Sequence record: MT682711.1
From: Escherichia phage vB_EcoM_FB
Length of the DNA: 64,000 nt
Direction: 5' to 3' (one strand)
In this document: one piece after another, positions 1 to 64,000 of the stretch
How positions within the stretch are numbered: the stretch's first letter is position 1
Layout: the number at the start of each line of letters is the position of its first letter
Notes under the pieces: generated by a model
Told to the model about the DNA's origin: nothing
The model's database searches: none
The model's input: only the letters and a program-made list of their open reading frames with translations
Program-made: the position numbers and the translations under genes

Positions 1-464
1 ACTTCTTTGTGCCATTGTCGATAAATCAATTCACCTTCCGGGATTTCACTAAAGGTAGCTTCACCGGTAGCAAAATGGGTAGGACACACATCAGCGTTAA
101 CAAGACCAAGAATGTGTTCAGACAAATAGCGAGGATTGTCATAATCGGGTTGTCCTGCAGTAATAAAATGTTGACCTGTTGGAATAGGTGGACGAGGAAC
201 ATCGTCGTGGTGATAACCTGGGATAGCCGGATACCAACCAGGCATCAACATATGCACACGCGAATCAAACACTACTTGGTCATTGTTCCAATCATCAGGC
301 AAGTTCATAATAAAAGAGCGCGTAATAGGGCCACCATTATTATAAGCAAATTCTAAACTACAGTTGAAGAACATCGGTTCGTTCTTGATTTTATCATTAG
401 AAATACCGCCGGCAAAACCACCTACTACACGAGCTTGACTATTAAAAGTTTTAGGACCGTTCAT
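1..464 (-). CDS. hypothetical early protein, partial (N-terminal part only; 3' end lies beyond window start)
   Basis: ATG at 462-464 (minus) preceded by GAGGA RBS; frame stays open to position 1 (first 120 nt checked codon by codon); not in ORF track because no stop in window. Confidence 0.5.
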   Translation of the reverse strand, partial: MNGPKTFNSQARVVGGFAGGISNDKIKNEPMFFNCSLEFAYNNGGPITRSFIMNLPDDWNNDQVVFDSRVHMLMPGWYPAIPGYHHDDVPRPPIPTGQHFITAGQPDYDNPRYLSEHILGLVNADVCPTHFATGEATFSEIPEGELIYRQWHKE

Positions 465-477
465 AATATTTTCCTCA

Positions 478-690
478 TTACTTTTTATTGAAAAAGTACA
501 TTTTACCTTTAGGAGATAAAGATACACGAAGCGCGTTACCGATACCAACTGAACACTTAACCAAGTCAGCAGATTTCAATTCACCAAATGCTTGACGAAG
601 GTCTGCATCACGGGTATTAACCATCAGACATTTAGCACCAGCTGCACGAACTTCGTTTAACATGTTGATTGCTTGATTAGAAAGTTTCAT
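478..690 (-). CDS. small hypothetical protein (about 70 aa)
   Basis: ORF-track frame 478..768 trimmed to the ATG with GGAG RBS lying downstream of the early promoter at 727-755. Confidence 0.5.
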   Translation of the reverse strand: MKLSNQAINMLNEVRAAGAKCLMVNTRDADLRQAFGELKSADLVKCSVGIGNALRVSLSPKGKMYFFNKK

Positions 691-726
691 TTTATTCTCC
701 ATTTCACTCTGTTGTTTTGATAGGTC

Positions 727-755
727 TATAGTATCACACCTATAGACCTTGTACA
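727..755 (-). promoter_or_regulatory. T4-type early promoter inside an inverted repeat
   Basis: minus strand reads GTGTAC-17bp-TACTAT; inverted repeat GGTCTATAG/CTATAGACC spans it; conserved leader GACCTATCAAAACA follows. Confidence 0.55.
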
Positions 756-768
756 CTGTTTTATGCAA

Positions 769-1728
769 TTATTTTTCGAAAGGACGAATTAAATGATGAT
801 TGTCTTGGAATCGCTTGATGTAATCATTTTCACCCAGAGATTTATACATATTCACTACGGCTTGATAGTTTTCCCACGCGTATTCGCGGAACCATCCGGA
901 AGTGATAGAGGTGCACACTTTCTCAAGAGCCATATAAAAACTTAACGACGGTGAAATATTGAAGTCGTTAGGAACCTGTGAACGTTCTAGGGCCAGGACA
1001 CAAGTTTCTTCGTATACGCCAGCCAGTTTAATAGCTTCAGGCAAAGCTTCAAACTTCTCACGAGAGGTCATGACTTCAGACCCATCTTTCATATAAAAGG
1101 TATATGCAGGGCGTCCAGCCAATGCCACAGCTTCATGGATAGAGTCGTGGTCCAGAGTATAAATTGTGTCATTAAAGAATGAAGATTTGTTAACGTCCAG
1201 TTTAGGATGAGAATAGCTCAACGTTTCTTTCTGACGTTGCAGCATGATTTCCTGGAGCTCTTCGTTCAGGGTTACACCTTTATTACGAAGGTATTTGATG
1301 TGGGACATAGTTTTCAAGAAGAACGGATTATTCTTCAGGAAACGATGAGAGGTTTTAATAGCCAGACAGATATCAGGAGTAGCCCAATAGAAACCTGTCA
1401 TACGATCTTTCTTAATATGATTTTCAGCATATTTCAGAAGACGATAACTTGAGGTGAAGTCTTCGTCTTGAAGCTCACCAGTGATTTCTCGTACGTTAGT
1501 CAAAGCGCGAACGATATAAGCTTCAAAATAGGTTTCTTTACCGTTGTGCATACATTTGAAAGCCTGGACATCAGGGTTGTCTACGTGTACATGGGCACCA
1601 AACATCTGTGCTTTAAAATTATTCCATGACCCCTGGTCGGCAATGAAATCCCAATCAGAATTTTCGATATACTTACTTTCAATAAGACCTGCGTTATGTA
1701 ATGCACGAGAACCGATAACTAGCATCAT
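769..1728 (-). CDS. hypothetical protein (319 aa), possible Pol-beta-superfamily nucleotidyltransferase
   Basis: ORF track; N-terminus VIGSRALHNAGLIESKYIENSDWDFIA fits a G-S...D-x-D nucleotidyltransferase signature by eye only. Confidence 0.6.
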   Translation of the reverse strand: MMLVIGSRALHNAGLIESKYIENSDWDFIADQGSWNNFKAQMFGAHVHVDNPDVQAFKCMHNGKETYFEAYIVRALTNVREITGELQDEDFTSSYRLLKYAENHIKKDRMTGFYWATPDICLAIKTSHRFLKNNPFFLKTMSHIKYLRNKGVTLNEELQEIMLQRQKETLSYSHPKLDVNKSSFFNDTIYTLDHDSIHEAVALAGRPAYTFYMKDGSEVMTSREKFEALPEAIKLAGVYEETCVLALERSQVPNDFNISPSLSFYMALEKVCTSITSGWFREYAWENYQAVVNMYKSLGENDYIKRFQDNHHLIRPFEK

Positions 1729-1749
1729 ATTATTTTCCTCAGAATTAAA

Positions 1750-1986
1750 TTAAATGTCCCAGCGGGCGCTATCATATTCATCCCATAGAGCTTCATGGGA
1801 GTTACAAACGATAGGAGCAATGACTCCGTTAATATCTTCGTTGTAAGGGCAGATAGTACAAAATGCATCTTCGAAACGAACACCGTAATCAGACTTCTTA
1901 TACGCAATGTCAAAAATCTTTTTAAACTTTTCACGAGTAATGGTTTTAGCAACAACTTCAGTACCAATACTTTCGTAATAAATCAT
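1750..1986 (-). CDS. hypothetical small protein (78 aa)
   Basis: ORF track; GAGGAG RBS upstream; preferred over overlapping low-complexity frame 1725..1967. Confidence 0.5.
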   Translation of the reverse strand: MIYYESIGTEVVAKTITREKFKKIFDIAYKKSDYGVRFEDAFCTICPYNEDINGVIAPIVCNSHEALWDEYDSARWDI

Positions 1987-1996
1987 GGTTATCTCC

Positions 1997-2197
1997 TCAG
2001 ATAGGACCGTAAAGGTATGTCCAACGTTTAACGAAAGAAACTACTTCTTCCAAGGTATCGAAGACCTCTGTAGTGCCTGGAACGCCATCGCCACTGATGG
2101 TTACTTTAATGCCATCTGAAACTTCCTGGAGGTTAATCTCCAGTTGGTTGGCTTTGGCTTCGTTCAGAACTTTGATTAATTCGTTTGCGATAGACAT
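1997..2197 (-). CDS. hypothetical small acidic protein (66 aa)
   Basis: ORF track; AGGAG RBS upstream. Confidence 0.55.
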   Translation of the reverse strand: MSIANELIKVLNEAKANQLEINLQEVSDGIKVTISGDGVPGTTEVFDTLEEVVSFVKRWTYLYGPI

Positions 2198-2261
2198 TTT
2201 TATTCTCCTGTTCTGATAACGTGATTGTCATCAGTTGATAAGAGAATAGTACCACAGTTTT

Positions 2262-2591
2262 CTAGAGTTGTACATCACTTCTGCAATATTCTAAAAATAA
2301 TTTATTGTTGTCAACTGTATCCCAACGTCGCCAAGATGGATTCCAGACCAAAGCGTTGTCACCACAATCATTGAGCTTAAAATGGTCATAGTACATAGCT
2401 ATATGTCTAGTCTCGTCACCAGAGAACCCTAGTATAGGCTCGCCGTGGGTGTGATACATATGATGGTGCATTGAGAGGTCGCATTTATAAAACATTTCAC
2501 GTTTACCGCGAATGAACAAGAATGCTTGTCCGTTCATATAAAATTCTTTATCTGTTTTTAAAAGATATTTGAATACTGAATCTTTGTGCAT
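2262..2591 (-). CDS. hypothetical His-rich protein (109 aa)
   Basis: ORF track; GGAGG RBS; HHHMYHTHGE cluster. Confidence 0.55.
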   Translation of the reverse strand: MHKDSVFKYLLKTDKEFYMNGQAFLFIRGKREMFYKCDLSMHHHMYHTHGEPILGFSGDETRHIAMYYDHFKLNDCGDNALVWNPSWRRWDTVDNNKLFLEYCRSDVQL

Positions 2592-2628
2592 AAGTCCTCC
2601 TTCACATCCGTGTGATTATTATATCCTA

Positions 2629-2853
2629 TTAACAGCTACTTGGATACCAGATTTTACCATCAGCTTGAGCAACGAAGGTACGACCAGCTTCTTCACCATA
2701 ACAAGAGCTATTCAGCCAATCTTCGAGACGAACTTCGCCGTCATAATCATCTAGCTCAACACCAAAATCCTGAGCAGAAGCCATATCTTTTACTTTCTTA
2801 TACAGTGCAGCCAGTTCAAGAGCAGCTTTTTCTAATTCATTAATATCAGACAT
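2629..2853 (-). CDS. small acidic protein, paralog 1 of a 4-member tandem family (74 aa)
   Basis: ORF-track frame 2629..3003 trimmed to the ATG at 2853 (Met51, AGGAAA RBS) because the upstream part overlaps the next paralog; C-terminus ...GKIWYPSSC. Confidence 0.6.
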   Translation of the reverse strand: MSDINELEKAALELAALYKKVKDMASAQDFGVELDDYDGEVRLEDWLNSSCYGEEAGRTFVAQADGKIWYPSSC

Positions 2854-2863
2854 TTTTATTTCC

Positions 2864-3076
2864 TTAGCAAGACATAGAAGAAGTAAACCAGAAACCATCG
2901 CCATCTGGGATACCGTAATCATCACGGACCCATTCGTAATCATCATATTCCGGATTCTTTGGAGAAATGTATTGTCCACGACCGGAAACATGGAACTCTT
3001 CACCTGTTTCGTCAGCCACGGACTGGCCTTTACGTACTAATTCGTGGATTTGTTTTTCAATTTCATCAATAGTCAT
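2864..3076 (-). CDS. small acidic protein, paralog 2 (70 aa)
   Basis: ORF track; RBS AAGGTAA; C-terminus GFWFTSSMSC. Confidence 0.65.
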   Translation of the reverse strand: MTIDEIEKQIHELVRKGQSVADETGEEFHVSGRGQYISPKNPEYDDYEWVRDDYGIPDGDGFWFTSSMSC

Positions 3077-3085
3077 TTTATTACC

Positions 3086-3367
3086 TTAACATTCAGAAGA
3101 AGAGGACACCCATCCACCTTTTTCAAGGTCTGTGGTGTAGTCGTGGGTGTTAACGATAGCGTATTGAGGCTCACCGTATTCTTCCCAGTGGGCAAGGTCA
3201 GCTTTCAAGGCGCCAGGAGAATAATAGTCACCGCCCATACCGCGAGCAGGGTATATATTAAAATGAGTCTCATATTTGTTTGCAATTTCCTCGGCGTGGC
3301 GAATAGCCTTATGGATGTCATTTACTGCGTTGGCCAGTTCTTTATTTTTACTGTAATCATTCATCAT
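3086..3367 (-). CDS. small acidic protein, paralog 3 (93 aa)
   Basis: ORF track; RBS AAGGAAA; C-terminus GGWVSSSSEC. Confidence 0.65.
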   Translation of the reverse strand: MMNDYSKNKELANAVNDIHKAIRHAEEIANKYETHFNIYPARGMGGDYYSPGALKADLAHWEEYGEPQYAIVNTHDYTTDLEKGGWVSSSSEC

Positions 3368-3376
3368 AACGTTTCC

Positions 3377-3667
3377 TTAGCACAATGCCGAAGAGGAGAC
3401 CCAAGCACCAACTGTAACGACGCCGTTTTCAACTTCACCGCCGTTGTTTTCAATTTCATCTTTAAACCACTGGGAGCATTCATAGCCGATAGGGTAATAT
3501 GTACGACCTGAACCATAATCGCCCGTACCGAATTGAATACCATACTTATCAGCAATTACTTCACATTCATGTTCGATGGTATCCACTTTATTCAGAAGAG
3601 CATAGATAGCTTTTTCTGCAGATTTCTCGTCGTTGTGTTCTGGGATTTCAATTTCAATTTTATTCAT
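3377..3667 (-). CDS. small acidic protein, paralog 4 (96 aa)
   Basis: ORF track; RBS AGGAAT; C-terminus GAWVSSSALC. Confidence 0.65.
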   Translation of the reverse strand: MNKIEIEIPEHNDEKSAEKAIYALLNKVDTIEHECEVIADKYGIQFGTGDYGSGRTYYPIGYECSQWFKDEIENNGGEVENGVVTVGAWVSSSALC

Positions 3668-4017
3668 GATTTACATTCCTTAATAAAGGTTTCAAGGTCA
3701 TTACATTTGGTTTGTTTTACATACTCATTATACTTAGCCATAGCTAAAGCATAACTCTTTTTACGTGGCTTGTTTAATTTATTAGTTTGGACAACATCAA
3801 AGACTAATGGGATAAAGTATCCTACTAAAGATGGAACCCAAATCCACGCAAGACTCATATCTTCAAACGGATGACGAGGCATACCATTAATAATCCCGCC
3901 AACAAGGAATCCTATTATTCCTGCAATCATACTAGTAGCAATGCCGAGGAATAAGGAAATAGAGATATCGTAATCTTCTAATGCATAACCTGGATCGGTT
4001 TTACTAGGCTTATACAT
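3664..4017 (-). CDS. hypothetical membrane protein (two hydrophobic segments)
   Basis: ORF-track frame 3664..4035 trimmed to second ATG (4017), which has an AAGAGG RBS; hydrophobic stretches IATSMIAGIIGFLVGGII and IWVPSLVGYFIPLVF. Confidence 0.55.
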   Translation of the reverse strand: MYKPSKTDPGYALEDYDISISLFLGIATSMIAGIIGFLVGGIINGMPRHPFEDMSLAWIWVPSLVGYFIPLVFDVVQTNKLNKPRKKSYALAMAKYNEYVKQTKCNDLETFIKECKS

Positions 4018-4546
4018 TTTGAACCTCTTTAGCATATTCGCGGCATTCTTTAATAAAACGATTAAGCTTGCGTTGCTGTTTACGACTTTCTAACGTGTAT
4101 TCGTCGGCCAAAACAATAAGCTCGTCTTTATCGTAATTTTTAATATCAGAGTAAGATGGACGACGGTCGACCATACCAAAATGGTCACCATTTTCTAACA
4201 TCAAATAACATACTAAATGATAATCATCATCTGCATTAGTAAGCTGCTTATAATCACTCGGTTCGTTTAAAGCATATACCGAATATCTTACTCCGGCGAA
4301 TTCCACTCGTTGAATAGCCAGATTTACGTCAATAATTTCTAAAGCTTCTGCAAAAGAAAGGTCTTCAGCTAAAGCAAAGATAAAGGGTAATTTAGTAGTA
4401 TAGCCACGGTTATTTGTTCTGCTTAAGAAATCGTTAGAATAACCTAGGTCCTGGCGAATTCTATAAAGAACCGCATTAGTTTCATGGGAAAGACCACTAT
4501 GCTTAAACCAATCAACATTTGATATCAGGTCATCATATAAACCCAT
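4010..4546 (-). CDS. hypothetical protein (178 aa)
   Basis: ORF-track frame 4010..4651 trimmed to ATG at 4546 (GAGAGGAG RBS); the longer N-terminus would run through the hairpin at 4569-4586. Confidence 0.55.
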   Translation of the reverse strand: MGLYDDLISNVDWFKHSGLSHETNAVLYRIRQDLGYSNDFLSRTNNRGYTTKLPFIFALAEDLSFAEALEIIDVNLAIQRVEFAGVRYSVYALNEPSDYKQLTNADDDYHLVCYLMLENGDHFGMVDRRPSYSDIKNYDKDELIVLADEYTLESRKQQRKLNRFIKECREYAKEVQNV

Positions 4547-4595
4547 AATATTCTCCTCTCCTCCAAATGGGGAGACCGAAGTCTCCCGGGTAACA

Positions 4596-5189
4596 TTACT
4601 TAAGTGAATTGATGTAGTCGTCGATATCAGCAGAAGTCGTATCCATTCCAACTTGTGGGCCTTTAAACGTTTCTACACGCATCAAGGTATCTTCAATATC
4701 AATCTTAGTCAGTGCAGCGATTTCAACAACATCATCGGCAGTAGCAATACCAAGGGCAGCCATATTACGAGTTTCACGGATATACTCGAGCTTAACGGCT
4801 AGTTCCTGACGAGAGTCATCAAGTTCCTTGACCTTAAGCTTAATTTCATTACGCATTTCAACATAATCATCAGCTTTCTTACGAAGTTGAGTAGCCGTAC
4901 GACGATAAAGGAGGCCCAGTTTAGCATGCACCTGAACATCGGCGCCTTCTTTAATCAGCTTACGAATTTCACGTTCTTTAGAACTAGCCAGTTGGTCCTT
5001 TTCATTAGCGAGTTCACGAATACGTTTTTCTTCATTCACAGACTTAACATGGGCAGTCTGGAGCTCAGTGATTTTATCAATCAGAGTAGAAGCAGCTTTA
5101 GTATACTGGTCTTCGATTGACAGGTTCTGAGCCATTGCGGTACCCAGTTTAGAACGGATGAATTCAACGATTTTCTTTAAAGTGTTCAT
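4596..5189 (-). CDS. hypothetical coiled-coil protein (197 aa)
   Basis: ORF track; charged heptad-like helices; downstream of the early promoter at 5232-5261. Confidence 0.6.
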
Positions 5190-5231
5190 AGTATTTCCTT
5201 CAGTTGGTTAAGATTTATAATCCATGAGGAC

Positions 5232-5261
5232 ATTATACCCTGTCCTCTGAGGTTTGTAAAC
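5232..5261 (-). promoter_or_regulatory. T4-type early promoter with -10 in a hairpin loop
   Basis: minus strand GTTTAC-18bp-TATAAT; inverted repeat GAGGACA/TGTCCTC flanks the -10. Confidence 0.5.
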
Positions 5262-5264
5262 ATT

Positions 5265-5663
5265 TTATTTCATTTTTGCGAGGCAAATTTCATTGGCTTC
5301 CCATTGAGCTTGCTTAATAATAGCTTTGGATACAGGAGCCCTTTGGCCATAAGTTTTTGACGTTGAGAGAACAATACATTTGTTTGCCTCATTATGCCAG
5401 CCCCGTGATTTTTCGCCATGAGTACCTTTAACTACAGCTGACACCTCAACAGAGCAACCACCATCAGAAATCTTGGTTTCGACAATCCATTCATTTCTTT
5501 CGACAGCTTCAAGTTCTAATCTAGTTTTTTCTTCATACATGGCGGCCCAATCAGTTTTTGCCAGGTTGAAAGTGAGAGCTTTCTCCAATTCTTTGGCAGC
5601 TTTTTGTTGTTCAGGCGTTAATGAATTGTACAACTCTTGCATTTCTTTATCTTCGATATTCAT
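5265..5663 (-). CDS. hypothetical protein (132 aa)
   Basis: ORF track; GAGGAG RBS. Confidence 0.6.
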   Translation of the reverse strand: MNIEDKEMQELYNSLTPEQQKAAKELEKALTFNLAKTDWAAMYEEKTRLELEAVERNEWIVETKISDGGCSVEVSAVVKGTHGEKSRGWHNEANKCIVLSTSKTYGQRAPVSKAIIKQAQWEANEICLAKMK

Positions 5664-5688
5664 TATGTTCTCCTCAAATTATGGGCTC

Positions 5689-5718
5689 ATAATATCTTAA
5701 TCATGAGCCCATGTAAAC
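5689..5718 (-). promoter_or_regulatory. T4-type early promoter inside a 10-bp inverted repeat
   Basis: minus strand GTTTAC-18bp-TATTAT; inverted repeat ATGGGCTCAT/ATGAGCCCAT. Confidence 0.5.
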
Positions 5719-5720
5719 AA

Positions 5721-5984
5721 TTATTTCATATTATTGAAATAATCTTCCGCATCAAAATCGTTATCATGATAAACTTTGGTAGACGATTTAGCATAACCTT
5801 CAGCTGAGAACATATTAACCACAACCTTAATTGTATACCATTGTCCGTCTTCATTACCCATTACAGCATACGTTTCATATACCGGATGTTCAGGACCGAT
5901 AACCTTAATATCGTTAACAGTAGCACCAAATTCTTCAGGAACGCATTTCATAAAGAAATTAAACAATTCACCGTAATTATCCAT
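5721..5984 (-). CDS. hypothetical protein (87 aa)
   Basis: ORF-track frame 5721..5999 trimmed to ATG at 5984 with GGAGAG RBS in the conserved leader. Confidence 0.55.
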   Translation of the reverse strand: MDNYGELFNFFMKCVPEEFGATVNDIKVIGPEHPVYETYAVMGNEDGQWYTIKVVVNMFSAEGYAKSSTKVYHDNDFDAEDYFNNMK

Positions 5985-6019
5985 TTTACTCTCCTTCACT
6001 CTGTTGTTTTGATAGGTCT

Positions 6020-6048
6020 ATAGTATCATGTTTAAAGGAGGTGTAAAC
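6020..6048 (-). promoter_or_regulatory. T4-type early promoter with conserved leader
   Basis: minus strand GTTTAC-17bp-TACTAT followed by AGACCTATCAAAACAACAGAGTGAA. Confidence 0.55.
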
Positions 6049-6070
6049 ATCTTTTTAAACTTTTTAGAAA

Positions 6071-6099
6071 CAAAAAAGGCCCAACCTTTCGGAAGGGCC
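6071..6099 (-). terminator. rho-independent terminator (minus-strand sense)
   Basis: hairpin GGCCC..GGGCC followed on the minus strand by TTTTTTG; exact copy at 51253-51281. Confidence 0.55.
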
Positions 6100-6156
6100 T
6101 TTAACCTAGGGTAACCTTGTCGGGGTTTCACCTGCTAGGCAAGTGTTTGTACGATA

Positions 6157-6240
6157 CGCCGGGATTCGAACCCGGTTATTAAGTAGTTGACGCTACTTAA
6201 TATTTTAAAAGGCCATATCTCGACCATATCCGAACGTTCC
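6157..6240 (-). ncRNA. tRNA-like or small stable RNA candidate
   Basis: canonical T-arm CCGGG-TTCGAAT-CCCGG on minus strand preceded by a 6-bp hairpin; no matching acceptor or anticodon arm found. Confidence 0.3.
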
Positions 6241-6409
6241 GTCAAAAACGCTACTCGGCTTACGGCAAAGATATTTCCTCGAATCGATAATTCTGTGCGC
6301 CGTTTAAGCTGTGATATAAGGGGTCATTAACAAAACATAAAGATTTATTAATGTCGGTCCTTAAACAGGGAACTTCAGTCCGACGACTTACCGGTAGCGA
6401 CCCGGTTTC

Positions 6410-6760
6410 TTAATATTCTTTTAAAGAATCAATATATTCACGGCGTTTACGCCACAAATCAATTGCTTCATACGCGGATTCAGCATTTCGAATTAGCCGG
6501 CATTTATGTAAAGACTTATGATTTTGATATTGTGTAGATAACGGAATTGTATCTAAAAGGTCTTTACGATCAAAATATTCGTAACCATCTAAACCAAATG
6601 AACGATTTTTGAGAAATTGCCAATGACCATATTCGTTTTCGACATAAACATAATCTGCATGCTGATAAAGCAAATTAATTACACGTTCAGAAATAACAGT
6701 ATCATTATGATTAAAATAGAATGTTAAATCATGAACTACTAAATAAACATTACCTTTCAT
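6410..6760 (-). CDS. hypothetical protein (116 aa) inside the tRNA cluster
   Basis: ORF track; GAGGA RBS 16 nt downstream of the tRNA-Arg 3' end. Confidence 0.5.
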   Translation of the reverse strand: MKGNVYLVVHDLTFYFNHNDTVISERVINLLYQHADYVYVENEYGHWQFLKNRSFGLDGYEYFDRKDLLDTIPLSTQYQNHKSLHKCRLIRNAESAYEAIDLWRKRREYIDSLKEY

Positions 6761-6778
6761 ATTTTCCTCACTTATAAT

Positions 6779-6854
6779 TGGTCGAGGCAGTAGGGATCGA
6801 ACCTACGACCTAGGACTTAGAAGGTCCTTGCTCTTCCTTCTGAGCTATGCCCCG
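6779..6854 (-). tRNA. tRNA-Arg (anticodon TCT)
   Basis: hand-folded cloverleaf: acceptor CGGGGCA/TGCCTCG, D-stem GCTC/GAGC, anticodon stem AGGAC/GTCCT with loop CTTCTAA, T-arm GTAGG-TTCGATC-CCTAC, encoded CCA. Confidence 0.85.
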
Positions 6855-6857
6855 TAA

Positions 6858-7526
6858 TTAAAATTTCATTTTTCGACCTTTAAACCATCCTTCTGGAATT
6901 GGGTCAGTTTTCTTAATACGTTTAGAAACTTTTTCATCTAATGAATGAATCCACATCATACCAAATTGGGAATTCTTTTCGCCCTGTTGATGTTTATTTC
7001 TGGCGTGAGATTCTTTCATTTTATTAATAGTTTCAGGAGTATGATGCTTATTTAAAAATCTGCTATTATTTAAAAATTTTTCCCTGTATTCAGGAGTTGA
7101 CCACAAGCGTTTAAATACATTTGAACCATGTTTACGATATTTTTCTTGAAGTAAAATATCACTTTTAAAACGTGACTTAAACGATTTAGCTCCTTTTAAA
7201 CTAGCGTCTTTCTTCTGGTTTAGCATCCCAGGAATATTTATATGGTCCCAACCACCTTCACCACCTAATTTCAAATTATAAACATCAGGGCGCTTTAAAA
7301 ACTCTTCAGTCACAATATTCTTTTCTGACTCAAACATAGAGGTTTTATCGTCAAAGAACTCTCTAATATTTCTTTAGAAAAATTTTCTATACCATACTTA
7401 TCTTGGGCTCTTTTTAATAATTTACCAGAACCCATATATCCATCATCTAAATTTTCGGTAGAATGAGCGCCTATATAGATTTTTATTATTAATTTTATTT
7501 GTTATTTTATAAATGTAATGGAACAT
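6858..7526 (-). pseudogene. GIY-YIG homing endonuclease disrupted by two frameshifts
   Basis: three frames together rebuild a protein collinear with the intact paralog at 12737-13249 ([15 protein letters not shown] / [26 protein letters not shown]... / ...NLKLGGEGG...); AGGAG RBS before the first ATG. Confidence 0.6.
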
Positions 7527-7567
7527 AAATATCTCCTATTTCTAAGAGTATTTATGTTCCCAAAATA

Positions 7568-7638
7568 TGGCCCTGGGTGGAATCGAACCACCATCCAGCG
7601 ATTATGAGTCGCTCGCTTGACCGTCCAGCTACAGGGCC
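7568..7638 (-). tRNA. tRNA with CAT anticodon (Ile2-type as in T4, or Met)
   Basis: acceptor GGCCCTG/CAGGGCC perfect, anticodon stem AGCGA/TCGCT with loop CTCATAA, T-arm GGTGG-TTCGATT-CCACC; CCA not encoded. Confidence 0.8.
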
Positions 7639-7733
7639 TTAATTCTATTATGAAAGGCTCTTTGAGGGAAGAACCTTTGGTAATAGAGGGTACTTATTAA
7701 TAATAACACACAACTCTTAAAGCATATTACTTG

Positions 7734-8114
7734 TTAACCTTCATCAACAATAGTGTGGGTATTGGCATTAACAATTTGCCACCAGTCGAAACGATTAGAA
7801 CCGTATTGAGGCTTATTCTCGTTTTCTTTAATGATATCACGCAGTTCATCTTCAGTCGCGGCCTTTGCGATTAAGTCGGCATAACCGCCACGGGGATAAT
7901 AGTTATCACCAGCAAAGAGTAAAAAGTTTGTTTTAATATTCTTGAATTCTTCAAGAGTAATAACTGTTCCAGATGGTTGGACAATATCTACGTAACTATA
8001 TCCTAATTTCTGGGCTTCATTTACTGCTTCAAGCAGGGTGTCATGGGCCCATCCAATTTGACAATCCGGTTTTTCAGATGGGTTGGCTTGATAATCTGCG
8101 TACACTTTATACAT
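7734..8114 (-). CDS. hypothetical protein (126 aa)
   Basis: ORF-track frame 7734..8162 trimmed to ATG at 8114 with AGGTGA RBS. Confidence 0.55.
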   Translation of the reverse strand: MYKVYADYQANPSEKPDCQIGWAHDTLLEAVNEAQKLGYSYVDIVQPSGTVITLEEFKNIKTNFLLFAGDNYYPRGGYADLIAKAATEDELRDIIKENENKPQYGSNRFDWWQIVNANTHTIVDEG

Positions 8115-8115
8115 T

Positions 8116-8301
8116 TTACTCACCTTTAGAGATTTTATCCATAACGAAAGAGATTGAACCAATTAAAAATGCCACTACTAAAGAGATTGTATTCTCAGAA
8201 GTTGTAAGCAAATCCAACATGAATCCTGCAAACATACTAAAACTAAAAGTGGTAATAGCAATAAGGGCAGTAGCATTTCTAATTAATTCACAACGTTTCA
8301 T
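8116..8301 (-). CDS. small membrane protein (61 aa)
   Basis: ORF-track frame trimmed to the ATG after the GGAG RBS in the conserved leader; two hydrophobic segments. Confidence 0.5.
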   Translation of the reverse strand: MKRCELIRNATALIAITTFSFSMFAGFMLDLLTTSENTISLVVAFLIGSISFVMDKISKGE

Positions 8302-8337
8302 TTTATTCTCCAATCACTCATTTGTTTTGATAGGGCT

Positions 8338-8367
8338 ATAGTATCATCACTAAAGCCCGTTGTAAAC
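8338..8367 (-). promoter_or_regulatory. T4-type early promoter with conserved leader
   Basis: minus strand GTTTAC-18bp-TACTAT then AGCCCTATCAAAACA; partial inverted repeat GGGCT/AGCCC. Confidence 0.5.
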
Positions 8368-8369
8368 AA

Positions 8370-8630
8370 TTATTTTAGATAAATTGCATATTTTTTATAG
8401 CCAGCTGTCTCGTGGCGCAACCCTTTGTCATTAGCAAAGCGTTCAATATTATTAATTTGGTTTTGGTCGAGTTCTGAAATATCAAATACAAAAAAGTTTC
8501 TCTTATTGCCTAAAGTTACGTGATTAGTCAAATCGATGTTATAGAGATGATTTATATTATCAATCACGGTCTTAACAGATTTGTTAATTTTTACTTCCTC
8601 ATTAAGAATAAATTCTTGATAAGTTTTCAT
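8370..8630 (-). CDS. internal protein (ipI-locus) with capsid-targeting N-terminus
   Basis: N-terminus MKTYQEFILNE resembles the T4 internal-protein targeting peptide with an L-x-E protease site (recalled from T4); lies next to 57B as ipI does in T4. Confidence 0.6.
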   Translation of the reverse strand: MKTYQEFILNEEVKINKSVKTVIDNINHLYNIDLTNHVTLGNKRNFFVFDISELDQNQINNIERFANDKGLRHETAGYKKYAIYLK

Positions 8631-8667
8631 TTTGGGTTCCGTTTGGTTAGTTTGTTTTGATAGGTCT

Positions 8668-8696
8668 ATAGTATCATATTTATAGACCTTGTAAAC
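8668..8696 (-). promoter_or_regulatory. T4-type early promoter inside an inverted repeat
   Basis: minus strand GTTTAC-17bp-TACTAT; inverted repeat GGTCTATA/TATAGACC; leader GACCTATCAAAACA. Confidence 0.55.
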
Positions 8697-8703
8697 AACT
8701 TTT

Positions 8704-9381
<678 letters not shown>

Positions 9382-9389
<8 letters not shown>

Positions 9390-10143
9390 TTTTATTTCCT
9401 AATAATTTATCAATAGTAGTGTATAGTTCAGAAAGGGTTCCGTTATTTTCAACAACAACGTCACCAGGTAAAATTGGTAGACCCGCTTCAGTAATGTGCG
9501 AGTCTTGTACTTGACCGGTATCAGCGCGAACTACATGAATAATCGTAGCACCCATCGCCCTGAGCGAATCAATTTCATGTGTTTGACGAACATCAGGTAC
9601 GACATAGTATTTCGCATCAGAGTATATTTTATCAAAATAGTCTAAAGCGAATAACTTAACCCAATACATTTTATCAAATCGGTTAACAATAATATCAGTC
9701 CCAAGGGTCTGCATGAGACGACGTACTGACCAATTGTTATTTTTATTTATTACTTCAAACAGTTGGTCTTTTGTTTCTTCAGACAGATACTGGACTGGGG
9801 TAAGACCATAATGATATGCGGTACGAACATCCATTCCTGGAATAGGAAGGATATTATTCAGTTTGACAATAGCATTTTCAAAGATATCAATCACATCATA
9901 TGGTTTTAAAGGAATGATTTCTTCACGGTCGTAACCGATACCTTCAAAACAGTTAAAATCTAGTTTAGGCATGTAACTACGGTCGAATACAGGGTCATCA
10001 GAGATGTATTCATAGGCTTCAGCCAGATACTTTTTAATAGGACCTGCGAGCTGAAATTTTACCGAATCCATATTTTCGATTACATAGTTAGCAACGGTAT
10101 CCTTACCGCTACGTTTGATTCCTACAATTGATATTAGTTTCAT
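9382..10143 (-). CDS. 1: deoxynucleoside monophosphate kinase gp1
   Basis: P-loop GIKRSGKDT; conserved blocks WSVRRLMQ.LGTD, MYWVKLFALDY, AMGAT.IHVVR match T4 gp1 as recalled. Confidence 0.9.
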
Positions 10144-10733
10144 TATTTTCTCATAGATGGATGCATAGACATACGAGCCACTCGTTGTTCGGCATACGAA
10201 TCAATTTGTGGACGACCTGTAACTATTGTACCATCTATTTCTACAGCAAACGATTTGAAGTTGAATGTTGCTGTGGCGATTATCGCCGGGTCAGAATCCT
10301 CTTTATAAGAGTACTGGATTTCCGAGAGGTCGGATGGCCAACCACCGTAGTAATGAATGCTCATTACGATTTTCTGTTTGTTGTTATCAAGGATGTGGAG
10401 GGTGATAGCTTCCGGTTGACCTTTAGGATGCCAGGCTTCTGAATCATGGGTTACATAGTTGTTTAATGACAACATCCACTTATAAACGTCAAGCCACGAT
10501 TTCAATTCACGGTCCACAAGAAAGTTCACAATCAATGGGTCGAATTCTACAGTAGAACCTGGCAGCTTAGCACGATGTATACCCTGGGTCGATCCTGGGA
10601 CGTCTGAGACCGGAATATGGATACCAGGTAGTGTTACATCTTGCACGTTTAATTTGAATGCCTGCGTCATTCCTGCGTCACTAACCTCTAAGATAAAGTT
10701 AGTAGTGTTAGTTTGGTTAAATAAACCGTTCAT
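10143..10733 (-). CDS. 3: tail completion / sheath stabiliser gp3
   Basis: synteny 1-3-2-4; start uncertain (Met22 would give 175 aa, near T4's 176). Confidence 0.75.
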   Translation of the reverse strand: MNGLFNQTNTTNFILEVSDAGMTQAFKLNVQDVTLPGIHIPVSDVPGSTQGIHRAKLPGSTVEFDPLIVNFLVDRELKSWLDVYKWMLSLNNYVTHDSEAWHPKGQPEAITLHILDNNKQKIVMSIHYYGGWPSDLSEIQYSYKEDSDPAIIATATFNFKSFAVEIDGTIVTGRPQIDSYAEQRVARMSMHPSMRK

Positions 10734-10815
10734 AGGGTTCCTATATTGCTTAAGTCCTAGCCAGTGTATAATGGTCCTAGGTCTGTTCCATTCAATAACT
10801 GGCTGGGATAATAGA

Positions 10816-11652
10816 TTAAGAATTCTTCCATACTTTCTGAGCTGAGTAACGCTTACCTTTAGACATGAACTGTTGGAGAGGCATCATTACGACATTAGCC
10901 CAATCAGATGGTTTTATCTCTACTAAAGGTCCCTTAATATTTCCAGGGATATAAGCCTTAATCATCACGTCGGCGCCAGCGAATCCTTTTACCTTACTCC
11001 AATCGATTTTTAATTTAGTCGAGTTCGTAATGGTAGGCGTACTCGCGTATTGCTTCAGCAATTCTTCCAGAAATTGTTGTCGTGCTTTAGGTGGGATATA
11101 GTGTAAGTTCAGCCCGTACATTAAATTATGCTTACCTAGCCCAAGATAAATGATTAATGGATATTTGTCCCAGTACGGTAGGGTATCCTTATGTTTGGCA
11201 TCATAGATATACGCATAAAGCTTACCAGGAGATGGTTTAGATACCTGGTGCCCACGAATTCCTTTCTTTAATGTTTCTGTAAACCATTTAGCCGATTTAT
11301 TGTTTACAGCGGCGCCCTCGTTAGCAATCTTATCACGAATACTCTTTCTAAAACTATTCACCAAAATTAATTGACGTTCTGCTTTGGTTAATTTATTGCC
11401 AGGTTTCTTCTGAAGTTTTTCAACCTGTACAGCAGTTTTAATTCGACTCGAGTATCGAGACATCGCAGATGTAAAGCTAGAATACTTGATGCCTTTATCT
11501 TCAGCGAATTTCTTAGCCGAAACACCTTTAGCCTTAGCGTTGGCATATTCAACGCCTAAAGTTATCCATTGTTGTTCTGAACGAGTAGGCTTGGAACCTT
11601 TTGTAGTTTCAGTAGCCTCGTTGATGTAAGAAAATATACTCATCCTTTCCAT
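10816..11652 (-). CDS. 2: DNA end protector gp2
   Basis: 278 aa, synteny with T4 gp2. Confidence 0.8.
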
Positions 11653-12089
11653 CCTAATTTTTTCAGTGAGTTTTCGGTAATCAATCTGAAATTAATTCCC
11701 ATTTTATCTGCTGTAGCTTTAGCAGCTTTCCATTTATCTTTATTTACACTCCATGTATAATGTTCGTTGATATATCTCTTTTTAGCAGCTGTAGTCATTT
11801 TAGCAGGCGCCGCTGGAGGATGGGTCTCTTTAAAAGGTTTGACTTCGAAAAAGAATTGTTGACCATTGTCGAACTTCACCCAGAAGTCCATAAAATACCG
11901 ACGTTTCTTTCCATCAGCGTTACTAAAATATGGAATCACAACCTCTTCCGAGTTCCACTGGACGACATTAGGATGGTTGTCAAGCCAACGCATAAGCCAT
12001 GCTTCCCAAGAGGAACGATATTGGATTTTCTTCCAATCACCTTTATATTTTTGTAAGTTTGTAGGTTTAAATTTCCCTGAGTAGGCCAT
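11640..12089 (-). CDS. 4: head completion protein gp4
   Basis: 149 aa, synteny with T4 gp4. Confidence 0.8.
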
Positions 12090-12134
12090 AGTGCCTCCTT
12101 ATAAATATTAATATTATTTATACTCGGAGGCACT

Positions 12135-12737
12135 ATGCTCTTCTCATTTTTCGATCCTATAAATTACGAATCAAAAACAGTCAAGCCAGATTCCGGCTCA
12201 TTAACTGATGCCGATGTACTGAGCGTACCGATGACTGATATATTTAGAAACTATAAAGAATATTTTGATAAAGTGGCTAAAAATTATACACTTAAAACAT
12301 ATTATATCAGTGGGGCCCCTCGTCCAGAAGAATTAGCCCATCAACTTTATGGTAACGTGCAATTATATTGGATCCTTTTAATGTGTAACAATATCTATGA
12401 CCCTTATTACGGCTGGATTACAGGCCAAGAATCTGCGTATCAAGCAGCTATTCAACGTTATGCTACTGCAGGCGGAAACCAAGTCCTTTATCATGTCAAT
12501 GAAAAGGGTGAGAAATTCTGGAATCTAGTAAATACTCCGGAAAATCCTTATACTTGGTACGATAAAGGTGATACAGAAAAACGTTATCCTCAATATGAAG
12601 GTCCTTTGGCTGCAGTAGATATTTACGAGGACGCCATTCGTAAAAATGAATATAAGCGCGAAATAAAGATTATAGACCCTAATGACATCGAGTCCTTTGT
12701 TTCCGCTTTAATTAGAGAAATGGAGAAGTCACTCTAA
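12135..12737 (+). CDS. 53: baseplate wedge protein gp53
   Basis: 200 aa; first gene of the plus-strand baseplate block, before gp5. Confidence 0.8.
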   Translation: MLFSFFDPINYESKTVKPDSGSLTDADVLSVPMTDIFRNYKEYFDKVAKNYTLKTYYISGAPRPEELAHQLYGNVQLYWILLMCNNIYDPYYGWITGQESAYQAAIQRYATAGGNQVLYHVNEKGEKFWNLVNTPENPYTWYDKGDTEKRYPQYEGPLAAVDIYEDAIRKNEYKREIKIIDPNDIESFVSALIREMEKSL

Positions 12738-13249
12738 TGTTTTATTACGTCTATAAAATAACCAATATAATTAATGGTAAATTTTATATCGGTGCTCATA
12801 GTACATCAAATATGGATGACGGTTATATGGGCTCAGGTAAATTAATTAAACGCGCTATACTAAAATACGGCATTGAAAATTTCAAAAAAGAAATATTAAA
12901 ATTTGTTGATTCTAAAAAAGAAATGTATGAACTCGAAAAAGAACTTGTTGTCCTTACTGAAAATTCATACAATTTAAAACCGGGCGGTTCCGGTGGGTTT
13001 TTAAAACATGATAACTTTAAAGGCAGGTCCCATAGTCAGAAAACCAAAGATATTATGAGCGCTAATAACTCAGGCAAAAACAATCCTATGTATGGTAGAA
13101 AACGAGACCAACACGGAGAAAAAGCACCTAATTATGGTAAAAAGTGCTCTGAGGCTAAAAGAAAATTACTTTCTGAAAAATCTAAATCCTATTTTGAAAA
13201 CCTTCAAACCATAACTAAAAAATCTCGGCTTTGGTCCTACATCGGTTGA
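12737..13249 (+). CDS. GIY-YIG homing endonuclease (seg-like)
   Basis: N-terminal YVYKITNIINGKFYIGAHS; later NLKPGGSGG and basic C-terminus; start overlaps gp53 stop (TAATG); T4 has no gene here. Confidence 0.8.
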   Translation: MFYYVYKITNIINGKFYIGAHSTSNMDDGYMGSGKLIKRAILKYGIENFKKEILKFVDSKKEMYELEKELVVLTENSYNLKPGGSGGFLKHDNFKGRSHSQKTKDIMSANNSGKNNPMYGRKRDQHGEKAPNYGKKCSEAKRKLLSEKSKSYFENLQTITKKSRLWSYIG

Positions 13250-13295
13250 AACTAGATATGTATCAAGACATATTAAAAAGCTAGGATTAGATTTT

Positions 13296-13303
13296 TATAA
13301 ATT
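13296..13303 (+). promoter_or_regulatory. late promoter (TATAAATT) upstream of gene 5
   Basis: one mismatch to the T4 late consensus TATAAATA. Confidence 0.45.
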
Positions 13304-13369
13304 TAATCGTGATATAACAGAAACTAATGTTTCCATAGTTAGAAATATTTTAGAACAAAGGAAAGCGCT

Positions 13370-15157
13370 ATGATTAACATGTCTGATAATGTAAGTTGGT
13401 TCGTCGGTGTAGTTGAAGACCGAATGGACCCGCTCCAACAAGGCCGAGTACGCGTGCGCGTATGGGGTATGCATCCTTACGAAAAGGTCCAAGGTCCTGT
13501 AAAAGGCCTTCGTACAGAGGATTTACCGTGGATGTCCGTATTAATGCCTACATCTTCTGCCTCTGTTTCTGGTATCCAAACCGCTATGACTGGTATGGTT
13601 CCAGGTACTCAGGTTTATGGGCACTTTCTTGATAAGTGGAAATTAAACGGGCTTGTCCTCGGTACATATGGTTCCGCTTCAAGACAAAAGGCTAATCCTA
13701 ATGAAGGTTTTAGTGACCCGACAGGTCAATACCCACTTTATTTGGGTAATGATGCTGCAGCACTAAACCGAGGTGGTGAAGTTGGATACGATGCCACTTC
13801 CAACGTAATACAAGATGCAAACACCGATGTAGGTATTAATCCTGATGGTTTAGATTTGAGCCAGGTTAAGCCTGATGATAATCCTAATTTCACAATAGAA
13901 AACATGCTTCACCGTGATGAAGGGCTTCGACTGAAGGTATATTGGGACACCGAAGGATACCCTACTATCGGTATAGGTCACCTTATTACACCACAACCTA
14001 TTAGAGATATGAATCAAATAAACAAAATATTATCTAATCAGGTAGGACGAGAAGTTAAAGGTAACCCTGGTGCAATATCAATGGACGAGGTTTCTAAATT
14101 ATTCCAAGACGACCTTAAAAAAGTCCAAAACGATATAGGCAGGCATAGTGTTGTAGGTCCTGTTTATAATAAAGAAAACCGTTCGAGACAAATGGCTCTT
14201 GAAAACATGGCTTTCCAAATGGGATTGGGCGGCTTGGCTAAATTCCGTGGAATGCTTAGTGCAATGCTAATAGGCGATTATAAAAAGGCATTTGAGGAAG
14301 CTCGTAATTCAGTATGGTTTAACCAAACTAAAGGCCGTGCATCAAGGGTGTCAATGATTATCCTCACAGGTAACATGGAATCATATGGTATTATGGCCCC
14401 TAAAGAAAGGTCATTTAATGGCCGTTCGTATAGAATGATTCAAACCTTTGTGGCCCCTACAAATTCAGACCCTGCCGACCCGTGGACTCCAGAAGACACA
14501 AGGATTCTTTTTAAAGAACCTGATTCTAGTTATAAAGGCGAATATCCATATGTCCAAACCATGCAAACTGAAGGCGGGCATATCCAAGAATTCGATAATA
14601 CTCCAGGGCAAGAACGATACCGTTTAATCCATCCTACCGGTAGTTATGAAGAAGTTGCTCCTGATGGACGTAAAACTTCTAAGACGGTAGCCGATGGTTA
14701 TTATATGACCCAAGGCGATTCAAATACTTATGTTGGTGGTAATAATAAAGTCAACGTTGGTGGCGATGAAACCTATTATAATATGGCAAACGTGCGCCGT
14801 CAAACTGATGGGTCTGAAAGCATTCATATTCGAGGGAATGAAACCAAAACTGTAGAAGGTAATGGAACTCTGCTTGTTAAAGGAAATGTTAAAATAGTTA
14901 TTATGGGTACTGCTGATATAACTGTTGAACAAGAAGCATATATTACGGTTGAAAAAGATACAACAGTTAATGTCAACCAGAATGCAGATATAAGCGTTAA
15001 ACAAAAGGCCACAATCAATGCTCAAAATATGGATGTAAATGTCGAACAAGATTTAAATTTTGCAGCGACGAACATTAATTTAAACGCATCAAATACTGTG
15101 CATATGGATGGCGGTTCATTAGCTAAAGTATCTGGTGGCAACGTACAGGTCGGTTAA
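13370..15157 (+). CDS. 5: baseplate hub / tail lysozyme / cell-puncturing spike gp5
   Basis: central lysozyme-like segment and C-terminal VxVxxNxxIxV beta-helix repeats; 595 aa. Confidence 0.9.
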   Translation: MINMSDNVSWFVGVVEDRMDPLQQGRVRVRVWGMHPYEKVQGPVKGLRTEDLPWMSVLMPTSSASVSGIQTAMTGMVPGTQVYGHFLDKWKLNGLVLGTYGSASRQKANPNEGFSDPTGQYPLYLGNDAAALNRGGEVGYDATSNVIQDANTDVGINPDGLDLSQVKPDDNPNFTIENMLHRDEGLRLKVYWDTEGYPTIGIGHLITPQPIRDMNQINKILSNQVGREVKGNPGAISMDEVSKLFQDDLKKVQNDIGRHSVVGPVYNKENRSRQMALENMAFQMGLGGLAKFRGMLSAMLIGDYKKAFEEARNSVWFNQTKGRASRVSMIILTGNMESYGIMAPKERSFNGRSYRMIQTFVAPTNSDPADPWTPEDTRILFKEPDSSYKGEYPYVQTMQTEGGHIQEFDNTPGQERYRLIHPTGSYEEVAPDGRKTSKTVADGYYMTQGDSNTYVGGNNKVNVGGDETYYNMANVRRQTDGSESIHIRGNETKTVEGNGTLLVKGNVKIVIMGTADITVEQEAYITVEKDTTVNVNQNADISVKQKATINAQNMDVNVEQDLNFAATNINLNASNTVHMDGGSLAKVSGGNVQVG

Positions 15158-15158
15158 T

Positions 15159-17222
15159 ATGAATTACTACGATAAAGTTGATGAAGTGGTAGGGACTGTA
15201 ACAAGTCCCTGTGATGACGCAGTAGGACCCGGTGAATATCGCCGGGTTAAATGGGAATTATATAACCCAACAGGTGCTTTTATTCAACCTGGGAATGGCG
15301 TTGAATGGGATACCGAGATTATTCCACTAGCTACACATTTATACACACAAAATCCATTTGGTAATAAGTCCGAAACTTTTCCTGCACCTCCCCCACCGGA
15401 AGATGGAACAAGTCAAGGTATCTGGTGTGCTAAACTCGGAATATTCTTTATTACGCAATTGGATTTAGAAAATTATGTAGAATCGATTGGTGCAACTCTT
15501 TTGCCCGGTAATGATTGGTACGGCGCTGATTTATCAAAATCTGTATTGTATAAAACATCTATTGAATATGATATGTATCGCATCGAAAACTGTGGCGGTG
15601 TATGGACATCACAAGGCCCCAGAATGGACCCCAGGACGATGATTGCAGTTACGGCTGATTATCATATGTATGTCAACTTTAACGGCCTTGGTGACTCCCG
15701 CAGGGCTTATTTGAAGTACTATGAGACAAAACCTTGTACTTATGTTGGACTGGTATTAAATCTAGATGTTGATACGAGTATCCCAGGAACTCCGATTCCG
15801 GGACCGGTATCCATCGGGTCTTTACCGCCAGAAATAACCGGGCGAGCCAGGGCAATAGGCTGTGTTCCTTTTACAGCGGAATTCCCTTACAACGGATTGA
15901 CCAATGCGATTATGGCTTCATGGAATACATCTAGGAATTCATTCAAATTATATTGGGATATGCTCCCTGGATGGCCATCATCTGGTGGAACCGATTGGGA
16001 AAAATTCTTCGATTCTGGTTATAGTAAGCTATCGGTCGCAATGGAAGAGCTAGGCAACTCAGCTGTTGCTATGTGTCAATATGTTCAGCAAATGGCTTTT
16101 CTTGCATTTAAAGATGCCATATCACAGGTCTTGAATATTGTTGGCGGTGGGTGGGACTTACTTAAAAGCTTTTTACCCTCGATTACTATTATGGGCATGA
16201 CTATTGACCTAGAAGACCTCTGCACTTCAGGTGATGGTGTACAGAAATTAAAAGAAGCATGGAAAAACTTTAATTTAGAAGAAACCATCCAATCGATTTA
16301 TTCTGCCATTGGGTCTGCATACGATTATTCGGTTGAACGCGTCAAGATGTATTCGCGTGACCTTATTGATGCAATTACAGACTTGTATGACTGGGCCTGG
16401 TCTCAATTGCTTATGGCTGGTGTTGCATTATCAAAACTGTGTGTAGACCTCGCTCAAATATGGAGTATGCCTCCTATAGTTCCGAACCCAGTTTGGAGCG
16501 TTATTACTGCGGTCAAGGAAATGATGAAGCAAGTTAAACCACTGGACATGATAATGAGCGGTAACTTTCCAGGATTCACAGCATCAGATGTTTATCAAAT
16601 GGTTATGGAAAAGGTAGACCAGAAAATAGACGAAGCTTATGCAATGATTGAGGCTCTTAAAACCCAGGCACTCAATCTGTGGAATGAGATTAAGCTCAAA
16701 AAGCAAGAAGTACAAAAACAAGCTATTGAATTTAAACAATATCTTTCAGGAATGTACGAAAAAGTTACAGACGAGCTAACTGCTCAGAAGGAAGCCGCAT
16801 TAGCACAAGCTGAAGCTGCACTCGAACTTTTAAAGAATAAATATAATCAGATTAAGAACTCTATTACCGAAAGTCAAACCTCCGTTTCTGATGTATTAGA
16901 TATGGCTTTAGAAGAATTCAAAAAACTTCCTATTGTGGCTCAAATGGAAGAACTTCTCGGTATGCTCGGAGCTACTGTAGATGATATCATGGTTATATAC
17001 GAGAACTCAGTAACTAAAGCAAAATCTTTATATCACGAATTTACTGATGGTTCCAGGTCAATGAAAGACTTGTGCAAATCAATGTATAACCAAATATCAA
17101 CATTATCCTTAAGTAAGGTGGTACAATGGATTAATAAGATGCTGGGAATATTCGGTTTAACGATTGCATTTCCATCCCTTTCCATTTGCATACCTTGTTT
17201 AGAATCTCCTACTAGGAATTAA
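15159..17222 (+). CDS. novel 687-aa protein between gp5 and gp6
   Basis: uninterrupted 688-codon frame; ATG 1 nt after gp5 stop (track start 15135 is GTG); stop 1 nt before gp6 ATG; no T4 counterpart recognised. Confidence 0.75.
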   Translation: MNYYDKVDEVVGTVTSPCDDAVGPGEYRRVKWELYNPTGAFIQPGNGVEWDTEIIPLATHLYTQNPFGNKSETFPAPPPPEDGTSQGIWCAKLGIFFITQLDLENYVESIGATLLPGNDWYGADLSKSVLYKTSIEYDMYRIENCGGVWTSQGPRMDPRTMIAVTADYHMYVNFNGLGDSRRAYLKYYETKPCTYVGLVLNLDVDTSIPGTPIPGPVSIGSLPPEITGRARAIGCVPFTAEFPYNGLTNAIMASWNTSRNSFKLYWDMLPGWPSSGGTDWEKFFDSGYSKLSVAMEELGNSAVAMCQYVQQMAFLAFKDAISQVLNIVGGGWDLLKSFLPSITIMGMTIDLEDLCTSGDGVQKLKEAWKNFNLEETIQSIYSAIGSAYDYSVERVKMYSRDLIDAITDLYDWAWSQLLMAGVALSKLCVDLAQIWSMPPIVPNPVWSVITAVKEMMKQVKPLDMIMSGNFPGFTASDVYQMVMEKVDQKIDEAYAMIEALKTQALNLWNEIKLKKQEVQKQAIEFKQYLSGMYEKVTDELTAQKEAALAQAEAALELLKNKYNQIKNSITESQTSVSDVLDMALEEFKKLPIVAQMEELLGMLGATVDDIMVIYENSVTKAKSLYHEFTDGSRSMKDLCKSMYNQISTLSLSKVVQWINKMLGIFGLTIAFPSLSICIPCLESPTRN

Positions 17223-17223
17223 A

Positions 17224-19182
17224 ATGGCTACTCCTACGAATTACCAATTAACAAGAACCGTTAACGCTATCCCAAAAGTATTTGTGGGAGCTACGTTTGA
17301 AGAGATTAAAAAGAATATTATTGATTGGCTTTCTAGCCAGGACGAATTTAAGGATTACGATTTCGTTGGTTCGCGAATGAATATCCTGATTGACATGTTA
17401 GCTTACAACACCCTGTATATGCAGCAGTTTGCTAATACCGCGGTATATGAATCTTTCATCGGTACCGCTAACTTGCGTTCCTCCGTCGTCCAGGCTGCAC
17501 AGGATAACGGCTATTTGCCAAGTTCTAAATCAGCAGCCAAAACAAGTATCATGTTGACCTGTACCCAAGCCCTGAATGAAAAGAATATTCGTATCCCGCG
17601 TGGTACTAAATTCTTGGCCTATGCCCGTGATACTTCAGCAGACCCGTATGCTTTTGTTACCACGGAAAACGTTATTGCCGTACGTGATGTTAATAACCAA
17701 TATCTTCCTATCGTATCTTTAGCACAAGGTCGTATTATCCGTACTGAACTTAAGTATGACCCTAAAACTCCTATTCTTATTCGTGACCCGGATATTGATA
17801 GACAGGAAGTTAAACTTTATGTCGATGGCGCAGAATGGACTAACTGGACTAATAAATCCATGGTTCATGCTGGTAGTACATCAACAATTTACTATATGCG
17901 TGAAACCGTAGATGGTAATACTGAATTCTTCTTTGGTGAAGGTGTTGCTGAAAAATCAGTTGCAGGTGGGGTATTAGAAGCTAATTATATTGGTGGTTTA
18001 AAACCTGTTAAAGATGCTACCATTGTTATAGAATACCTTCGTACAGATGGTGAAGTTGCTAACGGGGCAGTGGACTTTAGTTATGCGGATTCTTTGGCAT
18101 ATATTACGGTTGAAAAAATTACAGAAAACTACGATGAAAACCCGGATTATGTAGGTGCTGACGGTGGTGGTGACCCTGAAGATATTGAACGTATTCGTGA
18201 ACTTGCTGTAGTTAAACGTGAAGCCCAGATGCGTGCTGTAACCGGTACAGATTATGATACATTCGTTTCGGAGCGATTTGGTTCTATTGTACAAGCAGTA
18301 CAAACCTTTACAGACCCAAATAAACCAGGTTATGCCTTTGTTACCATTAAACCTAAATCAGGATTGTATTTGACTGCGGTTCAACGCGAAGATATCCAAA
18401 ATTATCTTTCAGAATTTAACTTGGCACCTATTACCCCTTCGGTTATTTCTCCTGACTACTTGTTCTTGAAGCATAAAATTAAGGTTTCATATGCACTGAA
18501 CAAATTACAGGAATCCGAACAATGGTTAACGGCTCAAATCCTTTCCCAAATAGACCGTTATTATATTAACGAAGTTGAAATATTCAACCACGGATTTGCC
18601 AAGTCTAAAATGCTGACTTATATTGATAATGCAGACCACAGTATCCTTGGCTCTTCGGCTACGGTAACAATGGTTCGCGAGGTATTAAACTTCTTCAAAA
18701 CACCTGAAGCGGGTATTAAATACTATAATCAATACACCAACCGTTCTGTAACTTCTAGTGAATTTGAGTTCGTCCCAACAAACGTATCGGATGTTGTTAA
18801 ATCTTACAACGTACGTATTGTTGCCACAGATAAAGACGAACGAGGCGATGGTAAAATGGTTATAGGTCCTTTCCGACCTGGCGATGTAATTGAAAACCAA
18901 TACATCCAACCTTACACCGGAGATGACTTTGATAAAATGGCAGCGCCTGCAGACCAATCAGTCTACTATGTTATTGGCGAAATTGATTATTACTCAGATT
19001 TTATTTTCTGGGATATTGCCGCAATAGGCCTTACTTCCGACCGTTTTGAAGTCCAGTCTATTGAACTGTATGCAGGGCCAGACCAAGACAACATCTTTAC
19101 CAAAGACGGTTCTTTAATCGTATTTGAAGATGACCTTCGTCCTCAGTACACAACTATAGAGTTGGAACCAATTACAATATAA
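17224..19182 (+). CDS. 6: baseplate wedge protein gp6
   Basis: N-terminus M..NYQLTRT.NAIP..FVG.TF.EIK and LRSSVVQAAQDNGYLP match T4 gp6 as recalled; 652 aa. Confidence 0.85.
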   Translation: MATPTNYQLTRTVNAIPKVFVGATFEEIKKNIIDWLSSQDEFKDYDFVGSRMNILIDMLAYNTLYMQQFANTAVYESFIGTANLRSSVVQAAQDNGYLPSSKSAAKTSIMLTCTQALNEKNIRIPRGTKFLAYARDTSADPYAFVTTENVIAVRDVNNQYLPIVSLAQGRIIRTELKYDPKTPILIRDPDIDRQEVKLYVDGAEWTNWTNKSMVHAGSTSTIYYMRETVDGNTEFFFGEGVAEKSVAGGVLEANYIGGLKPVKDATIVIEYLRTDGEVANGAVDFSYADSLAYITVEKITENYDENPDYVGADGGGDPEDIERIRELAVVKREAQMRAVTGTDYDTFVSERFGSIVQAVQTFTDPNKPGYAFVTIKPKSGLYLTAVQREDIQNYLSEFNLAPITPSVISPDYLFLKHKIKVSYALNKLQESEQWLTAQILSQIDRYYINEVEIFNHGFAKSKMLTYIDNADHSILGSSATVTMVREVLNFFKTPEAGIKYYNQYTNRSVTSSEFEFVPTNVSDVVKSYNVRIVATDKDERGDGKMVIGPFRPGDVIENQYIQPYTGDDFDKMAAPADQSVYYVIGEIDYYSDFIFWDIAAIGLTSDRFEVQSIELYAGPDQDNIFTKDGSLIVFEDDLRPQYTTIELEPITI

Positions 19183-19209
19183 GCCTCTTCGGAGGTTTAA
19201 GGAGATTTA

Positions 19210-22200
19210 ATGTCTGTACAAGCGCCTTATGTTACTAGTCTGAGAATTGATAAACTCTCGGCCAACCATGTGAGCATTCTTTGGGATGACGTAGGCGCCA
19301 ACTTCTATTATTTCGTAGAACTGGCCCAAACGAAGGATGCGGGTGTAGAAATTCCCGACGATAGATTATTTTGGAGAAATTTAGGTTACACCCCTAATAA
19401 CGAATGGTTTGAAGAGGCATTCATTTCTCCTAATTCATTTTATAAAATGCGAGTTGCGGTGGCCGCCCAGGGGTTTGAGCAGTCTGAATGGGTTTACACT
19501 GAAGAATTTGAAACTTTCTCTACCAACGCATATACATTTGAGCATATGCGCGAATTCGCGTTGTCTAATAAATTTATTGAAGAAAAATTCACAAAAAATA
19601 ATCAGAATTATGTGAACTTTAATACTGACGCCATTATGGCTTCTTTGATGAGTGAAGATTTTAACTTTACGCCAGCGTATTCGCATTTGTCATCTATATC
19701 AAATTATGTTTTAAAAGCCGACCGTTTCCATGAAATCCAAGGAAGCATCCAAGCGGTTTGTAAAGACCCTAAACGTTCTATTTTAATGGAACTTGGTGGT
19801 GTACTTTACCTTTTAGAAAGATTCCAAAGTACCGCTAAGGTTTCTAATGATAAAGGGCAGAACTGGCATTATATCCGTTTGTTTAATGACCGAGTAGGTA
19901 ACCCTGTTTCGCGTACAGCACATTACCAAACTGAAACTACTACGTATGTTCTAGGTTATGACCAAATATTTTACGGACGTAAATCAAGTGATATTCGTTG
20001 GTCTGCCGACGATGTCCGTTTTAGCTCTCAAGATGTAACATTTGCTAAAATAGGTAGTGATATCGACCTTCCATTTGAAATCGAGATATTTGGTTCTTAT
20101 GCAAAACTTCCTTTGCCTATTTCCACTATTGCTGAAGCTATATGCGCTTCTGACGATTTCATTTATGTTGCAGGTAGAGACAGAGTTTATAAAGCAAAAA
20201 CATCTGAGGCTCCTATAGACACCGACCCTAGTTCTCCGACTTATGGAGAGAAGATATTTGAAAGCGGATATTCAACTATCACAGGGAACCCTAAAGCAGT
20301 TTGTTATAAATTAGATTCTATCCAAGGCCGTACATTTGCTTTAATTACAGGTGAAGTTAAAGAAGAAAAAATGGACCCTACGGTCGAATCCAATGTGGTT
20401 GATTCTGAATCCAAAGGTGTTTATTGGTTAGACACTTCAACTGATACATGGACTCGTGTATTTGGAAACACCGAAGAAGAACGTCGTCGTATAGAGCATG
20501 GGTATACCAGCATGTCTACCGACGGAGAGGAATTATTTTTCAGTTCAAGCAACTTTAGATATGAAGTAGAGGTTGATTCTGAGCTTCCTTTGGAATACCC
20601 TGAAATTGTCACCTCCGCCGTTAAATATGTTAAAGATGAACAATGGATTCACGATAAACATTATTTGATGATGAGTTTTAGGTCTAACTCTAAATCCGAT
20701 TTCAAAGAATTTAAACCTGGGCGTATGGCTTATTATGCCGAACCATTCTTTAGTTGGTCTCGACGCGATGGAACCCGTTCATGGATTACCACCGGTGACC
20801 ATGCGATGGTTGTTTATAACGATGCTTTATACCAGAAAATTATCGACCTGAACAGTGGTTCTTCACCTGAACGTATTGTTCATGAGATTTGGAATAAAGG
20901 TTTTTGTAAAGTCACATCTCCTAATATAGAGTTCAACGGCTTTAAGAAATATTCTTCTGGAATGATGATTCACAAATCTACAGGTGAATTGGTTGGATAT
21001 TTTGAATTCGACTATCGTGTACGCGATGAAGTCCGTGTTATTTGGAAGCCTAAAGAAATTATGTTTACGGCTGAATTGCAAAACCAAGAACATGAAATCC
21101 CGTGGAAACCTAAAGAGGAAGTTGGTGAGCAAGACCCGGACCTCCAGCCTTTACTGGTTAAAATGATTCCAGATAGTTATTTGCTTCAAGATAGCAACTT
21201 TGAAAAATTCTGTGAATACTATCTCCAATTTATTAGTGATGGCTCAGGTACACACTATAATAATTTGTTGAATCTTATTCGTAACCAATACCCACGTGAA
21301 GAAGATTCATGGGAATATTTGTGGTCGGAAATCTATAAGCGTAATATCTATTTGTCGAAAGAAAAACGCGACGAAGTAGTTCGTTTTTTCCAGGCGCGCC
21401 AAACCGATTTTTGGTCTACAAAAGGTACCGAAGCTTCATATAAATTCCTGTTTAAATTGCTTTACAATGAAGATGTAGAAATTGATATCGAGTCCAAGAA
21501 CTCTATCGAATATGATATCATCGTAGAATCTGATAATATCAGTGAAGATATCGTAGGCCAAACGATTTATACTCCTACAGGTCGTAGTAATGTTACTTAT
21601 ATAGAACGAAATTACAAAGATGGTAAACTGCAATGGCGTTTAACCATTCATAATCTTTTAGGTCGTTTTATAGTCGGACAGGAAATTAAATCTGAACGTA
21701 CTTCGTTCAAGGGTATGATTGTTCAGGGCGTACGTGGTAAAGAGCTTTTGAGTAACAATATCGACTATATCAACCGTAACCGTTCTTATTATGTGATGAC
21801 CATTAAGTCTAATCTCCCTACTTCTCGTTATCGCAACGATGTTTTGAGATTTGTTCATCCAGTAGGTTTCGGCTTTGTAGGTATAACTTTGCTTTCTATG
21901 TTCGTTAACGTAGGTTTAACGCTAAAACATACAGAAACTATTATTAATATCCTTAAGAACTACAAATGGGACTCAGGTTTGCCATCTGAATGGTATGATA
22001 GAGTTGCTGTAATAGGTTTTGATGGTAATATAGAACGAGACCCTAGAACAGGACTTCCGGTTTATAACGTTGGACCTAAAGCAGGAGAACCGTTTGATAT
22101 CCCTGCAGATTATGATGCGGAAAATGATTTCTCTGTATTCCAAGGTCAATTACCACACGAACGTATTAAAAAGCATAGTCCATTGTTTGACCAAAGTGCT

Positions 22201-22305
22201 GTGACCTTTGCCAATTGGCGTGCACTGGTTGATAAGCGTCTTAAAGACGATATTGGAAATCCTAGAGACCCTAAAGTTCCAACTCAGGTAAAAATTAATG
22301 ATTAA
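19210..22305 (+). CDS. 7: baseplate wedge initiator gp7
   Basis: 1031 aa; long collinear matches to T4 gp7 (SLRI.KLSAN, NPKAVCYK.DSI, GNPRDP..PTQVKI). Confidence 0.9.
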   Translation: MSVQAPYVTSLRIDKLSANHVSILWDDVGANFYYFVELAQTKDAGVEIPDDRLFWRNLGYTPNNEWFEEAFISPNSFYKMRVAVAAQGFEQSEWVYTEEFETFSTNAYTFEHMREFALSNKFIEEKFTKNNQNYVNFNTDAIMASLMSEDFNFTPAYSHLSSISNYVLKADRFHEIQGSIQAVCKDPKRSILMELGGVLYLLERFQSTAKVSNDKGQNWHYIRLFNDRVGNPVSRTAHYQTETTTYVLGYDQIFYGRKSSDIRWSADDVRFSSQDVTFAKIGSDIDLPFEIEIFGSYAKLPLPISTIAEAICASDDFIYVAGRDRVYKAKTSEAPIDTDPSSPTYGEKIFESGYSTITGNPKAVCYKLDSIQGRTFALITGEVKEEKMDPTVESNVVDSESKGVYWLDTSTDTWTRVFGNTEEERRRIEHGYTSMSTDGEELFFSSSNFRYEVEVDSELPLEYPEIVTSAVKYVKDEQWIHDKHYLMMSFRSNSKSDFKEFKPGRMAYYAEPFFSWSRRDGTRSWITTGDHAMVVYNDALYQKIIDLNSGSSPERIVHEIWNKGFCKVTSPNIEFNGFKKYSSGMMIHKSTGELVGYFEFDYRVRDEVRVIWKPKEIMFTAELQNQEHEIPWKPKEEVGEQDPDLQPLLVKMIPDSYLLQDSNFEKFCEYYLQFISDGSGTHYNNLLNLIRNQYPREEDSWEYLWSEIYKRNIYLSKEKRDEVVRFFQARQTDFWSTKGTEASYKFLFKLLYNEDVEIDIESKNSIEYDIIVESDNISEDIVGQTIYTPTGRSNVTYIERNYKDGKLQWRLTIHNLLGRFIVGQEIKSERTSFKGMIVQGVRGKELLSNNIDYINRNRSYYVMTIKSNLPTSRYRNDVLRFVHPVGFGFVGITLLSMFVNVGLTLKHTETIINILKNYKWDSGLPSEWYDRVAVIGFDGNIERDPRTGLPVYNVGPKAGEPFDIPADYDAENDFSVFQGQLPHERIKKHSPLFDQSAVTFANWRALVDKRLKDDIGNPRDPKVPTQVKIND

Positions 22306-23302
22306 TTCTACAGTAGTTTATCGTTCTATTGTTACTTCAAAATTTAGAACGGAAAAAATGTACAACTTTTACAGAACAATAGGTGATGGTGAAGACCAGA
22401 ACACCATGTATGTATCTTTCGGAAGGGCCCGACCATGGGCCGATAACGAAAACGACCCAGGTTTTGCCCCGCCATATCCTGTAGATGATTCTGAAGGCGT
22501 AGAAGACGTCTGGACAAACATGATGGGATGCGTTAAGGTTTATAAGAGCATGTTGGATTGTGTTGTCCCGCGCAAAGACTGGGGCGATACCTCTTATCCT
22601 AATCCGTTTACTTTCCAGATTGGTGAAATTGTAGTGGCGAACAGCCAGCCGCAAAACCGTACTGATGTCGGTGCCGGGTGGATGGTTTATCGTTGTGTAG
22701 ATATCCCAGAATCAGGTACATGTTCTATTTTGTCCCTTGATAATAAAACTGAGTGTATTAAACTTGGTGGTAAATGGACCTCAAATGTACAGTCGGTTAA
22801 AGCTCCAGCAGGTCAAGGTGATACGGAAGGTATGGTTGATACGGGTGATGGGTATCTCTGGGAATATTTGTATGAGATTCCACCTGATGTAAGTATTAAC
22901 CGTTGCACTAATGAATATATCGTGGTTCCATGGCCAGAAGAAATTGCCGAAGACCCGGAACGTTGGGGATACGAGAATAACCTTACTTGGCAGCAAGACG
23001 ATTATGGATTGATTTATCGTATTAAAGGCAATACCATTCGTTTTAAAGCATTCTTAGATTCAGTTTACTTCCCTGAATTTAGTCTTCCTGGTAACAAAGG
23101 ATTTAGACAGCTTTCGATAATCTCTAATCCATTAGAAGCTAAAGCTCACCCATCCGATCCGATCATTAAAGCCGAAAAAGAGTACTATGATGTTATAGAC
23201 CTCTCCCGCCATTCAGGTGAAATGATTTATATGGAAAACCGTCCTCCGGTTATTCGTTCCATGGACCAAACAGAAGAAATTAACATTATCTTCGAATTCT
23301 AA
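22298..23302 (+). CDS. 8: baseplate wedge protein gp8
   Basis: 334 aa, same length as T4 gp8; motifs IVTSKFRTEKM, RCTNEYIVVPWPEE, GEMIYMENRPP. Confidence 0.9.
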   Translation: MINSTVVYRSIVTSKFRTEKMYNFYRTIGDGEDQNTMYVSFGRARPWADNENDPGFAPPYPVDDSEGVEDVWTNMMGCVKVYKSMLDCVVPRKDWGDTSYPNPFTFQIGEIVVANSQPQNRTDVGAGWMVYRCVDIPESGTCSILSLDNKTECIKLGGKWTSNVQSVKAPAGQGDTEGMVDTGDGYLWEYLYEIPPDVSINRCTNEYIVVPWPEEIAEDPERWGYENNLTWQQDDYGLIYRIKGNTIRFKAFLDSVYFPEFSLPGNKGFRQLSIISNPLEAKAHPSDPIIKAEKEYYDVIDLSRHSGEMIYMENRPPVIRSMDQTEEINIIFEF

Positions 23303-23303
23303 T

Positions 23304-23327
23304 AAGGGCCGCAAGGCCCTTTCGGGT
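23304..23327 (+). terminator. rho-independent terminator after gene 8
   Basis: hairpin GGGCC-GCAA-GGCCC followed by TTTCGGGTTT. Confidence 0.55.
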
Positions 23328-23363
23328 TTAATAAATACAGTATATCAATAATGAGGCATACCT

Positions 23364-24224
23364 ATGATTAAGCAAACTGGTAAAGAACTAATTGACGTCG
23401 GTGAAATTGGTAATGCCAGCACCGGCGACATTCTTTATGATGGCGGTGTTAAACTGAACACTGACTTAAACAACATATATAATACTTTCGGCGACCAACG
23501 CAAAACTGCTTTAACTGGTGAATTAACCGGTCAGAAATTACACGCTACAGGTTATTATCAAAAATTTGGTGATATGGACCAAGCAAGCTCAGTAGATTTA
23601 GGCTCTTTGGTGGATATCGATGCTTCTACCGGTTCTATCGTATTAACCACTGTAAAAGGTGCAGTCGGTGAAGGAATCGAGATTATCAACTCTAACGGGA
23701 GTATTTCTTCCACTAATTATCTTGAAATCCGTATATTGGATACTTTTGCAAGCCATTCAACTTCGACTTTGCGTATCGTAACACCCTATACACGGGTTCT
23801 TTTATGGTGTGTATCGGATACAAACGGCGTTGCAGTATGGGATTATTCAATTGAAAGTATGTTTGGTGATAAACGAGTTCCATTAAATAAGACATATAAT
23901 ATATCTTCTGTCGCTCGTGATATTCCGGTGGTTTATTCCGGCCAGTATTCATTGGTCAAACTTTTAGTTACGGCAGTGAATGCCAACGAAACCATTTACA
24001 AAGCTTCAGAATATCTTGTGTTTATCGACAACCAAGCTAAAAAGATTTATTCCACCGAATACGCTGTTATTAAACGTGGGCAAACTTCAGATGATGACGA
24101 AATTTATTCCCTAGATTTTAAATTCGATACATCAAACTATATTATCGCGACCGCTTCTTCTGTCAATCCTATGAGGCTTGCAATTAAGGTCGTAGAAACC
24201 CAAACTATTGGAGTTCCAGTATAA
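23364..24224 (+). CDS. 9: baseplate long-tail-fibre socket gp9
   Basis: 286 aa (T4 288), synteny. Confidence 0.8.
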   Translation: MIKQTGKELIDVGEIGNASTGDILYDGGVKLNTDLNNIYNTFGDQRKTALTGELTGQKLHATGYYQKFGDMDQASSVDLGSLVDIDASTGSIVLTTVKGAVGEGIEIINSNGSISSTNYLEIRILDTFASHSTSTLRIVTPYTRVLLWCVSDTNGVAVWDYSIESMFGDKRVPLNKTYNISSVARDIPVVYSGQYSLVKLLVTAVNANETIYKASEYLVFIDNQAKKIYSTEYAVIKRGQTSDDDEIYSLDFKFDTSNYIIATASSVNPMRLAIKVVETQTIGVPV

Positions 24225-26035
24225 TGAAACAAGACTTAAAAGTAGGTTCCGCTGTTGATGACGGGTCCGGTGATTACCTGCGTGCAGGTGGTCTTAAAAT
24301 TAATAACAACTTCAATGAGCTTTATTACCAATTAGGTGATGGCAACAACCCTCATGCAGCAGGCGCTTGGAAACAGCATTCTACTGCAGATGGTGCTTTG
24401 TTGAACGCTGTAATGGGTCATAGCTATACCCTTAATACTCAAGGTGGGCGTATTAACGTTCAGCTTCCTAAAGGCTCTCCTGAAGAATATAACTTTGTTA
24501 TCCGTGTACGTGATGTGTATTCCTCATGGCAAGCTAACCCTGTAACCCTAATCCCTGCCACGGGTGATACCATTAAGGGTTCAGCTACTCAAGTAGAAAT
24601 TGCTCGCAACTTCTCGGACCTTGAATTAGTTTATTGTGCCCCAGGACGATGGGAATACGTTGAAAATAAGCAAGTAAACCGTATTCCAAATAACGACCTC
24701 GCTACTGTAGCAACTAAGCAGTTTATTGCCACTGAAGGCCAAACAGATTTTCTAGACATTTTCCCAGGGCTTTCTTATAACGTAGCAAGTTTAAGCGTTT
24801 CGCAACGTGGTAACAATTTGTTCTACGGTGTTGATGATATTTTTGATGCGGCTACTGCAGAGTTCGGTTCTCCGGGTGCTCAACCAGGCGAATTGGTTGC
24901 CTTGAATGGTAAAGACATCCGTTTAAAATATCCTTGTGAAGCAGGTGATACTGTTATTATCAAATCATATAATGACGGGCTTGCTCAATGGCGCAGTTCT
25001 TATAACCGCCGTGATATAACAATCCAAAGTTCAGAATTGACTAAAAACGTTTCTGTTCCTGGTTCTTCTTTCGTGGCTGATTTGAATACTTCGCATGTTA
25101 TATCGGCCGCAGATTTGAATATTTCTGTTAACAGCCCTATCAACCCAAATGCTTGTCAAGTCATGCTTAATAGCACATTACTTCATCAAGCGGGTACAGC
25201 AGGACTTCCTTCGTTTTATTGTGAAGGTGCTGATGGTCGTACTGCTACCGAGTGTTTTAATGCTGGTGGTCAATGGACCCAATCTAAATCAGATTATATT
25301 TTTAATTTGACTCCTGAAGACAAGATTGAATCTATTGAATTTGGACGTAACTTTGAACACGGCGATATTCTTACAGTAATTTGGTACAATAATGATATCG
25401 GTACCACCATGGAAATTGATGAGATTTTGGATTATACCAACAACATCTATATTTCTAAAGGGCCTTCTATCGATATAACAGGTCAAGTTCGTATCACTGA
25501 TGTAGATAATCCTTTTGCACCTAACGTTGAACCGGTCGCCGCGTCCAATATTACAATAGATACAGCAGCAACGTTTTTTGATTTGGTCTATCCAATAGGA
25601 ACCATCTATGAGAATACGGTGAACCCTAATAACCCTAAAACTTATATGGGCTTTGGTTCATGGAAGCGTTTATCTGATGTGTTCTTGGTAGGTTGGTCTC
25701 CAGACGCAGCTTCTTTGTTTAATGCAAATAATAACGATCTGGATTCTGCTGGTATTCCACAGTCAACTGCCGGTGGTACTGGTGGTGCTCATGTGGCTAA
25801 TTTGAAATATGAGAATATCCCTGAACTTAATACCGATGATAAAGTCCTTATTGCTGATAACGATGGCCCTATTTTTGTAGGTGGATGTTTAGTTGACCCT
25901 GATTCACAAGGACCGGCTTATACAAAATATCGTGAAGATAAAGCCAGTATTAATAAGGCTCAAGGAACCACTCCTATCCCGGTTAATACTCTACCACCAT
26001 ACTTAACTGTTCATCGCTGGATGAGGATTGCATAA
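24224..26035 (+). CDS. 10: baseplate wedge / tail pin gp10
   Basis: 603 aa (T4 602), synteny. Confidence 0.8.
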   Translation: MKQDLKVGSAVDDGSGDYLRAGGLKINNNFNELYYQLGDGNNPHAAGAWKQHSTADGALLNAVMGHSYTLNTQGGRINVQLPKGSPEEYNFVIRVRDVYSSWQANPVTLIPATGDTIKGSATQVEIARNFSDLELVYCAPGRWEYVENKQVNRIPNNDLATVATKQFIATEGQTDFLDIFPGLSYNVASLSVSQRGNNLFYGVDDIFDAATAEFGSPGAQPGELVALNGKDIRLKYPCEAGDTVIIKSYNDGLAQWRSSYNRRDITIQSSELTKNVSVPGSSFVADLNTSHVISAADLNISVNSPINPNACQVMLNSTLLHQAGTAGLPSFYCEGADGRTATECFNAGGQWTQSKSDYIFNLTPEDKIESIEFGRNFEHGDILTVIWYNNDIGTTMEIDEILDYTNNIYISKGPSIDITGQVRITDVDNPFAPNVEPVAASNITIDTAATFFDLVYPIGTIYENTVNPNNPKTYMGFGSWKRLSDVFLVGWSPDAASLFNANNNDLDSAGIPQSTAGGTGGAHVANLKYENIPELNTDDKVLIADNDGPIFVGGCLVDPDSQGPAYTKYREDKASINKAQGTTPIPVNTLPPYLTVHRWMRIA

Positions 26036-26700
26036 TGACTTTAACTGAAATGAAAAGCGGGTTAAAATCCCGCTTAGCCGATTATTTGGAATTATCTTAC
26101 ACTAGTGACAAGCCTACTGCTGTCGCTGACCAACGTCCTATCGGTGGGCCTTCTGCAAACCAAACCCAGAAGGGTGTTTATTTTCCTACAGTCCAAAGTG
26201 CAATAGATGATATTGCATTTAGAACAGAGCTTCCTGTGAACTCCGTTATTATTACCACAGAAAACAGAGCACCTGGATTTATTCAGCAATCTGATAAAAT
26301 TACATTTACCGGTTCTATTTCTTCAGGCGGTGAACTTGGCGACCCGGTTATTATTAAAGTGTTCGGACTTCCTGTAGAGGTCTTAGTTGGCGATTCATCT
26401 GTATTGGTTGCATCTAAAGTAAATGATGTGTTTTTAGACGCTATTGCTAATAGCTATATTTTAGCCGAAACTGCTATTGATGCCTTAGACCAATCTACCT
26501 TGAATATTAAATACAATGACTATCAGAATCATATTTTTTCACCATATAAACAATCGGGTTGTACAATTTCCCATACTATAGTCCAACAGCCAAGGGCTGG
26601 ATACGGTAAGTGGGAATACTTAGGTAACTCTACCCAATCGTTAGCAGGTGGTACAGTTAACGGCACGATTCCTTTATATTACTATAAGAGATTATATTAA
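26035..26700 (+). CDS. 11: baseplate wedge / short-fibre connector gp11
   Basis: 221 aa (T4 219), synteny. Confidence 0.8.
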   Translation: MTLTEMKSGLKSRLADYLELSYTSDKPTAVADQRPIGGPSANQTQKGVYFPTVQSAIDDIAFRTELPVNSVIITTENRAPGFIQQSDKITFTGSISSGGELGDPVIIKVFGLPVEVLVGDSSVLVASKVNDVFLDAIANSYILAETAIDALDQSTLNIKYNDYQNHIFSPYKQSGCTISHTIVQQPRAGYGKWEYLGNSTQSLAGGTVNGTIPLYYYKRLY

Positions 26701-28226
26701 TGTCAACAAACACACTAAAACACATTAGTGATAAATCGGAATTCAAATCATTCGACCCTACTGGGTCGAATTTCCCGCCTGATATTACTAATGTTCAAGA
26801 AGCATTGGCAACTATTTCATTAATCGGCGTCACAGGTAATGTTCCTTCAGCTACAGAAACGTCCCAAGGCATTATTCGTCTTGCCACAACACAAGAAGTA
26901 ATGGATGGTCTGGATGCTTATAGTGCAGTGACACCGGCAACTTTAAAAGCCCGTTTAGATATTCCTACTCAGGCAACAGAAACTTATGTAGGTATCACCC
27001 GTTATGCTACTAATGCTGAAGCTATAGCAGGCACAGAGCCCCAGGCTGCAATCGTAGCAACCTCTTTGAAAGCGGTAATGGATTATACATTTGAGAACCG
27101 TTTATCAACAGAGAACGCCACAGGCGTTATCAAGATTTCAACTACACCTGCCGCATTAGCTGGTACCGATGATACCACAGCAATGACCCCACTTAAAGTA
27201 TCTCAGGCAATTGGTGCAGCGACGGCCGCGTTACCGGTTTATTCTACAGCAACGACTACAAATGAAGGTTTAGTTCGTTTAGCGACCAATGCAGAGGTTG
27301 GTAATGGAAGTCTTTCGGTAGGTATCGCTATTTCTCCGGCAGGATTAGCCACATTAACTTCCACCGAAGAACGAAGCGGTATTATTAAACTCGCAGGTTG
27401 GGATATGGTATCTAATGGTACCGACCATACCGCCGCAGTTACACCGGCTTCTTTGTTAGCTCGTACAGGTAATACTGGACGTATTGGGTTGGTTCGTTTA
27501 TCTACTACTGTAGGCCAAGGCGATGGTAATACGGCGCTGGCTTATAATGCTAACGTTATTTCTACTTCAGGCGGCGAAATATGGGGTACTTTAAACGTTA
27601 ATGGAGCATTACGTCGTAATGGTGTTGATGTTGTTACCCATGACCAATTATCAGATAGCGTTCCGGTGGGTACTATTTGCATGTGGGGTGGCAATGAAGG
27701 TAATATACCTGGTAAATGGCGTGCTTGTGTAGGTGGGACTTACACTGGTGGTGCATATTTAAATGCTGTTGGCGGGCGTTGGGGATGGTGGGGTGCTATT
27801 CCAGATTTCCGTGGATTATATCCTCGTGGCGCTAACATGGTCGGTGGATATTCTGAAGGCGAAGTTAACCCGCATATTGCCGGTAACCGAGGAGAAGACG
27901 GTAAAGGTAAAGCCCGTTTAGGTAATGGTGTTGGTTCTTTCCCGCAATCTTCCGTTCAAGCCCAAGCATTACGTTATCATAAACATGCTGGTGGTTTTGG
28001 TGAACATGATAACTATGGCGCTTTTGGTAACACCGCTAACTCCGGATATGTTGGTACTCGTAAAGGCCTTGACTGGGATAACCGTAGTTATTATACCAAC
28101 GAAGGTTTTGAGACCACCGATCCTTGGAACCGTGATGGACATACCACATTGAATAGTGAAGGTCTTATTGCCAACGAAACACGTCCATGGACAATGTCCG
28201 TTCTTTTTATTATTAAAGTAGAATAA
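26700..28226 (+). CDS. 12: short tail fibre gp12
   Basis: 508 aa; repetitive Thr/Ala/Gly-rich shaft; synteny. Confidence 0.8.
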   Translation: MSTNTLKHISDKSEFKSFDPTGSNFPPDITNVQEALATISLIGVTGNVPSATETSQGIIRLATTQEVMDGLDAYSAVTPATLKARLDIPTQATETYVGITRYATNAEAIAGTEPQAAIVATSLKAVMDYTFENRLSTENATGVIKISTTPAALAGTDDTTAMTPLKVSQAIGAATAALPVYSTATTTNEGLVRLATNAEVGNGSLSVGIAISPAGLATLTSTEERSGIIKLAGWDMVSNGTDHTAAVTPASLLARTGNTGRIGLVRLSTTVGQGDGNTALAYNANVISTSGGEIWGTLNVNGALRRNGVDVVTHDQLSDSVPVGTICMWGGNEGNIPGKWRACVGGTYTGGAYLNAVGGRWGWWGAIPDFRGLYPRGANMVGGYSEGEVNPHIAGNRGEDGKGKARLGNGVGSFPQSSVQAQALRYHKHAGGFGEHDNYGAFGNTANSGYVGTRKGLDWDNRSYYTNEGFETTDPWNRDGHTTLNSEGLIANETRPWTMSVLFIIKVE

Positions 28227-28235
28227 GGGTAAAAA

Positions 28236-29825
28236 ATGATTAACAAATTGGAACTTAGTGAGTTACCATTTGTTGACGGCGTACCTGATGCTCCTCAAAA
28301 GCGTATCCAATGGATACGCGAGGGTGATTGTATGTCTGCAGCAAAAACAAAATACGGCAATGAAGGTAATTTGAACGCTGCTGCTTTAGGAGTTCAGAAA
28401 AACGTTGAAGCTCTTGATGCGAATGATTTGAAAACCGCAGATAAAGTTAACGAACTGGTAGAAAACGTTAATAATATCAATGATGCCTTAGAAATGGCTA
28501 CGGATATTTCCGTCATCCAACAAATTGAGAAAACCCGTGTTGATATCGTAGAGCTTAAGAGAGTAGAAGGCGAAACCACTACTGGGCTAAACAATTTAAC
28601 CATAAATTTAGACCACCTAAAAGAAGACGTTGGTTACCATGACCCTTTACAAGATGGCCCATATTTAACTGTACGTGAAAATATTGTTCTTCTTAAAACC
28701 GAAATAGGTCATTATGAAAACCAGGATATAAATGGTAATCCGTTGCCTCCTGGTGAAACCAGCGAAGCCACCGGTATGAAACGTCGCATCATTGATAATA
28801 CCACTCAATTGGTCGACCATCGTCTTCGCATTGATACCCTTGAAAGGAATTATGAAGATTCTGACGTCGGGCAACTAGGTATTAAATTAAATGAAATTCG
28901 TGCTGAACTTGGGCCCCATTCCGATACGGTAGGTAAACAACAGGCTTATACCCGAATTTCTGTATTAGAAACGGCTGCAATTAATTTCAATACATCTATC
29001 GACGAAATTAAGACTAATATTGATTTCTCCGGTATGCCTATAAAGGACCGAGTAACTACTTTAGAAAGCAAAACTCTTACCCTAGAAAATTCAGTCAACG
29101 TTGATTTAAAACCTCGTGTAACATCAATTGAAACCCAAATAGGTTCTGAATCAACTCCTACTTCTATTAATGGACGTTTAAGCGGTCTTCGTACTGATGT
29201 AAATGACCTTAAAACCATAGTGGGTGTTAGTTCAAGTGATGGCTTACGTTTCCAAGTTACTGATATCAACCGCCGTTTAGGTAGTGAAGTATCTCCGGCA
29301 GCTGGGACCATTAATAAGCGTTTAAATGACGTTATTATCCAAGCAAACCAATCTACTTCATCTATCCAGGATATTCAAGTAGAAATTGGAAATAACCAAT
29401 CCGGTATTAAGGGTACTTTACTTAAACTCACCAATAAGGTTGACGGGACAAACCCTAACGGTACTACTGTAGAAGAACGTGGTCTTATTAACGCGGTTAC
29501 TTCTTTAGAAACCCAGATGTTAGGTAAGTTGAATGATGCCCCTTCCGATGGTAAGCTTTATGCTCGTCGTAATGCTACGTGGACCGAAGTTCCTAACGTT
29601 TCTACTGAAATAGGGACCGTTAAAGCTGATTTAGTTGTTACCGATGGTAATGTGGCAGCTTTAACTTCTAGAGTTACTACAGCAGAAGATAAAATCACTG
29701 CATTAGAAACTGAACTTGCTAAACGTCCACCAGTGGCTCCAGTTGCTGATGGACTTCCATATGTTCTTGTTGATAATGCGTGGGTGCTATTGTCAGATTT
29801 TGTGACTTTAAACCCAGCACCATAA
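28236..29825 (+). CDS. wac: fibritin (whisker)
   Basis: 529 aa, long segmented coiled coil, position between 12 and 13. Confidence 0.75.
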   Translation: MINKLELSELPFVDGVPDAPQKRIQWIREGDCMSAAKTKYGNEGNLNAAALGVQKNVEALDANDLKTADKVNELVENVNNINDALEMATDISVIQQIEKTRVDIVELKRVEGETTTGLNNLTINLDHLKEDVGYHDPLQDGPYLTVRENIVLLKTEIGHYENQDINGNPLPPGETSEATGMKRRIIDNTTQLVDHRLRIDTLERNYEDSDVGQLGIKLNEIRAELGPHSDTVGKQQAYTRISVLETAAINFNTSIDEIKTNIDFSGMPIKDRVTTLESKTLTLENSVNVDLKPRVTSIETQIGSESTPTSINGRLSGLRTDVNDLKTIVGVSSSDGLRFQVTDINRRLGSEVSPAAGTINKRLNDVIIQANQSTSSIQDIQVEIGNNQSGIKGTLLKLTNKVDGTNPNGTTVEERGLINAVTSLETQMLGKLNDAPSDGKLYARRNATWTEVPNVSTEIGTVKADLVVTDGNVAALTSRVTTAEDKITALETELAKRPPVAPVADGLPYVLVDNAWVLLSDFVTLNPAP

Positions 29826-29826
29826 T

Positions 29827-29849
29827 AAAAGGGCTTCGGCCCTTTTTTG
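29827..29849 (+). terminator. rho-independent terminator after wac
   Basis: AAAAGGGCTTCGGCCCTTTTTTG. Confidence 0.7.
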
Positions 29850-29850
29850 C

Positions 29851-29858
29851 TATAAATA
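29851..29858 (+). promoter_or_regulatory. late promoter TATAAATA upstream of gene 13
   Basis: exact match to T4 late consensus, 21 nt before the ATG. Confidence 0.6.
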
Positions 29859-29879
29859 CGGTTATTAGAGGAATAAACC

Positions 29880-30815
29880 ATGGCAAGTGAATCATATAAC
29901 CCTAAGCAACTCAAGGACGCAATCCTGCGCCGCCTGGGTGCACCGATTACGAATATTGAAGTAACTACAGACCAAGTATACGATTGCATCCAGCGCGCCC
30001 TGGAGCTCTACGGTGAGTATCATTATAACGGCTATAACAAAGGTTATCAGGCTTTTTATATAGGCCATGATGACGAAGAAAAATTCCGTAACGGCGTATT
30101 TGACCTTAAAGGCCGTAATATATTTGCAGTAACACAAATTTTAAGAACTAATGTGGGTTCTTTAACATCTATGGATGGCCAAGCGACTTATCCATGGTTT
30201 ACTGATTTTGTATTAGGCCTAGCTGGTATTAATGGCGGTCTTGGAACTTCTTGTAATAGCTTCGGACCTAATGCCTTCGGCGCTGACCTCGGTTATTTTA
30301 CACAATTAATGCAATATCGTTCTATGATGCAGGACCTTTTGGTTCCATTGCCTGATTATTGGTATAACGATGCCACCGAACAATTGAAGGTAATGGGTAA
30401 CTTTGTTAAAGGTGATTTTATTGTAATTGAAGTTTATACTCGCTCTTTTAATGGGGTTGATTCTATGGTAGGAAATACCGCAGGATATGGATATGCCTCT
30501 GGCGGGTGCGACGAAAATGAATGGAGTCCTGGAGCTATTTGGGATAACCCGGCCCGTCGTATTTCAGGTATGAGGGCAGGTGAAGACCTTGGTTTGCAAG
30601 ATGGTTCATATAATAACCGTTGGGTCAAAGATTATGCGACGGCATTGGTTAAAGAAGTCAATGGTAATATTTTGGCCAAACACCAAGGCATGCAACTTGC
30701 GGGTGGAACCACTGTAGATGGTATTCGATTGATTGAAGAAGCTCGTTTAGAAAAAGAACGCCTTCGCGAAGAATTAGATTTACTCGACCCACCAACACCT
30801 ATTTTAATTGGATAA
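29880..30815 (+). CDS. 13: neck protein gp13
   Basis: 311 aa (T4 309), synteny. Confidence 0.8.
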
Positions 30816-30817
30816 TT

Positions 30818-31462
30818 ATGAACTATAATAAGATTTACAAATCTTTAATAAATAAGGGCCTCGAAAGAGGTCTAAATAAAAAGAAGGTAGGGTTTTATAC
30901 AGAGAAGCATCATATTGTCCCTAAATCCATGGGTGGTAGTGAAGACAAATCTAATTTTGTTCTTTTAACCGCTAGAGAACATTTTGTAGCTCATCAATTA
31001 TTGTATAAAATACACAAAAACCGTTCTATGGCCCATGCTATGATTAATATGTGTGCTGATAGCACAGGTAATAGGGTTAATTCTAAGTTATTAGATTGGC
31101 ACCGTAAAGCTAAGGCTAGGGCCCAAAGCGAGATGGTTTCAGGTGAAAACCATCCTATGTATAACAAGAAACATAAAAAAGAAACATTAGAAAAAATGAG
31201 ATTGGCCAAATTAGGCGTCCCATGGACTGAAGAAGTTAAGGAATCTAGAAGAGAAGAATTACTTAAAACCTCTGAACATGCTAGGACTTTCATCGACTAT
31301 AAATCTGGCGGAGAAAATTCAGCCGCAAAGAAAATATGTATAGAAGGTATAGTATTTGATTATATGGAAGAAGCGGTTCCTTGGTGTAATATATCAAGAA
31401 GAACTCTTTTAAATAGAATCAAATCTTCAGACCCTAAATGGAGGGATTGGAATTATGTCTAA
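30818..31462 (+). CDS. HNH homing endonuclease
   Basis: HNH core [31 protein letters not shown]; inserted between 13 and 14; overlaps gp14 start. Confidence 0.8.
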
Positions 31463-32231
31463 CACTTTTGATTCAAGCTTATTTGCTAGGCTTGAGGATG
31501 GTTCAGGTTACGTTAATACAAATAAAAGCGAAATTCTCAATCCGTTCGTCAACTTTTATCGCCATGAGAATACTCAAACATTGGCCGATGCTTTAGTTGC
31601 AGAATCTATCCAAATGAGGGGAATTCCTTTATATTATATCCCTAGACAGTATGTTAAGCCTGACCAATTGTTCGGCGAAGACCTCCAAAACAAGTTTACA
31701 GTGGCCTGGAAATTTGCAGGTTATTTGGATTCCTTTGAAGGTTATTCCGGTGACAATACTTATTTCAGTAAGTTCGGTATGATGGTTAATGATGAAGTAA
31801 CAATCACAATTAACCCTAACCTTTTTAAACATCAATGCAATGGCACTGAACCTGTTTCAGGTGATTTGATTTATTTCCCAATGGACAACAGCCTATTCGA
31901 AATTAACTGGGTACAACCTTACGACCCATTCTATCAAGTAGGAGCTAACGTCCAGCGGCGCATCACCGCTACCAAGTTCATTTACAATGGTGAAGAACTT
32001 CGCCCTGAATTACAGAGAAATGAAGGTATTAATATCCCTGAGTTTAGTGAGCTTGATTTAATGCCTGTTAAGAATATCGACGGATTGGCTGATATCTCCG
32101 ACATTCAATATGAAGAGGTCAATGAGATTAATGCTGAAGCGGCGGAATTCGTACATCCTTATGTTGTAATTAATGGACGAGGAGAGGATGCTCCTCCTAC
32201 AGCATTTGATGATGCTTTTTTAGATGATTAA
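31455..32231 (+). CDS. 14: neck protein gp14
   Basis: 258 aa (T4 256), synteny. Confidence 0.8.
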
Positions 32232-32238
32232 ATAATAC

Positions 32239-32260
32239 ATGGCGCATGGTGCGCCATTTT
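32239..32260 (+). terminator. hairpin / weak terminator after gene 14
   Basis: ATGGCGCA-TGG-TGCGCCAT followed by TTTT. Confidence 0.5.
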
Positions 32261-32270
32261 AGGAGGTTTG

Positions 32271-33133
32271 ATGTTTGGACATTGGTATAATAGTTCGCTA
32301 CGTCGCTATATTGTTTTGATGGGTGATTTATTTTCCCATGTTCAAGTAGCACGTCAAAGAGAAGATACAGGACTTAAATTTATTAAGGTTCCTATTACGT
32401 ATGCTTCTAAAGAAAGATTTATGGCAAATTTGGGTAAATGGACGGCAGTACAGAATATTCCAAATCCTAATATGACAGCTAAAGAACGGGCCGAACAAAA
32501 AGCTAAAGTGGAAACAGTTCTTCCGCGTATGAACCTCCAAATGGTTGATATGCTTTACAACTCACAATATAAAACAGCCCTTCAAAACAGAACACAAATT
32601 CAATTTGAGAATGGCGACCCACGTAAGCGTGTCAGCCAATATTCTCCTACTCCGGTTAAAATGATTTTCGAACTGGGTATTTACACTAGAACCCAAGATG
32701 ATATGTTCCAAATTGTAGAACAGATTATGCCTTATTTCCAACCTCACTTCAATACAACTATCACTGAACTCTATACAAACGAAATTAAATTTGACCGTGA
32801 TATCCGTATTGTGTTCCAATCTATAGCAATGGATGAACAATTAGAAGGTGATACCACTTCTAGACGTCGCTTAGAGTGGTCTATGATGTTTGAGGTTAAT
32901 GGTTGGTTATATCCTCCTGTGAAGGAAATGGAAGGCGAAATTAAAACCATTTATCTTGATTTCTTTGCCAACTCAAAGGAACTCGCTCCTGAAGGTAATT
33001 TCGAATCGGTTGATAGCGAAGTGGTTCCTAGAGGTGTAGAAGAAAAAGAATGGGACGGTAAGTCCATTCAAACATATTCACAAGATATTCCAGTGCCTGT
33101 CGAGCCAGCGCCTCCAGCACCAAGGAGAAACCC

Positions 33134-33137
<4 letters not shown>
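32271..33137 (+). CDS. 15: tail sheath stabiliser / terminator gp15
   Basis: ATG at 32271 after AGGAGG (track start 32268 is TTG); matches T4 gp15 blocks [35 protein letters not shown]. Confidence 0.9.
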
Positions 33138-35447
<2,310 letters not shown>

Positions 35448-35476
35448 ACAATAAAGCATAACCAAGAGGATTCAAA

Positions 35477-37459
35477 ATGTCTTTATTATCACCGGGCATT
35501 GAGCTCAAAGAAACGTCCGTACAGAGTACTGTCGTTCGTAACGCAACGGGTCGTGCAGCGCTGGTTGGTAAATTCCAGTGGGGCCCTGCTTTCCAGGTAA
35601 CTCAGATTACTAATGAAGTTGAACTGGTCGACTTATTTGGAGGTCCTAATAACGAAGTTGCCGATTACTTCATGTCAGGTATGAACTTCCTCCAGTATGG
35701 TAACGACCTTCGTACTGTTCGTGTTGTTAACCGCGAATTCGCTAAAAACGCGTCTCCGGTAGCAGGTAACGTCCAAACCACTATTACTACTGCAGGTTCT
35801 AACTATGCGGTAGGCGATAAAATTAATATCAAATATAACCAGACTGTTGTTGAATCTGAAGGTCGTGTAACTTCGGTTGATACAGACGGTAAAATTCTAT
35901 CAGTGTTTATTCCTACCGGCAAGATTATTTCTTATGCTCGTTCTGTTAACCAGTATCCGAACCTAGGCCCTGCGTGGACTGCTGAAGCTACTTCTGCCTC
36001 TTCCGGTGTTTCTGGTACTATTACCGTCGGTAAAATCGTAACCGATTCCGGTATTCTTTTGACCGAAGCAGAGAACAGTGAAGAAGCTATTACTTCCCTA
36101 GAATTCCAAGCATCTCTTAAACAGTTTGGTATGCCTGGCGTGGTCGCTCTTTATCCTGGTGAAATTGGCAGCACCTTAGAAGTTGAAATTGTTTCTAAAG
36201 CGGCTTATGACGCTGGTTCTACTAAAATGTTGGATATTTATCCAAATGGCGGTACTCGTGCTTCTGTAGCTAAAGCGGTATTCAACTACGGTCCTCAGTC
36301 CGATAACCAGTATGCTATTATTGTTCGTCGTGATGGTGCAATCGTAGAATCCGTCGTACTTTCTACCAAAGAAGGTGAAAAAGACGTTTACGGTAATAAC
36401 ATTTATCTCGATGACTATTTCGCTAAAGGTACTTCTAACTATATTTTTGCTACCTCTTTGAACTGGCCTAAAGGCTTCAGTGGTATCATTAATCTTATGG
36501 GTGGTGTATCTGCTAACGATCAGGTTACTGCGAGTGATTTGATGCAGGGTTGGGATTTGTTTGCCGACCGTGAAGCACTCCATATTAACCTTTTGATTGC
36601 TGGTGCCGTTGCCGGTGAAGGTGATGAAGTTGCTTCTACCGTCCAGAAACACGTTGTTAGTATTGCTGATGAACGTCAGGATTGCTTGGCATTTATTTCT
36701 CCTCCTAAAGGACTGTTGGTTAACGTTCCATTGACTCGTGCAGTAGATAATCTTATCGACTGGCGTACCGGTGCAGGTACTTTCGATACCAACAACATGA
36801 ACATTAGCACCACTTATGCTGCTATTGATGGTAACTATAAATATCAGTATGACAAATATAATGACGTAAACCGTTGGGTGCCTCTGGCCGCTGATATGGC
36901 TGGTTTGTGTGCACGTACTGATGATGTTTCTCAGCCTTGGATGTCTCCGGCAGGTTATAACCGTGGCCAGATTCTTAACGTTCTGAAATTGGCAATTGAA
37001 CCACGTCAAGCACAACGTGACCGCATGTACCAGGAAGCTATTAACCCAGTTGTTGGTTTTGCTGGTGGCGATGGTTTCGTATTGTTTGGTGATAAGACTG
37101 CAACCAAAGTTCCATCTCCGATGGACCACATTAACGTTCGCCGTCTGTTCAACATGCTTAAGAAAAATATCGGTGATGCCTCTAAATATAAACTGTTTGA
37201 ATTGAACGACAACTTCACTCGTTCAAGCTTCCGTATGGAAGTTTCTCAGTACTTAGATGGTATTAAGGCACTTGGTGGGATTTATGAAGGACGTGTGGTT
37301 TGTGATACTACAGTGAACACCCCTGCGGTTATCGACCGTAACGAGTTTATTGCTAATATCTACGTTAAACCGGCCCGTTCTATTAACTACATCACGTTGA
37401 ACTTCGTTGCAACGAGCACTGGTGCTGATTTTGATGAATTGATTGGACCTTTAGTATAA
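35477..37459 (+). CDS. 18: tail sheath protein gp18
   Basis: 660 aa; extensive identity to T4 gp18 as recalled. Confidence 0.95.
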   Translation: MSLLSPGIELKETSVQSTVVRNATGRAALVGKFQWGPAFQVTQITNEVELVDLFGGPNNEVADYFMSGMNFLQYGNDLRTVRVVNREFAKNASPVAGNVQTTITTAGSNYAVGDKINIKYNQTVVESEGRVTSVDTDGKILSVFIPTGKIISYARSVNQYPNLGPAWTAEATSASSGVSGTITVGKIVTDSGILLTEAENSEEAITSLEFQASLKQFGMPGVVALYPGEIGSTLEVEIVSKAAYDAGSTKMLDIYPNGGTRASVAKAVFNYGPQSDNQYAIIVRRDGAIVESVVLSTKEGEKDVYGNNIYLDDYFAKGTSNYIFATSLNWPKGFSGIINLMGGVSANDQVTASDLMQGWDLFADREALHINLLIAGAVAGEGDEVASTVQKHVVSIADERQDCLAFISPPKGLLVNVPLTRAVDNLIDWRTGAGTFDTNNMNISTTYAAIDGNYKYQYDKYNDVNRWVPLAADMAGLCARTDDVSQPWMSPAGYNRGQILNVLKLAIEPRQAQRDRMYQEAINPVVGFAGGDGFVLFGDKTATKVPSPMDHINVRRLFNMLKKNIGDASKYKLFELNDNFTRSSFRMEVSQYLDGIKALGGIYEGRVVCDTTVNTPAVIDRNEFIANIYVKPARSINYITLNFVATSTGADFDELIGPLV

Positions 37460-37584
37460 TCTATTATCCCAGGCTGTAATATAAAGAACCTAAAACCATT
37501 ATACCATGAGTTTGGTTACAGCGTACATCACGCAGAATTGCGCCTGGGGTTGATTATTCTTTAGGAATATGATTTATCAACTGT

Positions 37585-37592
37585 TATAAATA
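37585..37592 (+). promoter_or_regulatory. late promoter TATAAATA upstream of gene 19
   Basis: exact consensus; followed by hairpin GTTCCTGG-TGTGT-CCAGGAAC at 37605-37625 just before the RBS. Confidence 0.55.
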
Positions 37593-37644
37593 AATTAATC
37601 AGAACGTTCCTGGTGTGTCCAGGAACCGACTTAAGAGGCATCCC

Positions 37645-38136
37645 ATGGAGTTGACAGATATCACTCGTGCATTTGAGTCAGGTGACTTTGCACGCCCTAA
37701 CCTTTTCGAAGTGGAAATTCCATTTCTTGGTAAAAACTTTAGCTTTAAATGTAAAGCAGCACCAATGCCTGCTGGCATTGTAGAAAAAGTACCGGTTGGC
37801 TACATGAACCGTAAAATTAACGTAGCTGGTGACCGTACGTTTGATGATTGGACAATTACCATTTATAACGATGATGCACATGACACCCGTCAAGCAATTG
37901 TTGATTGGCAGAATCTCTGTCATGGTATGACCAATGAAATTACCGGTGCAGCACCTGCAGAATATAAGAAACAAGCAGTAGTTCGCCAGTTCCATCGTGA
38001 CGGCAAGACTGTGACCAAAGAAGTTACAATTTACGGCTTATGGCCTACTAACGTTGGTGAAGTCCAGATGGATTGGGACAGCAACAACGAGGTAGAAACT
38101 TTCGAATCTACGTTCGCTATCGATTGGTGGGAATGA
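37645..38136 (+). CDS. 19: tail tube protein gp19
   Basis: ATG at 37645 after AAGAGG gives 163 aa as in T4 (track start 37615 is GTG); TRAFESGDFARPNLF matches T4 gp19. Confidence 0.95.
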   Translation: MELTDITRAFESGDFARPNLFEVEIPFLGKNFSFKCKAAPMPAGIVEKVPVGYMNRKINVAGDRTFDDWTITIYNDDAHDTRQAIVDWQNLCHGMTNEITGAAPAEYKKQAVVRQFHRDGKTVTKEVTIYGLWPTNVGEVQMDWDSNNEVETFESTFAIDWWE

Positions 38137-38137
38137 G

Positions 38138-38145
38138 TATAAATA
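38138..38145 (+). promoter_or_regulatory. late promoter TATAAATA upstream of gene 20
   Basis: exact consensus 2 nt after gp19 stop; hairpin GGAGC-TTCG-GCTCC in the leader. Confidence 0.55.
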
Positions 38146-38193
38146 GAATTATCAAGGAGCTTCGGCTCCTTATCCCATTCATCGGAGACTCTA

Positions 38194-39768
38194 ATGGCAA
38201 ACTTTAATACAATATTAAGTTTTCTTAAGCCATGGGCTAATGAAGACGAAAAAGAATATAAACAACAAATTAATAACAATTTAGAGTCTGTCACCGCACC
38301 TAAGCTTGATGATGGCGCTCGCGAAATTGAGACACAAGAGCAAAATATTCCTTATAATGCTCTTATGCAACAGATGTTTGGTAGTAATGAGCCTGAAGTT
38401 AAAAATACCAGGGAACTTATTGATACCTACCGTAATTTAATGAACAACTATGAAGTCGACAACGCCGTACAGGAAATTGTGTCTGACGCTATTGTCTATG
38501 AGGATGATAAAGAAGTAGTTGCATTGAATTTAGACGGGACAGAATTTAGTCAAGCAATTAAAGATAAAATCTTGGCCGAATTCAGTGAAGTTTTAAACCT
38601 TTTAAATTTCCAACGTAAAGGTACTGACCATTTCCAACGCTGGTATGTAGACTCAAGAATTTTCTTTCATAAAATTATAAACCCTAAAAAAATGAAAGAT
38701 GGCGTACAAGAGCTTCGTCGCTTAGACCCACGCCAAGTCCAATATATTCGTGAAATCGTTACACGTATGGAAGATGGCGTTAAAGTTGTAGACGGATATC
38801 GCGAGTTTTTCGTTTATGATACAGGCCATGAAAGTTATTGCGCTGATGGACGCATTTATTCAGCCGGGACTAAAGTTAAAATTCCTCGTGCTGCAGTGGT
38901 TTATGCTCATTCTGGATTATTAGATTGTTGTGGTAAAAACATCATTGGCTATTTGCAACGTGCTATTAAGCCTGCAAACCAGCTTAAATTGATGGAAGAC
39001 GCAATGGTCATCTACCGTATTACACGTGCTCCCGACCGTCGTGTGTTTTATATCGATACAGGTAATATGCCTTCACGTAAGGCTGCAGCACAAATGCAAC
39101 ATATCATGAACACGATGAAAAACCGTGTGGTGTATGATGCTTCGACAGGTAAAATTAAAAACCAACAACACAATATGTCCATGACTGAAGACTATTGGTT
39201 GCAACGTCGTGATGGTAAAGCGGTAACAGAAGTTGATACAATGCCAGGTGCTACTGGTATGAGTGATATGGATGACGTTCTTTATTTCCGCACAGCACTT
39301 TACCGTGCGTTGCGTGTTCCTGAATCACGTATCCCTAGCGAGTCTAATTCTGGTGTTATGTTTGATGCCGGTACAGCAATCACTCGTGACGAATTAAAAT
39401 TCTCTAAATGGATTCGTCAACTACAAAACAAATTTGAAGAAATTTTCCTAGACCCGTTAAAAACAAACCTCATTCTTAAAAAGATTATTACAGAAGATGA
39501 GTGGGAAAAGGAAATAAATAATATTAAAGTTACGTTTAACCGTGATAGCTATTTCAGTGAAATGAAAGATGCTGAAATCATGGAACGCAGAATCAATATG
39601 CTAACGATGGCTGAACCATTTATTGGTAAGTATATTTCACATCAAACGGCTATGAAAGATTTCCTCCAAATGACCGACGAAGAAATTAATCAAGAAGCTA
39701 AGCAAATTGAAGAAGAGTCTAAAGAGGCTCGTTTCCAAAACCCAGATGAAGAAGAAGAGGATTTCTAA
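38194..39768 (+). CDS. 20: portal vertex protein gp20
   Basis: 524 aa, identical length to T4 gp20; synteny. Confidence 0.9.
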
Positions 39769-40013
39769 TGGAAGATTTAATCGAAGCTATTAAATCAAAC
39801 GACCTCGTAGCAGTTCGTAAAGCAGCAGCCCCGCTTATCGAATCTCGAGTAACCGCTTTGATTGAAGCCCGTAAAGCAGAAATTGCTCGCTCCGTTATGA
39901 TTGAAGGCGAAGAAGCTGACGAAGATGACGAAGACGACGAAAAATCCGATAAAGCAGATAAGAAAGACAAAAAAGAATCTGACGATGCGGATGATGACGA
40001 GGACGACGAATAA
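39768..40013 (+). CDS. 67: prohead core protein gp67
   Basis: 81 aa, highly acidic C-terminus, position after gene 20. Confidence 0.7.
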
Positions 40014-40441
40014 TGTTCCTTATCCCTGATGATTACGAATTAACTCTAGAAAGCGTAGAGGCCAAAATTCCAGAAGCACAGGGACGTTTTGCTGCTCTTT
40101 CTGAAGCGCTCGAGAAAAGCGATATAAATAATCTTGTAGAGAACATGATTGCTGAAGGCGATATCGAATGTGCTATCGCTCTTGGTTCTTTAAATGAATC
40201 AATGGCTCTTAACGAATTTATAGTTAAACACGTTTCCTCTAAAGGTGAGCTTACTCGTACTAAAGATATTAAAACCCGTCAACGTAATGCGTTCCAAACG
40301 ACAGGTTTATCTAAAGCAAAACGCCGTCAGATTGCTCGTAAAGCATCTAAAACCAAACGTGCTAATCCGTCTACTCAAGTACGTGCCGAACGTAAGCGTA
40401 AGAAAGCCCGTTCTAAACGTAAAGCTTTTGGACTCAACTAA
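40013..40441 (+). CDS. 68: prohead core protein gp68
   Basis: 142 aa (T4 141), basic C-terminus, synteny. Confidence 0.7.
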
Positions 40442-41076
40442 TGAAACCTGAATTGCTCATCGAACATTGGGGACAACCAGGTGAAATTATCGATGGGGTT
40501 CCTATGTTGGAATCTCATGATGGAAAAAATTCTGGGCTTGCTCCCGGCCTTTATATAGAAGGCATTTTCATGCAAGCAGAGGTAGTTAACCGTAATAAAC
40601 GGCTTTACCCAAAACCTATTTTGGAAAAAGCCGTTGCCGATTATATGGCAGAACAGGTTGCTACTAAACAAGCTTTAGGAGAATTAAACCACCCACCTCG
40701 TGCTAACGTTGACCCTATGCAAGCTGCTATCATTATTGAAGATATGTGGTGGAAAGGTAATGATGTTTATGGACGTGCACGTATCATCGAAGGTGACCAT
40801 GGCCCGGGTGATAAACTAGCTGCAAATATCCGAGCTGGCTGGGTTCCTGGTGTTAGTTCTCGCGGTCTTGGTTCTTTAACTGAAACCAATAAAGGATATA
40901 AGCGTGTAAACGAAGGTTATAAATTAACCGTCGGTGTTGATGCAGTATGGGGACCATCTGCTCCTGATGCTTATGTAACTCCGAAGCAAATTACAGAATC
41001 ACAAACGGTAGAAACCGATACCAGTGCCGATGACGCCTTTATGGCTCTCGCAGAGGCCATGAAAAAAGCGTTATAA
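40441..41076 (+). CDS. 21: prohead core protease gp21
   Basis: 211 aa (T4 212), synteny. Confidence 0.85.
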   Translation: MKPELLIEHWGQPGEIIDGVPMLESHDGKNSGLAPGLYIEGIFMQAEVVNRNKRLYPKPILEKAVADYMAEQVATKQALGELNHPPRANVDPMQAAIIIEDMWWKGNDVYGRARIIEGDHGPGDKLAANIRAGWVPGVSSRGLGSLTETNKGYKRVNEGYKLTVGVDAVWGPSAPDAYVTPKQITESQTVETDTSADDAFMALAEAMKKAL

Positions 41077-41079
41077 ATA
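41072..41079 (+). promoter_or_regulatory. late promoter TATAAATA upstream of gene 22
   Basis: exact consensus overlapping gp21 stop. Confidence 0.6.
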
Positions 41080-41106
41080 TTATTATCTAAACAACAGGAC
41101 TACAAA

Positions 41107-41922
41107 ATGCTTAAAGAACAACTGATCGCCGAAGCACAGAATATTGATGCTTCCGTTGCTCTTGACAGTATTTTCGAATCAGTTAATATTTCTCCGGAAG
41201 CAAAAGAAACTTTCGGCACTGTATTCGAAGCTACCGTCAAGCAACACGCCGTGAAACTGGCTGAATCTCACATCGCTAAAATCGCTGAAAAAGCGGAAGA
41301 AGAAGTCGAGAAAAATAAAGAAGAAGCTGAAGAAAAAGCCGATAAGAAAATCCAAGAAGCTGCCGGTCGTTTCCTTGACCACGTTGCTAAAGAATGGATG
41401 GCTGAAAACCAGCTGGCTGTTGATAAAGGTATTAAAGCCGAACTGTTCGAATCCATGTTGATGGGTATGAAAGAACTGTTTGTTGAACACAATGTGGTTG
41501 TTCCAGAAGAAGCAGTAGATGTTGTTGCTGAAATGGAAGAAGAACTCCAAGAGCAGAAAGATGAAACCGCTCGTCTGTTCGAAGAAGTTGGTAAGCGCGA
41601 CGCGTATATTAATTACGTACAGCGTGAAGTTGCTGTTACGGAAGCAACTAAAGACCTGACTGAATCCCAAAAAGAAAAAGTTAGTTCTCTGGTAGAAGGC
41701 ATGGATTATTCCGATGCATTCGGTAGAAAAATTGGCGCTATTGTTGAAATGGTTAAAGGTCAGTCTGACGTTGAAAACCCAATCACCGAAGCCGCTATAA
41801 ATAAAAATGTAGTCGATGCTGCGGCACTGAATTACATTTCAGAAGCAGTTGAAGAAAAAGGCGCTAAGCCTACCCTGTCCTTCGCGGACCTGTCTGCAAT
41901 CGCAGCATCACGAATTTCTTAA
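41107..41922 (+). CDS. 22: prohead core scaffold protein gp22
   Basis: 271 aa, acidic helical, between 21 and 23. Confidence 0.85.
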   Translation: MLKEQLIAEAQNIDASVALDSIFESVNISPEAKETFGTVFEATVKQHAVKLAESHIAKIAEKAEEEVEKNKEEAEEKADKKIQEAAGRFLDHVAKEWMAENQLAVDKGIKAELFESMLMGMKELFVEHNVVVPEEAVDVVAEMEEELQEQKDETARLFEEVGKRDAYINYVQREVAVTEATKDLTESQKEKVSSLVEGMDYSDAFGRKIGAIVEMVKGQSDVENPITEAAINKNVVDAAALNYISEAVEEKGAKPTLSFADLSAIAASRIS

Positions 41923-41943
41923 TTTAATAAGGTTATACAACAC

Positions 41944-43503
41944 ATGAAAAAGAATGCATTAGTTCAAAAATGGTCCGCTCTGCTGGAAAACGAAGCTCTT
42001 CCTGAAATCGTTGGTGCTTCTAAACAAGCTATCATCGCTAAAATTTTCGAAAACCAGGAACAAGACATCCTGACTGCCCCGGAATACCGTGATGAAAAAA
42101 TCTCTGAAGCATTTGGTTCTTTCCTGACCGAAGCTGAAATTGGTGGTGACCACGGTTATGATGCTACCAATATCGCAGCTGGCCAGACTTCTGGTGCTGT
42201 AACTCAGATTGGGCCGGCAGTAATGGGTATGGTTCGTCGTGCTATTCCTCATCTGATTGCTTTTGATATTTGTGGTGTTCAGCCTCTGAATAACCCTACC
42301 GGCCAGGTATTTGCCCTGCGCGCAGTTTATGGTAAAGACCCTGTCGCTGCTGGCGCTAAAGAAGCTTTCCACCCGATGTATTCTCCGGACTCTATGTTCT
42401 CTGGTCAGGGTGCTGCTGAATCTTTCGAAGCACTGGCTGCAAGCAAAGTTCTGGAAGTTGGTAAAATTTATTCTCACTTCTTCGAAGCTACCGGTGCTGC
42501 ACACTTCCAGGCTGTTGAAGCCGTAACCGTTGATGCTGCTGCTACCGATGCCGCTAAACTGGATGCTGCTGTTACCGCTTTGATTGAAGCTGGTAAGTTG
42601 GCTGAATTGGCTGAAGGTATGGCTACTTCTATCGCTGAACTTCAGGAAGGCTTTAACGGTTCTACCGATAACCCGTGGAACGAAATGGGCTTCCGCATCG
42701 ACAAACAAGTTATCGAAGCTAAATCCCGTCAGCTGAAAGCAAGCTACTCTATCGAACTGGCACAGGACCTTCGTGCAGTACACGGTATGGATGCAGATGC
42801 TGAACTGTCCGGTATCCTTGCTACCGAAATTATGCTCGAAATCAACCGTGAAGTTATCGATTGGATTAACTACTCTGCACAGGTTGGTAAATCTGGTATG
42901 ACCAACACCGTTGGCGCTAAAGCTGGTGTGTTTGACTTCCAGGACCCGATTGATATCCGTGGTGCTCGTTGGGCCGGTGAGAGCTTTAAAGCCCTTCTGT
43001 TCCAGATTGATAAAGAAGCAGCCGAAATCGCTCGTCAGACCGGTCGTGGTGCTGGTAACTTCATCATCGCTTCCCGTAACGTAGTTAACGTACTGGCTGC
43101 AGTTGATACTTCTGTAAGTTATGCAGCTCAAGGTCTGGGTCAAGGTTTCAACGTTGACACAACCAAAGCAGTATTTGCCGGTGTTCTTGGTGGTAAATAT
43201 CGCGTTTACATCGACCAGTATGCACGTTCCGATTACTTCACCATCGGTTATAAAGGCGCTAACGAAATGGACGCAGGTATCTACTATGCTCCGTACGTTG
43301 CACTGACCCCGCTGCGTGGTTCCGATCCGAAGAACTTCCAACCGGTAATGGGCTTCAAAACTCGTTACGGTATCGGTATCAACCCGTTCGCTGACCCTGC
43401 TGCTCAGGCTCCTACCAAACGTATCCAGAATGGTATGCCTGACATCGTTAACAGCCTTGGTCTGAATGGTTACTTCCGTCGCGTATATGTTAAAGGTATC
43501 TAA
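41944..43503 (+). CDS. 23: major capsid protein gp23
   Basis: 519 aa; near-identical long blocks to T4 gp23 as recalled (e.g. EIGGDHGY.ATNIAAGQTSGAVTQIGPAVMGMVRRAIP, C-terminal RRVYVKGI). Confidence 0.97.
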   Translation: MKKNALVQKWSALLENEALPEIVGASKQAIIAKIFENQEQDILTAPEYRDEKISEAFGSFLTEAEIGGDHGYDATNIAAGQTSGAVTQIGPAVMGMVRRAIPHLIAFDICGVQPLNNPTGQVFALRAVYGKDPVAAGAKEAFHPMYSPDSMFSGQGAAESFEALAASKVLEVGKIYSHFFEATGAAHFQAVEAVTVDAAATDAAKLDAAVTALIEAGKLAELAEGMATSIAELQEGFNGSTDNPWNEMGFRIDKQVIEAKSRQLKASYSIELAQDLRAVHGMDADAELSGILATEIMLEINREVIDWINYSAQVGKSGMTNTVGAKAGVFDFQDPIDIRGARWAGESFKALLFQIDKEAAEIARQTGRGAGNFIIASRNVVNVLAAVDTSVSYAAQGLGQGFNVDTTKAVFAGVLGGKYRVYIDQYARSDYFTIGYKGANEMDAGIYYAPYVALTPLRGSDPKNFQPVMGFKTRYGIGINPFADPAAQAPTKRIQNGMPDIVNSLGLNGYFRRVYVKGI

Positions 43504-43519
43504 GATATAACCTTATTAT

Positions 43520-43549
43520 GGGAGACTTCGGTCTCCCATTCTTGTTTCT
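43520..43549 (+). terminator. rho-independent terminator after gene 23
   Basis: GGGAGAC-TTCG-GTCTCCC followed by a T-rich tail. Confidence 0.6.
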
Positions 43550-43552
43550 GTA

Positions 43553-43819
43553 TTATGCAATCTTAACTCGGCGGTTGATGATATCACGGAAGTCAATACG
43601 ATTTTCTTGGATTTTCAGCCAGTTACCAGATTTGTCTTTGGTATGGGTAGAGTATTCACCGTTCCACCAGAAGTCGGTAGCATAAGCCATGGCTTCGTAT
43701 TTCTTAACTAAGGCATTCACTGCATTACCATTAGGATTGTTACCGAATTTTTCTACCAGAGCTTTGATGTCTTTATCAAGAGCGGAAAGAGTAGTACGAA
43801 TAAAGTTTAACTTGTTCAT
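43553..43819 (-). CDS. small hypothetical protein (88 aa) antisense to the late block
   Basis: ORF-track frame trimmed to ATG after GAGGAG in the conserved early leader; occupies the position segD holds in T4. Confidence 0.55.
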   Translation of the reverse strand: MNKLNFIRTTLSALDKDIKALVEKFGNNPNGNAVNALVKKYEAMAYATDFWWNGEYSTHTKDKSGNWLKIQENRIDFRDIINRRVKIA

Positions 43820-43848
43820 TTTTAATCTCCTCATGTTTTGATAGGTCT

Positions 43849-43878
43849 ATAGTAACATGTGAGAATCTTGCTGTAAAC
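43849..43878 (-). promoter_or_regulatory. T4-type early promoter with conserved leader
   Basis: minus strand GTTTAC-18bp-TACTAT then AGACCTATCAAAACA. Confidence 0.5.
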
Positions 43879-43884
43879 AACTTT

Positions 43885-43892
43885 TATAAATA
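43885..43892 (+). promoter_or_regulatory. late promoter TATAAATA upstream of gene 24
   Basis: exact consensus 28 nt before the ATG. Confidence 0.6.
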
Positions 43893-43920
43893 AACATATA
43901 CCCTCAATAAGGAAAGCGCA

Positions 43921-45204
43921 ATGGCAAAGATTAACGAATTACTGCGCGAGTCAACAACTACTTCCAGCAACTCATTGGGTCGCCCTAATCTTGTTGCTTT
44001 GACCCGTGCTACAACCAAATTGATTTACCGTGATATTATCGCCGAACAACGTACTAGCCAGCCTATTGCTGCACTGTATGGTGTCAAATATCTTACCCCT
44101 GATAATGAATTTAGTTTCCAGACAGGTGCCTCTTATGGTGGTGAAGTTGGTTCTAAAGACCGTGAAACTATCCCAGAACTCACAGATAAGGCCCAGGCGA
44201 TTGCTCAGGGTGAATATTTCAAGTACCAGAATGTGGTTTATAAGGCTCTTAAAGCAAGCCCACTCGCGTCCACTAGCGCCACAGAATTGGCTGATGCTCT
44301 TCAAGAAGGTTTAGTGTCATTAACATGTCGTCTGGTTCCTGATGCTGCCCATACCACTAAATTTGAAGCGAGTGATGTAGAAATCTCTGATGCTGTATTC
44401 CAGGTTAATAAATGGAATGCTCCGGTTAAGACCCGTAAATTGAAGACGGCTTTGACTGTAGAATTAGCGCAGGATATGGAATCAAATGGCTTTGACGCGC
44501 CGGCGTTCTTAGAAGACCTCTTGGCTACAGTAATGGCAGATGAAATTAATAAAGACGTTCTGCAATCTCTAATAACCGTATCCAAACGTTATAAAGTTAC
44601 TGGTGTATCTGATAACGGCATCATCGATTTGTCTTATGACAGTGCTCCTGAATCTGCACGTAAACTTTATGAACTCGTTTGTGAGATGAATTCTGAAATC
44701 CAGAAAACTACTTCTTATTCTGGCACGTTTGTTGTGGCTTCAAGTCGTGTGGCTGCAATGCTTGCAGGTTCTGGCTGGTTAAAACATAAACCCGAAGATA
44801 ATAATTGGCTTCCGGAAACTGCATACGGATATTTGTTGAATGGTCTGCCTCTGTTTTGTGACGTTAACAGTCCATTAGATTATGTTACCGTTGGTGTTAA
44901 AGAGAATTACGGCGGTAATGAAGTTGTCGGTTCTATTTTCTACGCTCCCTATACCGAAGGCTTAGATTTAGATGACCAAGAACACGTCGGTGCTTATAAG
45001 GTTATTGTTGACCCGGATTCATTACAACCTTCTATTTCTCTGATGGTTCGTTATGCACTATCAGCTAACCCGTACACCGTGGCTAAAGACGATAAAGAAG
45101 CTCGTGTTATCGATGCAACCAATATGGATTTAATGGCTGGACAGAGCAATATGTCTTATCTGGTTGGCGTTAAACTTCCGGCAATTATTTACGAGGCTGA
45201 TTAA
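43921..45204 (+). CDS. 24: capsid vertex protein gp24
   Basis: 427 aa, same length as T4 gp24; N-terminus MAKINELLRESTTT and ELAQD/INKDVLQSLITVSKRYKVTG blocks. Confidence 0.9.
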   Translation: MAKINELLRESTTTSSNSLGRPNLVALTRATTKLIYRDIIAEQRTSQPIAALYGVKYLTPDNEFSFQTGASYGGEVGSKDRETIPELTDKAQAIAQGEYFKYQNVVYKALKASPLASTSATELADALQEGLVSLTCRLVPDAAHTTKFEASDVEISDAVFQVNKWNAPVKTRKLKTALTVELAQDMESNGFDAPAFLEDLLATVMADEINKDVLQSLITVSKRYKVTGVSDNGIIDLSYDSAPESARKLYELVCEMNSEIQKTTSYSGTFVVASSRVAAMLAGSGWLKHKPEDNNWLPETAYGYLLNGLPLFCDVNSPLDYVTVGVKENYGGNEVVGSIFYAPYTEGLDLDDQEHVGAYKVIVDPDSLQPSISLMVRYALSANPYTVAKDDKEARVIDATNMDLMAGQSNMSYLVGVKLPAIIYEAD

Positions 45205-46484
45205 TGTCTAAGATTGTAGACCTAATTAAAGAATCCACATTGACGGCTGCCAGCTCGGTTGGCCGTCCTGCTCTTCTTTCATACACCCAAGCAACTAATA
45301 AACGAATCTTTAAAGCCCTAGTTGCTGAACAAAAAACAAATCAACCGGTTGCTGCTCTGTATGGGGTACGTGTACTGAATCCTGACGACAAAATGACTTA
45401 TCTTGGTGGAGCAACATTTGCGGGCCAGATTGGTATGACGGAACGTGAAAATATTCCAGAATTTACTGATTCATCTACAGCTTATGCGGTCGGTGATATG
45501 TTCCAGTTTGAAAGCGTAGTGTTTAAAGTTCTAGAAGCATCTCCTTTCGCCGGAACCACAGAAACCAACCTCAGCGAAGTTATTTCTGAAGCAGTGGCAG
45601 CCGGCCATATCCGTATGGTGTCGGATGCTGCTATTACTTCTAAATTTGAACAAGGCCATCCTGAAATTGCTGAAACCGGATTCCGTATCGACAAATGGCA
45701 ATCTGAAGTTAAATCACGTAAACTGAAAACTTCATTGACAGTCGAATTAGCCCAAGACCTAGAATCTAACGGGTTTAATGCTCCTAATTTCGTTGAAAAT
45801 CTGCTAGGCATTCAAATGGCAGAAGAAATTAATAAGGATGTATTACAGTCATTAATTACCGTGAGCTCTCGTTTTAAAGTCCAGGGTGTTTCTGAAAAGG
45901 GTGTATTAGACCTTACCAACCCTCGCTACGATAATGCCCAGGACCGTGCTCGCACATTATATTATTATATGTGTGAGATGAACTCTGCCGTCCAACGACA
46001 GACTTCTTTTGCCGGGACTTATGCAGTAGCTAGTTCTCGTTGTGCTGCTATTCTCGCCGCCTCTGGTTGGGTTGAGAAAAAGGAAGACCAGGACGAATTG
46101 GCTTATGGTATATTAAAGAATGGCCTACCACTTTATGCTGATATGAATAGTCTATGTGATTATGTTATTGTTGGTGTAAATGCCCAGATGGGTGAAGGAC
46201 AGACGGTCGCATCTTTATATTATGCGCCTTATACGGAAGGTTTGAATGTGGTTGACGAAGAAGGTGATACTTCAGTTGGTGAATTTAAGGTTATTGTTGA
46301 CCCGGAAAGCTTACAACCTACAGTAGCATTGCTTGCTCGTTATGCATTGACTGCAAACCCTTATACCGTCGCTAAGGACGATAAAGAAGCCCGCATTATT
46401 GATGGTTCTGATATGGACAAAATGGCTAATCAAAGTCAATTGAGTTCTTATCTCGGCGTAAAATTACCGCCTTTAGAAAAATAA
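45204..46484 (+). CDS. second gp24-like capsid vertex protein (diverged paralog)
   Basis: 426 aa collinear with the gene at 43921-45204 over its whole length, roughly half identical by eye. Confidence 0.8.
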   Translation: MSKIVDLIKESTLTAASSVGRPALLSYTQATNKRIFKALVAEQKTNQPVAALYGVRVLNPDDKMTYLGGATFAGQIGMTERENIPEFTDSSTAYAVGDMFQFESVVFKVLEASPFAGTTETNLSEVISEAVAAGHIRMVSDAAITSKFEQGHPEIAETGFRIDKWQSEVKSRKLKTSLTVELAQDLESNGFNAPNFVENLLGIQMAEEINKDVLQSLITVSSRFKVQGVSEKGVLDLTNPRYDNAQDRARTLYYYMCEMNSAVQRQTSFAGTYAVASSRCAAILAASGWVEKKEDQDELAYGILKNGLPLYADMNSLCDYVIVGVNAQMGEGQTVASLYYAPYTEGLNVVDEEGDTSVGEFKVIVDPESLQPTVALLARYALTANPYTVAKDDKEARIIDGSDMDKMANQSQLSSYLGVKLPPLEK

Positions 46485-46510
46485 AAGGGACCTTACGGTC
46501 CCTTTATCGT
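46484..46510. terminator. bidirectional terminator between gp24 paralog and rnlB
   Basis: AAAAGGGACC-TTAC-GGTCCCTTTAT with A/T runs on both sides. Confidence 0.65.
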
Positions 46511-47518
46511 TTATTTGGATACTAGTTCAACCCATACATGTCTTAATGTTTCTTTTACGCACTCAACGAGCTGCTTTTTAACTTCAACGGGATTTTCCGC
46601 ATCAGTTAATTCCAATTCTTCACGGGCGGCTTCTTCAAGGATATCCTGGACTGTCAAGCCCATCACCTTTCCGAAATCCTTCGGCGATACTTCGCCAATC
46701 TTACTGATGACATTGTTAATGCGGTTAACAGTCACATAATCGGTGAATTGCCACATCAAATCCATATCGTCTTGGGACAATACCACTGCAACTTTAATAG
46801 GCTTATCAGACTTTTTCTTCTCGCTGAATTTAGAGTTCTTACATTTAATCGCCACACGATTTCCGTTTGGAAGCCAGGTAGGAACATCAGGTTTCAATAC
46901 AAAGCCTTCAGCCGTGAATACCTTACCTTCTACCTTAGGAATAAAATCGGTTGAGTTTGCAATAGTTAAGCCTGCGTTATCCACTGCAAAATTATAATCA
47001 GGAACAACTGAATCAAAATCATTAGGAAGTTTAATAAGGTCTTCAAAGCTACCAGTGGCCAGACATGGAGCTACCTTAAACTTATGGATAATACAGAAGG
47101 CTTCCATCAATGTATCGGTTAGAACAGATTCTGAGCCATCTTCTTTAGTAACTCGGATATCGAACACATAAAAGTCTTTATCGCCGTAGTCCACATTCTT
47201 CTGGATGCCTGTCCCAGCGAATTCGCCATAAATCTGGTATGACTGATAATTAATCGATTCAATTAGATGTTGAACTGATTTAATAGAATCAGCGTAGTTC
47301 TTAAGTACAATTTCATAACCATAGAAATCTTCAGCAGGGAGGATAGGGCCAGTGCGCTTGGCGCATGTGACTGCGTCACGTTCTATGATTAAACTAAAGT
47401 TGGTTCCATGAATCTTCTCACGTGCTACCCATTCACCACCAGTCAAACCGTTAGTACGGAGTTTTTCGATAAACTTACTGTTGTAGTGGTTTTCGAGACT
47501 GCTATATTTCTTGAACAT
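46511..47518 (-). CDS. rnlB: RNA ligase 2
   Basis: 335 aa (T4 Rnl2 334); ligase motif I REKIHGTN; T4 position after gene 24. Confidence 0.85.
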
Positions 47519-47632
47519 AAATCACCATAATAAATATAATTAAATAGAAGAGCTAGTAGTCTTCTGTCACCAAGCCAAATGGGTTAACGGAAGGACCTAG
47601 ACCCATTATATCACACCTAAATTTAAAGCATA

Positions 47633-47842
47633 TTACTTTGAACTAGAACGCGCTTTGCGCCGAACCTTGTTGTTCAATCTTTTACGATAAACAACCTTTT
47701 CTTTCGCTTTAAATTTGGCCTTGGCTTGTTCTACATCAACCCATGCTTTGGCCATGTCCTTAGCGGTCCCGCCCATTTTTTTAGCAATTTCTATAAAATT
47801 CAACCCAGATTCGTGTAAAAAATGTACTTTAACCTTATCCAT
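47633..47842 (-). CDS. small helix-turn-helix-like basic protein
   Basis: ORF-track frame trimmed to Met14 (GAGAGAA RBS); HTH-like GLNFIEIAKKMGGTAKDMAKAW; Lys/Arg-rich tail. Confidence 0.45.
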   Translation of the reverse strand: MDKVKVHFLHESGLNFIEIAKKMGGTAKDMAKAWVDVEQAKAKFKAKEKVVYRKRLNNKVRRKARSSSK

Positions 47843-47920
47843 AACAATTCTCTCGTTGAGTTGGTAAACCCATCTTAACATAGAATTTTTAACTTGTAAA
47901 CAGGAATTTTGTACTTTAAT

Positions 47921-47943
47921 GCAAAATGGGCCTTGCGGCCCAT
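47921..47943 (-). terminator. rho-independent terminator (minus sense) after hoc
   Basis: ATGGGCC-TTGC-GGCCCAT followed on the minus strand by TTTTGC. Confidence 0.55.
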
Positions 47944-47945
47944 TA

Positions 47946-48794
47946 TTAATAAATGTAATCGTATATAATACCAGCTTCTAAAGCGGTGCGATGAATAATT
48001 CGACCGTTACGAGATTCTTGTACATCAACCTCTGAATAGTCGGTAATCATTTTTTGAAGTGTATATCGGTGCAAATAATACGGGCTATCCGGGTCATCTG
48101 TTTTCCAGTCTTTGCCTTCAAGAGTCATTTTCTGGATTTCATCCATAACCCACCAACCAACCCAAATATATGCTGAATTACGAACAGGGAGTGGATGAAC
48201 GTAAGGTAATTCGCCATCCGGAACCGGTGCGACTTTAGCCGTGACTGTTACATTACCGGTTTTTGTGACAGTCGCCGGGTTATAATCAGTCGCCGAAACC
48301 GCAACAGAAACTTCAATAACCTGTGAACCTTCAGTGCTTGTATCGATTGCTAGAGTATCCGTGGTGCCAACTACAGGAGAACCGTCTTTCTTCCAAGAAT
48401 AGGCAAAAGTAGCACCAGCAGGAGCGCCGACCACATCCGCTTTAAAAGAAGCTGGAGTGCCTTCCGGAACATTAATCGAAGCTGGGGTTAATGTCACAGA
48501 AACACCGGAAATGGTTTTATTCTGGATAGTTAAAGTTGTTTCGGCTTCAGCTGTTTCTGGTTCGCCGTCCGCCGGTGTAGTTGTTGCAACAACTTTAATA
48601 GTCTTGCTGCCTGCCGGGCCAACAGCAACATAATCCATTGCAGCAGTCACAGAAGATTGAGGAACGCCATCAACGGTCCAGACAAATGATTCGGTACCTT
48701 CAGCTGCAGCACCGGAACCGGTCGCAGTGAAATTGGTTGTTGCTCCAATAACGGCCGTAGCCGCCAAAGGAGCCATATCTACGGTATAAGCCAT
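47946..48794 (-). CDS. hoc: head outer capsid protein Hoc (short form)
   Basis: Ig-like beta-rich repeats and position between rnlB and inh; 282 aa versus 376 in T4. Confidence 0.65.
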   Translation of the reverse strand: MAYTVDMAPLAATAVIGATTNFTATGSGAAAEGTESFVWTVDGVPQSSVTAAMDYVAVGPAGSKTIKVVATTTPADGEPETAEAETTLTIQNKTISGVSVTLTPASINVPEGTPASFKADVVGAPAGATFAYSWKKDGSPVVGTTDTLAIDTSTEGSQVIEVSVAVSATDYNPATVTKTGNVTVTAKVAPVPDGELPYVHPLPVRNSAYIWVGWWVMDEIQKMTLEGKDWKTDDPDSPYYLHRYTLQKMITDYSEVDVQESRNGRIIHRTALEAGIIYDYIY

Positions 48795-48803
48795 AATAAA
48801 CCC

Positions 48804-49475
48804 TTATTTTAAAGTGACAAAAGATGAGTTACGAGTTTCACGTACTAATACTGAACCATTACGATTAATGTAATAAATCAGACTAAATAATGTTTGGTGG
48901 GCAGAAGGATGTTGGAAAGCAGTTGGACGTTCTTTCCAATCCGGAGTCTCAGAAATCCATTGGTAAATCCACCAAGGAACGGTGCAATAACCTGGGTTCT
49001 TACCGATAAGCAAAAGATTAGGACTGAAGTTTTCAGGTAAAGAGAATACAGGTTTTTCAGATTCAACAACCTTGGCTATAGCCCCTTTGAATTTCTCTTC
49101 GTCAAATGGAACATCCTCTTCGATAATCTCTACCTTAGGAAGTTCGGCTACCTCAACGACTTCTACTGCAGCCTCAGGGGCATCGAACAACAGGGTGGCT
49201 TCTTCTTTAGCTGGTTCAGCACCATCAACAAATTCGTTAGCACCTGTAAGTTCGTCGGCAGCATCAATCAAATCAGAAATGGACAACCCTTCGGTTTCTG
49301 GAAGTGGTTCGTCAGCCAAGGCTTTAAAGCCTTCAGAGATATCGATAATCAAATTATCAAACGAACGGGTTTTCTTAAGTTTTAAACCGAACTGTTCGCC
49401 GTATTCGATTAACTTAGCTTTAGCTTCTTTTTTATCTTCGAGTGCACGAAGCTCTTCAATATATTGAGTATCCAT
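48804..49475 (-). CDS. inh: Inh-like prohead protease inhibitor
   Basis: 223 aa (T4 Inh 226) between hoc and uvsW; acidic N-terminal half. Confidence 0.6.
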   Translation of the reverse strand: MDTQYIEELRALEDKKEAKAKLIEYGEQFGLKLKKTRSFDNLIIDISEGFKALADEPLPETEGLSISDLIDAADELTGANEFVDGAEPAKEEATLLFDAPEAAVEVVEVAELPKVEIIEEDVPFDEEKFKGAIAKVVESEKPVFSLPENFSPNLLLIGKNPGYCTVPWWIYQWISETPDWKERPTAFQHPSAHQTLFSLIYYINRNGSVLVRETRNSSFVTLK

Positions 49476-49494
49476 AATTAGTCTCTTGTTGGTG

Positions 49495-49502
49495 TATAAA
49501 TA
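49495..49502 (+). promoter_or_regulatory. late promoter TATAAATA upstream of uvsW
   Basis: exact consensus 28 nt before the ATG. Confidence 0.55.
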
Positions 49503-49530
49503 TAACTATATTTATAACTGAGAATTACTT

Positions 49531-51027
49531 ATGCAAATTCAAGTACATTTTGATAATTTTAGTCATGTCCGTATTGAATGCGATGAATCTACATTCTACG
49601 AACTCAGAGACTATTTTAGCTTTGAAGCTGATGGATATAAATTCAACCCTAAATTTCGTTATGGCCAATGGGACGGACGTATTCGCCTTCTGGATTACAA
49701 CCGTAAACTTCCTTATGGATTGGTCCCTCAAATTAAAAAGTTCGCTGAACAATTTGAATACTCTCTGTGGATTGACCCACGTATTCTTGAACAGGAAGAT
49801 ATTTCTCGTGAAGATTTTGATTCATGGGTGGCTTCTCAAGAAATTTATTCAGGGTCTACCAAGATTGAGCCTCATTGGTATCAGAATGAAGCCGTATACA
49901 ACGGCCTGACAAAACGTCGCGCAATTCTGAATTTACCTACATCTGCAGGTAAATCATTAATCCAGGCACTCCTGAGTCGATATTACGTTGAGAACTATGA
50001 AGGTAAAATCCTCATCTTAGTTCCTACTACTGCACTTGTCGACCAGATGATTAACGACTTCATCGATTATCGTCTGTTCCCTAAAGCCGCAATGCTTGGT
50101 ATTCGTTCAGGTACTGCTCGTGATTCCGATGCAATGATTTATGTTTCAACTTATCAAACCGCTATCAAGCAACCTAAAGAATGGTTTGCTCAGTTCGGTA
50201 TGTTTATGAACGACGAATGCCATTTGGCTACAGGTAAATCTATTTCTACTATCATCGAAGGCCTAACCAACTGTATGTTTAAATTCGGTTTGTCGGGTTC
50301 TTTAAAAGATGGTAAAGCTAATTTAATGCAATATATGGGCCTGTTTGGTGATGTGTTTAAGCCAGTATCCACCTCCCAATTAATGGAAGAAGGACAGGTT
50401 ACTGACCTTAAAATCAACAGTATTTTCCTTCGATACCCTGATGAATTCACCGTTAAGATGAAAGGTAAAGATTACCAATCAGAAATTAAAGTCATTACTA
50501 AGGCTACCCGTCGTAATAAATGGGTTGCTAATTTAGCTGTTAAGCTCGCTAAGAAAGAAGAGAACGTATTCTTGATGTTTAAAAACATCGAGCACGGTAA
50601 AACTCTTTTTGAAATGGTCAAAGAGCAGCATAAAGAAGTTTATTACGTATCAGGCGAAGTTAATACAGAAACTCGTAATGCTCTTAAGTTAATGGCGGAA
50701 AACGGTAAGGGTATTATTGTTGTGGCAAGTTATGGGGTATTTTCTACAGGTATTTCTGTTAAGAATCTCCATCACGTAGTATTTGCCCATCCTGTAAAAT
50801 CTAAAATTATTGTGCTGCAAACCATCGGTCGTGTACTTCGTAAACATGCATCCAAGACCACCGCGCAGGTTTGGGATATTATAGACGACATGGGCGTTAA
50901 GCCTAAATCAGCAAATGCCAAAAAGAAGTATGTTCATTTGAATTATGCATTAAAACATGCCTTAGAACGTATTCAACGTTATGCTGACGAAAAATTTAAT
51001 TACGTAATGAAACAGGTGGATTTATGA
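49531..51027 (+). CDS. uvsW: UvsW DNA/RNA helicase
   Basis: near-identity to T4 UvsW blocks (ILNLPTSAGKS Walker A, MNDECHLATGKSIS, VASYGVFSTGISVKNLHHVV). Confidence 0.95.
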   Translation: MQIQVHFDNFSHVRIECDESTFYELRDYFSFEADGYKFNPKFRYGQWDGRIRLLDYNRKLPYGLVPQIKKFAEQFEYSLWIDPRILEQEDISREDFDSWVASQEIYSGSTKIEPHWYQNEAVYNGLTKRRAILNLPTSAGKSLIQALLSRYYVENYEGKILILVPTTALVDQMINDFIDYRLFPKAAMLGIRSGTARDSDAMIYVSTYQTAIKQPKEWFAQFGMFMNDECHLATGKSISTIIEGLTNCMFKFGLSGSLKDGKANLMQYMGLFGDVFKPVSTSQLMEEGQVTDLKINSIFLRYPDEFTVKMKGKDYQSEIKVITKATRRNKWVANLAVKLAKKEENVFLMFKNIEHGKTLFEMVKEQHKEVYYVSGEVNTETRNALKLMAENGKGIIVVASYGVFSTGISVKNLHHVVFAHPVKSKIIVLQTIGRVLRKHASKTTAQVWDIIDDMGVKPKSANAKKKYVHLNYALKHALERIQRYADEKFNYVMKQVDL

Positions 51028-51251
51028 AGTCCTTTAAAGAAGTTATCTATGAAGCCTCTATCGAGAGCTTCATGTCTAAAATTAGTTCTTGTCAAACCAT
51101 GGACGGTTTGGAGGAATTGGAGAAGTATTACAAAACCCGAAGTAAAGAAGCCGAACTTCGTGATTCGGATGATATCAGTGTCCGTGATGCCCTAGCAGGT
51201 AAACGAACTGAATTAGAATCTATGGATGATGAAGAAGAGGAAGATTTCTAA
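51024..51251 (+). CDS. uvsW.1: UvsW.1 small acidic protein
   Basis: 75 aa overlapping uvsW stop; acidic C-terminus DDEEEEDF. Confidence 0.8.
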   Translation: MKSFKEVIYEASIESFMSKISSCQTMDGLEELEKYYKTRSKEAELRDSDDISVRDALAGKRTELESMDDEEEEDF

Positions 51252-51252
51252 A

Positions 51253-51281
51253 CAAAAAAGGCCCAACCTTTCGGAAGGGCC
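51253..51281 (-). terminator. rho-independent terminator (minus sense), repeat of 6071-6099
   Basis: 29-nt exact copy CAAAAAAGGCCCAACCTTTCGGAAGGGCC. Confidence 0.55.
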
Positions 51282-51310
51282 AATAACCATAAATGGCTAT
51301 ACACACTAGA

Positions 51311-51478
51311 CTAAAGTAGTAATTGGGTTTCGTTCAGCTGTTCTTCAGTGTTTTCCGTAACCGGCAAGCTTTGAACGTAATTATAGCATGAGCCCGGATG
51401 AACAGGACCTTTTTCTGTTTCAACAACCAATGCAGCATCGATTGGAGTTTTACAGACAACGCAAATCTTATCTGACAT
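51311..51478 (-). CDS. small Cys-containing protein (55 aa), not in ORF track
   Basis: strong RBS AAGGAGA 5 nt before ATG; hand-translated MSDKICVVCKTPID...GSCYNYV; below the 60-aa track threshold. Confidence 0.5.
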   Translation of the reverse strand: MSDKICVVCKTPIDAALVVETEKGPVHPGSCYNYVQSLPVTENTEEQLNETQLLL

Positions 51479-51506
51479 GATTGTCTCCTTAGTTTATCTT
51501 ACATAT

Positions 51507-52175
51507 CTATTTATTAACTAAATTCTTTTCAAATGTTTTAACCATATAGGCCACATCTAAATCAGGAAATCCGTTCTCAACTATTATGTGTCGAAATTTC
51601 CTTCTTTTAGGCATTCCTTCCTTTATCCAAAGTTCATGAATTTCCTTTTCAAATTCCCATAATTTACTTCTCATTGAAGGCCTAGGCTGAGAATGTTTAC
51701 CTATATGAGCTTCATTAGCCTCTTTAGTACGTTTTTTACCCGACTTAGCTAACGACATAGCCTTTTTAGCTTCTTCTGTATGAGAATATGGATTTCTTTT
51801 ATGGCCATCACTTATGGCTTTTTTGGTTAATTCAGACCTTGGGATGCCTCTTATTTTTGATGCGCCTTTTTCAACAGATTCAGGGGATTTGGATGTACAA
51901 CTACCTCCTTCACCACCTGGCTTCATATTCATACAGCGAATACCTTTACCAAACTTATCCCAGGCCTCTTCTATCAAAAGCTCTTCGAATTCATAAGCAA
52001 GTTTTTCAGTATCGAAAAAGGTTCTATCGATTATTTCCATTCGGTACTTTAATCTTTTTGCATAATAGATGTAATTACCTGACCCTACATACTTATCAGA
52101 TATTTTATCAGAAGAATGCTTGCCAAAATACAGCCTAGTTCCGTTAGGCGAGTATACTAAAGTTTGGTAACACAT
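51507..52175 (-). CDS. GIY-YIG-like homing endonuclease (degenerate N-terminal motif)
   Basis: VYSPNGTRLYFGKHS...YVGSG and MKPGGEGG align with the other two GIY-YIG genes; ATG start chosen at 52175 (track start 52205 is TTG). Confidence 0.6.
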   Translation of the reverse strand: MCYQTLVYSPNGTRLYFGKHSSDKISDKYVGSGNYIYYAKRLKYRMEIIDRTFFDTEKLAYEFEELLIEEAWDKFGKGIRCMNMKPGGEGGSCTSKSPESVEKGASKIRGIPRSELTKKAISDGHKRNPYSHTEEAKKAMSLAKSGKKRTKEANEAHIGKHSQPRPSMRSKLWEFEKEIHELWIKEGMPKRRKFRHIIVENGFPDLDVAYMVKTFEKNLVNK

Positions 52176-52185
52176 GTGGTACTTT

Positions 52186-52623
52186 TTATTTTTCACCTGC
52201 TTCAAATTTCCTGAGCTCCAACATATTCTTTAATGAGAAACCTCTAGATTTGACCGCATCCAATGCCGAACTACAAAAGTCTTGTAATAAGGCCCAATAC
52301 TGGATTGACGTATCGATTTTAATTACGCTTGAATCCGCCGCCATTACAGTCTTTAATTCCGACTTCTCGTACTGGTCCATACAAACCTCATCACCAGGCT
52401 CTCCACGTCCCGTGTAGAAATCTAATCTCTTCTTAAGAGAGGTCTTTTTCTGGATTTCTAATCGCATTATCTCTTTCTTACAATTCGTATATAGTCTTAG
52501 CCATTTGCTGTGCAGCAAAACGTTGTTCTGTACTTCATACTGTAAACGAGTCCCATCAATCTTTAAATCTTCATCTAATGCATCTTGGAACGATTCTAAT
52601 TTATATTCAATCTCTTTACTCAT
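52186..52623 (-). CDS. uvsY: recombination mediator UvsY
   Basis: ATG at 52623 after AGGAAA gives 145 aa; blocks LQYE..NNV.L.SKWL, YEKSE.KTV, SRGF..K match T4 UvsY. Confidence 0.9.
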   Translation of the reverse strand: MSKEIEYKLESFQDALDEDLKIDGTRLQYEVQNNVLLHSKWLRLYTNCKKEIMRLEIQKKTSLKKRLDFYTGRGEPGDEVCMDQYEKSELKTVMAADSSVIKIDTSIQYWALLQDFCSSALDAVKSRGFSLKNMLELRKFEAGEK

Positions 52624-52654
52624 AGCATGTTTCCTGTTGAATGACCGTAGGACC

Positions 52655-52681
52655 ATTATACACCATTCGTTTGTACAGCAA
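52655..52681 (-). promoter_or_regulatory. candidate middle promoter for uvsY
   Basis: minus strand TTGCTGTA (MotA-box-like) then 13 nt then TATAAT. Confidence 0.35.
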
Positions 52682-53071
52682 TTAACCACTCTGTGAGAGC
52701 TGGATTCTAATTTGCTCTAATGTGTCCGGGTCGTCAACAATACTAAACTGAACTGTTACTATAATAGAGTTGTCATCATAAACAGGGGTTACACCTACAG
52801 CAAGAGCAGAAATTCTGGGTTCGAAGTTCCGCACAGCGGAAACTATATTACGCTTAATGGTGTCTGTGATTAATGGGGTAATATTCTCAAACAACTGATT
52901 GCTAATATCACATCCAAATTCAGGCATAAAAGGGCGTGAACCTTTGCGAGTAGTAATAATGCCTAACAAACTATTTTTTACTGCACGAGCACCTGTAGCT
53001 TTAGCGACGTCTCTATTCCAAGACGTCCTCATTTCAGGGTCTAAATCTGAATACATTTTATTGATATTCAT
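52682..53071 (-). CDS. 25: baseplate wedge protein gp25
   Basis: 129 aa (T4 132), synteny 25-26. Confidence 0.85.
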   Translation of the reverse strand: MNINKMYSDLDPEMRTSWNRDVAKATGARAVKNSLLGIITTRKGSRPFMPEFGCDISNQLFENITPLITDTIKRNIVSAVRNFEPRISALAVGVTPVYDDNSIIVTVQFSIVDDPDTLEQIRIQLSQSG

Positions 53072-53694
53072 TACATCACCTTAAAGAACTCTTTAAGTCC
53101 CTCAATAACGTGGACGGTGTGTTCACCACATTCACAAGAAATAGGTATAGCCAAAATAGGCTTAGGGGCGACTAGTGCATCATAAACTTCTTTTATATCT
53201 TTTTCTGTTATCACAGAATAAAGGTCATCAAGTTCCGCATCGCTTAAATCGGAAAGAAAAAGCTTTTCGCCTGCAGAAGTTAAAATATAATCGATACACC
53301 CGGCGACCATCATAGCTCTATTTTTATCTTCAAAGAGTTTAGGATATCTGAAAACAATTTTAAAGTTGCCAAAGTCTTTAATAACATCCGGCTCTTTACC
53401 CAATGTTGCTCGAGTTAGTGTCATAGGGACAACCTGTGAGCGACCACAACTACAACTCCACTCACGTTCTATATTCACTTCAGCTAATGAATGGGCCCAC
53501 AGGTTTATCACCAGGAGCTCAGATTCTTGCTTGTTTAAATCACGAGCATCTGTGCAATTCGAAATGAGTTCATTGATAAAGGACTCTATTCTGCCTTCTA
53601 ATTTAGCTTGGAGCAAGTCCTTATACTCTCTGAGGGTAAATGCTCTGCATTTTATGGTTTTGTTTTTAATTTTTACGTCAAAAGTATAATTCAT
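53071..53694 (-). CDS. 26: baseplate hub protein gp26
   Basis: 207 aa (T4 208), synteny. Confidence 0.8.
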   Translation of the reverse strand: MNYTFDVKIKNKTIKCRAFTLREYKDLLQAKLEGRIESFINELISNCTDARDLNKQESELLVINLWAHSLAEVNIEREWSCSCGRSQVVPMTLTRATLGKEPDVIKDFGNFKIVFRYPKLFEDKNRAMMVAGCIDYILTSAGEKLFLSDLSDAELDDLYSVITEKDIKEVYDALVAPKPILAIPISCECGEHTVHVIEGLKEFFKVM

Positions 53695-53712
53695 TGTCTT
53701 CTCCTTTAAGCT

Positions 53713-53724
53713 TATTTATAAATA
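53713..53724. promoter_or_regulatory. palindromic bidirectional late promoter between genes 26 and 51
   Basis: TATTTATAAATA reads TATAAATA on both strands, between divergent gp26 and gp51 starts. Confidence 0.5.
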
Positions 53725-53744
53725 CATCAATAAGAGGACACCCT

Positions 53745-54497
53745 ATGGCTAATATAGTACGTTGTGAAATGCCTGATGGAGTCCACCGATTTAAACCTTT
53801 TACAGTAGCTGATTATCGTGATTTTATTTTGATTCGAAATGACATGAATAATAAATCGCCTGAAGAGCAAAAACAAATTTTAGGTGAGTTACTGGAAGAA
53901 TACTTCGGTGAATATCCTATGTCATGGCGCCCATATATGTTCATTGAACTTTATACGTCATCACTCGGCAAGACCAAAATTCCTATCCGATACACTTGTA
54001 GTAAGTGTGAAAAGGATAGACAAGTTTTATTCAATTTGAAACAGACCAAGTTAGATAATCCCACAATTGAAGTGGCCGGCTTGAAGCTAACATTCAAATT
54101 TCCGGAAATAGAATATCAAGACAAATCCGAATTGATTCTGAACACCCTCCAAACCGTGGAAGATGAAAACGGGAAATATAATTGGACTGACCTTTCTGAA
54201 GAAGACCAATTAGCCGTAATAGATGCTATAGACTTATCCACTTTAGAGGATATAGTCAAACAAACTAGCCCTATTAATTTTGAACTAAAATATGGATGCT
54301 GTAATCGTAGAACAATTACGTATACCGATATTTTAGAGGTGTTTAAGCTTATAGTCAACCCGGATGAGATATTTTTATTTTACCAAATAAACCATTTATT
54401 GGTAAAGAACAATTATTCATTAGAAAGCATTATGCAGATGATTCCAATCGAACGCGGTATTGCTTTGTCTTTGGTTGAAAAGGACCTTAAGAAATGA
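53745..54497 (+). CDS. 51: baseplate hub assembly protein gp51
   Basis: ATG at 53745 after AAGAGGA gives 250 aa (T4 249); track start is an upstream extension. Confidence 0.8.
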
Positions 54498-55663
54498 GTT
54501 CAAAAACTATGCAACGTGAAGGCTTTCCTAATATTAGTATACGCCTTTACGAAGATTATGACGCCTGGTTAGAGCATCGTTTTGTTGAACTAGGCGCGAC
54601 ATTTACTACTCTAACAATGCGAGATGGGCTTTACGGTAGTAATGAAGGGTTGCTTCAGTTTTATGATGCAAAGAACCTTCATACTAAAATGGATGGTGAG
54701 CAGATTATTCAAATTTCTGTTAAGAATGCTAACTCTGAACGTACCCAATCAAGAATTTATGGAAGTAAACACTTTGCTGTAGGAGTGGATTCGAAGGGCG
54801 ACAATATCATAACAATACAACTCGCCCCAATCCACTTTTTAGAGAATCTTAAATTTAGTCGTATGTTCTTCCCGAGTGTTCAAGAAACATTAACTGAAAT
54901 GATTGGTGTTATTTATCAAGACCGTCCGCTTCTTGCTCCTCCTTTGAACGGGATAAACGTTTACGTTCCTAATGTTCCTTGGTGTGATTCAATGGACCGT
55001 TATATGGAATTTGTACGAGAAGTAGGTATGGCCGTTGAATCTGATAAATTTGTATTTGTCTGGGAAGATATAGATGGTATTTCTATCATGGACTACGAAT
55101 TTATGGTTAACCAAGAGCCTATTAATTTTGTAGTGGGTGAGCCGCGATTAATAGGTCAATACGTTCAAGATATGGATACACCTATCGCATTTGATTTTGA
55201 ATGGTTAACTAAAGCCAACCAACATTCCAGAAAACCATATGAAAACGCTACTGTATACGCCCACTCTTTCTTAGACAAAAACGCCACACGAATTACTTTT
55301 GGTGACGGGCAAAACAGTATATTGGTTTCTCGCTCCGGTGGATATTCTGATTATACCTACCGAAACGGTTTTGAAGAAGCTGATAGATTAGTTACTATGG
55401 CCCAATACGATGGATACGCTCATTGTAAGGTATATGGTAACTTTGAACTAACTCCAGGCGATAAGATTAATTTCTATGACCCTAAAAACCAATTCCAGTA
55501 CGATTTTTATGTAGACGAAGTTATTCATGAAGTGAGTAACAATACATCAATTACAAACCTTTATATGTTTACTAATGGTAAGCCTATTAAGATTGAAGAA
55601 CCGCCGAAGGTTAAAAATGAACTTAAAACTGATACTCCCGATCAAGAAAATAACGCTGGGTGA
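54494..55663 (+). CDS. 27: baseplate hub protein gp27
   Basis: 389 aa (T4 391), synteny. Confidence 0.85.
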
Positions 55664-56144
55664 CAAAGAGATTTCCATTCCTAAATTGGGTCTTAAACAC
55701 CAGAAATTGGTTAAAGATGAAAAGGACCCTTACAAGGCCCTCTATATGACAATGGAATCCATTTGTAAAGGACTGTCTGCAGCAGAAACAGATTTTGCTG
55801 CTTTACACCTTTTAGAATTCAACGGACGATTAAAAGAAAAAGTAACTAAAGATGGATTCACATATAATTTAAATGACCTTTATATTTGCCAACGACTTGA
55901 ATTCCAGTTCCAAGGTAAAACATTTAAATTTAAATCACACGAACCATTTCAAACATTTGGTCCTGTTGATAGTGTACTACAATCTCTTTATCTTGGTGAT
56001 GATGTACCAGATTTTCTGGATATGCCTGCCTTTGTTGCTACATGGGCCGACGATATAACTTCTACTGTAGCTATCCCTGGTCCTAATGGTCCTATCAAAG
56101 GATTGCTTAAAATCATGGATATCTTAAATGAAGAACGAATCTAA
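55617..56144 (+). CDS. 28: baseplate hub distal protein gp28
   Basis: ATG at 55617 after GAAGG gives 176 aa (T4 177). Confidence 0.75.
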
Positions 56145-57864
56145 TCAGAATAGTTTTCGTCGCAATAAACTGATTGAAGAAATGGCTCCTCAGCGTCGTG
56201 CTGAGGCGCTAGCCCAAACTCAGAACGACGAATTAGGAAATATATCAGATGTTTTATCCGATTCCCAGGCGGCGTCTGAATTGCTCTCTGAAGTTGTTGA
56301 GACAAAGTCTAACCAGATTATTAATTCTGTAGACCGAGTAGACAAAAGCGTCCAAGATGTTGTCGCTGGAACAGAATTAACGGCCGAAGCCATATCAGAA
56401 CAAACCCAACAGTCTAAAGCTCTTTCGGATGCATTAAACGAAAAGATTAATAAGCTTTCTAATATGTTGGAGGCTAAATTTTCTGGTATTTCTATTCCAC
56501 CGGAAGGGAGCTCATTAAAGGTTATTGAAGACTCTATTCCAGAAGAACCTAAGGCCGAAACTCCTAAAGTTCCTGCTGTTGTTGAAGATATTCTTCCACC
56601 TGAAGATAATAAACCTGACGCCGAATTTATGCCTGAGCCTCCTAAAAATTCAGATGAAGGTAAAGAAGGTGATAAGACTTCTCTTTCCGAGAAAATCGAA
56701 GCCCTTACTAAAATAACTGAAAAGGGATTTAAAGCTTCTATAGGCGTCGCTGATAGAATTTCAGGCATGCTTTTTAAGTATACCATTACCGCTGCCGCTG
56801 AAGCTGCTAAACTCGCAGCAGGTTTAGTCCTTTTAATATTTGGTATAGATGCCATTCGCGTATACTTCCAATATTTCATGGACCAATTTGAGTCAGGGTG
56901 GAAAGAATTTAACGATAAGTTTAAAGAGTGGGGACCATTACTTGAAGGGCTAATGACATGGGCCAAGAATGCTGAAGCCATGTTTAGTGAAGGAAACTGG
57001 TTAGGTCTGGCTGAAGCTATTATTCGTGGTATGGTTAATCTTACCAAAAATATGGCACAACTTTTAATGCTTGGTATTTCTAAGTTGATTTCTGCTATTT
57101 TAAGTAAAATACCTGGTATGGGTGATTTAGCTGAAAACGTAGAGGCTTCTGCTTTAATGTCATATCAGCAAAATACCGGAGCCACTTTGGACGATGAAGA
57201 CCAAACTAAAGTGGCCAAGTACCATGATAGACGTTCAGCCGAGGCTTTAGAAACAGCCGAGAAAATGAATAAGAAGTATAAGGATAAACCTGAGCTTATA
57301 AACCAGGCAGAGAAATACGGTAATCTTACTAAAGAACAAGCCGACCAATTACGCGCAGGTGGAATTGACACAAGCTTCCGTGACCTCCCTGAAGAAGAAC
57401 GTTTAGAGTATTTCAAGAAACGTGATAAAGCTCAGGCTGATATTATTCGTTTGACACAAACCGCTGATAATATAATGAAGCCAGATTCTAAAGATATCGA
57501 AAATGCTAAAGCATTTAAAGCTGATATCGAGAAACAATTGGCCGACCCTATTATGGCTAAAGGTGGGGCACCGAAAGACCTTAATATCCAGCAATTACTT
57601 GATAAGATGAATAAATCTTTAGAGAAATTTAATGAAGCTGAAAAGCCTAAACCTGCTTCTGTAGCGGAATCTCCTGAAAATACCCAGGTTAAAAAGGTTG
57701 ATGAGCAAATGAGAGCAAAGGAAAATGCTAAATATAGTCAGCAAGCTCCAACTCAAATAAATCAGCAAACGAATATCAAGAAAACGAGTAAGACAAGCTA
57801 TAATATGCCTCCACAGTCCTCTACTCCTGCTCCTGGTATGCGTCAAGCTACTAAAGTTAATTAG
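56128..57864 (+). CDS. 29: tail tape-measure / baseplate hub protein gp29
   Basis: 578 aa (T4 590), helical, synteny. Confidence 0.85.
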   Translation: MKNESNQNSFRRNKLIEEMAPQRRAEALAQTQNDELGNISDVLSDSQAASELLSEVVETKSNQIINSVDRVDKSVQDVVAGTELTAEAISEQTQQSKALSDALNEKINKLSNMLEAKFSGISIPPEGSSLKVIEDSIPEEPKAETPKVPAVVEDILPPEDNKPDAEFMPEPPKNSDEGKEGDKTSLSEKIEALTKITEKGFKASIGVADRISGMLFKYTITAAAEAAKLAAGLVLLIFGIDAIRVYFQYFMDQFESGWKEFNDKFKEWGPLLEGLMTWAKNAEAMFSEGNWLGLAEAIIRGMVNLTKNMAQLLMLGISKLISAILSKIPGMGDLAENVEASALMSYQQNTGATLDDEDQTKVAKYHDRRSAEALETAEKMNKKYKDKPELINQAEKYGNLTKEQADQLRAGGIDTSFRDLPEEERLEYFKKRDKAQADIIRLTQTADNIMKPDSKDIENAKAFKADIEKQLADPIMAKGGAPKDLNIQQLLDKMNKSLEKFNEAEKPKPASVAESPENTQVKKVDEQMRAKENAKYSQQAPTQINQQTNIKKTSKTSYNMPPQSSTPAPGMRQATKVN

Positions 57865-57872
57865 GATTAATA

Positions 57873-58961
57873 ATGAAAGTAAAAGAACTTGACTTTGATG
57901 TAGCCTCCTTGTTTAAAGGAGGTTCAAAGACCTCCGCAGGTCAATCTAAAACACCACCAATAAAAACCACGGTAACCGCTCAGTATCCAGCTGAGCGGGC
58001 TTCAGGTAATGATACCTCAACCGATATGGTATTAAACGACCTCTATAAAAATGGATTGCTTTTTACCGCATATAATTTTAGTTCTCGTGTATCTCCGGAT
58101 TTGCGTAACGACCGTTCGAGTCAAATGACTAAAAAGTTCTCAAGTGCAGCCAGCAAATTAACAGGCAATAGTGGAACATATAGTGCTGTTAAAAACTTAT
58201 TTGGTGGAAATACTAAGGGCGTTAAATTTGATACCCAAGCCTTAGCTAATATCCTTTTACCTCGTTCTAAATCTGATGTGGATTCCGTATCACACAAATT
58301 TAATGATGTTGGTGAGTCCTTAATTACTAAAGGCGGTGGTACTGCTACAGGTATTTTAAGTAACGTTGCTAGTACCGCGGTATTTGGTGCATTAGAATCT
58401 GTGACTAACGGCGTAATGGCTGATTCAGGCGAACAGATATACACTACAGCTCGTAGTATGTACGCCGGTCCGGATAACCGTACTAAGGTATTCACTTGGG
58501 AAATGACTCCACGAAATGCCCAAGACCTTATCCAGATTATTAAAATATACGAAATCTTCAACTATTATTCTTACGGCGAAACGGGTAATTCGGCTTTCGC
58601 AGGTGAATTAAAAGAGAAGATTGATACTTGGTATCGTTCTACATTTAAAAAAGAAGCTATTGACAAGTTTGATGGTAAGCTATTAGGGGAAAGTATTACA
58701 AGCTTCCTTTCTAATGTTATTGTGGTAAGTAACCCAACCATTTGGTATATCCGAAACTTTGGTGATAGCAGTTCATATGATGGTCGTGAAGATATTTTTG
58801 GCCCATGCCAAATCCAGAGTATCCGTTTTGATAAAACTCCGGACGGCCATTTTAACGGATTGGCTATTGCTCCTAACTTACCATCTACGTTTAGTTTAGA
58901 AGTTACTTTCCGTGAAATTATTACTCTGAACCGTGGCTCACTTTATACGGAAGGATTCTAA
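57873..58961 (+). CDS. 48: baseplate-tail tube junction protein gp48
   Basis: 362 aa (T4 364), synteny. Confidence 0.85.
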   Translation: MKVKELDFDVASLFKGGSKTSAGQSKTPPIKTTVTAQYPAERASGNDTSTDMVLNDLYKNGLLFTAYNFSSRVSPDLRNDRSSQMTKKFSSAASKLTGNSGTYSAVKNLFGGNTKGVKFDTQALANILLPRSKSDVDSVSHKFNDVGESLITKGGGTATGILSNVASTAVFGALESVTNGVMADSGEQIYTTARSMYAGPDNRTKVFTWEMTPRNAQDLIQIIKIYEIFNYYSYGETGNSAFAGELKEKIDTWYRSTFKKEAIDKFDGKLLGESITSFLSNVIVVSNPTIWYIRNFGDSSSYDGREDIFGPCQIQSIRFDKTPDGHFNGLAIAPNLPSTFSLEVTFREIITLNRGSLYTEGF

Positions 58962-59902
58962 TGTATACTTTACAAGAATTTCAGAATCAGGCAATTAATA
59001 TTGACCTACAAAGGAATAACCTGTTTAGTGTGGTATTTGCCACAGTTCCTTCTTCTAAATCTCAGACGCTCCTCGACCAGTTCGGTGGAGCTTTATTTAA
59101 CAATATCCCATTGAATAGCGATTTGTTTGGTATTACACAAGGAGAGTTGACCCAAGGTGTTACGACATTAGTGACAGCGGGCACTCAGAAGTTGATTCGT
59201 AAGTCAGGCATAAGTAAATATTTGATTGGAGCTATGTCATCCAGGGTTGTGCAGAGCTTACTAGGAGAGTTTGAAGTAGGTACATATCTGATGGATTTTT
59301 TCAATATGGCCTATCCTACGGCAGGTCTTTTAGTCCACGCCGTTAAAATCCCGGATAATACTTTGAACTATGAAATGGATTTGAACCACAACTCACCTAA
59401 CATCAAAATTACCGGAAGAGAATATTCTCCATTAGTATTAAGCTTCCGTATGGATTCTGAAGCTGCTAACTACCGTGCTTTTAATGATTGGGTCAATAGT
59501 GTTCAAGACCCTATTACACAATTAAGAGCATTACCGGAGGATGTTGAAGCTGACATTCAAGTCAACCTTCATTCCCGTAATGGATTACCACATACGGTAG
59601 TAATGCTTAATGGTTGCGTTCCAATGAGCGTATCTTCCCCGGAATTATCTTACGACGGTGATAACCAAATTGCTTCATTTGATGTTACATTTGCTTATAG
59701 AAGTGTACAGACTGGTGCAGTTGGCAAACAAGCTGCTTATGAATGGTTGGAAGATAAAGTCCTTAAAGGCGTGGCGGGTATAAGTGAGAGCAATTCCCTG
59801 AGTTCTTCAGTGGCCAAATTAAGTAGACTTTCAGGAGCTTCTAGTGGATTAACAGGATTAGTTAATACATTCGGCGGGCGTGCTATTAATAATGGAATAT
59901 AG
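58961..59902 (+). CDS. 54: baseplate-tail tube initiator gp54
   Basis: 313 aa (T4 320), synteny. Confidence 0.85.
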   Translation: MYTLQEFQNQAINIDLQRNNLFSVVFATVPSSKSQTLLDQFGGALFNNIPLNSDLFGITQGELTQGVTTLVTAGTQKLIRKSGISKYLIGAMSSRVVQSLLGEFEVGTYLMDFFNMAYPTAGLLVHAVKIPDNTLNYEMDLNHNSPNIKITGREYSPLVLSFRMDSEAANYRAFNDWVNSVQDPITQLRALPEDVEADIQVNLHSRNGLPHTVVMLNGCVPMSVSSPELSYDGDNQIASFDVTFAYRSVQTGAVGKQAAYEWLEDKVLKGVAGISESNSLSSSVAKLSRLSGASSGLTGLVNTFGGRAINNGI

Positions 59903-59914
59903 AGGTTGCTATAA

Positions 59915-59943
59915 CAAAAAAGGAGAGCGTACGCTCTCCTTTA
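59915..59943. terminator. bidirectional terminator between gene 54 and the alt-downstream gene
   Basis: perfect palindrome GGAGAGCGTACGCTCTCC flanked by A-run and T-run. Confidence 0.7.
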
Positions 59944-59948
59944 GGGGT

Positions 59949-60239
59949 TTATTTACGGAACGAAATGAAACCTGCTGCAGTCATTAGTGGTTGCTTTTTA
60001 ACAAACACCGTAACTGAAATAGGAGCTTCAGATTCGAGCTGTCCTGTCACTACACCATTAAAGATATTTTCAGTTTGTTCCGGCTGAGAAAAGTTCTCAA
60101 CAGGACGGATATCAAATTGCTTATCTTCACCGAAAACTCGACGCAATTCATTACCAACTGCACTGTCAAACTCTTCGGAAGCAGGGATAACGTTTTCAAC
60201 TACCAGTTCTTGACCATTAAAACGGAATGCAGATTTCAT
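59949..60239 (-). CDS. small hypothetical protein downstream of alt (alt.-1-like position)
   Basis: ORF track, 96 aa. Confidence 0.5.
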   Translation of the reverse strand: MKSAFRFNGQELVVENVIPASEEFDSAVGNELRRVFGEDKQFDIRPVENFSQPEQTENIFNGVVTGQLESEAPISVTVFVKKQPLMTAAGFISFRK

Positions 60240-60296
60240 AATGTTCTCCTCATGTTTGTGTAAGGTAATAGTAACACCATCCTTGGCGTTTGTAAA

Positions 60297-62348
60297 CTAC
60301 CCTTGTACAAATTTATATTGGAGAGCGTCGATATCTATACAAGAAGCTAACAAGCCAAGACCTCTGTCTGAGTTCTTTTTCTTCTCATTAGAAACAAATG
60401 AATCAAAAGAAAGCTCACCACCATCTTTATAGACAACGAGTTCTCCTGTTTCCATTAGGGCATCACCGTCGTATACTACAGCTTCATTAAGTTCATCTGC
60501 AGTCATTACTTCGGCTTGAATAAACTTATTGTTAGAACGAGTAGTCCCGTTGTTATATGAGGCATCTGTAATTTTATTGATTTTAACCATCAACCCTCTA
60601 GGAAGAATTACTTCCATTTCGTTAGAAGGGGCTAGGTCTCCACCAGGTAAAACGACATTTACTTTATTAGCACCAGTAATGGCCCAACCGATACCTACTA
60701 AGGTATCTTTAACTGAATATACCAAGCCTTCATCAGATTTATCTAAAGCAACATCTCGACGCTTTTCATCAGGTAAAACACCAACACCAGAATCGGTCAT
60801 CCATGTACCAAAAATATTTGGATAAAGTGATGTTGATACAAAGTTCCTGAAATAGAATACTTTGTTTTTAACCATAGCCAGGTAAATATCAGGAATCATT
60901 CGTTGAGAACGATAAAGCGTGATACCTTCCGGAAGTTGTTCACCATTTTCAAAAGCAGAATCTAAGTTATTGATAGCTTTTTCTATCTCTTCATTAGTCA
61001 AAATACTGGTTCTTGTATTAGGGTCGCGGATTCCTAAAAGAACATTATTCATATCTTCGTAACCGGAGCCAACGTATTCACGAATACCACGCTTCTGTGC
61101 TGGTGTATAACGAGATACGTCTTTATTTTCTACAATAGAATGTAATTGCCAACCCGCGGTAAGAGCATAAACACGCAGTTCGCGCTGAATAATTTTGGTC
61201 TTTATAGCATTCCAAGAATTTTCGGCTAACTCTATGGCTTCGTGATAACCTAAGTGAGAATGCCGGGCCATTAGTTTTTGAAGCCAAGGGCCTTTATATT
61301 CTTCGATGACATCATCAACCACTGAAGCATAATTTTCTAGAGCTTTTACTGAAGTCACATTTAATCCATGTAATTTCTCAAAAGCTCTCATTTTTATGTC
61401 GGTATTAATTTCTTCCATTTTATCTTCTGGAATAAGAAGGTTGTCTTTAAACGACATACCGCCGGTATTAGCACTAATGGTATTTTCTAAAGCCAAGAAA
61501 GAATTAGAAATAACCTTTATTTCATTTGCTTCCGGCATTAAAGGACCTGTAGCAGGTTTATTCAATTCGACAGCATTAGACTCAAATTTCTTAAACATTG
61601 GAGTTTCGAAACGAGATGATTCTAAGGATTGCGACATAGCAATAGCACGACGTGAAATCTTAGTCTTGGTAATGACAGCCTTATCAGTACGTTTCTCTTC
61701 AACTTTAGCTATACTTGCCGAGACGGCTTCGGCCTTACTTACGGCCTGGCCAGTTTCCTTAGAAACATAAACTTCGCCAACTTTAGACTCAACCTTAGTA
61801 TAAAGCTCGGCATCAATTTCAGGCATACCCTTAATATCTTCAATATTAGTACCACGACGTACTAAAAGAACATAGGTATGTTTTCCGGTGAATTGGTACA
61901 TGGCATCAACAACTTTAAACTTACCACCAGTACGAGCCATAGCTAAACGAGCTAATACACGCTGAACAGTAGGACCCTTACCTTTCATTTTCTTGGTAGG
62001 GAACCGGAAAAGAACTGCATCCATTTTAAGTTTGTTTACTTGTTCGTATACAGTATCAAAAATGGTATTCAGCGTACCAAGTGGGTCAGAACCTAACCCA
62101 CCTTTCAACTCGGCTGGGCTACCCTTAGCAGACAAACTCATCAAAATAACATGAACATATTTGTCTCCGGGCTTAACCATTTTAATAGCGTCTCCTTGAG
62201 ACGCATAAGATACCATACGAGCAACCAGGTTATCATTACCTGGCGCTTTAATAGAGAAAATCTGTGGGATACCGGAACCTGGTTTAAGATTTATTACTGG
62301 ATAGTTTTTATCGGAATCACTATCAAAAACCTCGTTTAAATTTTCCAT
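60297..62348 (-). CDS. alt: Alt ADP-ribosyltransferase (virion-packaged)
   Basis: 683 aa (T4 Alt 682); R-S-E ART motifs (R in LYRSQRM, NFVSTSL, IQAEVMT); location after gene 54. Confidence 0.85.
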   Translation of the reverse strand: MENLNEVFDSDSDKNYPVINLKPGSGIPQIFSIKAPGNDNLVARMVSYASQGDAIKMVKPGDKYVHVILMSLSAKGSPAELKGGLGSDPLGTLNTIFDTVYEQVNKLKMDAVLFRFPTKKMKGKGPTVQRVLARLAMARTGGKFKVVDAMYQFTGKHTYVLLVRRGTNIEDIKGMPEIDAELYTKVESKVGEVYVSKETGQAVSKAEAVSASIAKVEEKRTDKAVITKTKISRRAIAMSQSLESSRFETPMFKKFESNAVELNKPATGPLMPEANEIKVISNSFLALENTISANTGGMSFKDNLLIPEDKMEEINTDIKMRAFEKLHGLNVTSVKALENYASVVDDVIEEYKGPWLQKLMARHSHLGYHEAIELAENSWNAIKTKIIQRELRVYALTAGWQLHSIVENKDVSRYTPAQKRGIREYVGSGYEDMNNVLLGIRDPNTRTSILTNEEIEKAINNLDSAFENGEQLPEGITLYRSQRMIPDIYLAMVKNKVFYFRNFVSTSLYPNIFGTWMTDSGVGVLPDEKRRDVALDKSDEGLVYSVKDTLVGIGWAITGANKVNVVLPGGDLAPSNEMEVILPRGLMVKINKITDASYNNGTTRSNNKFIQAEVMTADELNEAVVYDGDALMETGELVVYKDGGELSFDSFVSNEKKKNSDRGLGLLASCIDIDALQYKFVQG

Positions 62349-62351
62349 TAT

Positions 62352-64000
62352 TTACCCTTGGATGAATTTTTCTGGGATGTCATAGAGGTCTATGCATGAA
62401 GCCAAAAGAGGCAGTACATCAAACCGTGTAGATTTAACAAATGAATCAAAAGATACGGGGCTTTCGGAAGTATCGAAGTCATCTTGATATACGACCAACT
62501 CGCCGGTTTCCATTAGTACGTCACCATCATATACCACAGATTCTTGAAGCTCATCTGTTGTCATAACTTCAGCTTGGATGAGTTTTGTATTACTAGATGT
62601 TGTTCCATCATTATTAGAAGCATCTGTTATTTTATTAACTTTGACCATTAATCCACGCGGTAGAATAACTTCGGCTTCAGTTGCTATTCCGAGATTTCCT
62701 GGATATACGACATTAACTTTATGAGCCCCATCAATGGCCCATCCTATTTGAACCTTAACGTAATCGGGATTTTCCTTATACGCTCTTATTTCATTAGGAT
62801 TAATAGTTATTCCTTCTTCATTTTTATCAACTGTCAATTCGTTGCGAACTTCCGGTTCTAAAAGACCAATACCAGCGTGCGTAACACCAAAACGTCCGAA
62901 AATTATAGGAGTTAAAGAAGTAGATACAAAATTTCTAAAATAAAACACTTTATTTTTAACTAGTGCTTCGTATATAGGAGCAGTCATACTCTGGGCACGA
63001 TAAACTGTAATGCCTTCCGGTATACGGTCACCATTTTCAAAAGCTGAATCTAAATTATTTACAGCGGATTCGATATCTTTTTCGCTCATAACCTCATAGT
63101 TCTGAGGATTATAACGTCCTAAAAGAAGATTATTTATGTCTGTATATCCTGAACCACAATATTCTCTGATGCCGCGCTTTTGTGATGGGGTATATTTAGA
63201 GCCCTCACGAGCAATAGTAATATCGACCATAATACCACCACCTACACCAGCAAAACTATACACACGTTTTTTAATGAACTTAGTCTTGGCTGCTTTCCAC
63301 TTGGACTCGGTTAATTCATTCCAGACGTCGTCAGGTTGGCCTTTACGAGTTCTGTTATGGATAGCCAGCCACTCGCCTTTATATTCTTCGAAAATGGTAT
63401 TAATGGTAGAGGCATATTTTTCCAGGGCTTTAACAGATGTCAAAGGTTCATTTTTGATAGCTGTAAGAATTTTCTCTTTAATTTTCTCTTGGATTTCACC
63501 AATACCGTGAAGTGGGAACAATTTATAGTCGTAATGCAATTCTTCAGCAGTGCCTTCAGCTACTATATTAGCAACCTTATTTTTAGCCGCAGGAGAATTG
63601 TTATTAGTGACCATTTCCTGGGCCTCAGGGATTAATGGAACTGTTGCCGGTTTATTAAAATCTACTGCAGTAGCTTCATATTTCTTAAACAGCTCACTTT
63701 CATTACGATAAGATTCTAACGATTGACTTGCCGCAATAGCACGTCGAGAAATCTTAGTCTTGGTTATAACCATTTTATCAGTGCGACGTTCTTCAACCTT
63801 AGCAATACTACCGGCGATAGCAGTTTCTTTAGTAACCTGCACGCCTTCTTTTTTAGAAATATAAACTTCACCGACATCAGAATCTACCTTAGTATACAAT
63901 TCAGCATTAATTCCAGGCATACCTTTGATATCTTCTATATCAGCTTGTTTACGAACTACCAGGATGTAAGTATGTTTACCGGTAAATTGGTACATAGCCG
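62352..64000 (-). CDS. second Alt-like ADP-ribosyltransferase paralog, partial
   Basis: collinear with alt from its MYQFTGKHTY block to the C-terminus, same ART motifs; N-terminus lies beyond the window end. Confidence 0.8.
   Translation of the reverse strand, partial: AMYQFTGKHTYILVVRKQADIEDIKGMPGINAELYTKVDSDVGEVYISKKEGVQVTKETAIAGSIAKVEERRTDKMVITKTKISRRAIAASQSLESYRNESELFKKYEATAVDFNKPATVPLIPEAQEMVTNNNSPAAKNKVANIVAEGTAEELHYDYKLFPLHGIGEIQEKIKEKILTAIKNEPLTSVKALEKYASTINTIFEEYKGEWLAIHNRTRKGQPDDVWNELTESKWKAAKTKFIKKRVYSFAGVGGGIMVDITIAREGSKYTPSQKRGIREYCGSGYTDINNLLLGRYNPQNYEVMSEKDIESAVNNLDSAFENGDRIPEGITVYRAQSMTAPIYEALVKNKVFYFRNFVSTSLTPIIFGRFGVTHAGIGLLEPEVRNELTVDKNEEGITINPNEIRAYKENPDYVKVQIGWAIDGAHKVNVVYPGNLGIATEAEVILPRGLMVKVNKITDASNNDGTTSSNTKLIQAEVMTTDELQESVVYDGDVLMETGELVVYQDDFDTSESPVSFDSFVKSTRFDVLPLLASCIDLYDIPEKFIQG

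Follow-up and report, generated by a model that had tools for sequence, protein, structure and literature searches.

A phage-only protein family with a predicted Pol-beta nucleotidyltransferase core is genetically linked to small proteins with a Cys-ended tail

The 319-aa protein discussed here has the conserved catalytic motifs and the predicted fold of a Pol-beta-superfamily nucleotidyltransferase, belongs to a family restricted to phages, and is encoded, in most of the loci that carry it, just downstream of genes for small proteins sharing a tail that ends in cysteine. This gene order suggests that the two probably work together. It is proposed, with moderate confidence, that the protein is an active nucleotidyltransferase which works with, and probably on, these Cys-tailed proteins. 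The assignment to the structural class of MenT and ANT enzymes gives it a testable chemistry, and the near-obligate pairing joins two families of 'unknown function' into one module.

The window, that is, the whole 64-kb stretch of DNA that was analysed, derives from a T4-like phage of the genus Dhakavirus. The preliminary description had placed a 319-aa open reading frame at positions 769-1728 without naming a strand; this frame is confirmed, and it lies on the minus strand:

769..1728, minus strand: nucleotidyltransferase ORF, 319 aa, with ATG at 1728-1726 and TAA at 771-769
1736..1740, minus strand: Shine-Dalgarno sequence GAGGA, 7 nt 5' of the enzyme ATG

The gene is part of the block that separates the tRNA genes from nudE/e. 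In scans for promoters and terminators, the numbers of sites were no higher than those obtained with shuffled sequence. The enzyme shares 98% identity with a 'hypothetical protein' from Salmonella phage vB_SalD_ABTNLS3. In sequence records, members of the family are mostly labelled 'hypothetical', and in some they are mis-annotated.

Two Pfam families cover most of the protein, DUF7277 at aa 2-101 (7e-27, 94.3 bits) and DUF7275 at aa 120-305 (3e-78, 262.3 bits), the cut-off being 27, and both are present in 143 of 146 relatives. In the PHROG classification the enzyme falls into PHROG 2141 (phrog_2141 match at 1e-149). A few family members show weak or marginal Pfam matches to the nucleotidyltransferase families DUF6036 and DUF4269. 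The enzyme had no match in NCBIfam or PADLOC, and sequence searches of the PDB, with the single sequence and with a profile, returned noise only, including a non-significant match to the KEN region of RNase L (E = 0.39). No paper naming DUF7275, DUF7277, PF23940, PF23942, phrog_2141 or phrog_899 was found in the literature searched, and the literature on phage nucleotidyltransferases, AMPylation and anti-defence yielded nothing relevant.

DUF7277 and DUF7275 together define an uncharacterised, phage-only family. Of 50,697 deposited phage records, 733 carry it, and its matches form 2,035 clusters at 90% identity, with 1,233 representatives at 50% identity. The phages concerned include T4-like, rV5-like, Otagovirus and jumbo phages used in therapy work. 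A survey of one genome per species across 185,579 bacterial and archaeal species retrieved eight loci, all of them on metagenome-assembled contigs. Cellular genomes being nearly empty of the family, this is a phage gene and not a cellular toxin-antitoxin or defence gene.

The preliminary description had recognised the active-site signature of a Pol-beta-type nucleotidyltransferase in the peptide VIGSRALHNAGLIESKYIENSDWDFIA (aa 4-30) and a further acidic element in HVHVDNPD (aa 46-53). The catalytic features that emerge from conservation and structure prediction are as follows:

1417..1728, minus strand: N-terminal catalytic domain, aa 1-104, a minimal Pol-beta core
1708..1713, minus strand: motif I, G6-S7 (GGT TCT), end of strand 1 and start of helix 1
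1648..1656, minus strand: motif II, D25-W-D27 (GAT TGG GAT), start of strand 2, predicted metal-binding carboxylates
1522..1524, minus strand: motif III, E69 (GAA) in the strand F-E-A-Y-I, predicted third carboxylate

Conservation was assessed in a set of 73 relatives and in 146 more diverse cluster representatives, 35-54% identical to the query. D25, D27 and E69 are invariant in the smaller set, where G6 and S7 reach 99%. Among the 146 representatives, G6 and D27 are invariant, S7 and D25 are conserved at 99%, and the column equivalent to E69 holds 87% E and 12% D, often with a second E two residues further on. These residues fall into the three patterns typical of the superfamily: I5-G6-S7 corresponds to the hG[GS] motif between strand 1 and the next helix, D25-W-D27-F to [DE]h[DE]h on strand 2, and F68-E69-A70, in the strand 64-73, to the h[DE]h third carboxylate on a later strand. 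The bare pattern G[GS]-x(10-25)-D-x-D arises in 5% of shuffles of the enzyme (0.4% if an N-terminal position is demanded) and is present in 6 of the 51 window ORFs of at least 150 aa. The motif is thus weak when taken alone, and the case for a nucleotidyltransferase rests on conservation and fold, both of which bear out the Pol-beta-type call. The second acidic element fared otherwise: HVHVDNPD is poorly kept among the 73 relatives (D50 16%, D53 25%), and the role proposed for it is taken by the invariant E69.

The structure prediction that had been suggested as a check on this call gave an AlphaFold2 model with a pLDDT of 92.8 and a pTM of 0.87. A Pol-beta core was found in it, composed of strands 2-5, 26-31, 45-47, 54-61 and 64-73 and helices 6-12, 32-41, 75-83 and 93-104. 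In the model, G6-S7 lies where strand 1 passes into helix 1, D25-x-D27 opens strand 2 and E69 sits in the middle of strand 64-73; as modelled, this is the canonical arrangement of the Pol-beta nucleotidyltransferase superfamily. The alpha/beta core can be superposed on known members of the superfamily. The structural neighbours, with their scores, are:

MenT1: 10.2 (best)
ANT(2'')-Ia: 8.8
TglT/MenT3: 8.5
MenT4: 7.9
TM1012: 7.7
JHP933: 7.7
5uvd: 7.6
LnuA: 7.3
Megavirus poly(A) polymerase: 6.7

Foldseek placed 5uvd and MenT1 at the top, with a probability of 1.0. The spacing of the motifs in ANT(2'')-Ia, compared by eye, runs parallel to that of the enzyme: GG, D44-x-D46 and then D86-x-E88 about 40 residues on.

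The remainder of the protein forms an all-helical lobe, which is the most conserved part of the enzyme. Among solved structures no convincing relative of this lobe was found. It carries two clusters of conserved residues:

772..1416, minus strand: C-terminal all-helical domain, aa 105-319, DUF7275
1342..1356, minus strand: K125-T-S-H128-R129, invariant basic cluster closing the first helix that follows the core
1135..1149, minus strand: H194-D195-S-I-H198 (CAC GAC TCT ATC CAT), invariant H-D-x-x-H at the N-terminus of a helix

In the basic cluster, K125 and H128 are conserved at 100% and R129 at 94%; it is a candidate contact for the NTP or the acceptor. H194-D195-S-I-H198 could provide a second metal site. 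The H…HD…D metal motif on an HD helical fold, which characterises HD-domain phosphohydrolases, was not found in the C-terminal lobe, and this assignment was rejected. Motif IV of DUF1814 proteins, which we take to read K-L-x-A-x3-R-x3-[KR]-D-x2-D, was compared, by eye only, with the cluster K125-x-S-H-R129-x2-K-[ND], which lies on the equivalent helix but is spaced differently. This C-terminal motif has been said to be unique to DUF1814 proteins (PMC7450476).

Clustering of the ORFs around 80 related viral loci revealed one neighbour family, of proteins of about 60-140 aa, that stands far above the rest. The great majority, 125 of 129 members, sit upstream of the enzyme gene on the same strand, no more than 3 kb away. 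The preliminary description did not mention conserved partner genes upstream. Four members are encoded in the window:

3377..3667, minus strand: partner 1, 96 aa, phrog_899, ends …GAWVSSSALC
3086..3367, minus strand: partner 2, 93 aa, phrog_899, YGMGG-type middle motif, ends …GGWVSSSSEC
2864..3076, minus strand: partner 3, 70 aa, phrog_899, ends …GFWFTSSMSC
2629..2853, minus strand: partner 4, 74 aa from an internal ATG, phrog_899, internal WLNSSC, ends …KIWYPSSC

These four proteins have no Pfam family and no relative in the PDB. Across the family the small proteins are acidic (median pI 4.4, median length 85 aa) and share a layout made up of an N-terminal helix, a YG-x-GG-TYY segment, a variable acidic stretch and a tail of the form W-x-[S/A/P/T/G]-S-S-x(0-3)-C, in which the cysteine is always the last residue. 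All six serine codons, both cysteine codons and all three stop codons are used in 202 distinct tail sequences. Since every synonymous codon is in use, selection acts on the protein and not on a DNA element.

Within the 64-kb window, the tail pattern occurs in only 4 of 703 reading frames, all of them upstream of the enzyme gene. In about 90 of 97 enzyme loci, one to five tail proteins are encoded on the same strand within 4 kb upstream; the strict pattern was positive in 87 of the 97, and hand inspection added two loci (L034 and L089) to give 89. The 97 loci contain 245 tail ORFs on the strand of the enzyme and 5 on the opposite strand, and 224 of the 245 end no more than 2 kb upstream of it. 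The pairing is kept in the Straboviridae, in Phapecoctavirus (three copies), in Otagovirus (four) and in Acinetobacter Lazarusvirus (one), as well as in 7 of the 8 contigs from metagenome-assembled genomes and in viral contigs, up to 370 kb long, whose enzymes show an identity of only 41-55%. In Menderavirus, two tail copies lie downstream of the enzyme. The linkage also holds in the reverse direction: when seven homologues of the small proteins were looked up on long contigs, a DUF7275 gene was present 50 bp to 0.9 kb downstream in six, and the seventh locus was cut by the end of its contig.

Gordonia phage Engineer and the loci L070/L071/L073, L084, L090 and L031 are exceptions, in which the surroundings of the enzyme gene showed no tail ORF. 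The existence of such lineages suggests that the enzyme may act without tail proteins. The homologue of Gordonia phage Engineer, 263 aa long, keeps IGS…DFD…E and has a shortened N-terminal lobe. In the window, the partners are separated from the enzyme by three unrelated small ORFs, which constitutes a caveat to the pairing at this locus:

2262-2591, minus strand: small ORF between partners and enzyme, phrog_9796
1997-2197, minus strand: small ORF between partners and enzyme, phrog_14244
1750-1986, minus strand: small ORF between partners and enzyme, phrog_3723

None of these three belongs to the families that recur beside the enzyme across lineages.

How the enzyme might use its partners can be sketched from the motifs, the model and the gene linkage. 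G6-S7 would position the NTP, while D25, D27 and E69 would hold the catalytic Mg2+ ions. The DUF7275 lobe would probably act as a lid on the active site and bind the acceptor, and the reaction would move an NMP from the NTP onto a hydroxyl group. We infer that this conserved lobe recognises the invariant tail, which would imply physical contact between the enzyme and the small proteins. The tail is the likeliest acceptor or partner, through O-nucleotidylylation of one of its serines or through a maturation step that starts there, and a single enzyme could thus service diverse small effector proteins in the course of an infection. A pI of 6.1 (the family median), not basic as for an RNA binder, together with acidic partners, is consistent with a protein acceptor. 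However, the linkage is compatible with small proteins that are substrates, regulators, adaptors or co-transferred cargo, and a strict enzyme recognition site would not usually show the variable distance between tryptophan and terminal cysteine that is seen here. A more specific version of this proposal, which we regard as rather unlikely, is a maturation system in which O-nucleotidylylation of a tail serine would leave either a nucleotide handle or, by way of dehydroalanine and the terminal cysteine, a lanthionine-like C-terminal ring; a diversifying set of small acidic effectors, serving host takeover or counter-defence, would be matured by one enzyme.

Enzymes with a Pol-beta fold are known to act on hydroxyls of proteins or small molecules, examples being GlnE, DrrA, the MNT partner of HEPN toxins, ANT(2'') and LnuA. 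The MNT of HEPN-MNT, GlnE/GlnD and DrrA nucleotidylylate protein side-chain hydroxyls, sometimes on a genetically linked partner. These enzymes modify tyrosine, whereas the conserved residues of the tails described here are serine and a terminal cysteine, and none of them was a sequence match or a top-ranking structural match to the enzyme. The fold and the chemistry are of a known kind; for the module of enzyme and tail proteins, the literature searched offered no described equivalent. Should the tails prove to be modified, the module would represent a new post-translational modification system of phages; the maturation system sketched above would be a new class of such systems in virulent phages.

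The main competing explanation, which we consider possible though clearly less probable than action on the small proteins, is that of an RNA 3'-end nucleotidyltransferase resembling MenT, which would extend host tRNA CCA ends or other RNA ends and so shut down or re-programme translation, with the small proteins as antitoxin-like inhibitors or specificity factors. MenT1, the best structural neighbour, is a tRNA 3'-end nucleotidyltransferase, and activity on RNA 3' ends is for this reason kept among the possibilities; if the enzyme does act on tRNA ends, a MenT-like modifier of translation would for the first time be known from a phage. The gene order is also comparable: MenT toxins, which lengthen the acceptor ends of tRNAs, have a small antitoxin gene upstream, and in the case of MenT1 this gene specifies a MenA1 of 68 aa (PMC7450476, PMC10435456). 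Moreover, the conserved K125, R129, K139, R165, R249 and R281 of the C-terminal lobe could bind phosphates. Structural similarity to MenT/AbiEii proteins (MenT1 8an4, MenT3 6j7n, MenT4 6y56) is nevertheless accompanied by marked differences. The enzyme lies outside PF08843 (DUF1814/AbiEii), with no match at E <= 10, nor was one found in 146 relatives at E <= 1; it has a much larger, unrelated C-terminal lobe and a neutral-to-acidic pI; and its phage-only family is absent from cultured bacterial genomes, the usual home of toxin-antitoxin modules. Family-wide linkage to tRNA genes was not found either. The upstream partners are several divergent, acidic paralogues with an invariant Cys-ended tail, unlike any known MenA or AbiEi, and no antitoxin of AbiEi/MenA type was identified. 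Furthermore, the scores of ANT(2'')-Ia and LnuA, an aminoglycoside and a lincosamide O-nucleotidyltransferase whose targets are hydroxyls of small molecules, come close to those of the MenT toxins. A second alternative is a small-molecule O-nucleotidyltransferase of the ANT(2'')/Lnu type, inactivating or building a metabolite such as a host antiviral molecule or an immune signal, to which the small proteins would be functionally unrelated. We find this doubtful: a profile comparison (hhalign) between the enzyme and ANT(2'')-Ia gave nothing (probability 0.2%), and the C-terminal lobe of about 215 aa, for which no structural match was found, far exceeds the small helical lobe of ANT/Lnu enzymes, proteins of 160-180 aa that confer resistance on bacteria and are not encoded by phages. 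In addition, such an activity leaves the near-obligate two-way linkage with the tail proteins unexplained.

A function at tRNA ends had been put forward as a speculation in the preliminary description; CCA addition or repair of tRNA ends, serving CCA-less phage tRNAs or tRNAs damaged by host defences, now appears very improbable. Its premise is partly correct, in that the tRNA-Met at 7568-7638 lacks an encoded CCA and, in T4-like relatives, the enzyme gene has a tRNA cluster a few kb upstream; phages are also known to encode nucleotidyltransferases that repair RNA, RlaP and CCA-adding enzymes among them (PMC7824862, PMC12776372). However, the neighbouring tRNA-Arg (6779-6854) encodes its own CCA. 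A tRNA scan of 60 related loci, 50 of them divergent, located a tRNA within 10 kb of the enzyme gene in only 5 of the 50, roughly the frequency expected of any randomly chosen gene in a large phage with tRNA genes, and the proximity therefore reflects synteny in the T4-like lineage and not a property of the family. Neither sequence nor fold searches related the enzyme to CCA-adding enzymes: there is no match to PF01743 (PolyA_pol/CCA-adding), and the head of this type with neck, body and tail that defines class II CCA-adding enzymes and poly(A) polymerases was not found. RNA ligase and polynucleotide kinase genes are not recurrent in the family-wide neighbourhood analysis. A synthase of nucleotide second messengers or decoy signals, related to CD-NTases, seems the least probable of all; the Pol-beta superfamily fold is held in common, and phage interference with nucleotide signalling is known. 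These last two explanations, like the small-molecule one, rank below RNA 3'-end activity of the MenT type.

RlaP (PF10127; nrdC.11 of T4) is likewise a Pol-beta nucleotidyltransferase common in large phages, but it constitutes a different family, adding one or two NMPs to RNA 3' ends (PMC12776372). It is tied to RNA ligase genes, whereas the present family is tied to Cys-tailed proteins. Membership of RlaP was rejected for the enzyme, which has no PF10127 match and no RNA ligase recurring among its neighbours. The T4 protein nrdC.11 itself belongs to PF10127 (4.6e-12) and is unrelated to DUF7277/DUF7275, and no homologue of it is encoded in the 64-kb window. The earlier statement that the enzyme has no T4 counterpart holds, tblastn and the family HMM being empty across the whole 168,903-bp T4 genome, in which tail ORFs are also absent. 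One T4 protein, tk.1, gives a marginal match to the profile of the small proteins (E = 7e-4), without the tail.

The genes flanking the 319-aa nucleotidyltransferase gene in the window include four small upstream ORFs, one small downstream ORF and two tRNA genes:

2629-3667, minus strand, four small ORFs, tandem paralogues of phrog_899
478-768, minus strand, small ORF of phrog_6001, directly downstream of the enzyme gene
6779-6854, minus strand, tRNA-Arg(TCT), 3' CCA encoded
7568-7638, minus strand, tRNA-Met(CAT), without an encoded CCA

All four phrog_899 ORFs end in a cysteine residue, within the tail W-x-x-S-S-x(0-3)-Cys, and no Pfam family was found for any of them. The copy at 2629-2853 carries a second, internal tail-like motif (WLNSSC), which suggests an internal duplication. 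The downstream phrog_6001 ORF comprises 73 aa when counted from the ATG at 699; read from a TTG start codon, it is at its longest and adjoins the stop codon of the enzyme gene. The closest relative likewise has an ORF annotated at the matching position downstream of the enzyme. The last base of tRNA-Met(CAT) is the discriminator A, and the sequence after it is TATTTT.

Comparison with T4 (NC_000866) involves two genes. The small-protein profile gives a marginal match to tk.1 (60349-60549; E = 7e-4) over LSFEISSEYGDAETYY, and the W-S-S-C tail is absent from tk.1. The gene tk.1 could be a decayed relative of the small proteins in a phage without the enzyme. The second gene, nrdC.11 (55435-56445; 5435-6445 in L102, a stretch of the T4 genome), is annotated as a nucleotidyltransferase and is a member of RlaP (PF10127, 4.6e-12). 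RlaP is an RNA-ligase-associated repair family unrelated to the window enzyme, and no nrdC.11 homologue occurs within the 64-kb window.

The enzyme homologue of an actinophage, Gordonia phage Engineer (MT498054; positions 3809-4600 of its locus) has only 263 aa; its N-terminal lobe is shortened, with IGS…DFD…E still present. No ORF with a Cys tail turned up within 4 kb of this homologue; a cluster of tRNA genes begins 1.2 kb downstream of it.

In several metagenomic phage contigs, genes for a ClpB-like AAA+ ATPase and a YqeY-domain protein lie a few kb upstream of the module formed by the enzyme and Cys-tailed small-protein genes:

contig L096, 386-2383, and contig L097, 1-1796, ClpB-like AAA+ ATPase gene
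contig L096, 3358-3771, contig L097, 2671-3114, and contig L105, 501-926, YqeY-domain gene

This proximity may simply reflect lineage synteny.

Labels in public records are inconsistent for homologues of both the enzyme and the small protein. Enzyme homologues are labelled "prohead assembly scaffold protein" in Klebsiella phage vB_KpnM-VAC36 and "putative nucleotidyltransferase" in Acinetobacter phage Kimel, and small-protein homologues of vB_EcoM_005 and vB_SalM_ABTNLsp5 are labelled "tail completion protein".

Follow-up and report, generated by a model that had tools for sequence, protein, structure and literature searches.

Composite cassettes in which an early promoter is combined with a stem-loop (promoter-early stem-loop, PeSL) have been described in the phages RB49/phi1 (Arbiol et al., 2010; PMC2839356) and in PST/T4 and nt-1/KVP40 (Comeau et al., 2014; PMC4122927). 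Five subclasses are distinguished, including those with the stem-loop between -35 and -10 or overlapping -10 (PMC2839356). The promoters are very strong, and recombination between two PeSLs gives rise to mini-circles (PMC2839356; PMC4122927). In the published read-through test, which used a single RB49/phi1 stem-loop, the element cut read-through into lacZ as strongly as rrnB T1 (PMC2839356). The published consensus of T4-type early promoters consists of GTTTAC at -36 to -31, a TAnnnT -10 element, A/T-rich DNA upstream and a C-rich stretch at -3 to -1 (PMC1524935). In bacteria, promoter-coupled terminators carry a hairpin over the -35 element and a T-tract in the spacer just upstream of -10, and mapping puts the 3' end 8-11 bp ahead of the transcription start site (Fletcher et al., 2026; 10.64898/2026.08.19.745784).

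The two elements analysed here, P1 and P2, lie on the minus strand of a 64,000-nt stretch of Escherichia phage vB_EcoM_FB DNA (MT682711.1; the window). They are probably composite cassettes of the PeSL type in a T4-like, Dhakavirus-related phage, with two separable functions held in a very short gap.

Candidate early promoters and hairpins at P1 and P2

P1 is located in a 75-nt intergenic gap before the e.6 homologue and P2 in a 57-nt gap before an open reading frame of 132 aa (Table 1). The original prediction read them as minus-strand promoters, GTTTAC-18-TATAAT (P1) and GTTTAC-18-TATTAT (P2), upstream of genes starting at 5189 and 5663; direct reading places the elements at 5261-5232 (P1) and 5718-5689 (P2) and confirms both them and the gene starts, each an ATG. 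Both fit the T4-type early consensus (PMC1524935) and are treated here as promoters predicted from sequence; the predicted +1 would be A5225 at P1 and about A5682 at P2. The upstream stop codon lies 3 nt (P1) or 2 nt (P2) from GTTTAC, the A/T content of the 20-24 nt upstream is 80% (P1) and 92% (P2), and downstream of P1 a Shine-Dalgarno (SD) sequence, AAGGAA, precedes the ATG. The exact pattern GTTTAC-N17-19-TATNAT occurs in the 64 kb at P1 and P2 only (0.27 occurrences expected), and two matches were reached by 1 of 100 shuffles. P1 (TTTACA-17-TATAAT, 11/12) and P2 (TTTACA-17-TATTAT, 10/12) are also the top two sigma-70 matches within 3500-9500.

Table 1. Positions of the P1 and P2 elements, the adjoining genes and related elements in the window.
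Feature	Position	Strand	Evidence	Remark
P1 -35, GTTTAC	5261-5256	minus	sequence reading, promoter scan	fits T4 early consensus (PMC1524935)
P1 alternative -35, TTTACA	5260-5255	minus		spacer 17 instead of 18 nt
P1 hairpin 5' arm, GAGGACA	5247-5241	minus	fold, inverted-repeat test, covariation	inside promoter spacer
P1 -10, TATAAT	5237-5232	minus		within hairpin loop; final T is first base of 3' arm
P1 hairpin 3' arm, TGTCCTC	5232-5226	minus	fold, covariation	discriminator region (-7 to -1)
P2 -35, GTTTAC	5718-5713	minus	sequence reading, promoter scan	
P2 perfect 10-bp inverted repeat, ATGGGCTCAT / ATGAGCCCAT	5712-5703 / 5690-5681	minus	direct reading	
P2 hairpin 5' arm, ATGGGCTCATGAT	5700-5712	minus	RNAfold	perfect 10 bp at 5703-5712
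P2 -10, TATTAT	5694-5689	minus		first T in loop, ATTAT in 3' arm
P2 hairpin 3' arm, ATTATGAGCCCAT	5681-5693	minus	RNAfold, relatives	
P2 SD, GAGGAG	5675-5670	minus		followed by ATG at 5663
e.6 homologue, 197 aa	4596-5189	minus		gene served by P1
132-aa hypothetical gene	5265-5663	minus		served by P2; between both cassettes; missing in some relatives
ATGAAATAA	5265-5273	minus		final codons and stop of 132-aa gene; repeated at 5721-5729
e.8 homologue	5721-5984	minus		stop codon 2 nt before P2 -35
Cassette-family promoter, -35 GTGTAC	722-749	minus		10-bp hairpin across -10
Canonical terminator, hairpin and T-run	6075-6102	minus		upstream of -35 of promoter at 6047
Cassette-family promoter	8333-8358	minus		hairpin GGGCTtTAG/CTAtAGCCC across -10
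Cassette-family early promoter	8662-8689	minus		9-bp hairpin AGGTCTATA/TATAGACCT across -10

In both promoters an inverted repeat brackets the -10 box, as had been claimed. The repeat at P1 has 7 bp and a loop of 8 nt; the 10 bp at P2 are perfect and are extended by RNAfold to a stem of 13 bp including one G-U (5712-5700 with 5693-5681) with a loop of 6 nt. Relative to the predicted +1 the hairpins would span about -22 to -1 (P1) and about -30 to +2 (P2), covering spacer, -10 and discriminator and leaving the -35 outside. Their loops are large, A/U-rich and set by the -10 box, with no tetraloop. On the sense strand the fold energy is -12.4 for P1 and -20.1 for P2; the antisense folds differ modestly (-11.2 and -16.3 respectively). 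A search of Rfam returned no family over the hairpins, the matches being two tRNAs and sub-threshold noise.

An excess over chance is clear for the repeat of P2 and marginal for that of P1 taken alone. With the hexamers fixed and the rest shuffled, an inverted repeat of at least equal length was found with p = 0.0002 at P2 and p = 0.010 at P1. The fold-energy calculation proposed with the prediction gave z-scores of -5.7 and -6.5 for P2 (0 of 200 shuffles folded equally well) and, for P1, -3.5 in a 33-nt frame (1 of 200 shuffles) and -0.76 across the whole 75-nt gap. The P2 hairpin is thus far beyond chance and stands alone, whereas P1, because its whole-gap fold and inverted-repeat statistics are weak, depends on the comparative evidence described below, which supports it. 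Across the window, 27 perfect inverted repeats of at least 8 bp were observed vs 14.5 ± 4.1 in dinucleotide shuffles.

The two stems differ from each other and from those of the cassette family found elsewhere in the window, and the architecture is the same, in agreement with the original prediction. What P1 and P2 have in common is the 5' part only, ATGAAATAA..GTTTACA (gene end and -35), and they do not appear to be sequence repeats of one cassette. The -10/downstream cassette of the family, TACTATAGACCTATCAAAACA, recurs with differing spacers at 722, 8695, 6047 and 43877. Complementary spacers are found at 722 and 8695, where the upstream gene adjoins the promoter. Complementarity is missing at 6047, which has a separate terminator (hairpin and T-run) upstream, and at 43877, whose upstream gene is transcribed divergently. 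The terminator ahead of the 6047 promoter represents the alternative arrangement, which is used in longer gaps. Position 40608 of phage IME08 carries an element that resembles P1 and has the identical GAGTATAA loop.

Conserved pairing and separability of promoter and hairpin

Searching IMG/VR for exact matches to the pattern of the e.6 start, ATGAAYACTTTAAAGAAA, gave 120 loci; nearly all of these were chance matches in AT-rich DNA, and 7 distinct real orthologues were left after filtering. A metagenome scan with a profile of the 132-aa protein gave 4 loci. The P1 stem, GAGGACA/TGTCCTC in the window, reads GAGGGCA/TGCCCTC in ESCO10, GGGAGTA/TACTCCC in S1P5QW, GAGAGCA/TGCTCTC in the Mosigvirus phage EP32a and in TB004, GGGAACAT/ATGTTCCC in VR20-type phages and GTGTAGGAG/CTCCTACAC in Kosakonia 305. 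A formal count on an alignment without Kosakonia 305 showed two-sided changes in 5 of the 7 pairs and pairing in 91.8% of cells, a result reached by 0 of 500 shuffles; controls with a slid register gave 35-53% paired. The P2 stem occurs as ATGGGC/GCCCAT, ACGGGC/GCCCGT, ACAGGC/GCCTGT and ATAGGC/GCCTAT, with 2 of 13 pairs changed on both sides, 97.2% of cells paired and a covariation score again reached by 0 of 500 shuffles.

These compensatory substitutions in orthologous sites of related phages support the view that pairing itself is under selection in both stems, which had been suggested from the window by the shared architecture. Between distant lineages, part of the 'covariation' may reflect replacement of whole cassettes rather than stepwise compensation. 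As a full explanation, replacement is disfavoured by clean single-pair swaps between near-identical sequences, from the window to ESCO10 at P1 and from the window to dhabil at P2; a further P2 swap separates IME339 from Shinka, with a C.A intermediate in FJ1. As an indicator of sense RNA as opposed to antisense RNA or DNA, about six sense-strand G-U wobbles vs two C.A pairs were counted, too few for the difference to be significant.

Promoter and hairpin also occur apart. The predicted P1 promoter is kept without the stem in RB51, IME339, Shinka and FJ1, and T4 has a promoter at this place with only a weak 6-bp AT stem. At the P2 position of VR20, phage 212, TH54 and one metagenome contig there is no promoter, and a GGGGC-GAAA-GCCCC hairpin lies 2 nt before the SD. 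In these sequences promoter and hairpin are separable modules; since orthologous promoters exist without the hairpin and an orthologous hairpin without the promoter, the hairpin is not a necessary promoter part. A census of IME08 found a hairpin across -10 in 7 of about 27 candidate early promoters, about a quarter (-11.7 to -19.3 kcal/mol; shuffle p ≤ 0.003; about 0.3 expected by chance). At least 8 tandem promoters of IME08 with no gap to the upstream stop are without any hairpin, so the hairpin is not generally required at tandem junctions; a rule drawn from the window, with a hairpin wherever a co-directional upstream gene abuts the promoter and none at divergent junctions, is broken by these exceptions.

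The site belongs to the variable e.x region, with gene loss and replacement in relatives. ATGAAATAA and GTTTACA at P1 form a direct repeat with 5721-5729 and 5712-5718 at P2. In one IMG/VR genome (L091) the 132-aa gene is precisely missing, and the junction lies within this ATGAAATAA..GTTTACA repeat common to P2 and P1. In T4 the P2 cassette (ATAGGCTnAT...ATGAGCCTAT) stands before another gene, e.7, which replaces the 132-aa gene, and the genes upstream of P1 vary between phages (VR20, EP32a and other relatives).

Proposed function and alternative explanations

As a composite cassette, each element would serve on double-stranded DNA as a strong T4-type early promoter used by the host sigma-70 RNA polymerase, built from the A/T-rich upstream DNA, the GTTTAC -35 and a -10 similar to TATAAT, with 17/18 bp between them. 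Transcription of the downstream gene would begin at or beside the final base of the hairpin 3' arm. The second function would be that of a stem-loop acting in RNA, its 5' arm placed in the otherwise free spacer and its 3' arm coinciding with -10 and discriminator. Because the cassette's own transcript would start past the hairpin, the hairpin would be present only in RNA from upstream promoters, and in such read-through RNA it would form the 3'-proximal structure of the upstream cistron. There it would most likely attenuate or terminate read-through, block 3'-exonucleolytic decay, or both, and the expression of neighbouring early genes would be insulated as a result. As a side effect, the repeated cassettes would act as recombination points for the excision or exchange of genes. 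The sense-strand RNA is presumably the functional form, and the effect of the hairpin would be exerted on that RNA.

The hairpins are not canonical intrinsic (Rho-independent) terminators: the terminator scan calls neither, and the tails ATGGATTA and AATTTGAG have no U-tract, unlike the hairpins at 6075-6102 and 47925-47944, which are accompanied by T-runs. The sequence after the hairpin is AUGGAUUAUAAAUC at P1 and AAUUUGAGG at P2, again with no U-tract in either; together with the scan, this makes efficient intrinsic termination doubtful. There is an outside chance that the hairpin, rather than simply terminating transcription or stabilizing RNA, works as a read-through sensor within the promoter. 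Incoming RNA polymerases would then pause or be released exactly at the start site of the next promoter, the 5' arm being the spacer and the 3' arm a discriminator that ends exactly at +1. Upstream transcription and local initiation would cross-regulate, and termination would be U-tract-independent and dependent on promoter occupancy. If true, this would be the phage counterpart, in another register, of the promoter-terminator coupling proposed for bacteria, and would account for the presence of hairpins at only certain early-gene junctions.

Chance inverted repeats in AT-rich intergenic DNA have next to no probability as an explanation: although P1 alone is marginal by whole-gap z-score and inverted-repeat p, P2 is not, the hairpins of IME08 far exceed their chance expectation, and the compensatory evolution in both stems effectively refutes chance through the covariation counts. 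It is unlikely that the hairpin is an intrinsic promoter part acting in the DNA itself. In that case supercoiled or melted DNA would form a cruciform or a single-strand hairpin that tunes or switches the early promoter, for example by shutting it off as superhelicity changes; phage N4, whose early promoters depend on hairpins, would be a loose parallel. In favour of this, the centre of the inverted repeat falls on -10 and the discriminator is its 3' arm, the stems are also stable with DNA parameters (z = -3.8 and -4.9), and conserved pairing symmetry would be equally expected of a cruciform. However, phages of the T4/RB51 lineage have kept the orthologous promoters and not the stem, about three quarters of the IME08 early promoters are stemless, and the hairpin at the P2 site persists in phages with no promoter there. 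A cruciform is not readily extruded from a 7-bp stem or with loops of 6-12 nt. Moreover, the TACTATAGACCTATCAAAACA cassette is without a complementary spacer where a terminator stands separately upstream or next to a divergent gene, and it is as duplex DNA that the host sigma-70 holoenzyme reads T4-type early promoters (PMC2988021). An operator, at which a dimeric phage or host regulator covers -10 and shuts the early promoters off, is very unlikely. A palindrome over -10 has the classical repressor geometry, the mechanism of the T4 early shut-off minutes after infection is still not fully explained (PMC2988021), and, according to a preprint on bacteria, palindromes of terminators can serve in addition as transcription-factor sites (10.64898/2026.08.19.745784). 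Against this, the arms are unrelated among P1, P2 and the cassette family, the half-site spacing ranges from 6 to 12 nt, and within an orthologous site both halves change together with complementarity alone being kept; G-U pairs, which are meaningful for RNA and meaningless for a protein site, are tolerated.

We also think it improbable that the hairpins are kept mainly as recombination devices, structure-prone sites favouring PeSL-PeSL exchange and the excision of mini-circles (selfish modules or modules for evolvability), and play no part in expression. The clean deletion between P2 and P1, the different genes behind the P2 cassette in T4 and in the window and the different genes adjoining P1 would all fit such a role; a mini-circle crossover inside the loop has been reported for RB49 (PMC2839356), and GGGC/GCCC inverted repeats occur at T4 deletion end points (cited in PMC2839356); the P2 stem includes GGGC...GCCC. 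The junction in the deleted genome, however, lies in the direct repeat and outside the hairpins, which themselves differ between P1 and P2, and stepwise compensation in very close relatives implies purifying selection in each generation, an unlikely product of a rare recombination benefit. A role in translation or mRNA processing of the downstream gene on read-through RNA, on the model of T4 e, soc, 49 and I-TevI, is quite unlikely. As in the classical T4 cases, the promoter lies inside the hairpin and its own transcript would be without the 5' arm, and the P2 and VR20-type structures end 2-5 nt before the SD. The 3' arms nevertheless hold neither SD nor AUG, the P2 hairpin ending 5 nt before GAGGAG and the P1 hairpin about 25 nt before its SD; the SD is unpaired in minimum free energy (MFE) folds, and the embedded promoter is of the early and not the late (TATAAATA) type. 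A hairpin that sequesters the ribosome-binding site was rejected, since the SD lies outside both stems.

Significance and comparison with described systems

The composite-cassette reading would extend PeSL-type cassettes to Dhakavirus-like relatives of the T-even phages and to a layout with the -10 inside the hairpin of a GTTTAC promoter, with natural variants that reveal promoter and hairpin as separate modules. It would be of practical use in annotating transcription units and gene-swap points in the genomes of therapeutic T4-like phages, and it singles out promoter/insulator parts that are small and portable. The mechanism would be of a new kind only if the hairpin acts U-tract-independently and coupled to the promoter.

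Phage N4 has its own virion RNA polymerase, for which a small DNA hairpin with a 3-nt loop is a recognition element. P1 and P2 resemble this in that the early promoters of a lytic coliphage have a hairpin; they differ in being ordinary sigma-70 promoters with -35 and -10, with a hairpin that is dispensable in orthologues. Tuerk and co-workers are said to have described, in 1988, intercistronic tetraloop hairpins of T4 such as C(UUCG)G. These likewise are stable hairpins straight after stop codons in T4-type early regions, and hairpins of this type were seen after T4 e.6 (GGGGC-UUCG-GCCCC) and at the VR20-type P2 position (GGGGC-GAAA-GCCCC); the large A/U-rich loops of P1 and P2, with neither tetraloop nor U-tract, set them apart from both tetraloop hairpins and intrinsic terminators. 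In T4 e, soc, 49 and I-TevI a hairpin reportedly hides the ribosome-binding site on the long RNA and an internal promoter yields a translatable short RNA (work ascribed to McPheeters, 1986, and related studies). P1 and P2 share with these genes a promoter embedded in a hairpin and a predicted short transcript without the 5' arm, but their 3' arms are free of SD and AUG and their promoters are of the early class; with SD and AUG outside the stems and unpaired in MFE folds, they do not have the layout of this translational switch.

With the promoter-coupled terminators of bacteria (10.64898/2026.08.19.745784) P1 and P2 have in common that one piece of DNA between tandem genes holds both a terminator-type hairpin and the promoter that follows, an overlap that saves intergenic space, and that the proposed effect is coupling or insulation of adjacent transcription units. 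The hairpins of P1 and P2, however, bracket the -10, lie over spacer, -10 and discriminator, end at +1 and are without a T-tract, which places them outside that class.

The closest likeness is to the PeSL cassettes. P1 and P2 have an early sigma-70-type pair of elements about 17 bp apart, an A/T-rich upstream tract with a stop codon, a stable stem-loop overlapping -10, an SD and start codon at the 3' end, and a position in a variable (hyperplastic) region with gene insertion, deletion and replacement. They directly follow the stop codon of the preceding gene in a neighbourhood of small, variable early genes, genes are excised or replaced there as at the published cassettes, and overlap with -10 is among the two most frequent stem-loop positions in RB49/phi1. 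On the other hand, the phage is Dhakavirus-like, a group for which the earlier mention is only of 'PeSL-like sequences' near g43 of JS98; P1 and P2 have the T-even GTTTAC at -35 in place of TTGACA, the stems are not polyG/polyC, and the published PST/T4 stem-loops lie just upstream of the promoter whereas those of P1 and P2 lie across the -10. The architecture of P1 and P2 is therefore already known, as the PeSL subclass with the stem-loop over -10 (PMC2839356), and what is new relative to the original descriptions (PMC2839356; PMC4122927), as far as we have found, is the clear evidence from compensatory evolution that the pairing itself is under selection.

Promoters and inverted repeats of the e.x region

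At the DNA level the region is ~94% identical to the JS98/IME08/WG01 group of T4-like phages (Dhakavirus and neighbours), and the 132-aa protein matches its counterpart in phage Bp7 at 98.5% identity. Gene names on the minus strand were taken from the IME08 and T4 annotation. Downstream of tRNA genes, the e.8/132-aa/e.6 block represents the variable early region known as 'e.x'; related IME08 has three tRNAs (Arg, Asn, Met) at the corresponding place.

P1 and P2 are predicted early promoters with hairpins, upstream of the e.6 homolog and the 132-aa gene respectively. The original prediction of minus-strand GTTTAC-18-TATAAT and GTTTAC-18-TATTAT promoters with an inverted repeat (IR) around the -10 is borne out: both are present, are the best two local sigma-70 matches and are the sole occurrences of the exact pattern in 64 kb (0.27 expected). 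Both agree with the T-even early consensus [GTTTAC at -36 to -31, A-rich upstream, T-12, A-11, T-7 and C-rich -3 to -1 (PMC1524935; PMC2988021)]. The fold energy of P1 is -12.4 kcal/mol (z-score -3.5 locally, -0.76 across the entire gap) and that of P2 is -20.1 kcal/mol (z-score -5.7 / -6.5; 0/200 shuffles as good). With hexamers held fixed, the IR p-value is 0.010 for P1 and 0.0002 for P2. Perfect IRs of at least 8 bp number 27 across the window against 14.5 +/- 4.1 in dinucleotide shuffles and are thus about twice as common, not similarly frequent in shuffled sequence, the outcome that would have spoken against the prediction.

The 9-bp all-A/T repeat ATTATTTCA/TGAAATAAT, which directly precedes the P2 -35, is unlikely to be strong enough to matter. 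A 7/8 match to the T4 late-promoter motif TATAAATA in the predicted e.6 5' UTR is not conserved in the VR20-type relatives (VR20, phage 212, TH54 and a metagenome contig).

Features in and around the promoters and cassettes (all on the minus strand where a strand is given)
Feature	Position	Strand	Remark
e.8 homolog	5984-5721	minus	IME08/T4 annotation
132-aa hypothetical gene	5663-5265	minus	IME08/T4 annotation
e.6 homolog	5189-4596	minus	IME08/T4 annotation
tRNA-Arg(TCT)	6779-6854	minus	upstream of e.8 promoter region
tRNA-Met(CAT)	7568-7638	minus	upstream of e.8 promoter region
P1 promoter	GTTTAC 5261-5256, TATAAT 5237-5232	minus	18-nt spacer; read directly
P1 IR	GAGGACA 5247-5241, TGTCCTC 5232-5226	minus	loop 8 nt; read directly
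P2 promoter	GTTTAC 5718-5713, TATTAT 5694-5689	minus	18-nt spacer; read directly
P2 IR		minus	ATGGGCTCAT/ATGAGCCCAT; 13 bp when extended, one G-U, loop 6 nt; fold
Near-direct repeat	5712-5729, 5255-5273	minus	18-19 bp
All-A/T IR	5720-5743		over e.8 last codons and stop
Late-promoter-like TATAAATC	5212-5219	minus	predicted e.6 5' UTR
Cassette	722-749	minus	upstream gene abuts promoter; spacer complementary
Cassette site	8662-8689 (copy 8668-8695)	minus	upstream gene abuts promoter; spacer complementary
Cassette variant site	8333-8358 (copy 8338-8366)	minus	upstream gene abuts promoter; spacer complementary
Cassette 6047	6020-6047	minus	canonical hairpin and T-run terminator upstream; spacer not complementary
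Cassette 43877	43849-43877	minus	divergent upstream gene; spacer not complementary
Early-type promoter	60268-60296	minus	abuts stop codon of 683-aa gene

Conservation of pairing and exchange of modules

Among orthologous gaps gathered from 25-30 related phages and contigs, the e.6 promoter hairpin persists in at least five arm versions, the -10 box being retained in the loop: GAGGACA/TGTCCTC in most Dhakavirus, GAGGGCA/TGCCCTC in ESCO10, GGGAGTA/TACTCCC in S1P5QW, GAGAGCA/TGCTCTC in Mosigvirus EP32a and TB004, and GGGAACAT/ATGTTCCC in VR20, phage 212, TH54 and two metagenome contigs. The Kosakonia phage 305 version is GTGTAGGAG/CTCCTACAC, around TAGTAT. In a 14-sequence alignment (two stem-less sequences included, Kosakonia 305 left out) both sides have changed in 5/7 pairs and pairing holds in 91.8% of cells; 0/500 shuffles score as high and slid controls reach 35-53%. 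P2 has four stem variants, ATGGGC/GCCCAT, ACGGGC/GCCCGT (dhabil), ACAGGC/GCCTGT (IME339) and ATAGGC/GCCTAT (S1P5QW, Shinka, T4), with a C.A intermediate in FJ1 and slight damage in JS98, MN04, QL01 and KIT01; 97.2% of cells are paired and the covariation score is reached by 0/500 shuffles. By these alignments both stems are under selection for pairing, as had been proposed. Several variants are one clean pair swap between otherwise identical sequences, which points to in-situ compensation and not solely cassette replacement.

Promoter and hairpin are separable. The e.6 promoter persists without a stem in RB51, IME339, Shinka and FJ1, and the T4 site has no more than a weak 6-bp AT stem; both elements are missing from Jiaodavirus, Aeromonas 31.2, phiR1-RT and PG7. 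At the P2 position of VR20-type phages the promoter is absent, the upstream gene differs and a GGGGC-GAAA-GCCCC tetraloop hairpin lies just upstream of the 132-aa homolog, 2 nt before the SD. A similar hairpin, GGGGC-UUCG-GCCCC, is found in T4 between e.6 and e.5.

The e.8 and 132-aa genes both end in ATGAAATAA, followed after 2-3 nt by GTTTACA, and this gene end plus -35 forms a near-direct repeat flanking the 132-aa gene. The gene is precisely absent in the IMG/VR genome IMGVR_UViG_2974741249, with the junction inside the repeat (2068-2094 there). In T4 the P2 cassette precedes e.7, not the 132-aa gene, and the upstream gene abutting P1 varies among phages. Gene loss or exchange at cassettes is likewise described for the promoter-early stem-loops (PeSLs) of T4-type phages (PMC2839356, PMC4122927).

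Possible role of the hairpins

With the customary 7 nt between -10 and +1, P1 would start at A5225, the base following the 3' arm, and P2 at ~A5682, within the final two bases of the arm. Since these positions lie at or after the end of the 3' arm, the hairpin would be missing from the promoter's own mRNA and carried only by RNA initiated upstream, 8-17 nt past the upstream stop codon. There it may act as a terminator or attenuator of upstream transcription, in line with the PeSL proposal; one RB49/phi1 stem-loop matched rrnB T1 in reducing lacZ read-through (both PMC2839356). Neither hairpin is followed by a U-tract, which argues against efficient intrinsic termination; the hairpins could equally well form a barrier to 3'-exonucleases or attenuate transcription in part. 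The wobble asymmetry (~6 vs 2) that bears on RNA vs DNA and on sense vs antisense is not significant, and the sense fold exceeds the antisense fold in stability by only a modest margin. Binding of a protein to the repeats as an operator is unlikely, because complementarity is conserved but sequence is not and the arms differ from site to site. An RBS-masking switch is excluded, since the SD lies outside both stems.

Cassettes and known stem-loop promoters

The conserved cassette TACTATAGACCTATCAAAACA, an early-promoter motif differing in sequence from P1 and P2, occurs in several contexts, and its spacer is complementary to the -10/discriminator segment in some copies only. It takes the form (G)T(T/G)TAC-N17/18-TACTATAG(A/C)CCTATCAAAACA (at least five minus-strand copies in the window), with an initial transcribed region, ATCAAAACAA, conserved for no obvious reason. 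The context rule suggested by these copies was checked on 100 kb of IME08, where 7 of ~27 candidate early promoters have a strong hairpin across the -10 (~0.3 expected by chance). In the same 100 kb, eight or more promoters abut an upstream gene without a strong hairpin, ruling out a simple rule of a hairpin wherever an upstream gene abuts. From these counts the hairpin is enriched and selected at particular junctions, yet not obligatory. A P1-like element at ~40608 of IME08 (minus strand, GTTTAC-aaactcttGGGACCAgagTATAATGGTCCt) has the loop, GAGTATAA, that P1 has in S1P5QW and EP32a, a likeness suggesting a second small cassette family to which P1 would belong.

P1 and P2, which share only the gene end and -35 with each other, carry the sequence-level defining features of PeSLs and, the layout being already known, count as additional examples. 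The finding is correct but largely accounted for by earlier work; what is added is documented selection on the pairing. The published mention of JS98 is limited to PeSL-like sequences near g43. The promoter at 60268-60296 has a candidate 7-bp stem (one G-U; dG -7.6) wholly within the -35/-10 spacer, and would represent the other common PeSL subclass. A stem-loop overlapping the -10, as in P1 and P2, has been described for RB49/phi1, whereas in the published figure legend for PST/T4, a T-even pair, the stem-loops lie upstream of the promoter. Bacterial promoter-coupled terminators (2026 preprint, 10.64898/2026.08.19.745784) are a functional analogue in another register.

Follow-up and report, generated by a model that had tools for sequence, protein, structure and literature searches.

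The segB locus

The window analysed here is a 64-kb stretch (64,000 nucleotides) of Escherichia phage vB_EcoM_FB (MT682711.1), in which ARAGORN and Rfam find no tRNA genes other than tRNA-Met(CAU) and tRNA-Arg(UCU), which are both encoded on the minus strand. The pair encloses an apparent segB pseudogene (7526..6858, minus strand) that is spread over three fragments. The features of the locus, in their order along the minus strand, are as follows.

7700-7726, minus strand: candidate T4-type middle (MotA-dependent) promoter upstream of tRNA-Met, read by eye as TATGCTTTA, 12 nt, TATTAT
7568-7638, minus strand: tRNA-Met(CAU), the upstream flank of segB (ARAGORN; Rfam tRNA 62.6 bits)
7520-7560, minus strand: predicted RNA hairpin over the segB Shine-Dalgarno sequence (AGGAG) and ATG (dG -21.4 kcal/mol, z -6.7, 0 of 200 shuffles as stable)
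7443-7526, minus strand: fragment 1, with the native start and 27 codons followed by TGA; GIY motif plus 12 out-of-frame residues
7480-7484, minus strand: frameshift site 1, A5 where all intact relatives have A4; a +1 shift at codon 15/16, between the GIY and YIG motifs
7365-7479, minus strand: fragment 2, readable in the +1 frame only; YIG motif (Y17, G19) and conserved Arg region (KIYIGAHST...KEILE)
7359-7364, minus strand: frameshift site 2, (AG)3 where all intact relatives have (AG)2; a +2 shift at codon 56/57, by which the original frame is regained
6858-7358, minus strand: fragment 3, in the original frame; remainder of the catalytic domain (FFDDK...ESEKN...YNLKLGGEGG), then the C-terminal DNA-binding region in full
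6779-6854, minus strand: tRNA-Arg(UCU), beginning 4 nt past the segB stop codon (ARAGORN; Rfam 66.1 bits)
6410-6760, minus strand: ORF116, 116 aa, between tRNA-Arg and the rnaD homologue; no Pfam match
6295-6410, minus strand: homologue of T4 rnaD (blastn, 83% over 117 nt)
6150-6287, minus strand: homologue of T4 rnaC (blastn, 97% over 139 nt)

The tRNA-Met gene occupies the position of T4 'tRNA-Ile', and a pattern search locates within it, at 7579-7589, the SegB core recognition motif as defined in PMC2330249, GGTTCGATTCC. A perfect core motif, GGTTCGAATCC, is also present within the rnaC-like element at 6162-6172. The rnaD and rnaC homologues form the end of a T4-type tRNA operon, and no Rfam family matches either of them. 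The candidate promoter resembles the published MotA-box consensus. In T4, segB is driven by a middle promoter upstream of the tRNA cluster (PMC2330249).

The start of fragment 1 is strong in the ORF listing, with AGGAG 7 nt ahead of the ATG at 7526, and fragment 3 terminates at a TAA codon (6858-6860). The longest ORF of fragment 3 begins at an internal ATG and is 159 aa in length (6858-7337); a Pfam search with this ORF alone returns no domain. No Shine-Dalgarno sequence precedes the internal ATGs at 7435 and 7337, the sequence ahead of the latter being GATAAAACCTCTATG.

Two insertions interrupt the reading frame

Alignment with the intact 666-nt segB genes of JEP6, 235Ecol030PP, IME537 and RB32 (Tequatrovirus) and of LHE83 (Dhakavirus) reveals exactly two length differences, an extra A at 7480-7484 and an extra AG at 7359-7364, so that the frame-breaking changes fall within 121 nt. 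This bears out a preliminary description of the DNA, which had reported two frameshifts in a gene between two tRNAs, although its positions (near 7470 and 7370) are about 10 nt off, and of the two sites only the first is a homopolymer, the second being a dinucleotide repeat. The same description had rebuilt a seg-like protein by reading three frames in succession, and all of the protein pieces that it quoted are found. A three-frame reading is present, but the first and third frames are identical, since the insertions sum to +3, and they are separated by four stops. These native-frame stops between the insertion sites are at codons 28, 35, 43 and 51, and in spite of the net change of +3, translation from the native start therefore ends after 27 codons.

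Deletion of one A and one AG gives a single ORF of 221 aa, whose product is identical to T4 SegB (NP_049745) at 206 of 221 positions (93%) without a gap, and the nucleotide identity to the segB-annotated genes of RB32, RB33 and 235Ecol030PP is 93-96%. The repaired 221-aa conceptual translation passes the Pfam GIY-YIG cut-off (PF01541; 26.6 bits against 22.6). As the gene stands, the catalytic domain is not contained in one ORF: the GIY motif belongs to fragment 1, the YIG motif and Arg to fragment 2, and the Glu and Asn to fragment 3. The nucleotides of fragment 2 are identical to those of the intact alleles.

The agreement with related phages is well beyond what chance would give. A segment of 161 nt spanning both sites has megablast matches to 181 phage records, none of which is broken by either insertion, and in about 20 of these phages the match is 158/161, the three inserted bases being the sole differences. 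The insertions are thus derived, lineage-specific and recent.

Occurrence of the broken allele

Carriers of the allele were found by exact-sequence lookup of the 159-aa ORF, which gave four contigs, of which three were compared: a 170,711-bp contig of the ENA assembly ERZ27280550, and contigs of the Logan assemblies of SRR12228472 and ERR2241765. Both insertions are present, base for base, in all three. SRR12228472 is the run for vB_EcoM_FB itself (MT682711), a phage from poultry bedding in Spain with 39.4% GC that was sequenced by Illumina MiSeq at 134x (PMC7471389), and its Logan contig matches the window at every position of 4,268 bp. The ERZ27280550 and ERR2241765 contigs are identical to each other and are probably the same data set, so that the independent occurrences number two lineages, not three. 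Set against the window, these two contigs show 41 substitutions in 4.26 kb, concentrated at 9740-10326, and beyond window position 6070 they carry additional genes amounting to about 1.3 kb; across 6307-8832 the two carrier genomes are identical. The broken allele is present in at least two distinct phage genomes, and a single open frame is restored neither by re-assembly nor in the distinct second genome.

The additional DNA of the ERZ27280550 genome (about 1.3 kb, at 4269-5592 of the compared piece) carries two extra genes downstream of rnaC, coding for 184 aa (DUF7338) and 205 aa, that are absent from the window at about 6070; a 184-aa gene is found at the corresponding point in LHE83. Scanning IMG/VR, JGI metagenome contigs and GTDB genomes for the exact pattern of each insertion revealed no further carriers; the wild-type control pattern was found in one IMG/VR contig only, which indicates that those collections hold few such phages.

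A frameshift survey of the whole window, using nucleotide gaps and in-frame stop counts relative to LHE83 over about 60 kb of aligned DNA, finds no frame-breaking indel or internal stop in any LHE83-conserved coding sequence other than segB. Seven other stop-count flags were dismissed, one being an alignment that overruns the gp54 stop codon and the remaining six being short unannotated ORFs antisense to, or out of frame within, annotated LHE83 genes. Indels of a length other than 3n that might have been exceptions proved to be intergenic or in a 5'-UTR. One of these, a 1-nt indel at about 5214, was rejected as a second frameshift, as it precedes the conserved Shine-Dalgarno sequence and ATG of an e.6-like gene.

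Expression and predicted loss of function

In T4, an equivalent hairpin of -20.2 kcal serves as a translational attenuator over the segB Shine-Dalgarno sequence and start (PMC2330249), and folding of the window sequence indicates that this attenuator is still intact. SegB is toxic in excess and of relaxed specificity, and it is kept at very low levels in T4 (PMC2330249, PMC13096335). The enzyme recognises the TψC motif GGTTCRANTCC and cuts the 3' ends of tRNA genes, with a preference for tRNA-Asn (PMC2330249); Y17 and G19 are catalytic residues, mutated to obtain a catalytically dead T6 SegB (PMC13096335).

In vB_EcoM_FB, ribosomes initiating at the native start would halt at codon 28, and the frameshift at codon 15/16 would remove both Y17 and G19. 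Two downstream ORFs appear to offer no substitute, neither having a Shine-Dalgarno sequence or a complete catalytic domain. We infer that active nuclease is no longer made, in which case the tRNA genes of co-infecting phages would go uncut and the locus would not drive its own preferential inheritance; site-specific cleavage and preferential inheritance are both predicted to be lost. The locus would then persist only as a transcribed spacer between two tRNAs. Sequence and synteny mark it as an orthologue of T4 segB, but its reading frames predict that it no longer functions as a member of that family.

Alternative explanations

It could be argued that the gene is intact in the phage and that the extra A and AG are low-complexity errors of sequencing or assembly, and homopolymer sequencing errors had indeed been offered in the preliminary description as the alternative to a decaying endonuclease. 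In favour of this, both insertions fall in short repeats, the intervening sequence matches intact alleles exactly, as it would if they were errors, and the two changes total +3. However, the insertions recur when the same reads are independently re-assembled (Logan), and again in a second genome that was sequenced in another run; Illumina MiSeq at 134x is not a platform prone to insertions at A5 or in AG repeats, the gain of an AG dinucleotide is not a homopolymer error, and no other conserved coding sequence is frame-broken in the approximately 60 kb of aligned DNA. The finding of two breaks in 121 nt of a dispensable gene, with none elsewhere and with the same breaks in a second genome, is a strong argument against sequencing error, which we consider most unlikely, and it is the decaying endonuclease that is supported. 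Given that the evidence is at the level of assemblies, phage stocks may contain a minority intact variant.

Two further explanations accept the insertions as real and retain a product. Ribosomes might make a trace of full-length SegB by slipping +1 on the A-run and then shifting -1/+2 at GAGAG, which would place a further restraint on a toxic nuclease that T4 keeps at very low levels. Slipping on A-runs is known for tRNA-Lys, and both shifts together would restore the exact wild-type protein, but the arrangement is not conserved, more than 180 relatives all lacking it, an A5 run is too short to slip efficiently, neither site reads as a canonical slippery heptamer (X XXY YYZ), the folds downstream of the sites are no better than shuffles (z -0.62 and +0.04), and two independent inefficient events would give a negligible yield. 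With no signal for programmed frameshifting or bypassing found at segB in conservation, slippery site or downstream structure, recoding is barely credible. Alternatively, the 159-aa ORF (6858-7337) could be a domesticated remnant, expressed as a nuclease-dead protein that binds tRNA genes and, for example, shields TψC sites from a rival SegB. This ORF is open and spans the entire DNA-binding region, its frame is fortuitously restored by the +2 insertion, and the allele is common to two genomes. Against such a role, its ATG at 7337 is without a Shine-Dalgarno sequence and the ORF is without a Pfam domain; moreover, the allele differs from intact alleles by the insertions only, leaving no time for selection, and the carriers are identical across 6307-8832, which provides no evidence of purifying selection. 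We therefore view a domesticated remnant as very unlikely, and the broader proposition that the broken locus is not inert, acting either as an 'anti-homing' 159-aa nuclease-dead binder or as a source of trace SegB by rare double slippage for toxicity control, is likewise very unlikely.

Our preferred reading, to which we assign a probability of about 0.88, is that vB_EcoM_FB segB is a genuine, recently inactivated pseudogene of a free-standing GIY-YIG homing endonuclease. The appropriate annotation is one segB pseudogene in place of three small hypothetical ORFs, and the insertions should be left as they stand, not 'corrected' as if they were sequencing errors.

Mosaic origin of the locus

The backbone of the genome is that of a Dhakavirus, with about 95% identity to LHE83, PSD2002 and E33 and 91-92% to JS10. 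Segment-by-segment comparison across the locus gives the following affinities.

Upstream ORF and spacer: Dhakavirus type
tRNA-Met: 100% identical to JS10 (Dhakavirus); 91.7% to Tequatrovirus copies
segB, 3' two-thirds: 99.1% to JEP6; 75% to LHE83
tRNA-Arg: 100% to Tequatrovirus IME537; 89.5% to JS10
ORF116 (6410-6760): 100% over 351 nt to JEP6 and IME537; absent from LHE83, E33 and JS10
rnaD and rnaC homologues (6150-6410): homology to the Dhakavirus backbone resumes

Throughout the block that runs from segB to ORF116, identity to Tequatrovirus phages is 99-100%. An assignment of tRNA-Met to the Tequatrovirus type was ruled out by its complete identity to the JS10 copy. The segB segment has a GC content of 29.9%, the lowest of all 669-nt stretches, against 39.5% for the window. 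ORF116 travels with segB and is also absent from T4 and RB32.

The corresponding position is in a different state in each of four Dhakavirus genomes.

JS10: Met-Asn-Arg, no endonuclease gene (6955-7187 of the compared piece)
E33: Met-Arg (7601-7757 of the compared piece)
LHE83: Met-segB-Arg, with an intact gene whose C-terminal half differs (7100-7960 of the compared piece)
vB_EcoM_FB: broken Tequatrovirus-type segB between tRNA-Met and tRNA-Arg

Both tRNA-Met and tRNA-Arg of LHE83 and E33 are of another sequence type than the JS10 and window copies.

The simplest history that we can infer from these sequences is intergeneric transfer followed by recent decay. A block of Tequatrovirus-type segB, tRNA-Arg and ORF116 would have replaced Asn-Arg in a JS10-like Dhakavirus with a Met-Asn-Arg site, entering either by homing of the SegB type or by ordinary recombination, with both direction and mechanism read from the mosaic boundaries. 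One boundary appears to coincide with the SegB cutting position at the 3' end of tRNA-Met, and the other to fall within rnaD. Replication slippage at a pair of short repeats would subsequently have inactivated the transferred gene. Its decay may have been neutral, which is what the homing-cycle model predicts once a gene is fixed, or it may have been favoured, since a nuclease that has relaxed specificity and is toxic in excess is costly.

Together with JS10, E33 and LHE83, the window provides empty, intact and freshly broken states at one locus in one phage genus, as well as an apparent Tequatrovirus-to-Dhakavirus transfer, bounded on one side by the tRNA 3' end at which SegB cuts. A recent report attributes the amplification of tRNA and anti-defence genes to SegB (PMC13096335), and a natural segB-null phage that is three bases from intact could therefore be a convenient control.

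Other homing endonuclease candidates and paralogs in the window

An intact Seg-like gene of 170 aa, with GIY-YIG and NUMOD3 domains, is located exactly between gp53 and gp5 (12737-13249, plus strand). The preliminary description was right to regard this paralog as intact; the collinearity that it saw with the broken gene holds for the N-terminal 110 aa or so (57% identity) but not for the C-terminal domains, which are unrelated. The gene is absent from the gp53/gp5 junction in LHE83, E33 and JS10, is 99.7% identical in IME540 (a 'putative Seg-like homing endonuclease'), and is about 84% identical in KIT01, P896, P479 and PSD2001.

Among the neck genes (gp13/gp14 region), a 214-aa ORF (30818-31462, plus strand) with HNH, NUMOD3 and I-TevI-type DNA-binding motifs fills an insertion of about 626 bp relative to LHE83, and looks like another intact free-standing homing endonuclease gene. 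A 232-aa ORF (51507-52205, minus strand) similarly fills an insertion of about 663 bp relative to LHE83 and contains 'KPGGEGG'. It has no match in a Pfam search and a weak match to the SegB catalytic domain (tblastn, 28.7% over 108 aa, E 2.7e-7), and may encode a divergent GIY-YIG endonuclease. Tandem paralogous capsid-vertex (gp24-like) genes at 43921-45198 and 45204-46481 (plus strand) are about 55% identical to each other and are arranged as in LHE83.

Comparison with known systems

T4, whose SegB has been characterised experimentally (Brok-Volchanskaya et al. 2008, PMC2330249), carries segB in its tRNA cluster, as the preliminary description had stated, and the two loci agree in the position and orientation of the gene between a CAU-anticodon tRNA and tRNA-Arg, followed by rnaD and rnaC. 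They also share the hairpin at the start site and the GGTTCRANTCC target motif in the flanking tRNA. T4, a Tequatrovirus where the window genome is a Dhakavirus, differs in that its segB is unbroken and not interrupted by two frameshifts, its cluster contains 8 tRNAs rather than 2, and no ORF116 follows its tRNA-Arg. A closer parallel in backbone (about 95%) is the segB-like gene of LHE83 (WEY10064.1), which fills the same slot between tRNA-Met and tRNA-Arg and has about 91% DNA identity to the window gene in its N-terminal catalytic part. However, its reading frame is uninterrupted, identity drops to about 75% over the 3' half (the DNA-binding domain), and the flanking tRNAs are of the other type.

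Decayed homing endonuclease genes are a familiar feature of T-even phages, and the vB_EcoM_FB segB is a further instance. The defunct I-TevIII of T4 is a degenerate T-even homing endonuclease gene (PMC2790892) that, like the window segB, has been retained after losing its intact frame, but it is intron-encoded and truncated. Split or degenerate segB entries are also seen in vB_EcoM_PTE-Eco15 (PQ352352), where the gene matches in two pieces and is annotated as two genes, and in vB_SsoM_113, which has a 'truncated SegB-like protein'; the first is compared by match and annotation and the second by annotation. The lesion of I-TevIII differs from the insertions described here, as those of PTE-Eco15 and vB_SsoM_113 probably do.

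Knockout of a selfish gene such as segB is an ordinary and expected stage in the life of such genes. The model of Goddard and Burt is said to describe a homing-endonuclease cycle of invasion, fixation, degeneration and loss, and was reportedly framed for intron and intein endonucleases in eukaryotic populations. The Dhakaviruses fit this cycle in presenting empty (JS10, E33), intact (LHE83) and broken (vB_EcoM_FB) sites, and differ from it in that the window segB is a free-standing gene situated between tRNA genes.

Follow-up and report, generated by a model that had tools for sequence, protein, structure and literature searches.

An Ip9-family gene with a shortened targeting tag in the ipI slot of Escherichia phage vB_EcoM_FB

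We analysed a 64,000-nucleotide window of DNA from Escherichia phage vB_EcoM_FB (record MT682711.1) and found that the minus-strand gene at 8370..8630 is almost certainly, by its sequence, an Ip9-family internal protein gene of a Dhakavirus, a T4-like coliphage. Its N-terminal tag, MKTYQEFILNE, is a four-residue deletion derivative of MKTYQEFIAE-SILNE and not a native targeting sequence (CTS). The best explanation overall, in which we have good confidence, is that Ip9 would be packaged, processed by gp21 and injected, with an anti-defence function proposed by analogy. An ipI slot holding interchangeable injected proteins that have the CTS alone in common is a textbook feature of the T-even phages, re-discovered here; what seems new is that the tag is naturally truncated and that the domain is more widely distributed, an advance that we judge minor to moderate.

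The open reading frame starts with ATG, includes its stop codon within 8370..8630, and encodes 86 amino acids (translation beginning MKTYQEFILNEEVKINK); no other frame in the window begins with the pattern MK[TS][YF]x[ED]F. The protein matches the PHROG 7673 "internal head protein" profile with an E-value of 3e-51, residues 1-86 aligning to positions 1-90 of 90, and is 79-91% identical to Ip9 of RB15, VR5 and IME08 (79% for the RB15 protein, P0014, UniProt Q38376); for VR5 Ip9 a value of 97% was also obtained. Pfam and NCBIfam scans of the protein returned no significant family. An identical 86-aa entry for Escherichia phage vB_EcoM_FB, QLF81485.1, bears the title "hypothetical protein FB_0144"; a genome announcement was the only literature that we found for this phage. 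The nearest genomes are those of Dhakaviruses, VR5 being 94.9% identical across 1.7 kb, and an Ip9 gene is carried by approximately 199 of 629 related phage records. Comparison with VR5 gave a dN/dS of 0.11 and comparison with phage 04086 a dN/dS of 0.05; these values and the PHROG 7673 match show, at the level of sequence, that the frame did not arise by chance but is a conserved gene that purifying selection maintains. No paper mentioning Ip9 together with phage was found in the open-access literature, nor were virion proteomics, processing or injection data found in the literature for any Ip9.

We examined the neighborhood of the gene. Directly upstream is a 57B homologue (8704..9159), and downstream are a small gene of PHROG 1692 (8116..8313), placed where T4 has trna.4, and a trna.3-like gene (7734..8162), all on the minus strand. 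The same-strand order trna.3, trna.4, ip, 57B, 57A, 1, 3, 2 is identical to that of T4, whose ipI occupies the slot between 57B and trna.4 that is taken here by the Ip9 gene. The initial annotation had reported an 86-aa frame starting MKTYQEFILNE, placed it beside 57B where T4 has ipI, and proposed that it encodes a different internal protein. The ATG-initiated minus-strand frame and the T4 gene order bear out the first two statements, and the PHROG 7673 match, Ip9 identity, CTS match and synteny agree with the third. The interpretation was sound but restated known biology, the family having already been named Ip9.

Several other features of the region were recorded. The 57B homologue matches the Pfam family Acb1, an anti-CBASS cyclic-nucleotide phosphodiesterase, with an E-value of 8e-59, so that a known counter-defence gene adjoins the presumed injected protein. 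Between tRNA-Arg (6779..6854) and tRNA-Met (7568..7638) lie two adjoining minus-strand frames of 41 and 159 aa (6858..7435), both matching the homing-endonuclease PHROG 314 at consecutive profile positions; the pair resembles an endonuclease gene that has been split or frameshifted. T4 carries segB in the corresponding part of its tRNA region. Further along, at 2629..3667 on the minus strand, four small paralogous genes (70-124 aa) stand in tandem; each aligns with the C-terminal region of PHROG 899, a family of unknown function, and finishes with a similar W-x-S-S-...-C motif.

The ip gene is preceded by a PeSL-type element at 8640..8705 on the minus strand (repeat copy 8651-8705), identified by promoter scan, by membership of repeat family D1 and by a fold z-score of -5.15. 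This element of 55-66 nt combines a 9-bp stem-loop with a sigma-70-like early promoter (TTTACA at 8695..8690, a 16-nt spacing, and TG-TACTAT ending at 8668); the PeSL consensus in T4-type phages is TTTACW-N17-TAYWAT (PMC4122927). Inside the loop, at 8684..8677 and 46 nt before the ATG, lies the late-promoter motif TATAAATA, which occurs 18 times in the window against 7.7 expected; among the repeats, the check for this motif covered the 8651-8705 copy alone. The equivalent upstream copy in phage 04086 reads TATAGGCA and is without TATAAATA. A second PeSL-type element, at 8315..8375 on the minus strand (repeat copy 8321-8375), carries a promoter at 8366..8338 and a stem-loop, with a fold z-score of -3.2; it is predicted to close the ip cassette and to drive the trna.4-like gene. 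The gene is thus bracketed on both sides by the repeated promoter and stem-loop, as in a PeSL cassette. Five such repeats of approximately 55 nt are found in the first 12 kb of the window (711-765, 5672-5726, 6003-6057, 8321-8375 and 8651-8705), and these early promoter and stem-loop units precede small accessory genes on the minus strand.

In VR5 the slot has two genes, annotated ip8 and ip9, and most Dhakaviruses have this pair between the two PeSL-type elements. The window and phage 04086 instead have ip9 without ip8, and their 5′ UTR is identical. Loss of ip8 through recombination between the CTS-coding stretches of a VR5-type ip8-ip9 pair was considered and rejected: the 5′ UTR is unlike that of VR5 ip8, and phage 04086 also has no ip8, yet its CTS is complete. 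Separately, a 77-aa protein annotated 'ip7' in Escherichia phage OLB35 (P0043) matches the Ip9 C-terminus over its last approximately 35 residues; its N-terminal part is unrelated to Ip9 and has no CTS, and the protein is apparently a product of recombination between ip cassettes.

The tag is encoded by codons 1-11 (8598..8630, minus strand), and was delimited by alignments and by identity to the T4 proteins IPII and IPIII, both of which start MKTYQEFIAE. Its first eight residues (MKTYQEFI) are identical, 8/8, to the CTS of those two proteins. T4 IPI starts differently, with MKTFKEFTST... (tag MKTFKEFTSTTTPVSTITE), so the tag of the window protein resembles those of IPII and IPIII and not that of IPI. 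Targeting by the CTS depends mainly on residues 4 and 7, and processing on residues 8 and 10 (PMC9026906); the first ten residues suffice for packaging of IPIII (PMC9026906). Tyrosine 4, phenylalanine 7 and isoleucine 8 are all kept in the window protein, and position 10 is now asparagine.

Aligning the DNA with that of VR5 and phage 04086 locates a clean 12-nt in-frame deletion, TATCGCTGAATC, between TAT microhomologies. The TAT microhomology leaves the exact junction ambiguous, but it falls near 8606/8607, between codons 8 and 9; at the protein level MKTYQEFIAE-SILNE becomes MKTYQEFILNE. Since gp21 cleaves after L/I-x-E (PMC9026906), the VR5-type parental tag has two sites, I8-A-E10 and L13-N-E15. 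With asparagine at position 10 the canonical I8-x-E10 site is gone, and removal of this first site pulls the second (LNE) almost into its place: the putative gp21 site, L9-N10-E11, agrees with the motif but is displaced downstream by one residue. The initial annotation had likened MKTYQEFILNE to the targeting sequence and L-x-E protease site of the T4 internal proteins. The targeting half of that comparison stands, supported by the N-terminal alignment, and matches IPII and IPIII; the L-x-E half needs amending, since the motif derives from the downstream site of the parental tag and is not the canonical one.

The shortened tag has so far been seen in this phage only. The other aligned full-length Ip9 members (84-107 aa, mostly 90) start MKTYQEFIxE or a close variant, which in near relatives is followed by two residues and then (L/F)NE(E/K)VK, and a complete (I/L)-x-E tag is present in every other full-length protein of the Ip9 family that was listed. 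The window protein is the sole 86-aa protein among the members listed or aligned of its 36-member 90% cluster, and the junction sequence had no match in IMG/VR or in JGI metagenome contigs. The allele could accordingly be recent and possibly impaired. Use of L9-N10-E11 is an assumption, because the canonical site is deleted and an aspartate at position 10 of IPIII blocks processing, though not targeting (PMC9026906). One reading of this is that the deletion crippled the tag, so that Ip9 would be packaged uncleaved (core-tethered or bearing its propeptide) or packaged poorly, as a decaying or altered protein. The loss of the canonical I-x-E and the asparagine at position 10, given that residues 8 and 10 govern IPIII processing, speak for it, as do the uniqueness of the allele among the cluster members listed or aligned and its absence from the two large contig collections. 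We nonetheless consider it unlikely: the reading frame survives the deletion, a perfect L-x-E stands one residue beyond the usual position, the targeting residues are intact, the promoter elements are intact, and the remaining gene, with its dN/dS of 0.05-0.11, has no disabling change. With this deletion, nature has in effect tested how far the CTS and its cleavage site can be cut back, a question that bears on the use of the CTS to pack foreign proteins into T4 heads.

The machinery for targeting and processing is present in the same phage, homologues of gp20, gp67, gp68, gp21 and gp22 being found by tblastn at 38203-41916. These include the prohead protease gp21 (40438..41073, plus strand, 88% identical to T4 gp21), which is the enzyme expected to remove the Ip9 CTS, and the scaffold-core protein gp22 (41107..41916, plus strand, 77% identical to T4 gp22). 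The CTS targets proteins to the core, and the gp22 assembly core is thought to bind it (PMC9026906).

Our preferred reading is one of packaging through the shortened CTS and trimming by gp21, which we regard as probable by analogy with T4; most likely, a 75-aa protein with a pI of 9 would be packaged, processed and then injected. The Ip9 gene would be transcribed early and then late through TATAAATA, as suggested by T4 IPIII experiments. Residues 1-8, with Y4 and F7 intact, would take the precursor into the prohead scaffold core, where gp21 would cut after L9-N10-E11, the surviving second parental site, and free the basic protein. Mature Ip9 would remain with the packaged DNA and enter the cell alongside it. 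There, by analogy only, it may neutralise a host factor that would otherwise halt infection before phage gene expression.

Cleavage at the predicted site would leave an N-terminus reading EVKINK... and a mature protein, Ip9*, of residues 12-86 (8373..8597, minus strand; 75 aa, 8.8 kDa, pI 9.0), an extent that agrees with the AlphaFold2 model and with CTS-less homologues of 72 aa, which the predicted mature part matches end to end. The AlphaFold2 model, built on an alignment of 26 sequences, has a pLDDT of 88.5 and a pTM of 0.75. The mature domain is modelled as alpha-beta-beta-alpha-beta-beta and the tag as a short helix of lower confidence (mean pLDDT 58 for the first ten residues). Foldseek against the PDB gave no match at E <= 1e-3, T4 IPI* being absent among the fold matches listed, and a PDB profile search with the window protein gave none either; the predicted fold thus offers no functional clue. 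The initial annotation had also held that the remainder of the protein is unlike T4 IPI, and here it was correct. In a single pairwise BLASTP comparison with IPI only the N-terminus aligned, with an E-value of 0.018. Homology of the mature part to IPI was rejected on this result; the mature protein showed no sequence similarity to IPI* and, among the fold matches listed, no similarity of fold to it.

The domain is found well beyond the T4-like phages. By tblastn and HMM searches, Kagunavirus siphophages (genomes of approximately 44 kb) have CTS-less versions of 72 aa that start MNKATASVV... and are 46-54% identical to Ip9; the gene heads an operon diverging from helicase/primase genes after a gap of approximately 480 bp, and these homologues look like normal early genes. 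A 964-aa protein of Kuttervirus, encoded beside genes annotated as structural, ends in the same domain, with approximately 32% identity. The example from Salmonella phage allotria (L010, 373..3267) belongs to PHROG 3867, and its N-terminus, MAIPSFLNFLEES..., includes an L-x-E motif. A HMMER search of 1.84 billion representative proteins yielded 58 clusters at E <= 1e-3, many of them stand-alone proteins of 65-80 aa and some with other N-terminal extensions. Deeper lineages with T4-type tags were also found (MKTFQEFLNE, MKSFKEYLTE, MKSFKEFVTE). An alignment of 25 diverse members supports one coherent domain. A 776-aa protein with seven matching stretches (P0075) is a LysM-repeat protein and was set aside as a spurious match, and a Pfam scan of ten larger distant homologues (111-305 aa) found no partner domain.

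These homologues bear on another alternative, that Ip9 is newly made from its early promoter and works in the cytoplasm, as the CTS-less versions presumably do, and that the CTS is vestigial. The promoter-like site directly upstream of the gene and the stand-alone 72-aa homologues without any tag would suit it; conservation of the CTS in all aligned full-length T4-like members and in several deeper lineages argues against it, as does the late-promoter motif, and we regard it as very improbable.

Five N-terminally extended homologues were looked up, with matches (E-values of 1e-4 to 1e-9) that are significant, not strong. Four of the five lie in or beside virion-gene modules of unrelated phages. 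One of these (P0087, 125 aa), on a gut metagenome phage contig (L015, 3189..5378), lies between minor capsid and scaffold genes, the minor capsid protein being MuF-like and carrying a fused CdiA_C toxin domain; this position is typical of capsid-packaged cargo. Another is immediately upstream of an SPP1-type portal gene, a third is between a phi29-type major capsid protein gene and tail knob/connector genes, and a fourth is immediately upstream of a tail terminator gene. The fifth is among small genes upstream of the terminase. These contexts are suggestive of packaging of the extended homologues.

We raise tentatively, as an idea to which we give a low probability, that the approximately 70-aa Ip9 domain is a widespread phage cargo module with at least four delivery modes. 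These may be the T4-type CTS, other extensions in head/neck modules (of SPP1-like phages, phi29-like phages and myophages), the C-terminus of the approximately 960-aa Kuttervirus protein, and the free first-transcribed gene of Kagunavirus. If this is true and all act on the same kind of host factor, one would expect a target that is conserved in a broad range of hosts and is not a GmrSD variant specific for glucosyl-hmC, and Ip9 would be the first internal protein whose target is shared by many phage families.

An anti-defence role for Ip9 is proposed because each of Ip1, Ip2 and Ip3 inhibits its own GmrSD-type type IV restriction enzyme (PMC12373910) and because the gene is accessory and cassette-like; on this analogy we would give the role about an even chance. 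With Ip1, Ip2 and Ip3 each shown in 2025 to disarm a single GmrSD variant, Ip9 is a ready candidate for the same assays. The phage families with CTS-less homologues are not known to carry hmC DNA, so that a target specific for glucosyl-hmC is less obvious; the broad occurrence of the domain hints at one that extends beyond the hosts of hmC phages. The Kagunavirus homologues show that the domain does not need packaging in order to work, and its target there is probably not an enzyme specific for glucosyl-hmC. It may also be that Ip9 is packaged and has no part in anti-defence, acting as a basic DNA-associated protein (in condensation or ejection) or as some other host-takeover effector; we give this a small chance, somewhat above that of a crippled tag.

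Among known systems the closest is Ip9 of other T-even phages (RB15, and the 'internal head protein' of VR5, VR7, IME08 and QL01), which is homologous over its full length, has the same locus and combines the same CTS with the same mature domain; the window allele differs in being without the four residues AESI that span the canonical cleavage site. In passages that cite Repoila 1994, two papers (PMC3012670, PMC12373910) describe the T-even phages as having diverse internal (defence) proteins with only the CTS in common. T4 IPI, whose mature form IPI* is an inhibitor of GmrS/GmrD, shares with Ip9 the slot between 57B and trna.4 and the bracketing by promoter/stem-loop cassettes, and IPI* (76 aa, pI 9.0) and predicted mature Ip9 are nearly equal in size and pI; the IPI tag, however, is longer and different, and similarity ends at the tag. 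T4 IPII and IPIII are identical to Ip9 in the first eight CTS residues, and all three are small, basic, expected gp21 substrates, but the mature parts are unrelated, T4 ipII and ipIII lie between denV and e, unlike the Ip9 gene, and Ip2 and Ip3 have known GmrSD targets where Ip9 has none. The Kagunavirus and Kuttervirus homologues have the same domain as Ip9 without the T4-type tag. Finally, the repeats around the Ip9 gene resemble the PeSL mobile cassettes of T4-type phages (Arbiol 2010; Comeau 2014), with the same approximately 55-nt unit of TTTACA-N16/17-TACTAT plus stem-loop; the arrangement is like the one proposed to drive modular gene swapping, and the upstream copy in the window additionally has the late-promoter motif in its loop.

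Follow-up and report, generated by a model that had tools for sequence, protein, structure and literature searches.

The closest described relatives of the elements considered here are the early promoters (Pe) of phage T4 and the PeSL cassettes of T4-type phages. T4 early promoters combine UP, -35, TGn and -10 elements with additional consensus regions, and their consensus places GTTTAC at -36 to -31, followed by TGn and the -10 box, with an A-rich tract at -40 to -44 (PMC1524935; PMC2988021). PeSL cassettes have been described in RB49/phi1 (Arbiol et al. 2010, PMC2839356) as well as in T4/PST and KVP40/nt-1 (Comeau et al. 2014, PMC4122927). Their stem-loops fall into five positional subclasses, the commonest locations being the interval from -35 to -10 and the -10 itself (PMC2839356; PMC4122927), and both terminator activity and mini-circle formation have been shown for PeSL of RB49/phi1 (PMC2839356). 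As related in the same two papers, repeated early-promoter sequences also flank the internal-protein genes of T-even phages (Repoila et al. 1994, via PMC2839356, PMC4122927). Two aspects of T4 mRNA are relevant as well: the RegB/S1 target consensus in early mRNAs is GG*AGRAYARAA, and genes e, soc, 49 and I-TevI possess hairpins that sequester the ribosome-binding site and contain an internal late promoter, which delays translation (PMC3014915). For Dhakavirus/JS98 early promoters, our literature search returned nothing relevant in the way of a published description.

The window, i.e. the whole 64-kb stretch of DNA that was analysed, belongs to a Dhakavirus, a T4-like phage of the Bp7/JS98/VR5 group, and is 96.5-99.8% identical to Bp7, WG01 and QL01. 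Within it, the 21-mer TGTTTTGATAGGKCTATAGTA has five exact matches as a plus-strand pattern (713-733, 6005-6025, 8323-8343 as the G variant, 8653-8673 and 43834-43854), each belonging to a cassette that reads on the minus strand. Only 0.01 matches are expected from 100 dinucleotide shuffles, and none of the 100 reached a count of five. This motif search, a check that the sequence-only reading had itself proposed, bears out its claim of at least five near-identical minus-strand copies. The intervals that it assigned to them (e.g. 8660-8700) do cover the part from -35 to -10, but they lie 7-10 nt too far right and lose the transcribed end of the core. A window scan allowing up to six mismatches found no diverged extra copies with one to four mismatches, the next best having five, so the core family is a discrete one. 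Outside the window, the exact core is present in 35 IMG/VR loci, mostly T4-like genomes of ~155-175 kb that typically carry 4-6 copies each, while a search with the 85-nt cassette yields 1780 matching places across 762 phage records, T4-like throughout among the matches listed. The five window cores, together with neighbouring elements, are arranged as follows.

688..770, minus strand: cassette c713, comprising an A-tract, -35 at 755-750, a 16-nt spacer ending in TGA, -10 at 733-728 and core at 733-713; predicted +1 A at 721, SD GGAGAATAAAA at 700-690, ATG at 690-688.
478..690, minus strand: c713 ORF, 70 aa, MKLSNQAINML..., phrog_6001.
5982..6060, minus strand: cassette c6005, with -35 at 6047-6042, -10 at 6025-6020 and core at 6025-6005; predicted +1 at 6013, SD GGAGAGTAAAA at 5994-5984, ATG at 5984-5982.
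5721..5984, minus strand: c6005 ORF, 87 aa, MDNYGELFNFF..., phrog_2678.
6072..6102, minus strand: intrinsic-terminator-like hairpin AAAGGCCC...GGGCCTTT with a T run after it, located immediately upstream of c6005.
8299..8380, minus strand: cassette c8323, with -35 at 8366-8361, a 17-nt spacer, -10 at 8343-8338 and core at 8343-8323 (GCCC variant); predicted +1 at 8331, SD GGAGAATAAAA at 8311-8301, ATG at 8301-8299.
8116..8301, minus strand: c8323 ORF, 61 aa, MKRCELIRN..., T4 Trna.4-like, phrog_1692, probably a membrane protein.
8628..8706, minus strand: cassette c8653, the copy flagged by the sequence-only reading, with -35 at 8695-8690, a 16-nt spacer, -10 at 8673-8668 and core at 8673-8653; predicted +1 at 8661, weak SD GGAA at 8640-8637 (without GGAG), ATG at 8630-8628.
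8370..8630, minus strand: c8653 ORF, an internal head protein gene, 86 aa, with an MKTYQEFI N-terminal signal, phrog_7673.
43817..43890, minus strand: cassette c43834, with -35 at 43877-43872, a 17-nt spacer ending in TGT, -10 at 43854-43849 and core at 43854-43834; predicted +1 at 43842, SD GAGGAGATTAA at 43832-43822, ATG at 43819-43817.
43553..43819, minus strand: c43834 ORF, 88 aa, MNKLNFIRTT..., phrog_6003.
5681..5717, minus strand: further early promoter without the 21-mer core, -35 at 5717-5712, -10 TATTAT at 5694-5689.
5226..5260, minus strand: further early promoter, -35 at 5260-5255, -10 TATAAT at 5237-5232.

The ORFs behind the five cores (61-88 aa) are mutually unrelated and belong to five different PHROGs, and across the core-bearing loci that we compared, the core is followed by small ORFs of at least 12 unrelated families. 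A Pfam search of the cassette-downstream ORFs gave no matches. The c43834 ORF lies antisense between late genes 23 and 24. It is evident that the five-copy family of predicted promoters is real, and also that the kind of element is already known: it is the Dhakavirus version of the T4 early promoter and PeSL cassettes.

Each copy exhibits the same order on the minus strand, consisting of an A-rich tract upstream of -35 (aaaataattg, aaaaagatg, aaaaagttg, ataaaagttg or ataaaacag), GTTTACA, a spacer of 16-17 nt, TGn, TACTAT, AGACCT and then ATCAAAACA from the predicted start. The -35 is TTTACA preceded by G in four copies and a weaker gTGTACA (GTGTAC) in c713, whereas the -10 is TACTAT in all five, always with TG two bases before it (TGA or TGT). 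A spacer of 16-17 nt from TTTACA equals 17-18 nt from GTTTAC, which is how the sequence-only reading had counted it, and both its promoter boxes and the likeness to the T4 early consensus that it proposed agree with what is found: a GTTTAC -35, an extended -10 (TAnnnT) at 16-18 bp and an UP-like A-tract. Its "conserved leader" needs dividing, as ATCAAAACA is predicted to be transcribed, but AGACCT is the discriminator between -10 and start. For the homologous promoter in T4, the sequence record has a note naming 'early promoter Pe133295' precisely 7 nt downstream of the -10, and this supports the +1 positions that we infer for the window cassettes. A generic sigma-70 scan, which returned 50 sites compared with 40 expected, is uninformative alone.

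The core is not special to the five cassettes. Of the 36 promoters predicted in Bp7, 14 have CTATCAA no more than 16 nt past the -10, and so do 10 of the 33 predicted in T4 (here and below, all early promoters beyond the five, the two further ones in the window included, are pattern predictions). T4 has its own near-identical family, TGGTACTATACAACTATC..., in seven copies. The 21-nt core is a lineage-homogenised sub-variant of an early-promoter consensus (...CTATCAAC...) common to T4 and Bp7. Downstream of it, the leaders are A/C-rich and run 23-31 nt from the predicted +1 to the ATG. Four copies have a GGAG ribosome-binding site, and c8653 has GGAA. Against the RegB/S1 consensus GGAGRAYARAA, c713 and c8323 agree at 11 of 11 positions and c6005 and c43834 at 10 of 11, while c8653 has no such site; Bp7 encodes regB.

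Inverted repeats had been claimed for three of the copies and are present in c713, c8653 and c8323, although they span the spacer and -10 rather than the whole promoter. In c713, the repeat is (A)GGTCTATAG / CTATAGACC(T), 10 bp. The predicted RNA folds over all three stand out from shuffles (z = -3.0 to -3.4).

722..749, minus strand: c713 hairpin AGGTCTATAG / CTATAGACCT, 10 bp with an 8-nt loop, MFE -18.7, z = -3.04; the first two -10 bases lie in the loop and the remaining four in the 3' arm.
8662..8689, minus strand: c8653 hairpin AGGTCTATA / TATAGACCT, 9 bp, z = -3.41.
8333..8358, minus strand: c8323 hairpin GGGCTtTAG / CTATAGCCC, 8 of 9 positions paired, z = -3.29; a G-C pair compensates for the T-A pair found at that position in other copies.

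The other two copies, c6005 and c43834, have no local stem-loop over the promoter, and the repeat is lost in some orthologues as well, among them the internal-protein promoter of VR5 and the c6005 copy of QL01. Pairing between a promoter's spacer and its own downstream sequence is a general tendency: the mean longest stem is 6.11 for own compared with 4.82 for other promoters' downstream sequence in Bp7, and 6.45 compared with 4.67 in T4, means that were reached by none of 5000 permutations in either phage. In the core hairpin, G-C / U-A exchange and G·U substitutions leave 90.6% of cells paired, compared with at most 54% in slid controls, and the G·T:A·C ratio within stems is 16:6 compared with 52:106 in controls (p = 6.5e-4). 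This excess of G·T over A·C, together with the covariation, points to hairpins in sense-strand read-through RNA. Inverted repeats are widespread in these promoters of T4 and Bp7, some bracketing the -10 and others pairing the spacer with the ribosome-binding site. Classical intrinsic terminators were considered and rejected, as the promoter hairpins have no U-run and none was flagged by a generic scan.

Pairing with the ribosome-binding site is predicted for the two copies that lack a local stem-loop. The c6005 spacer CCTCCTTT could pair with the SD region GAAGGAG, and the c43834 spacer TCTCACATGT with ACATGAGGAGA, the latter by long-range pairing only; SD pairing is absent from c8653 and lost in some orthologues. 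In predicted read-through RNA, the SD has an unpaired probability below 0.05 for 39% of the T4 and Bp7 promoters compared with 3% when the upstream sequence is random, the comparison being significant only against random or shuffled upstream sequence. Promoter-by-promoter specificity was not evident among the T4/Bp7 promoters, as upstream halves swapped between promoters mask as well as the native pairing does (0.32 vs 0.33), so masking would be a property of the promoter class, not one matched to each promoter. We tentatively suggest, while considering it rather doubtful, that in T-even phages generally, T4 and Dhakavirus included, a large share of early promoters lie inside RNA hairpins whose 5' arm is in the promoter spacer, with ~40% masking their own ribosome-binding site such that efficient translation would occur only from own-promoter RNA and not from read-through or middle-mode RNA. 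Masking in read-through RNA is the one point that may be new: for SD sequestration at early promoters, our search of the T4 literature found only late-gene cases, and the pattern is not described in the T4 reviews PMC2988021 and PMC3014915 or in the PeSL papers PMC2839356 and PMC4122927. If true, it would mirror in reverse the late-only control of e, soc, 49 and I-TevI and could explain the RegB resistance of GGAG sites in longer transcripts. It also yields a testable hypothesis for how T-even phages might restrict certain proteins to the opening minutes of infection, namely via the covarying RNA hairpins in which early promoters of both T4 and Bp7 are embedded, many of them predicted to mask the ribosome-binding site.

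When the window is compared with related phages, homology breakpoints are found to cluster at cassette edges. Nine of 28 breakpoint clusters fall in cassettes, although these make up just 4.6% of the region (p = 3e-6 if breakpoints are taken as uniformly distributed, with the caveat that they would favour gene boundaries anyway). In phage 005, for example, 656 bp are inserted at the -35 edge of c713, and an indel of 436 bp extends from one promoter to another (5276/5712). One end of this indel is the promoter at 5681..5717, which lies within a 13-bp hairpin (ATGGGCTCATGAT / ATTATGAGCCCAT, z = -4.30), and the other is the promoter at 5226..5260, which is flanked by GAGGACA / TGTCCTC. Other breaks occur at 6065, 6100, 8376, 8633 and 8701, those at 6065 and 6100 being at the hairpin at 6072..6102 that closes the tRNA / stable-RNA cluster. 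Relatives encode one or two internal-protein genes at the c8653 locus, and the junctions fall both within the cassette and within the N-terminal coding sequence that is shared (8607-8633, 8701). Furthermore, the same cassette at one site can precede different ORFs, beginning MNKMKNTQ in L031 and MKTLNINS in L016. Gene replacement at a single cassette and breaks at cassette edges both favour the earlier suggestion of portable expression/recombination modules. The expectation that cassette boundaries coincide with synteny breakpoints holds for these cases but fails at the promoter edge of c43834, where there is no breakpoint, the sole break (43562/43563) having occurred where the ORF ends, on its 3' side.

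Several other readings of the conserved sequence deserve consideration. The block from -10 to about +9 (TACTATAGACCTATCAAAACA) is conserved well beyond the known sigma-70 contacts while the spacer diverges freely, and the shut-off of T4 early promoters is not understood, being explained by neither AsiA nor ModA (PMC2988021; PMC3014915). It is therefore conceivable that the block is more than an RNA polymerase optimum and serves as an operator for a phage DNA-binding protein that silences early promoters minutes after infection. However, CTATCAA is confined to roughly one third to one half of the predicted T4/Bp7 early promoters, so that it cannot be an operator of universal use, the block itself lacks dyad symmetry, and lineage-specific homogenisation accounts for the exact identity without a binding factor; we regard the operator as improbable. 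Should the copies simply be recent duplicates or gene-conversion products, alike by youth and with a functionless core beyond -10 and functionless repeats, one would expect families that are lineage-specific and internally near-identical, as they are (...AGACCTATCAAAACAACAGAGTGAAATGGAGAATAAAATG in the window, ...ACAACTATCAACTACTGATACGGATTTGGAGAATAAAATG in T4), and the similarity of three copies does run through the leader to the ATG. Yet the boundaries are sharp, with an invariant core next to a -35/-10 spacer that is almost unrelated among copies, orthologues in many phages retain the core while spacers change, the same consensus exists in T4, a different genus, and the hairpin arms covary, all of which make youth as the sole cause very unlikely.

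The remaining two alternatives concern what reads the core. Conservation of ATCAAAACA, extending in three copies through the leader to the ATG, could reflect an RNA leader element that is structured or binds a protein, for instance a riboregulator or an operator of translation. The own-transcript leaders are nonetheless unstructured, with folds (MFE 0 to -1.5 kcal/mol) that are not more stable than those of shuffles (z = +0.6 to +1.4), Rfam at E <= 0.1 has no match at any cassette, giving in 1-12500 only two tRNAs above threshold and two sub-threshold chance matches, and conservation begins at the -10 and includes the untranscribed AGACCT, which points to reading at the DNA level. A structured leader RNA was thus rejected, and we give little credence to an RNA-level role of the leader in general. 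Lastly, the motif might be a promoter for a phage single-subunit RNA polymerase resembling those of T7, SP6 and K11, as the heptamer ACTATAG, the one point in favour, is common to T7/SP6-type promoter cores. In all copies, however, a GTTTACA-type -35 and TGn lie at sigma-70 spacing, the variable part is that upstream of -10, which is essential in T7-type promoters, and the annotated regions of Bp7 and T4 that were examined list no phage RNA polymerase gene. T4 likewise encodes no polymerase of its own (PMC2988021). The T7/SP6-type promoter was rejected on these grounds, its probability being negligible.

Instead, each copy very probably forms a complete immediate-early expression unit of a T4-like phage (Dhakavirus) and would also provide a patch of homology. 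Presumably, unmodified host sigma-70 RNA polymerase would read the A-rich tract, GTTTACA, TGn plus TACTAT and the discriminator/start region (AGACCT, then ATCAA...), with transcription expected to start at the A seven nt past the -10. In four of the five leaders, the phage RegB nuclease may then cut the GGAG site and so shut expression down once the early burst is over. The cassettes can be regarded as homology patches because 45-85 bp of near-identical sequence precede unrelated small genes, and recombination at such patches could insert, delete or swap accessory genes, as has been proposed for PeSL. The inverted repeats would most likely form hairpins in RNA that reads through from upstream promoters, and thereby attenuate or insulate, whereas in c6005 and c43834, the read-through RNA may pair the ribosome-binding site and leave only own-promoter RNA freely translated. 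On this interpretation of the cassettes as early expression modules, they mark the likeliest places of accessory gene gain, loss or swap and offer a sequence-level handle on Dhakavirus immediate-early genes, true start codons and early transcription units. Several Dhakavirus phages are used or proposed for phage therapy.

The cassettes share with T4 early promoters the GTTTAC at -36 to -31, TGn, the -10 box, an A-tract at ~-42 and the start-region consensus CTATCAAC. The denV promoters of T4 (at 65412) and Bp7 hardly differ from each other. They differ in that the window family, ...ATCAAAACA, has its own homogenised leader, whereas the homogenised family of T4 is ...ACAACTATCAACTACTGATACGG.... 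Like the RegB/S1 sites of T4 early mRNAs, the four predicted window sites lie in unstructured leaders; the internal-protein copy c8653 departs from them in having GGAA and no GGAG. Parallels to the repeats of Repoila et al. (1994), as they are summarised in the PeSL papers, are found in c8653, which precedes an internal-protein gene beginning MKTYQEFI, although the window core is also encoded before non-internal-protein genes elsewhere in the genome. The predicted geometry of masking is that of the hairpins in T4 e, soc, 49 and I-TevI: the 5' arm would be situated upstream of the start site of the internal promoter, and the SD would be masked in the long transcript and free in the short one. 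The internal promoters of the window, however, are of the early sigma-70 type and predict restriction to the early burst. The T4 late-promoter consensus TATAAATA (PMC1524935) is absent from the masking cassettes and carried only by c8653, within its spacer (8684-8677).

In comparison with PeSL, the window cassettes differ in lineage (Dhakavirus), in having T4-type GTTTACA and AT-rich stems in place of the TTGACA and polyG/polyC stems of RB49, in the two of five copies without a local stem-loop, and in a predicted spacer-SD pairing that is absent from the published PeSL description. The parallels are nevertheless extensive. Both have an upstream stop in an AT-rich tract, exemplified in the window by the gene 57B stop codon (8706-8704), 9 nt upstream of the c8653 -35, followed by a strong early promoter, a stem-loop, an SD and the ATG of a small accessory ORF, the SD and ATG here being 23-31 nt past the predicted +1. 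In both, the stem-loop frequently occupies the interval from -35 to -10 or covers the -10, and it tolerates G-T pairs, an arrangement seen here as a stem of 8-10 bp over the -10 in three of five copies, with c6005 having its terminator-like hairpin upstream, and the PeSL papers thus uphold a resemblance that the sequence-only reading had pointed out. Both are also located in plastic regions beside uncharacterised ORFs, with indels or replacements between close relatives occurring at the elements, the promoter side of c43834 excepted. These cassettes extend PeSL-type modular shuffling to another T4-like lineage.

The 21-mer core TGTTTTGATAGGKCTATAGTA, which covers the -10, the discriminator and the start region, has five exact matches in the window, all on the + strand, compared to 0.01 expected from dinucleotide shuffles. 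Since no window site carries 1-4 mismatches to it (scan up to 6 mismatches), the family is discrete, and the sequence-only reading was right to recognize five near-identical minus-strand copies with a common core; its description is accurate, although its intervals are 7-10 nt off, so that the part of the core that is transcribed falls partly outside them.

Core copies (+ strand match, exact pattern search) and predicted minus-strand +1
713-733, +1 at 721: cassette c713
6005-6025, +1 at 6013: cassette c6005
8323-8343, +1 at 8331: cassette c8323
8653-8673, +1 at 8661: cassette c8653, the internal-protein copy
43834-43854, +1 at 43842: cassette c43834, antisense, between genes 23 and 24

On the minus strand, all five copies contain an A-rich tract, (G)TTTACA (GTGTACA in c713), a 16-17 nt spacer with a terminal TGn and TACTAT, followed by AGACCT (AGCCCT in c8323) and ATCAAAACA. 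A short leader follows, with a GGAG ribosome-binding site (SD) in 4/5 copies, and the ATG lies 23-31 nt downstream of the predicted start. Placement of +1 at the A of ATCAAAACA is supported by the T4 record's "early promoter Pe133295", which sits exactly 7 nt past the -10 of the homologous T4 promoter.

The ATCAAAACA block had been read as a conserved leader; its conservation is real, but the block is a sub-variant of a wider promoter consensus that runs through the start site. When the 113-kb Bp7 early region and the early regions of T4 were scanned for a -35/-10 pair with an SD and a start codon behind it, 36 and 33 promoters, respectively, were predicted. The post -10 consensus of the 36 Bp7 promoters is AGACCTATCAACTA, and 14/36 Bp7 and 10/33 T4 promoters have CTATCAA no more than 16 nt from the -10, with chance roughly estimated at ~0.001 per promoter. 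This recurrence argues that the core is a sub-variant of the early-promoter consensus common to T4 and Bp7. T4 early promoters are known to have "additional regions of consensus", and relatives favour C at -3 to -1 (PMC1524935, PMC2988021). T4 also has its own near-identical early-cassette family, TGGTACTATACAACTATC..., which differs in sequence from that of the window and is present in seven copies (T4 sequence 27079, 70695, 55383, 167085, 163672, 146874 and 53942; L041-L043), the majority of which continue ...AACTACTGATACGGATTTGGAGAATAAAATG. This separate family argues for homogenization of cassettes lineage by lineage. The exact 21-mer identity is best explained by selection on the promoter and start-site consensus, acting jointly with within-lineage homogenization by recombination.

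Outside the window, the exact core occurs at 35 IMG/VR loci, mostly in T4-like genomes of ~155-175 kb and usually with 4-6 copies per genome, so the motif is enriched genome-wide in relatives, as the sequence-only reading had proposed to check. An 85-nt cassette query matched 1780 places in 762 phage records, and the records listed are all T4-like enterobacterial phages.

The inverted repeat reported for three copies is likewise present, as stems of 8-10 bp in c713, c8323 and c8653, with arms in the spacer and just past the -10. The same layout with unrelated arms is found at window promoters 5717 (13 bp, z = -4.3) and 5260 and is widespread among Bp7 and T4 promoters. When each spacer was paired with its own downstream sequence or that of another promoter (5000 permutations), the mean longest stem was 6.11 vs 4.82 in Bp7 and 6.45 vs 4.67 in T4, with 0/5000 permutations reaching the observed value in either phage; stems of at least 8 bp occur in 8/36 Bp7 promoters (expected fraction 2.9%) and 7/33 T4 promoters (0.7%). 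Furthermore, core-family members that have GCCC instead of GACC in the core (A to C) have GGGC instead of GGTC in the arm within the spacer (T to G); each pairing type is represented by a minimum of four independent loci, with a single exception and a few cases of G·U. In the core-family hairpin, 90.6% of cells are paired, compared to at most 54% with slid partners. G·T outnumbers A·C 16:6 within stems vs 52:106 in control stems (Fisher p = 6.5e-4), which points to a hairpin in the sense-strand RNA. With its left arm located upstream of the start site, such a hairpin could form only in RNA that is read-through from an upstream promoter. Two hairpin classes can be distinguished.

Predicted hairpin classes
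c713, c8323 and c8653 (window): class A, around the -10
c6005 (CCTCCTTT / GAAGGAG) and c43834 (window): class B, pyrimidine-rich spacer directly past the -35 predicted to pair with the gene's own SD
9820, 59823 and 70307 (Bp7): class B, 11 bp each
denV promoter (T4): class B

Partition-function folding of 49 T4 and Bp7 promoters gave a mean SD unpaired probability of 0.69 in a promoter's own transcript (none <0.05, 0/49 below 0.2), 0.33 in native read-through (39% <0.05), 0.48 with random genomic upstream sequence (3%) and 0.40 with its own upstream sequence shuffled (7%); the Mann-Whitney p value for native read-through against random upstream sequence is 2.6e-4. Because upstream halves swapped between promoters mask the SD equally (0.32 swapped vs 0.33 native), the modeled masking is a property of the promoter class rather than of matched pairs. 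The SD pairing of c6005 and c43834 is absent from some orthologues. On the least conventional reading, which is conceivable if rather doubtful, many early genes of T-even phages would have their translation tied to their own promoter by hairpins embedded in the promoters, a large number of which mask the SD.

RNAs from the predicted +1 are essentially without structure (MFE 0 to -1.5 kcal/mol, z = +0.6 to +1.4), and Rfam gave no match at any of the five cassettes. In c713 and c8323, the SD region (GGAGAATAAAA) matches 11/11 positions of the RegB/S1 consensus GG*AGRAYARAA (PMC3014915), and in c6005 and c43834 it matches 10/11, while c8653 has no GGAG. Given these SDs in unstructured leaders and the regB gene of Bp7, RegB cleavage would be expected to end the early burst in 4/5 genes.

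The window is a T4-like Dhakavirus, with 96.5% identity to Bp7 across 24 kb and, in the gene 23 region, 99.5-99.8% identity to both Bp7 and QL01; gene assignments were transferred from Bp7 and VR5.

Genomic surroundings
1-12 kb, minus strand: early region with e.x ORFs, tRNAs, Trna.2-4, internal-protein locus, 57B, 57A and gene 1
6072-6102: putative terminator, end of the 6110-6411 non-coding stretch
6779-6854, minus strand: tRNA-Arg (TCT)
7568-7638, minus strand: tRNA-Met (CAT)
12-43 kb: late genes (Bp7/VR5 annotation)

The five ORFs downstream of the cassettes (61-88 aa) belong to five different PHROG families and have no Pfam match; one is an internal head protein (MKTYQEFI... start) and four are without known function. 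Relatives (L037, VR5 gp124) annotate the 291-nt ORF at 478-768 from a TTG right behind the upstream gene. This start is probably too far upstream, since c713 supplies an SD and an ATG at 690, yielding a 70-aa ORF. The T4 late-promoter consensus TATAAATA lies at 8677-8684 (minus strand) within the early-promoter spacer of the internal-protein gene, so overlapping promoters could serve this gene in early as well as late transcription; in VR5, the orthologue (L035) keeps TATAAATA and has lost the hairpin arm. The non-coding stretch 6110-6411 (minus strand) has a tRNA-like T-arm (GGTTCGAATCC), a block conserved in relatives (6291-6411) and no ARAGORN or Rfam call; it probably holds stable RNAs akin to T4 rnaC/rnaD.

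Homology breaks against relatives cluster at the cassettes, as the sequence-only reading had suggested examining: 9/28 breakpoint clusters lie in cassettes, which make up 4.6% of 1-12500 (binomial p = 3e-6, under a uniform null that is generous because breakpoints prefer gene boundaries anyway). Phage 005 (vB_EcoM_005) has a 656-bp insertion exactly at the c713 -35 edge, and further homology breaks lie at 6065 or 6100 (where c6005 begins on its upstream side, and at its putative terminator), at 8376 in JS98 (upstream edge of c8323) and at 8633 and 8701 in IME281 (on either side of c8653). Where a phage has two internal-protein genes, the junction is at 8607-8633 in common N-terminal coding sequence. 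At one site upstream of motA, JS98 (L031) and another Dhakavirus (L016) have the identical cassette in front of different ORFs. Phage 005 (L021) also lacks the 436-bp segment 5276-5712, which carries ORF 5265-5663; the gap ends in two adjacent early promoters (5717, 5260) and equals the promoter-to-promoter distance, as would be expected of a deletion or insertion like those of promoter-early stem-loop (PeSL) cassettes. These comparisons link the cassettes with the acquisition, loss and exchange of genes. No breakpoint was found on the promoter side of c43834. The intergenic site 43553-43563, which separates the gene 23 end from the antisense 88-aa ORF at its 3' end, varies on the opposite side, with a ~670-bp insertion in two relatives (L006, L034). 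Separately, VR5 and phage 005 have an additional small gene with a copy of the 42-nt gene-junction stretch 3071-3112, which is not a promoter, on each side (overlapping HSPs); this may reflect tandem paralogues.

In published PeSLs, the upstream stop codon lies in an AT-rich tract, which is followed by a strong early promoter with a stem-loop and then by the SD and ATG; the stem-loop has five possible positions, most commonly between the -35 and -10 or over the -10, and G-T pairs have been noted. They occupy plastic regions and coincide with indels; those of RB49/phi1 also form mini-circles (PMC2839356, PMC4122927). The PeSL analogy drawn in the sequence-only reading is thus borne out. Repoila et al. 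(1994), as related in PMC2839356 and PMC4122927, described analogous T4-early-promoter-based repeats at internal-protein loci, exactly where one window copy resides. Unlike published PeSLs, the window cassettes occur in another genus, with other sequence and AT-rich stems, and 2/5 lack a local stem. Their predicted spacer-SD pairing is absent from the published description, and the sole published parallels found are the late genes e, soc, 49 and I-TevI (PMC3014915). The original finding is real and was correctly interpreted: the window cassettes are the Dhakavirus representative of T-even early promoter/PeSL cassettes.
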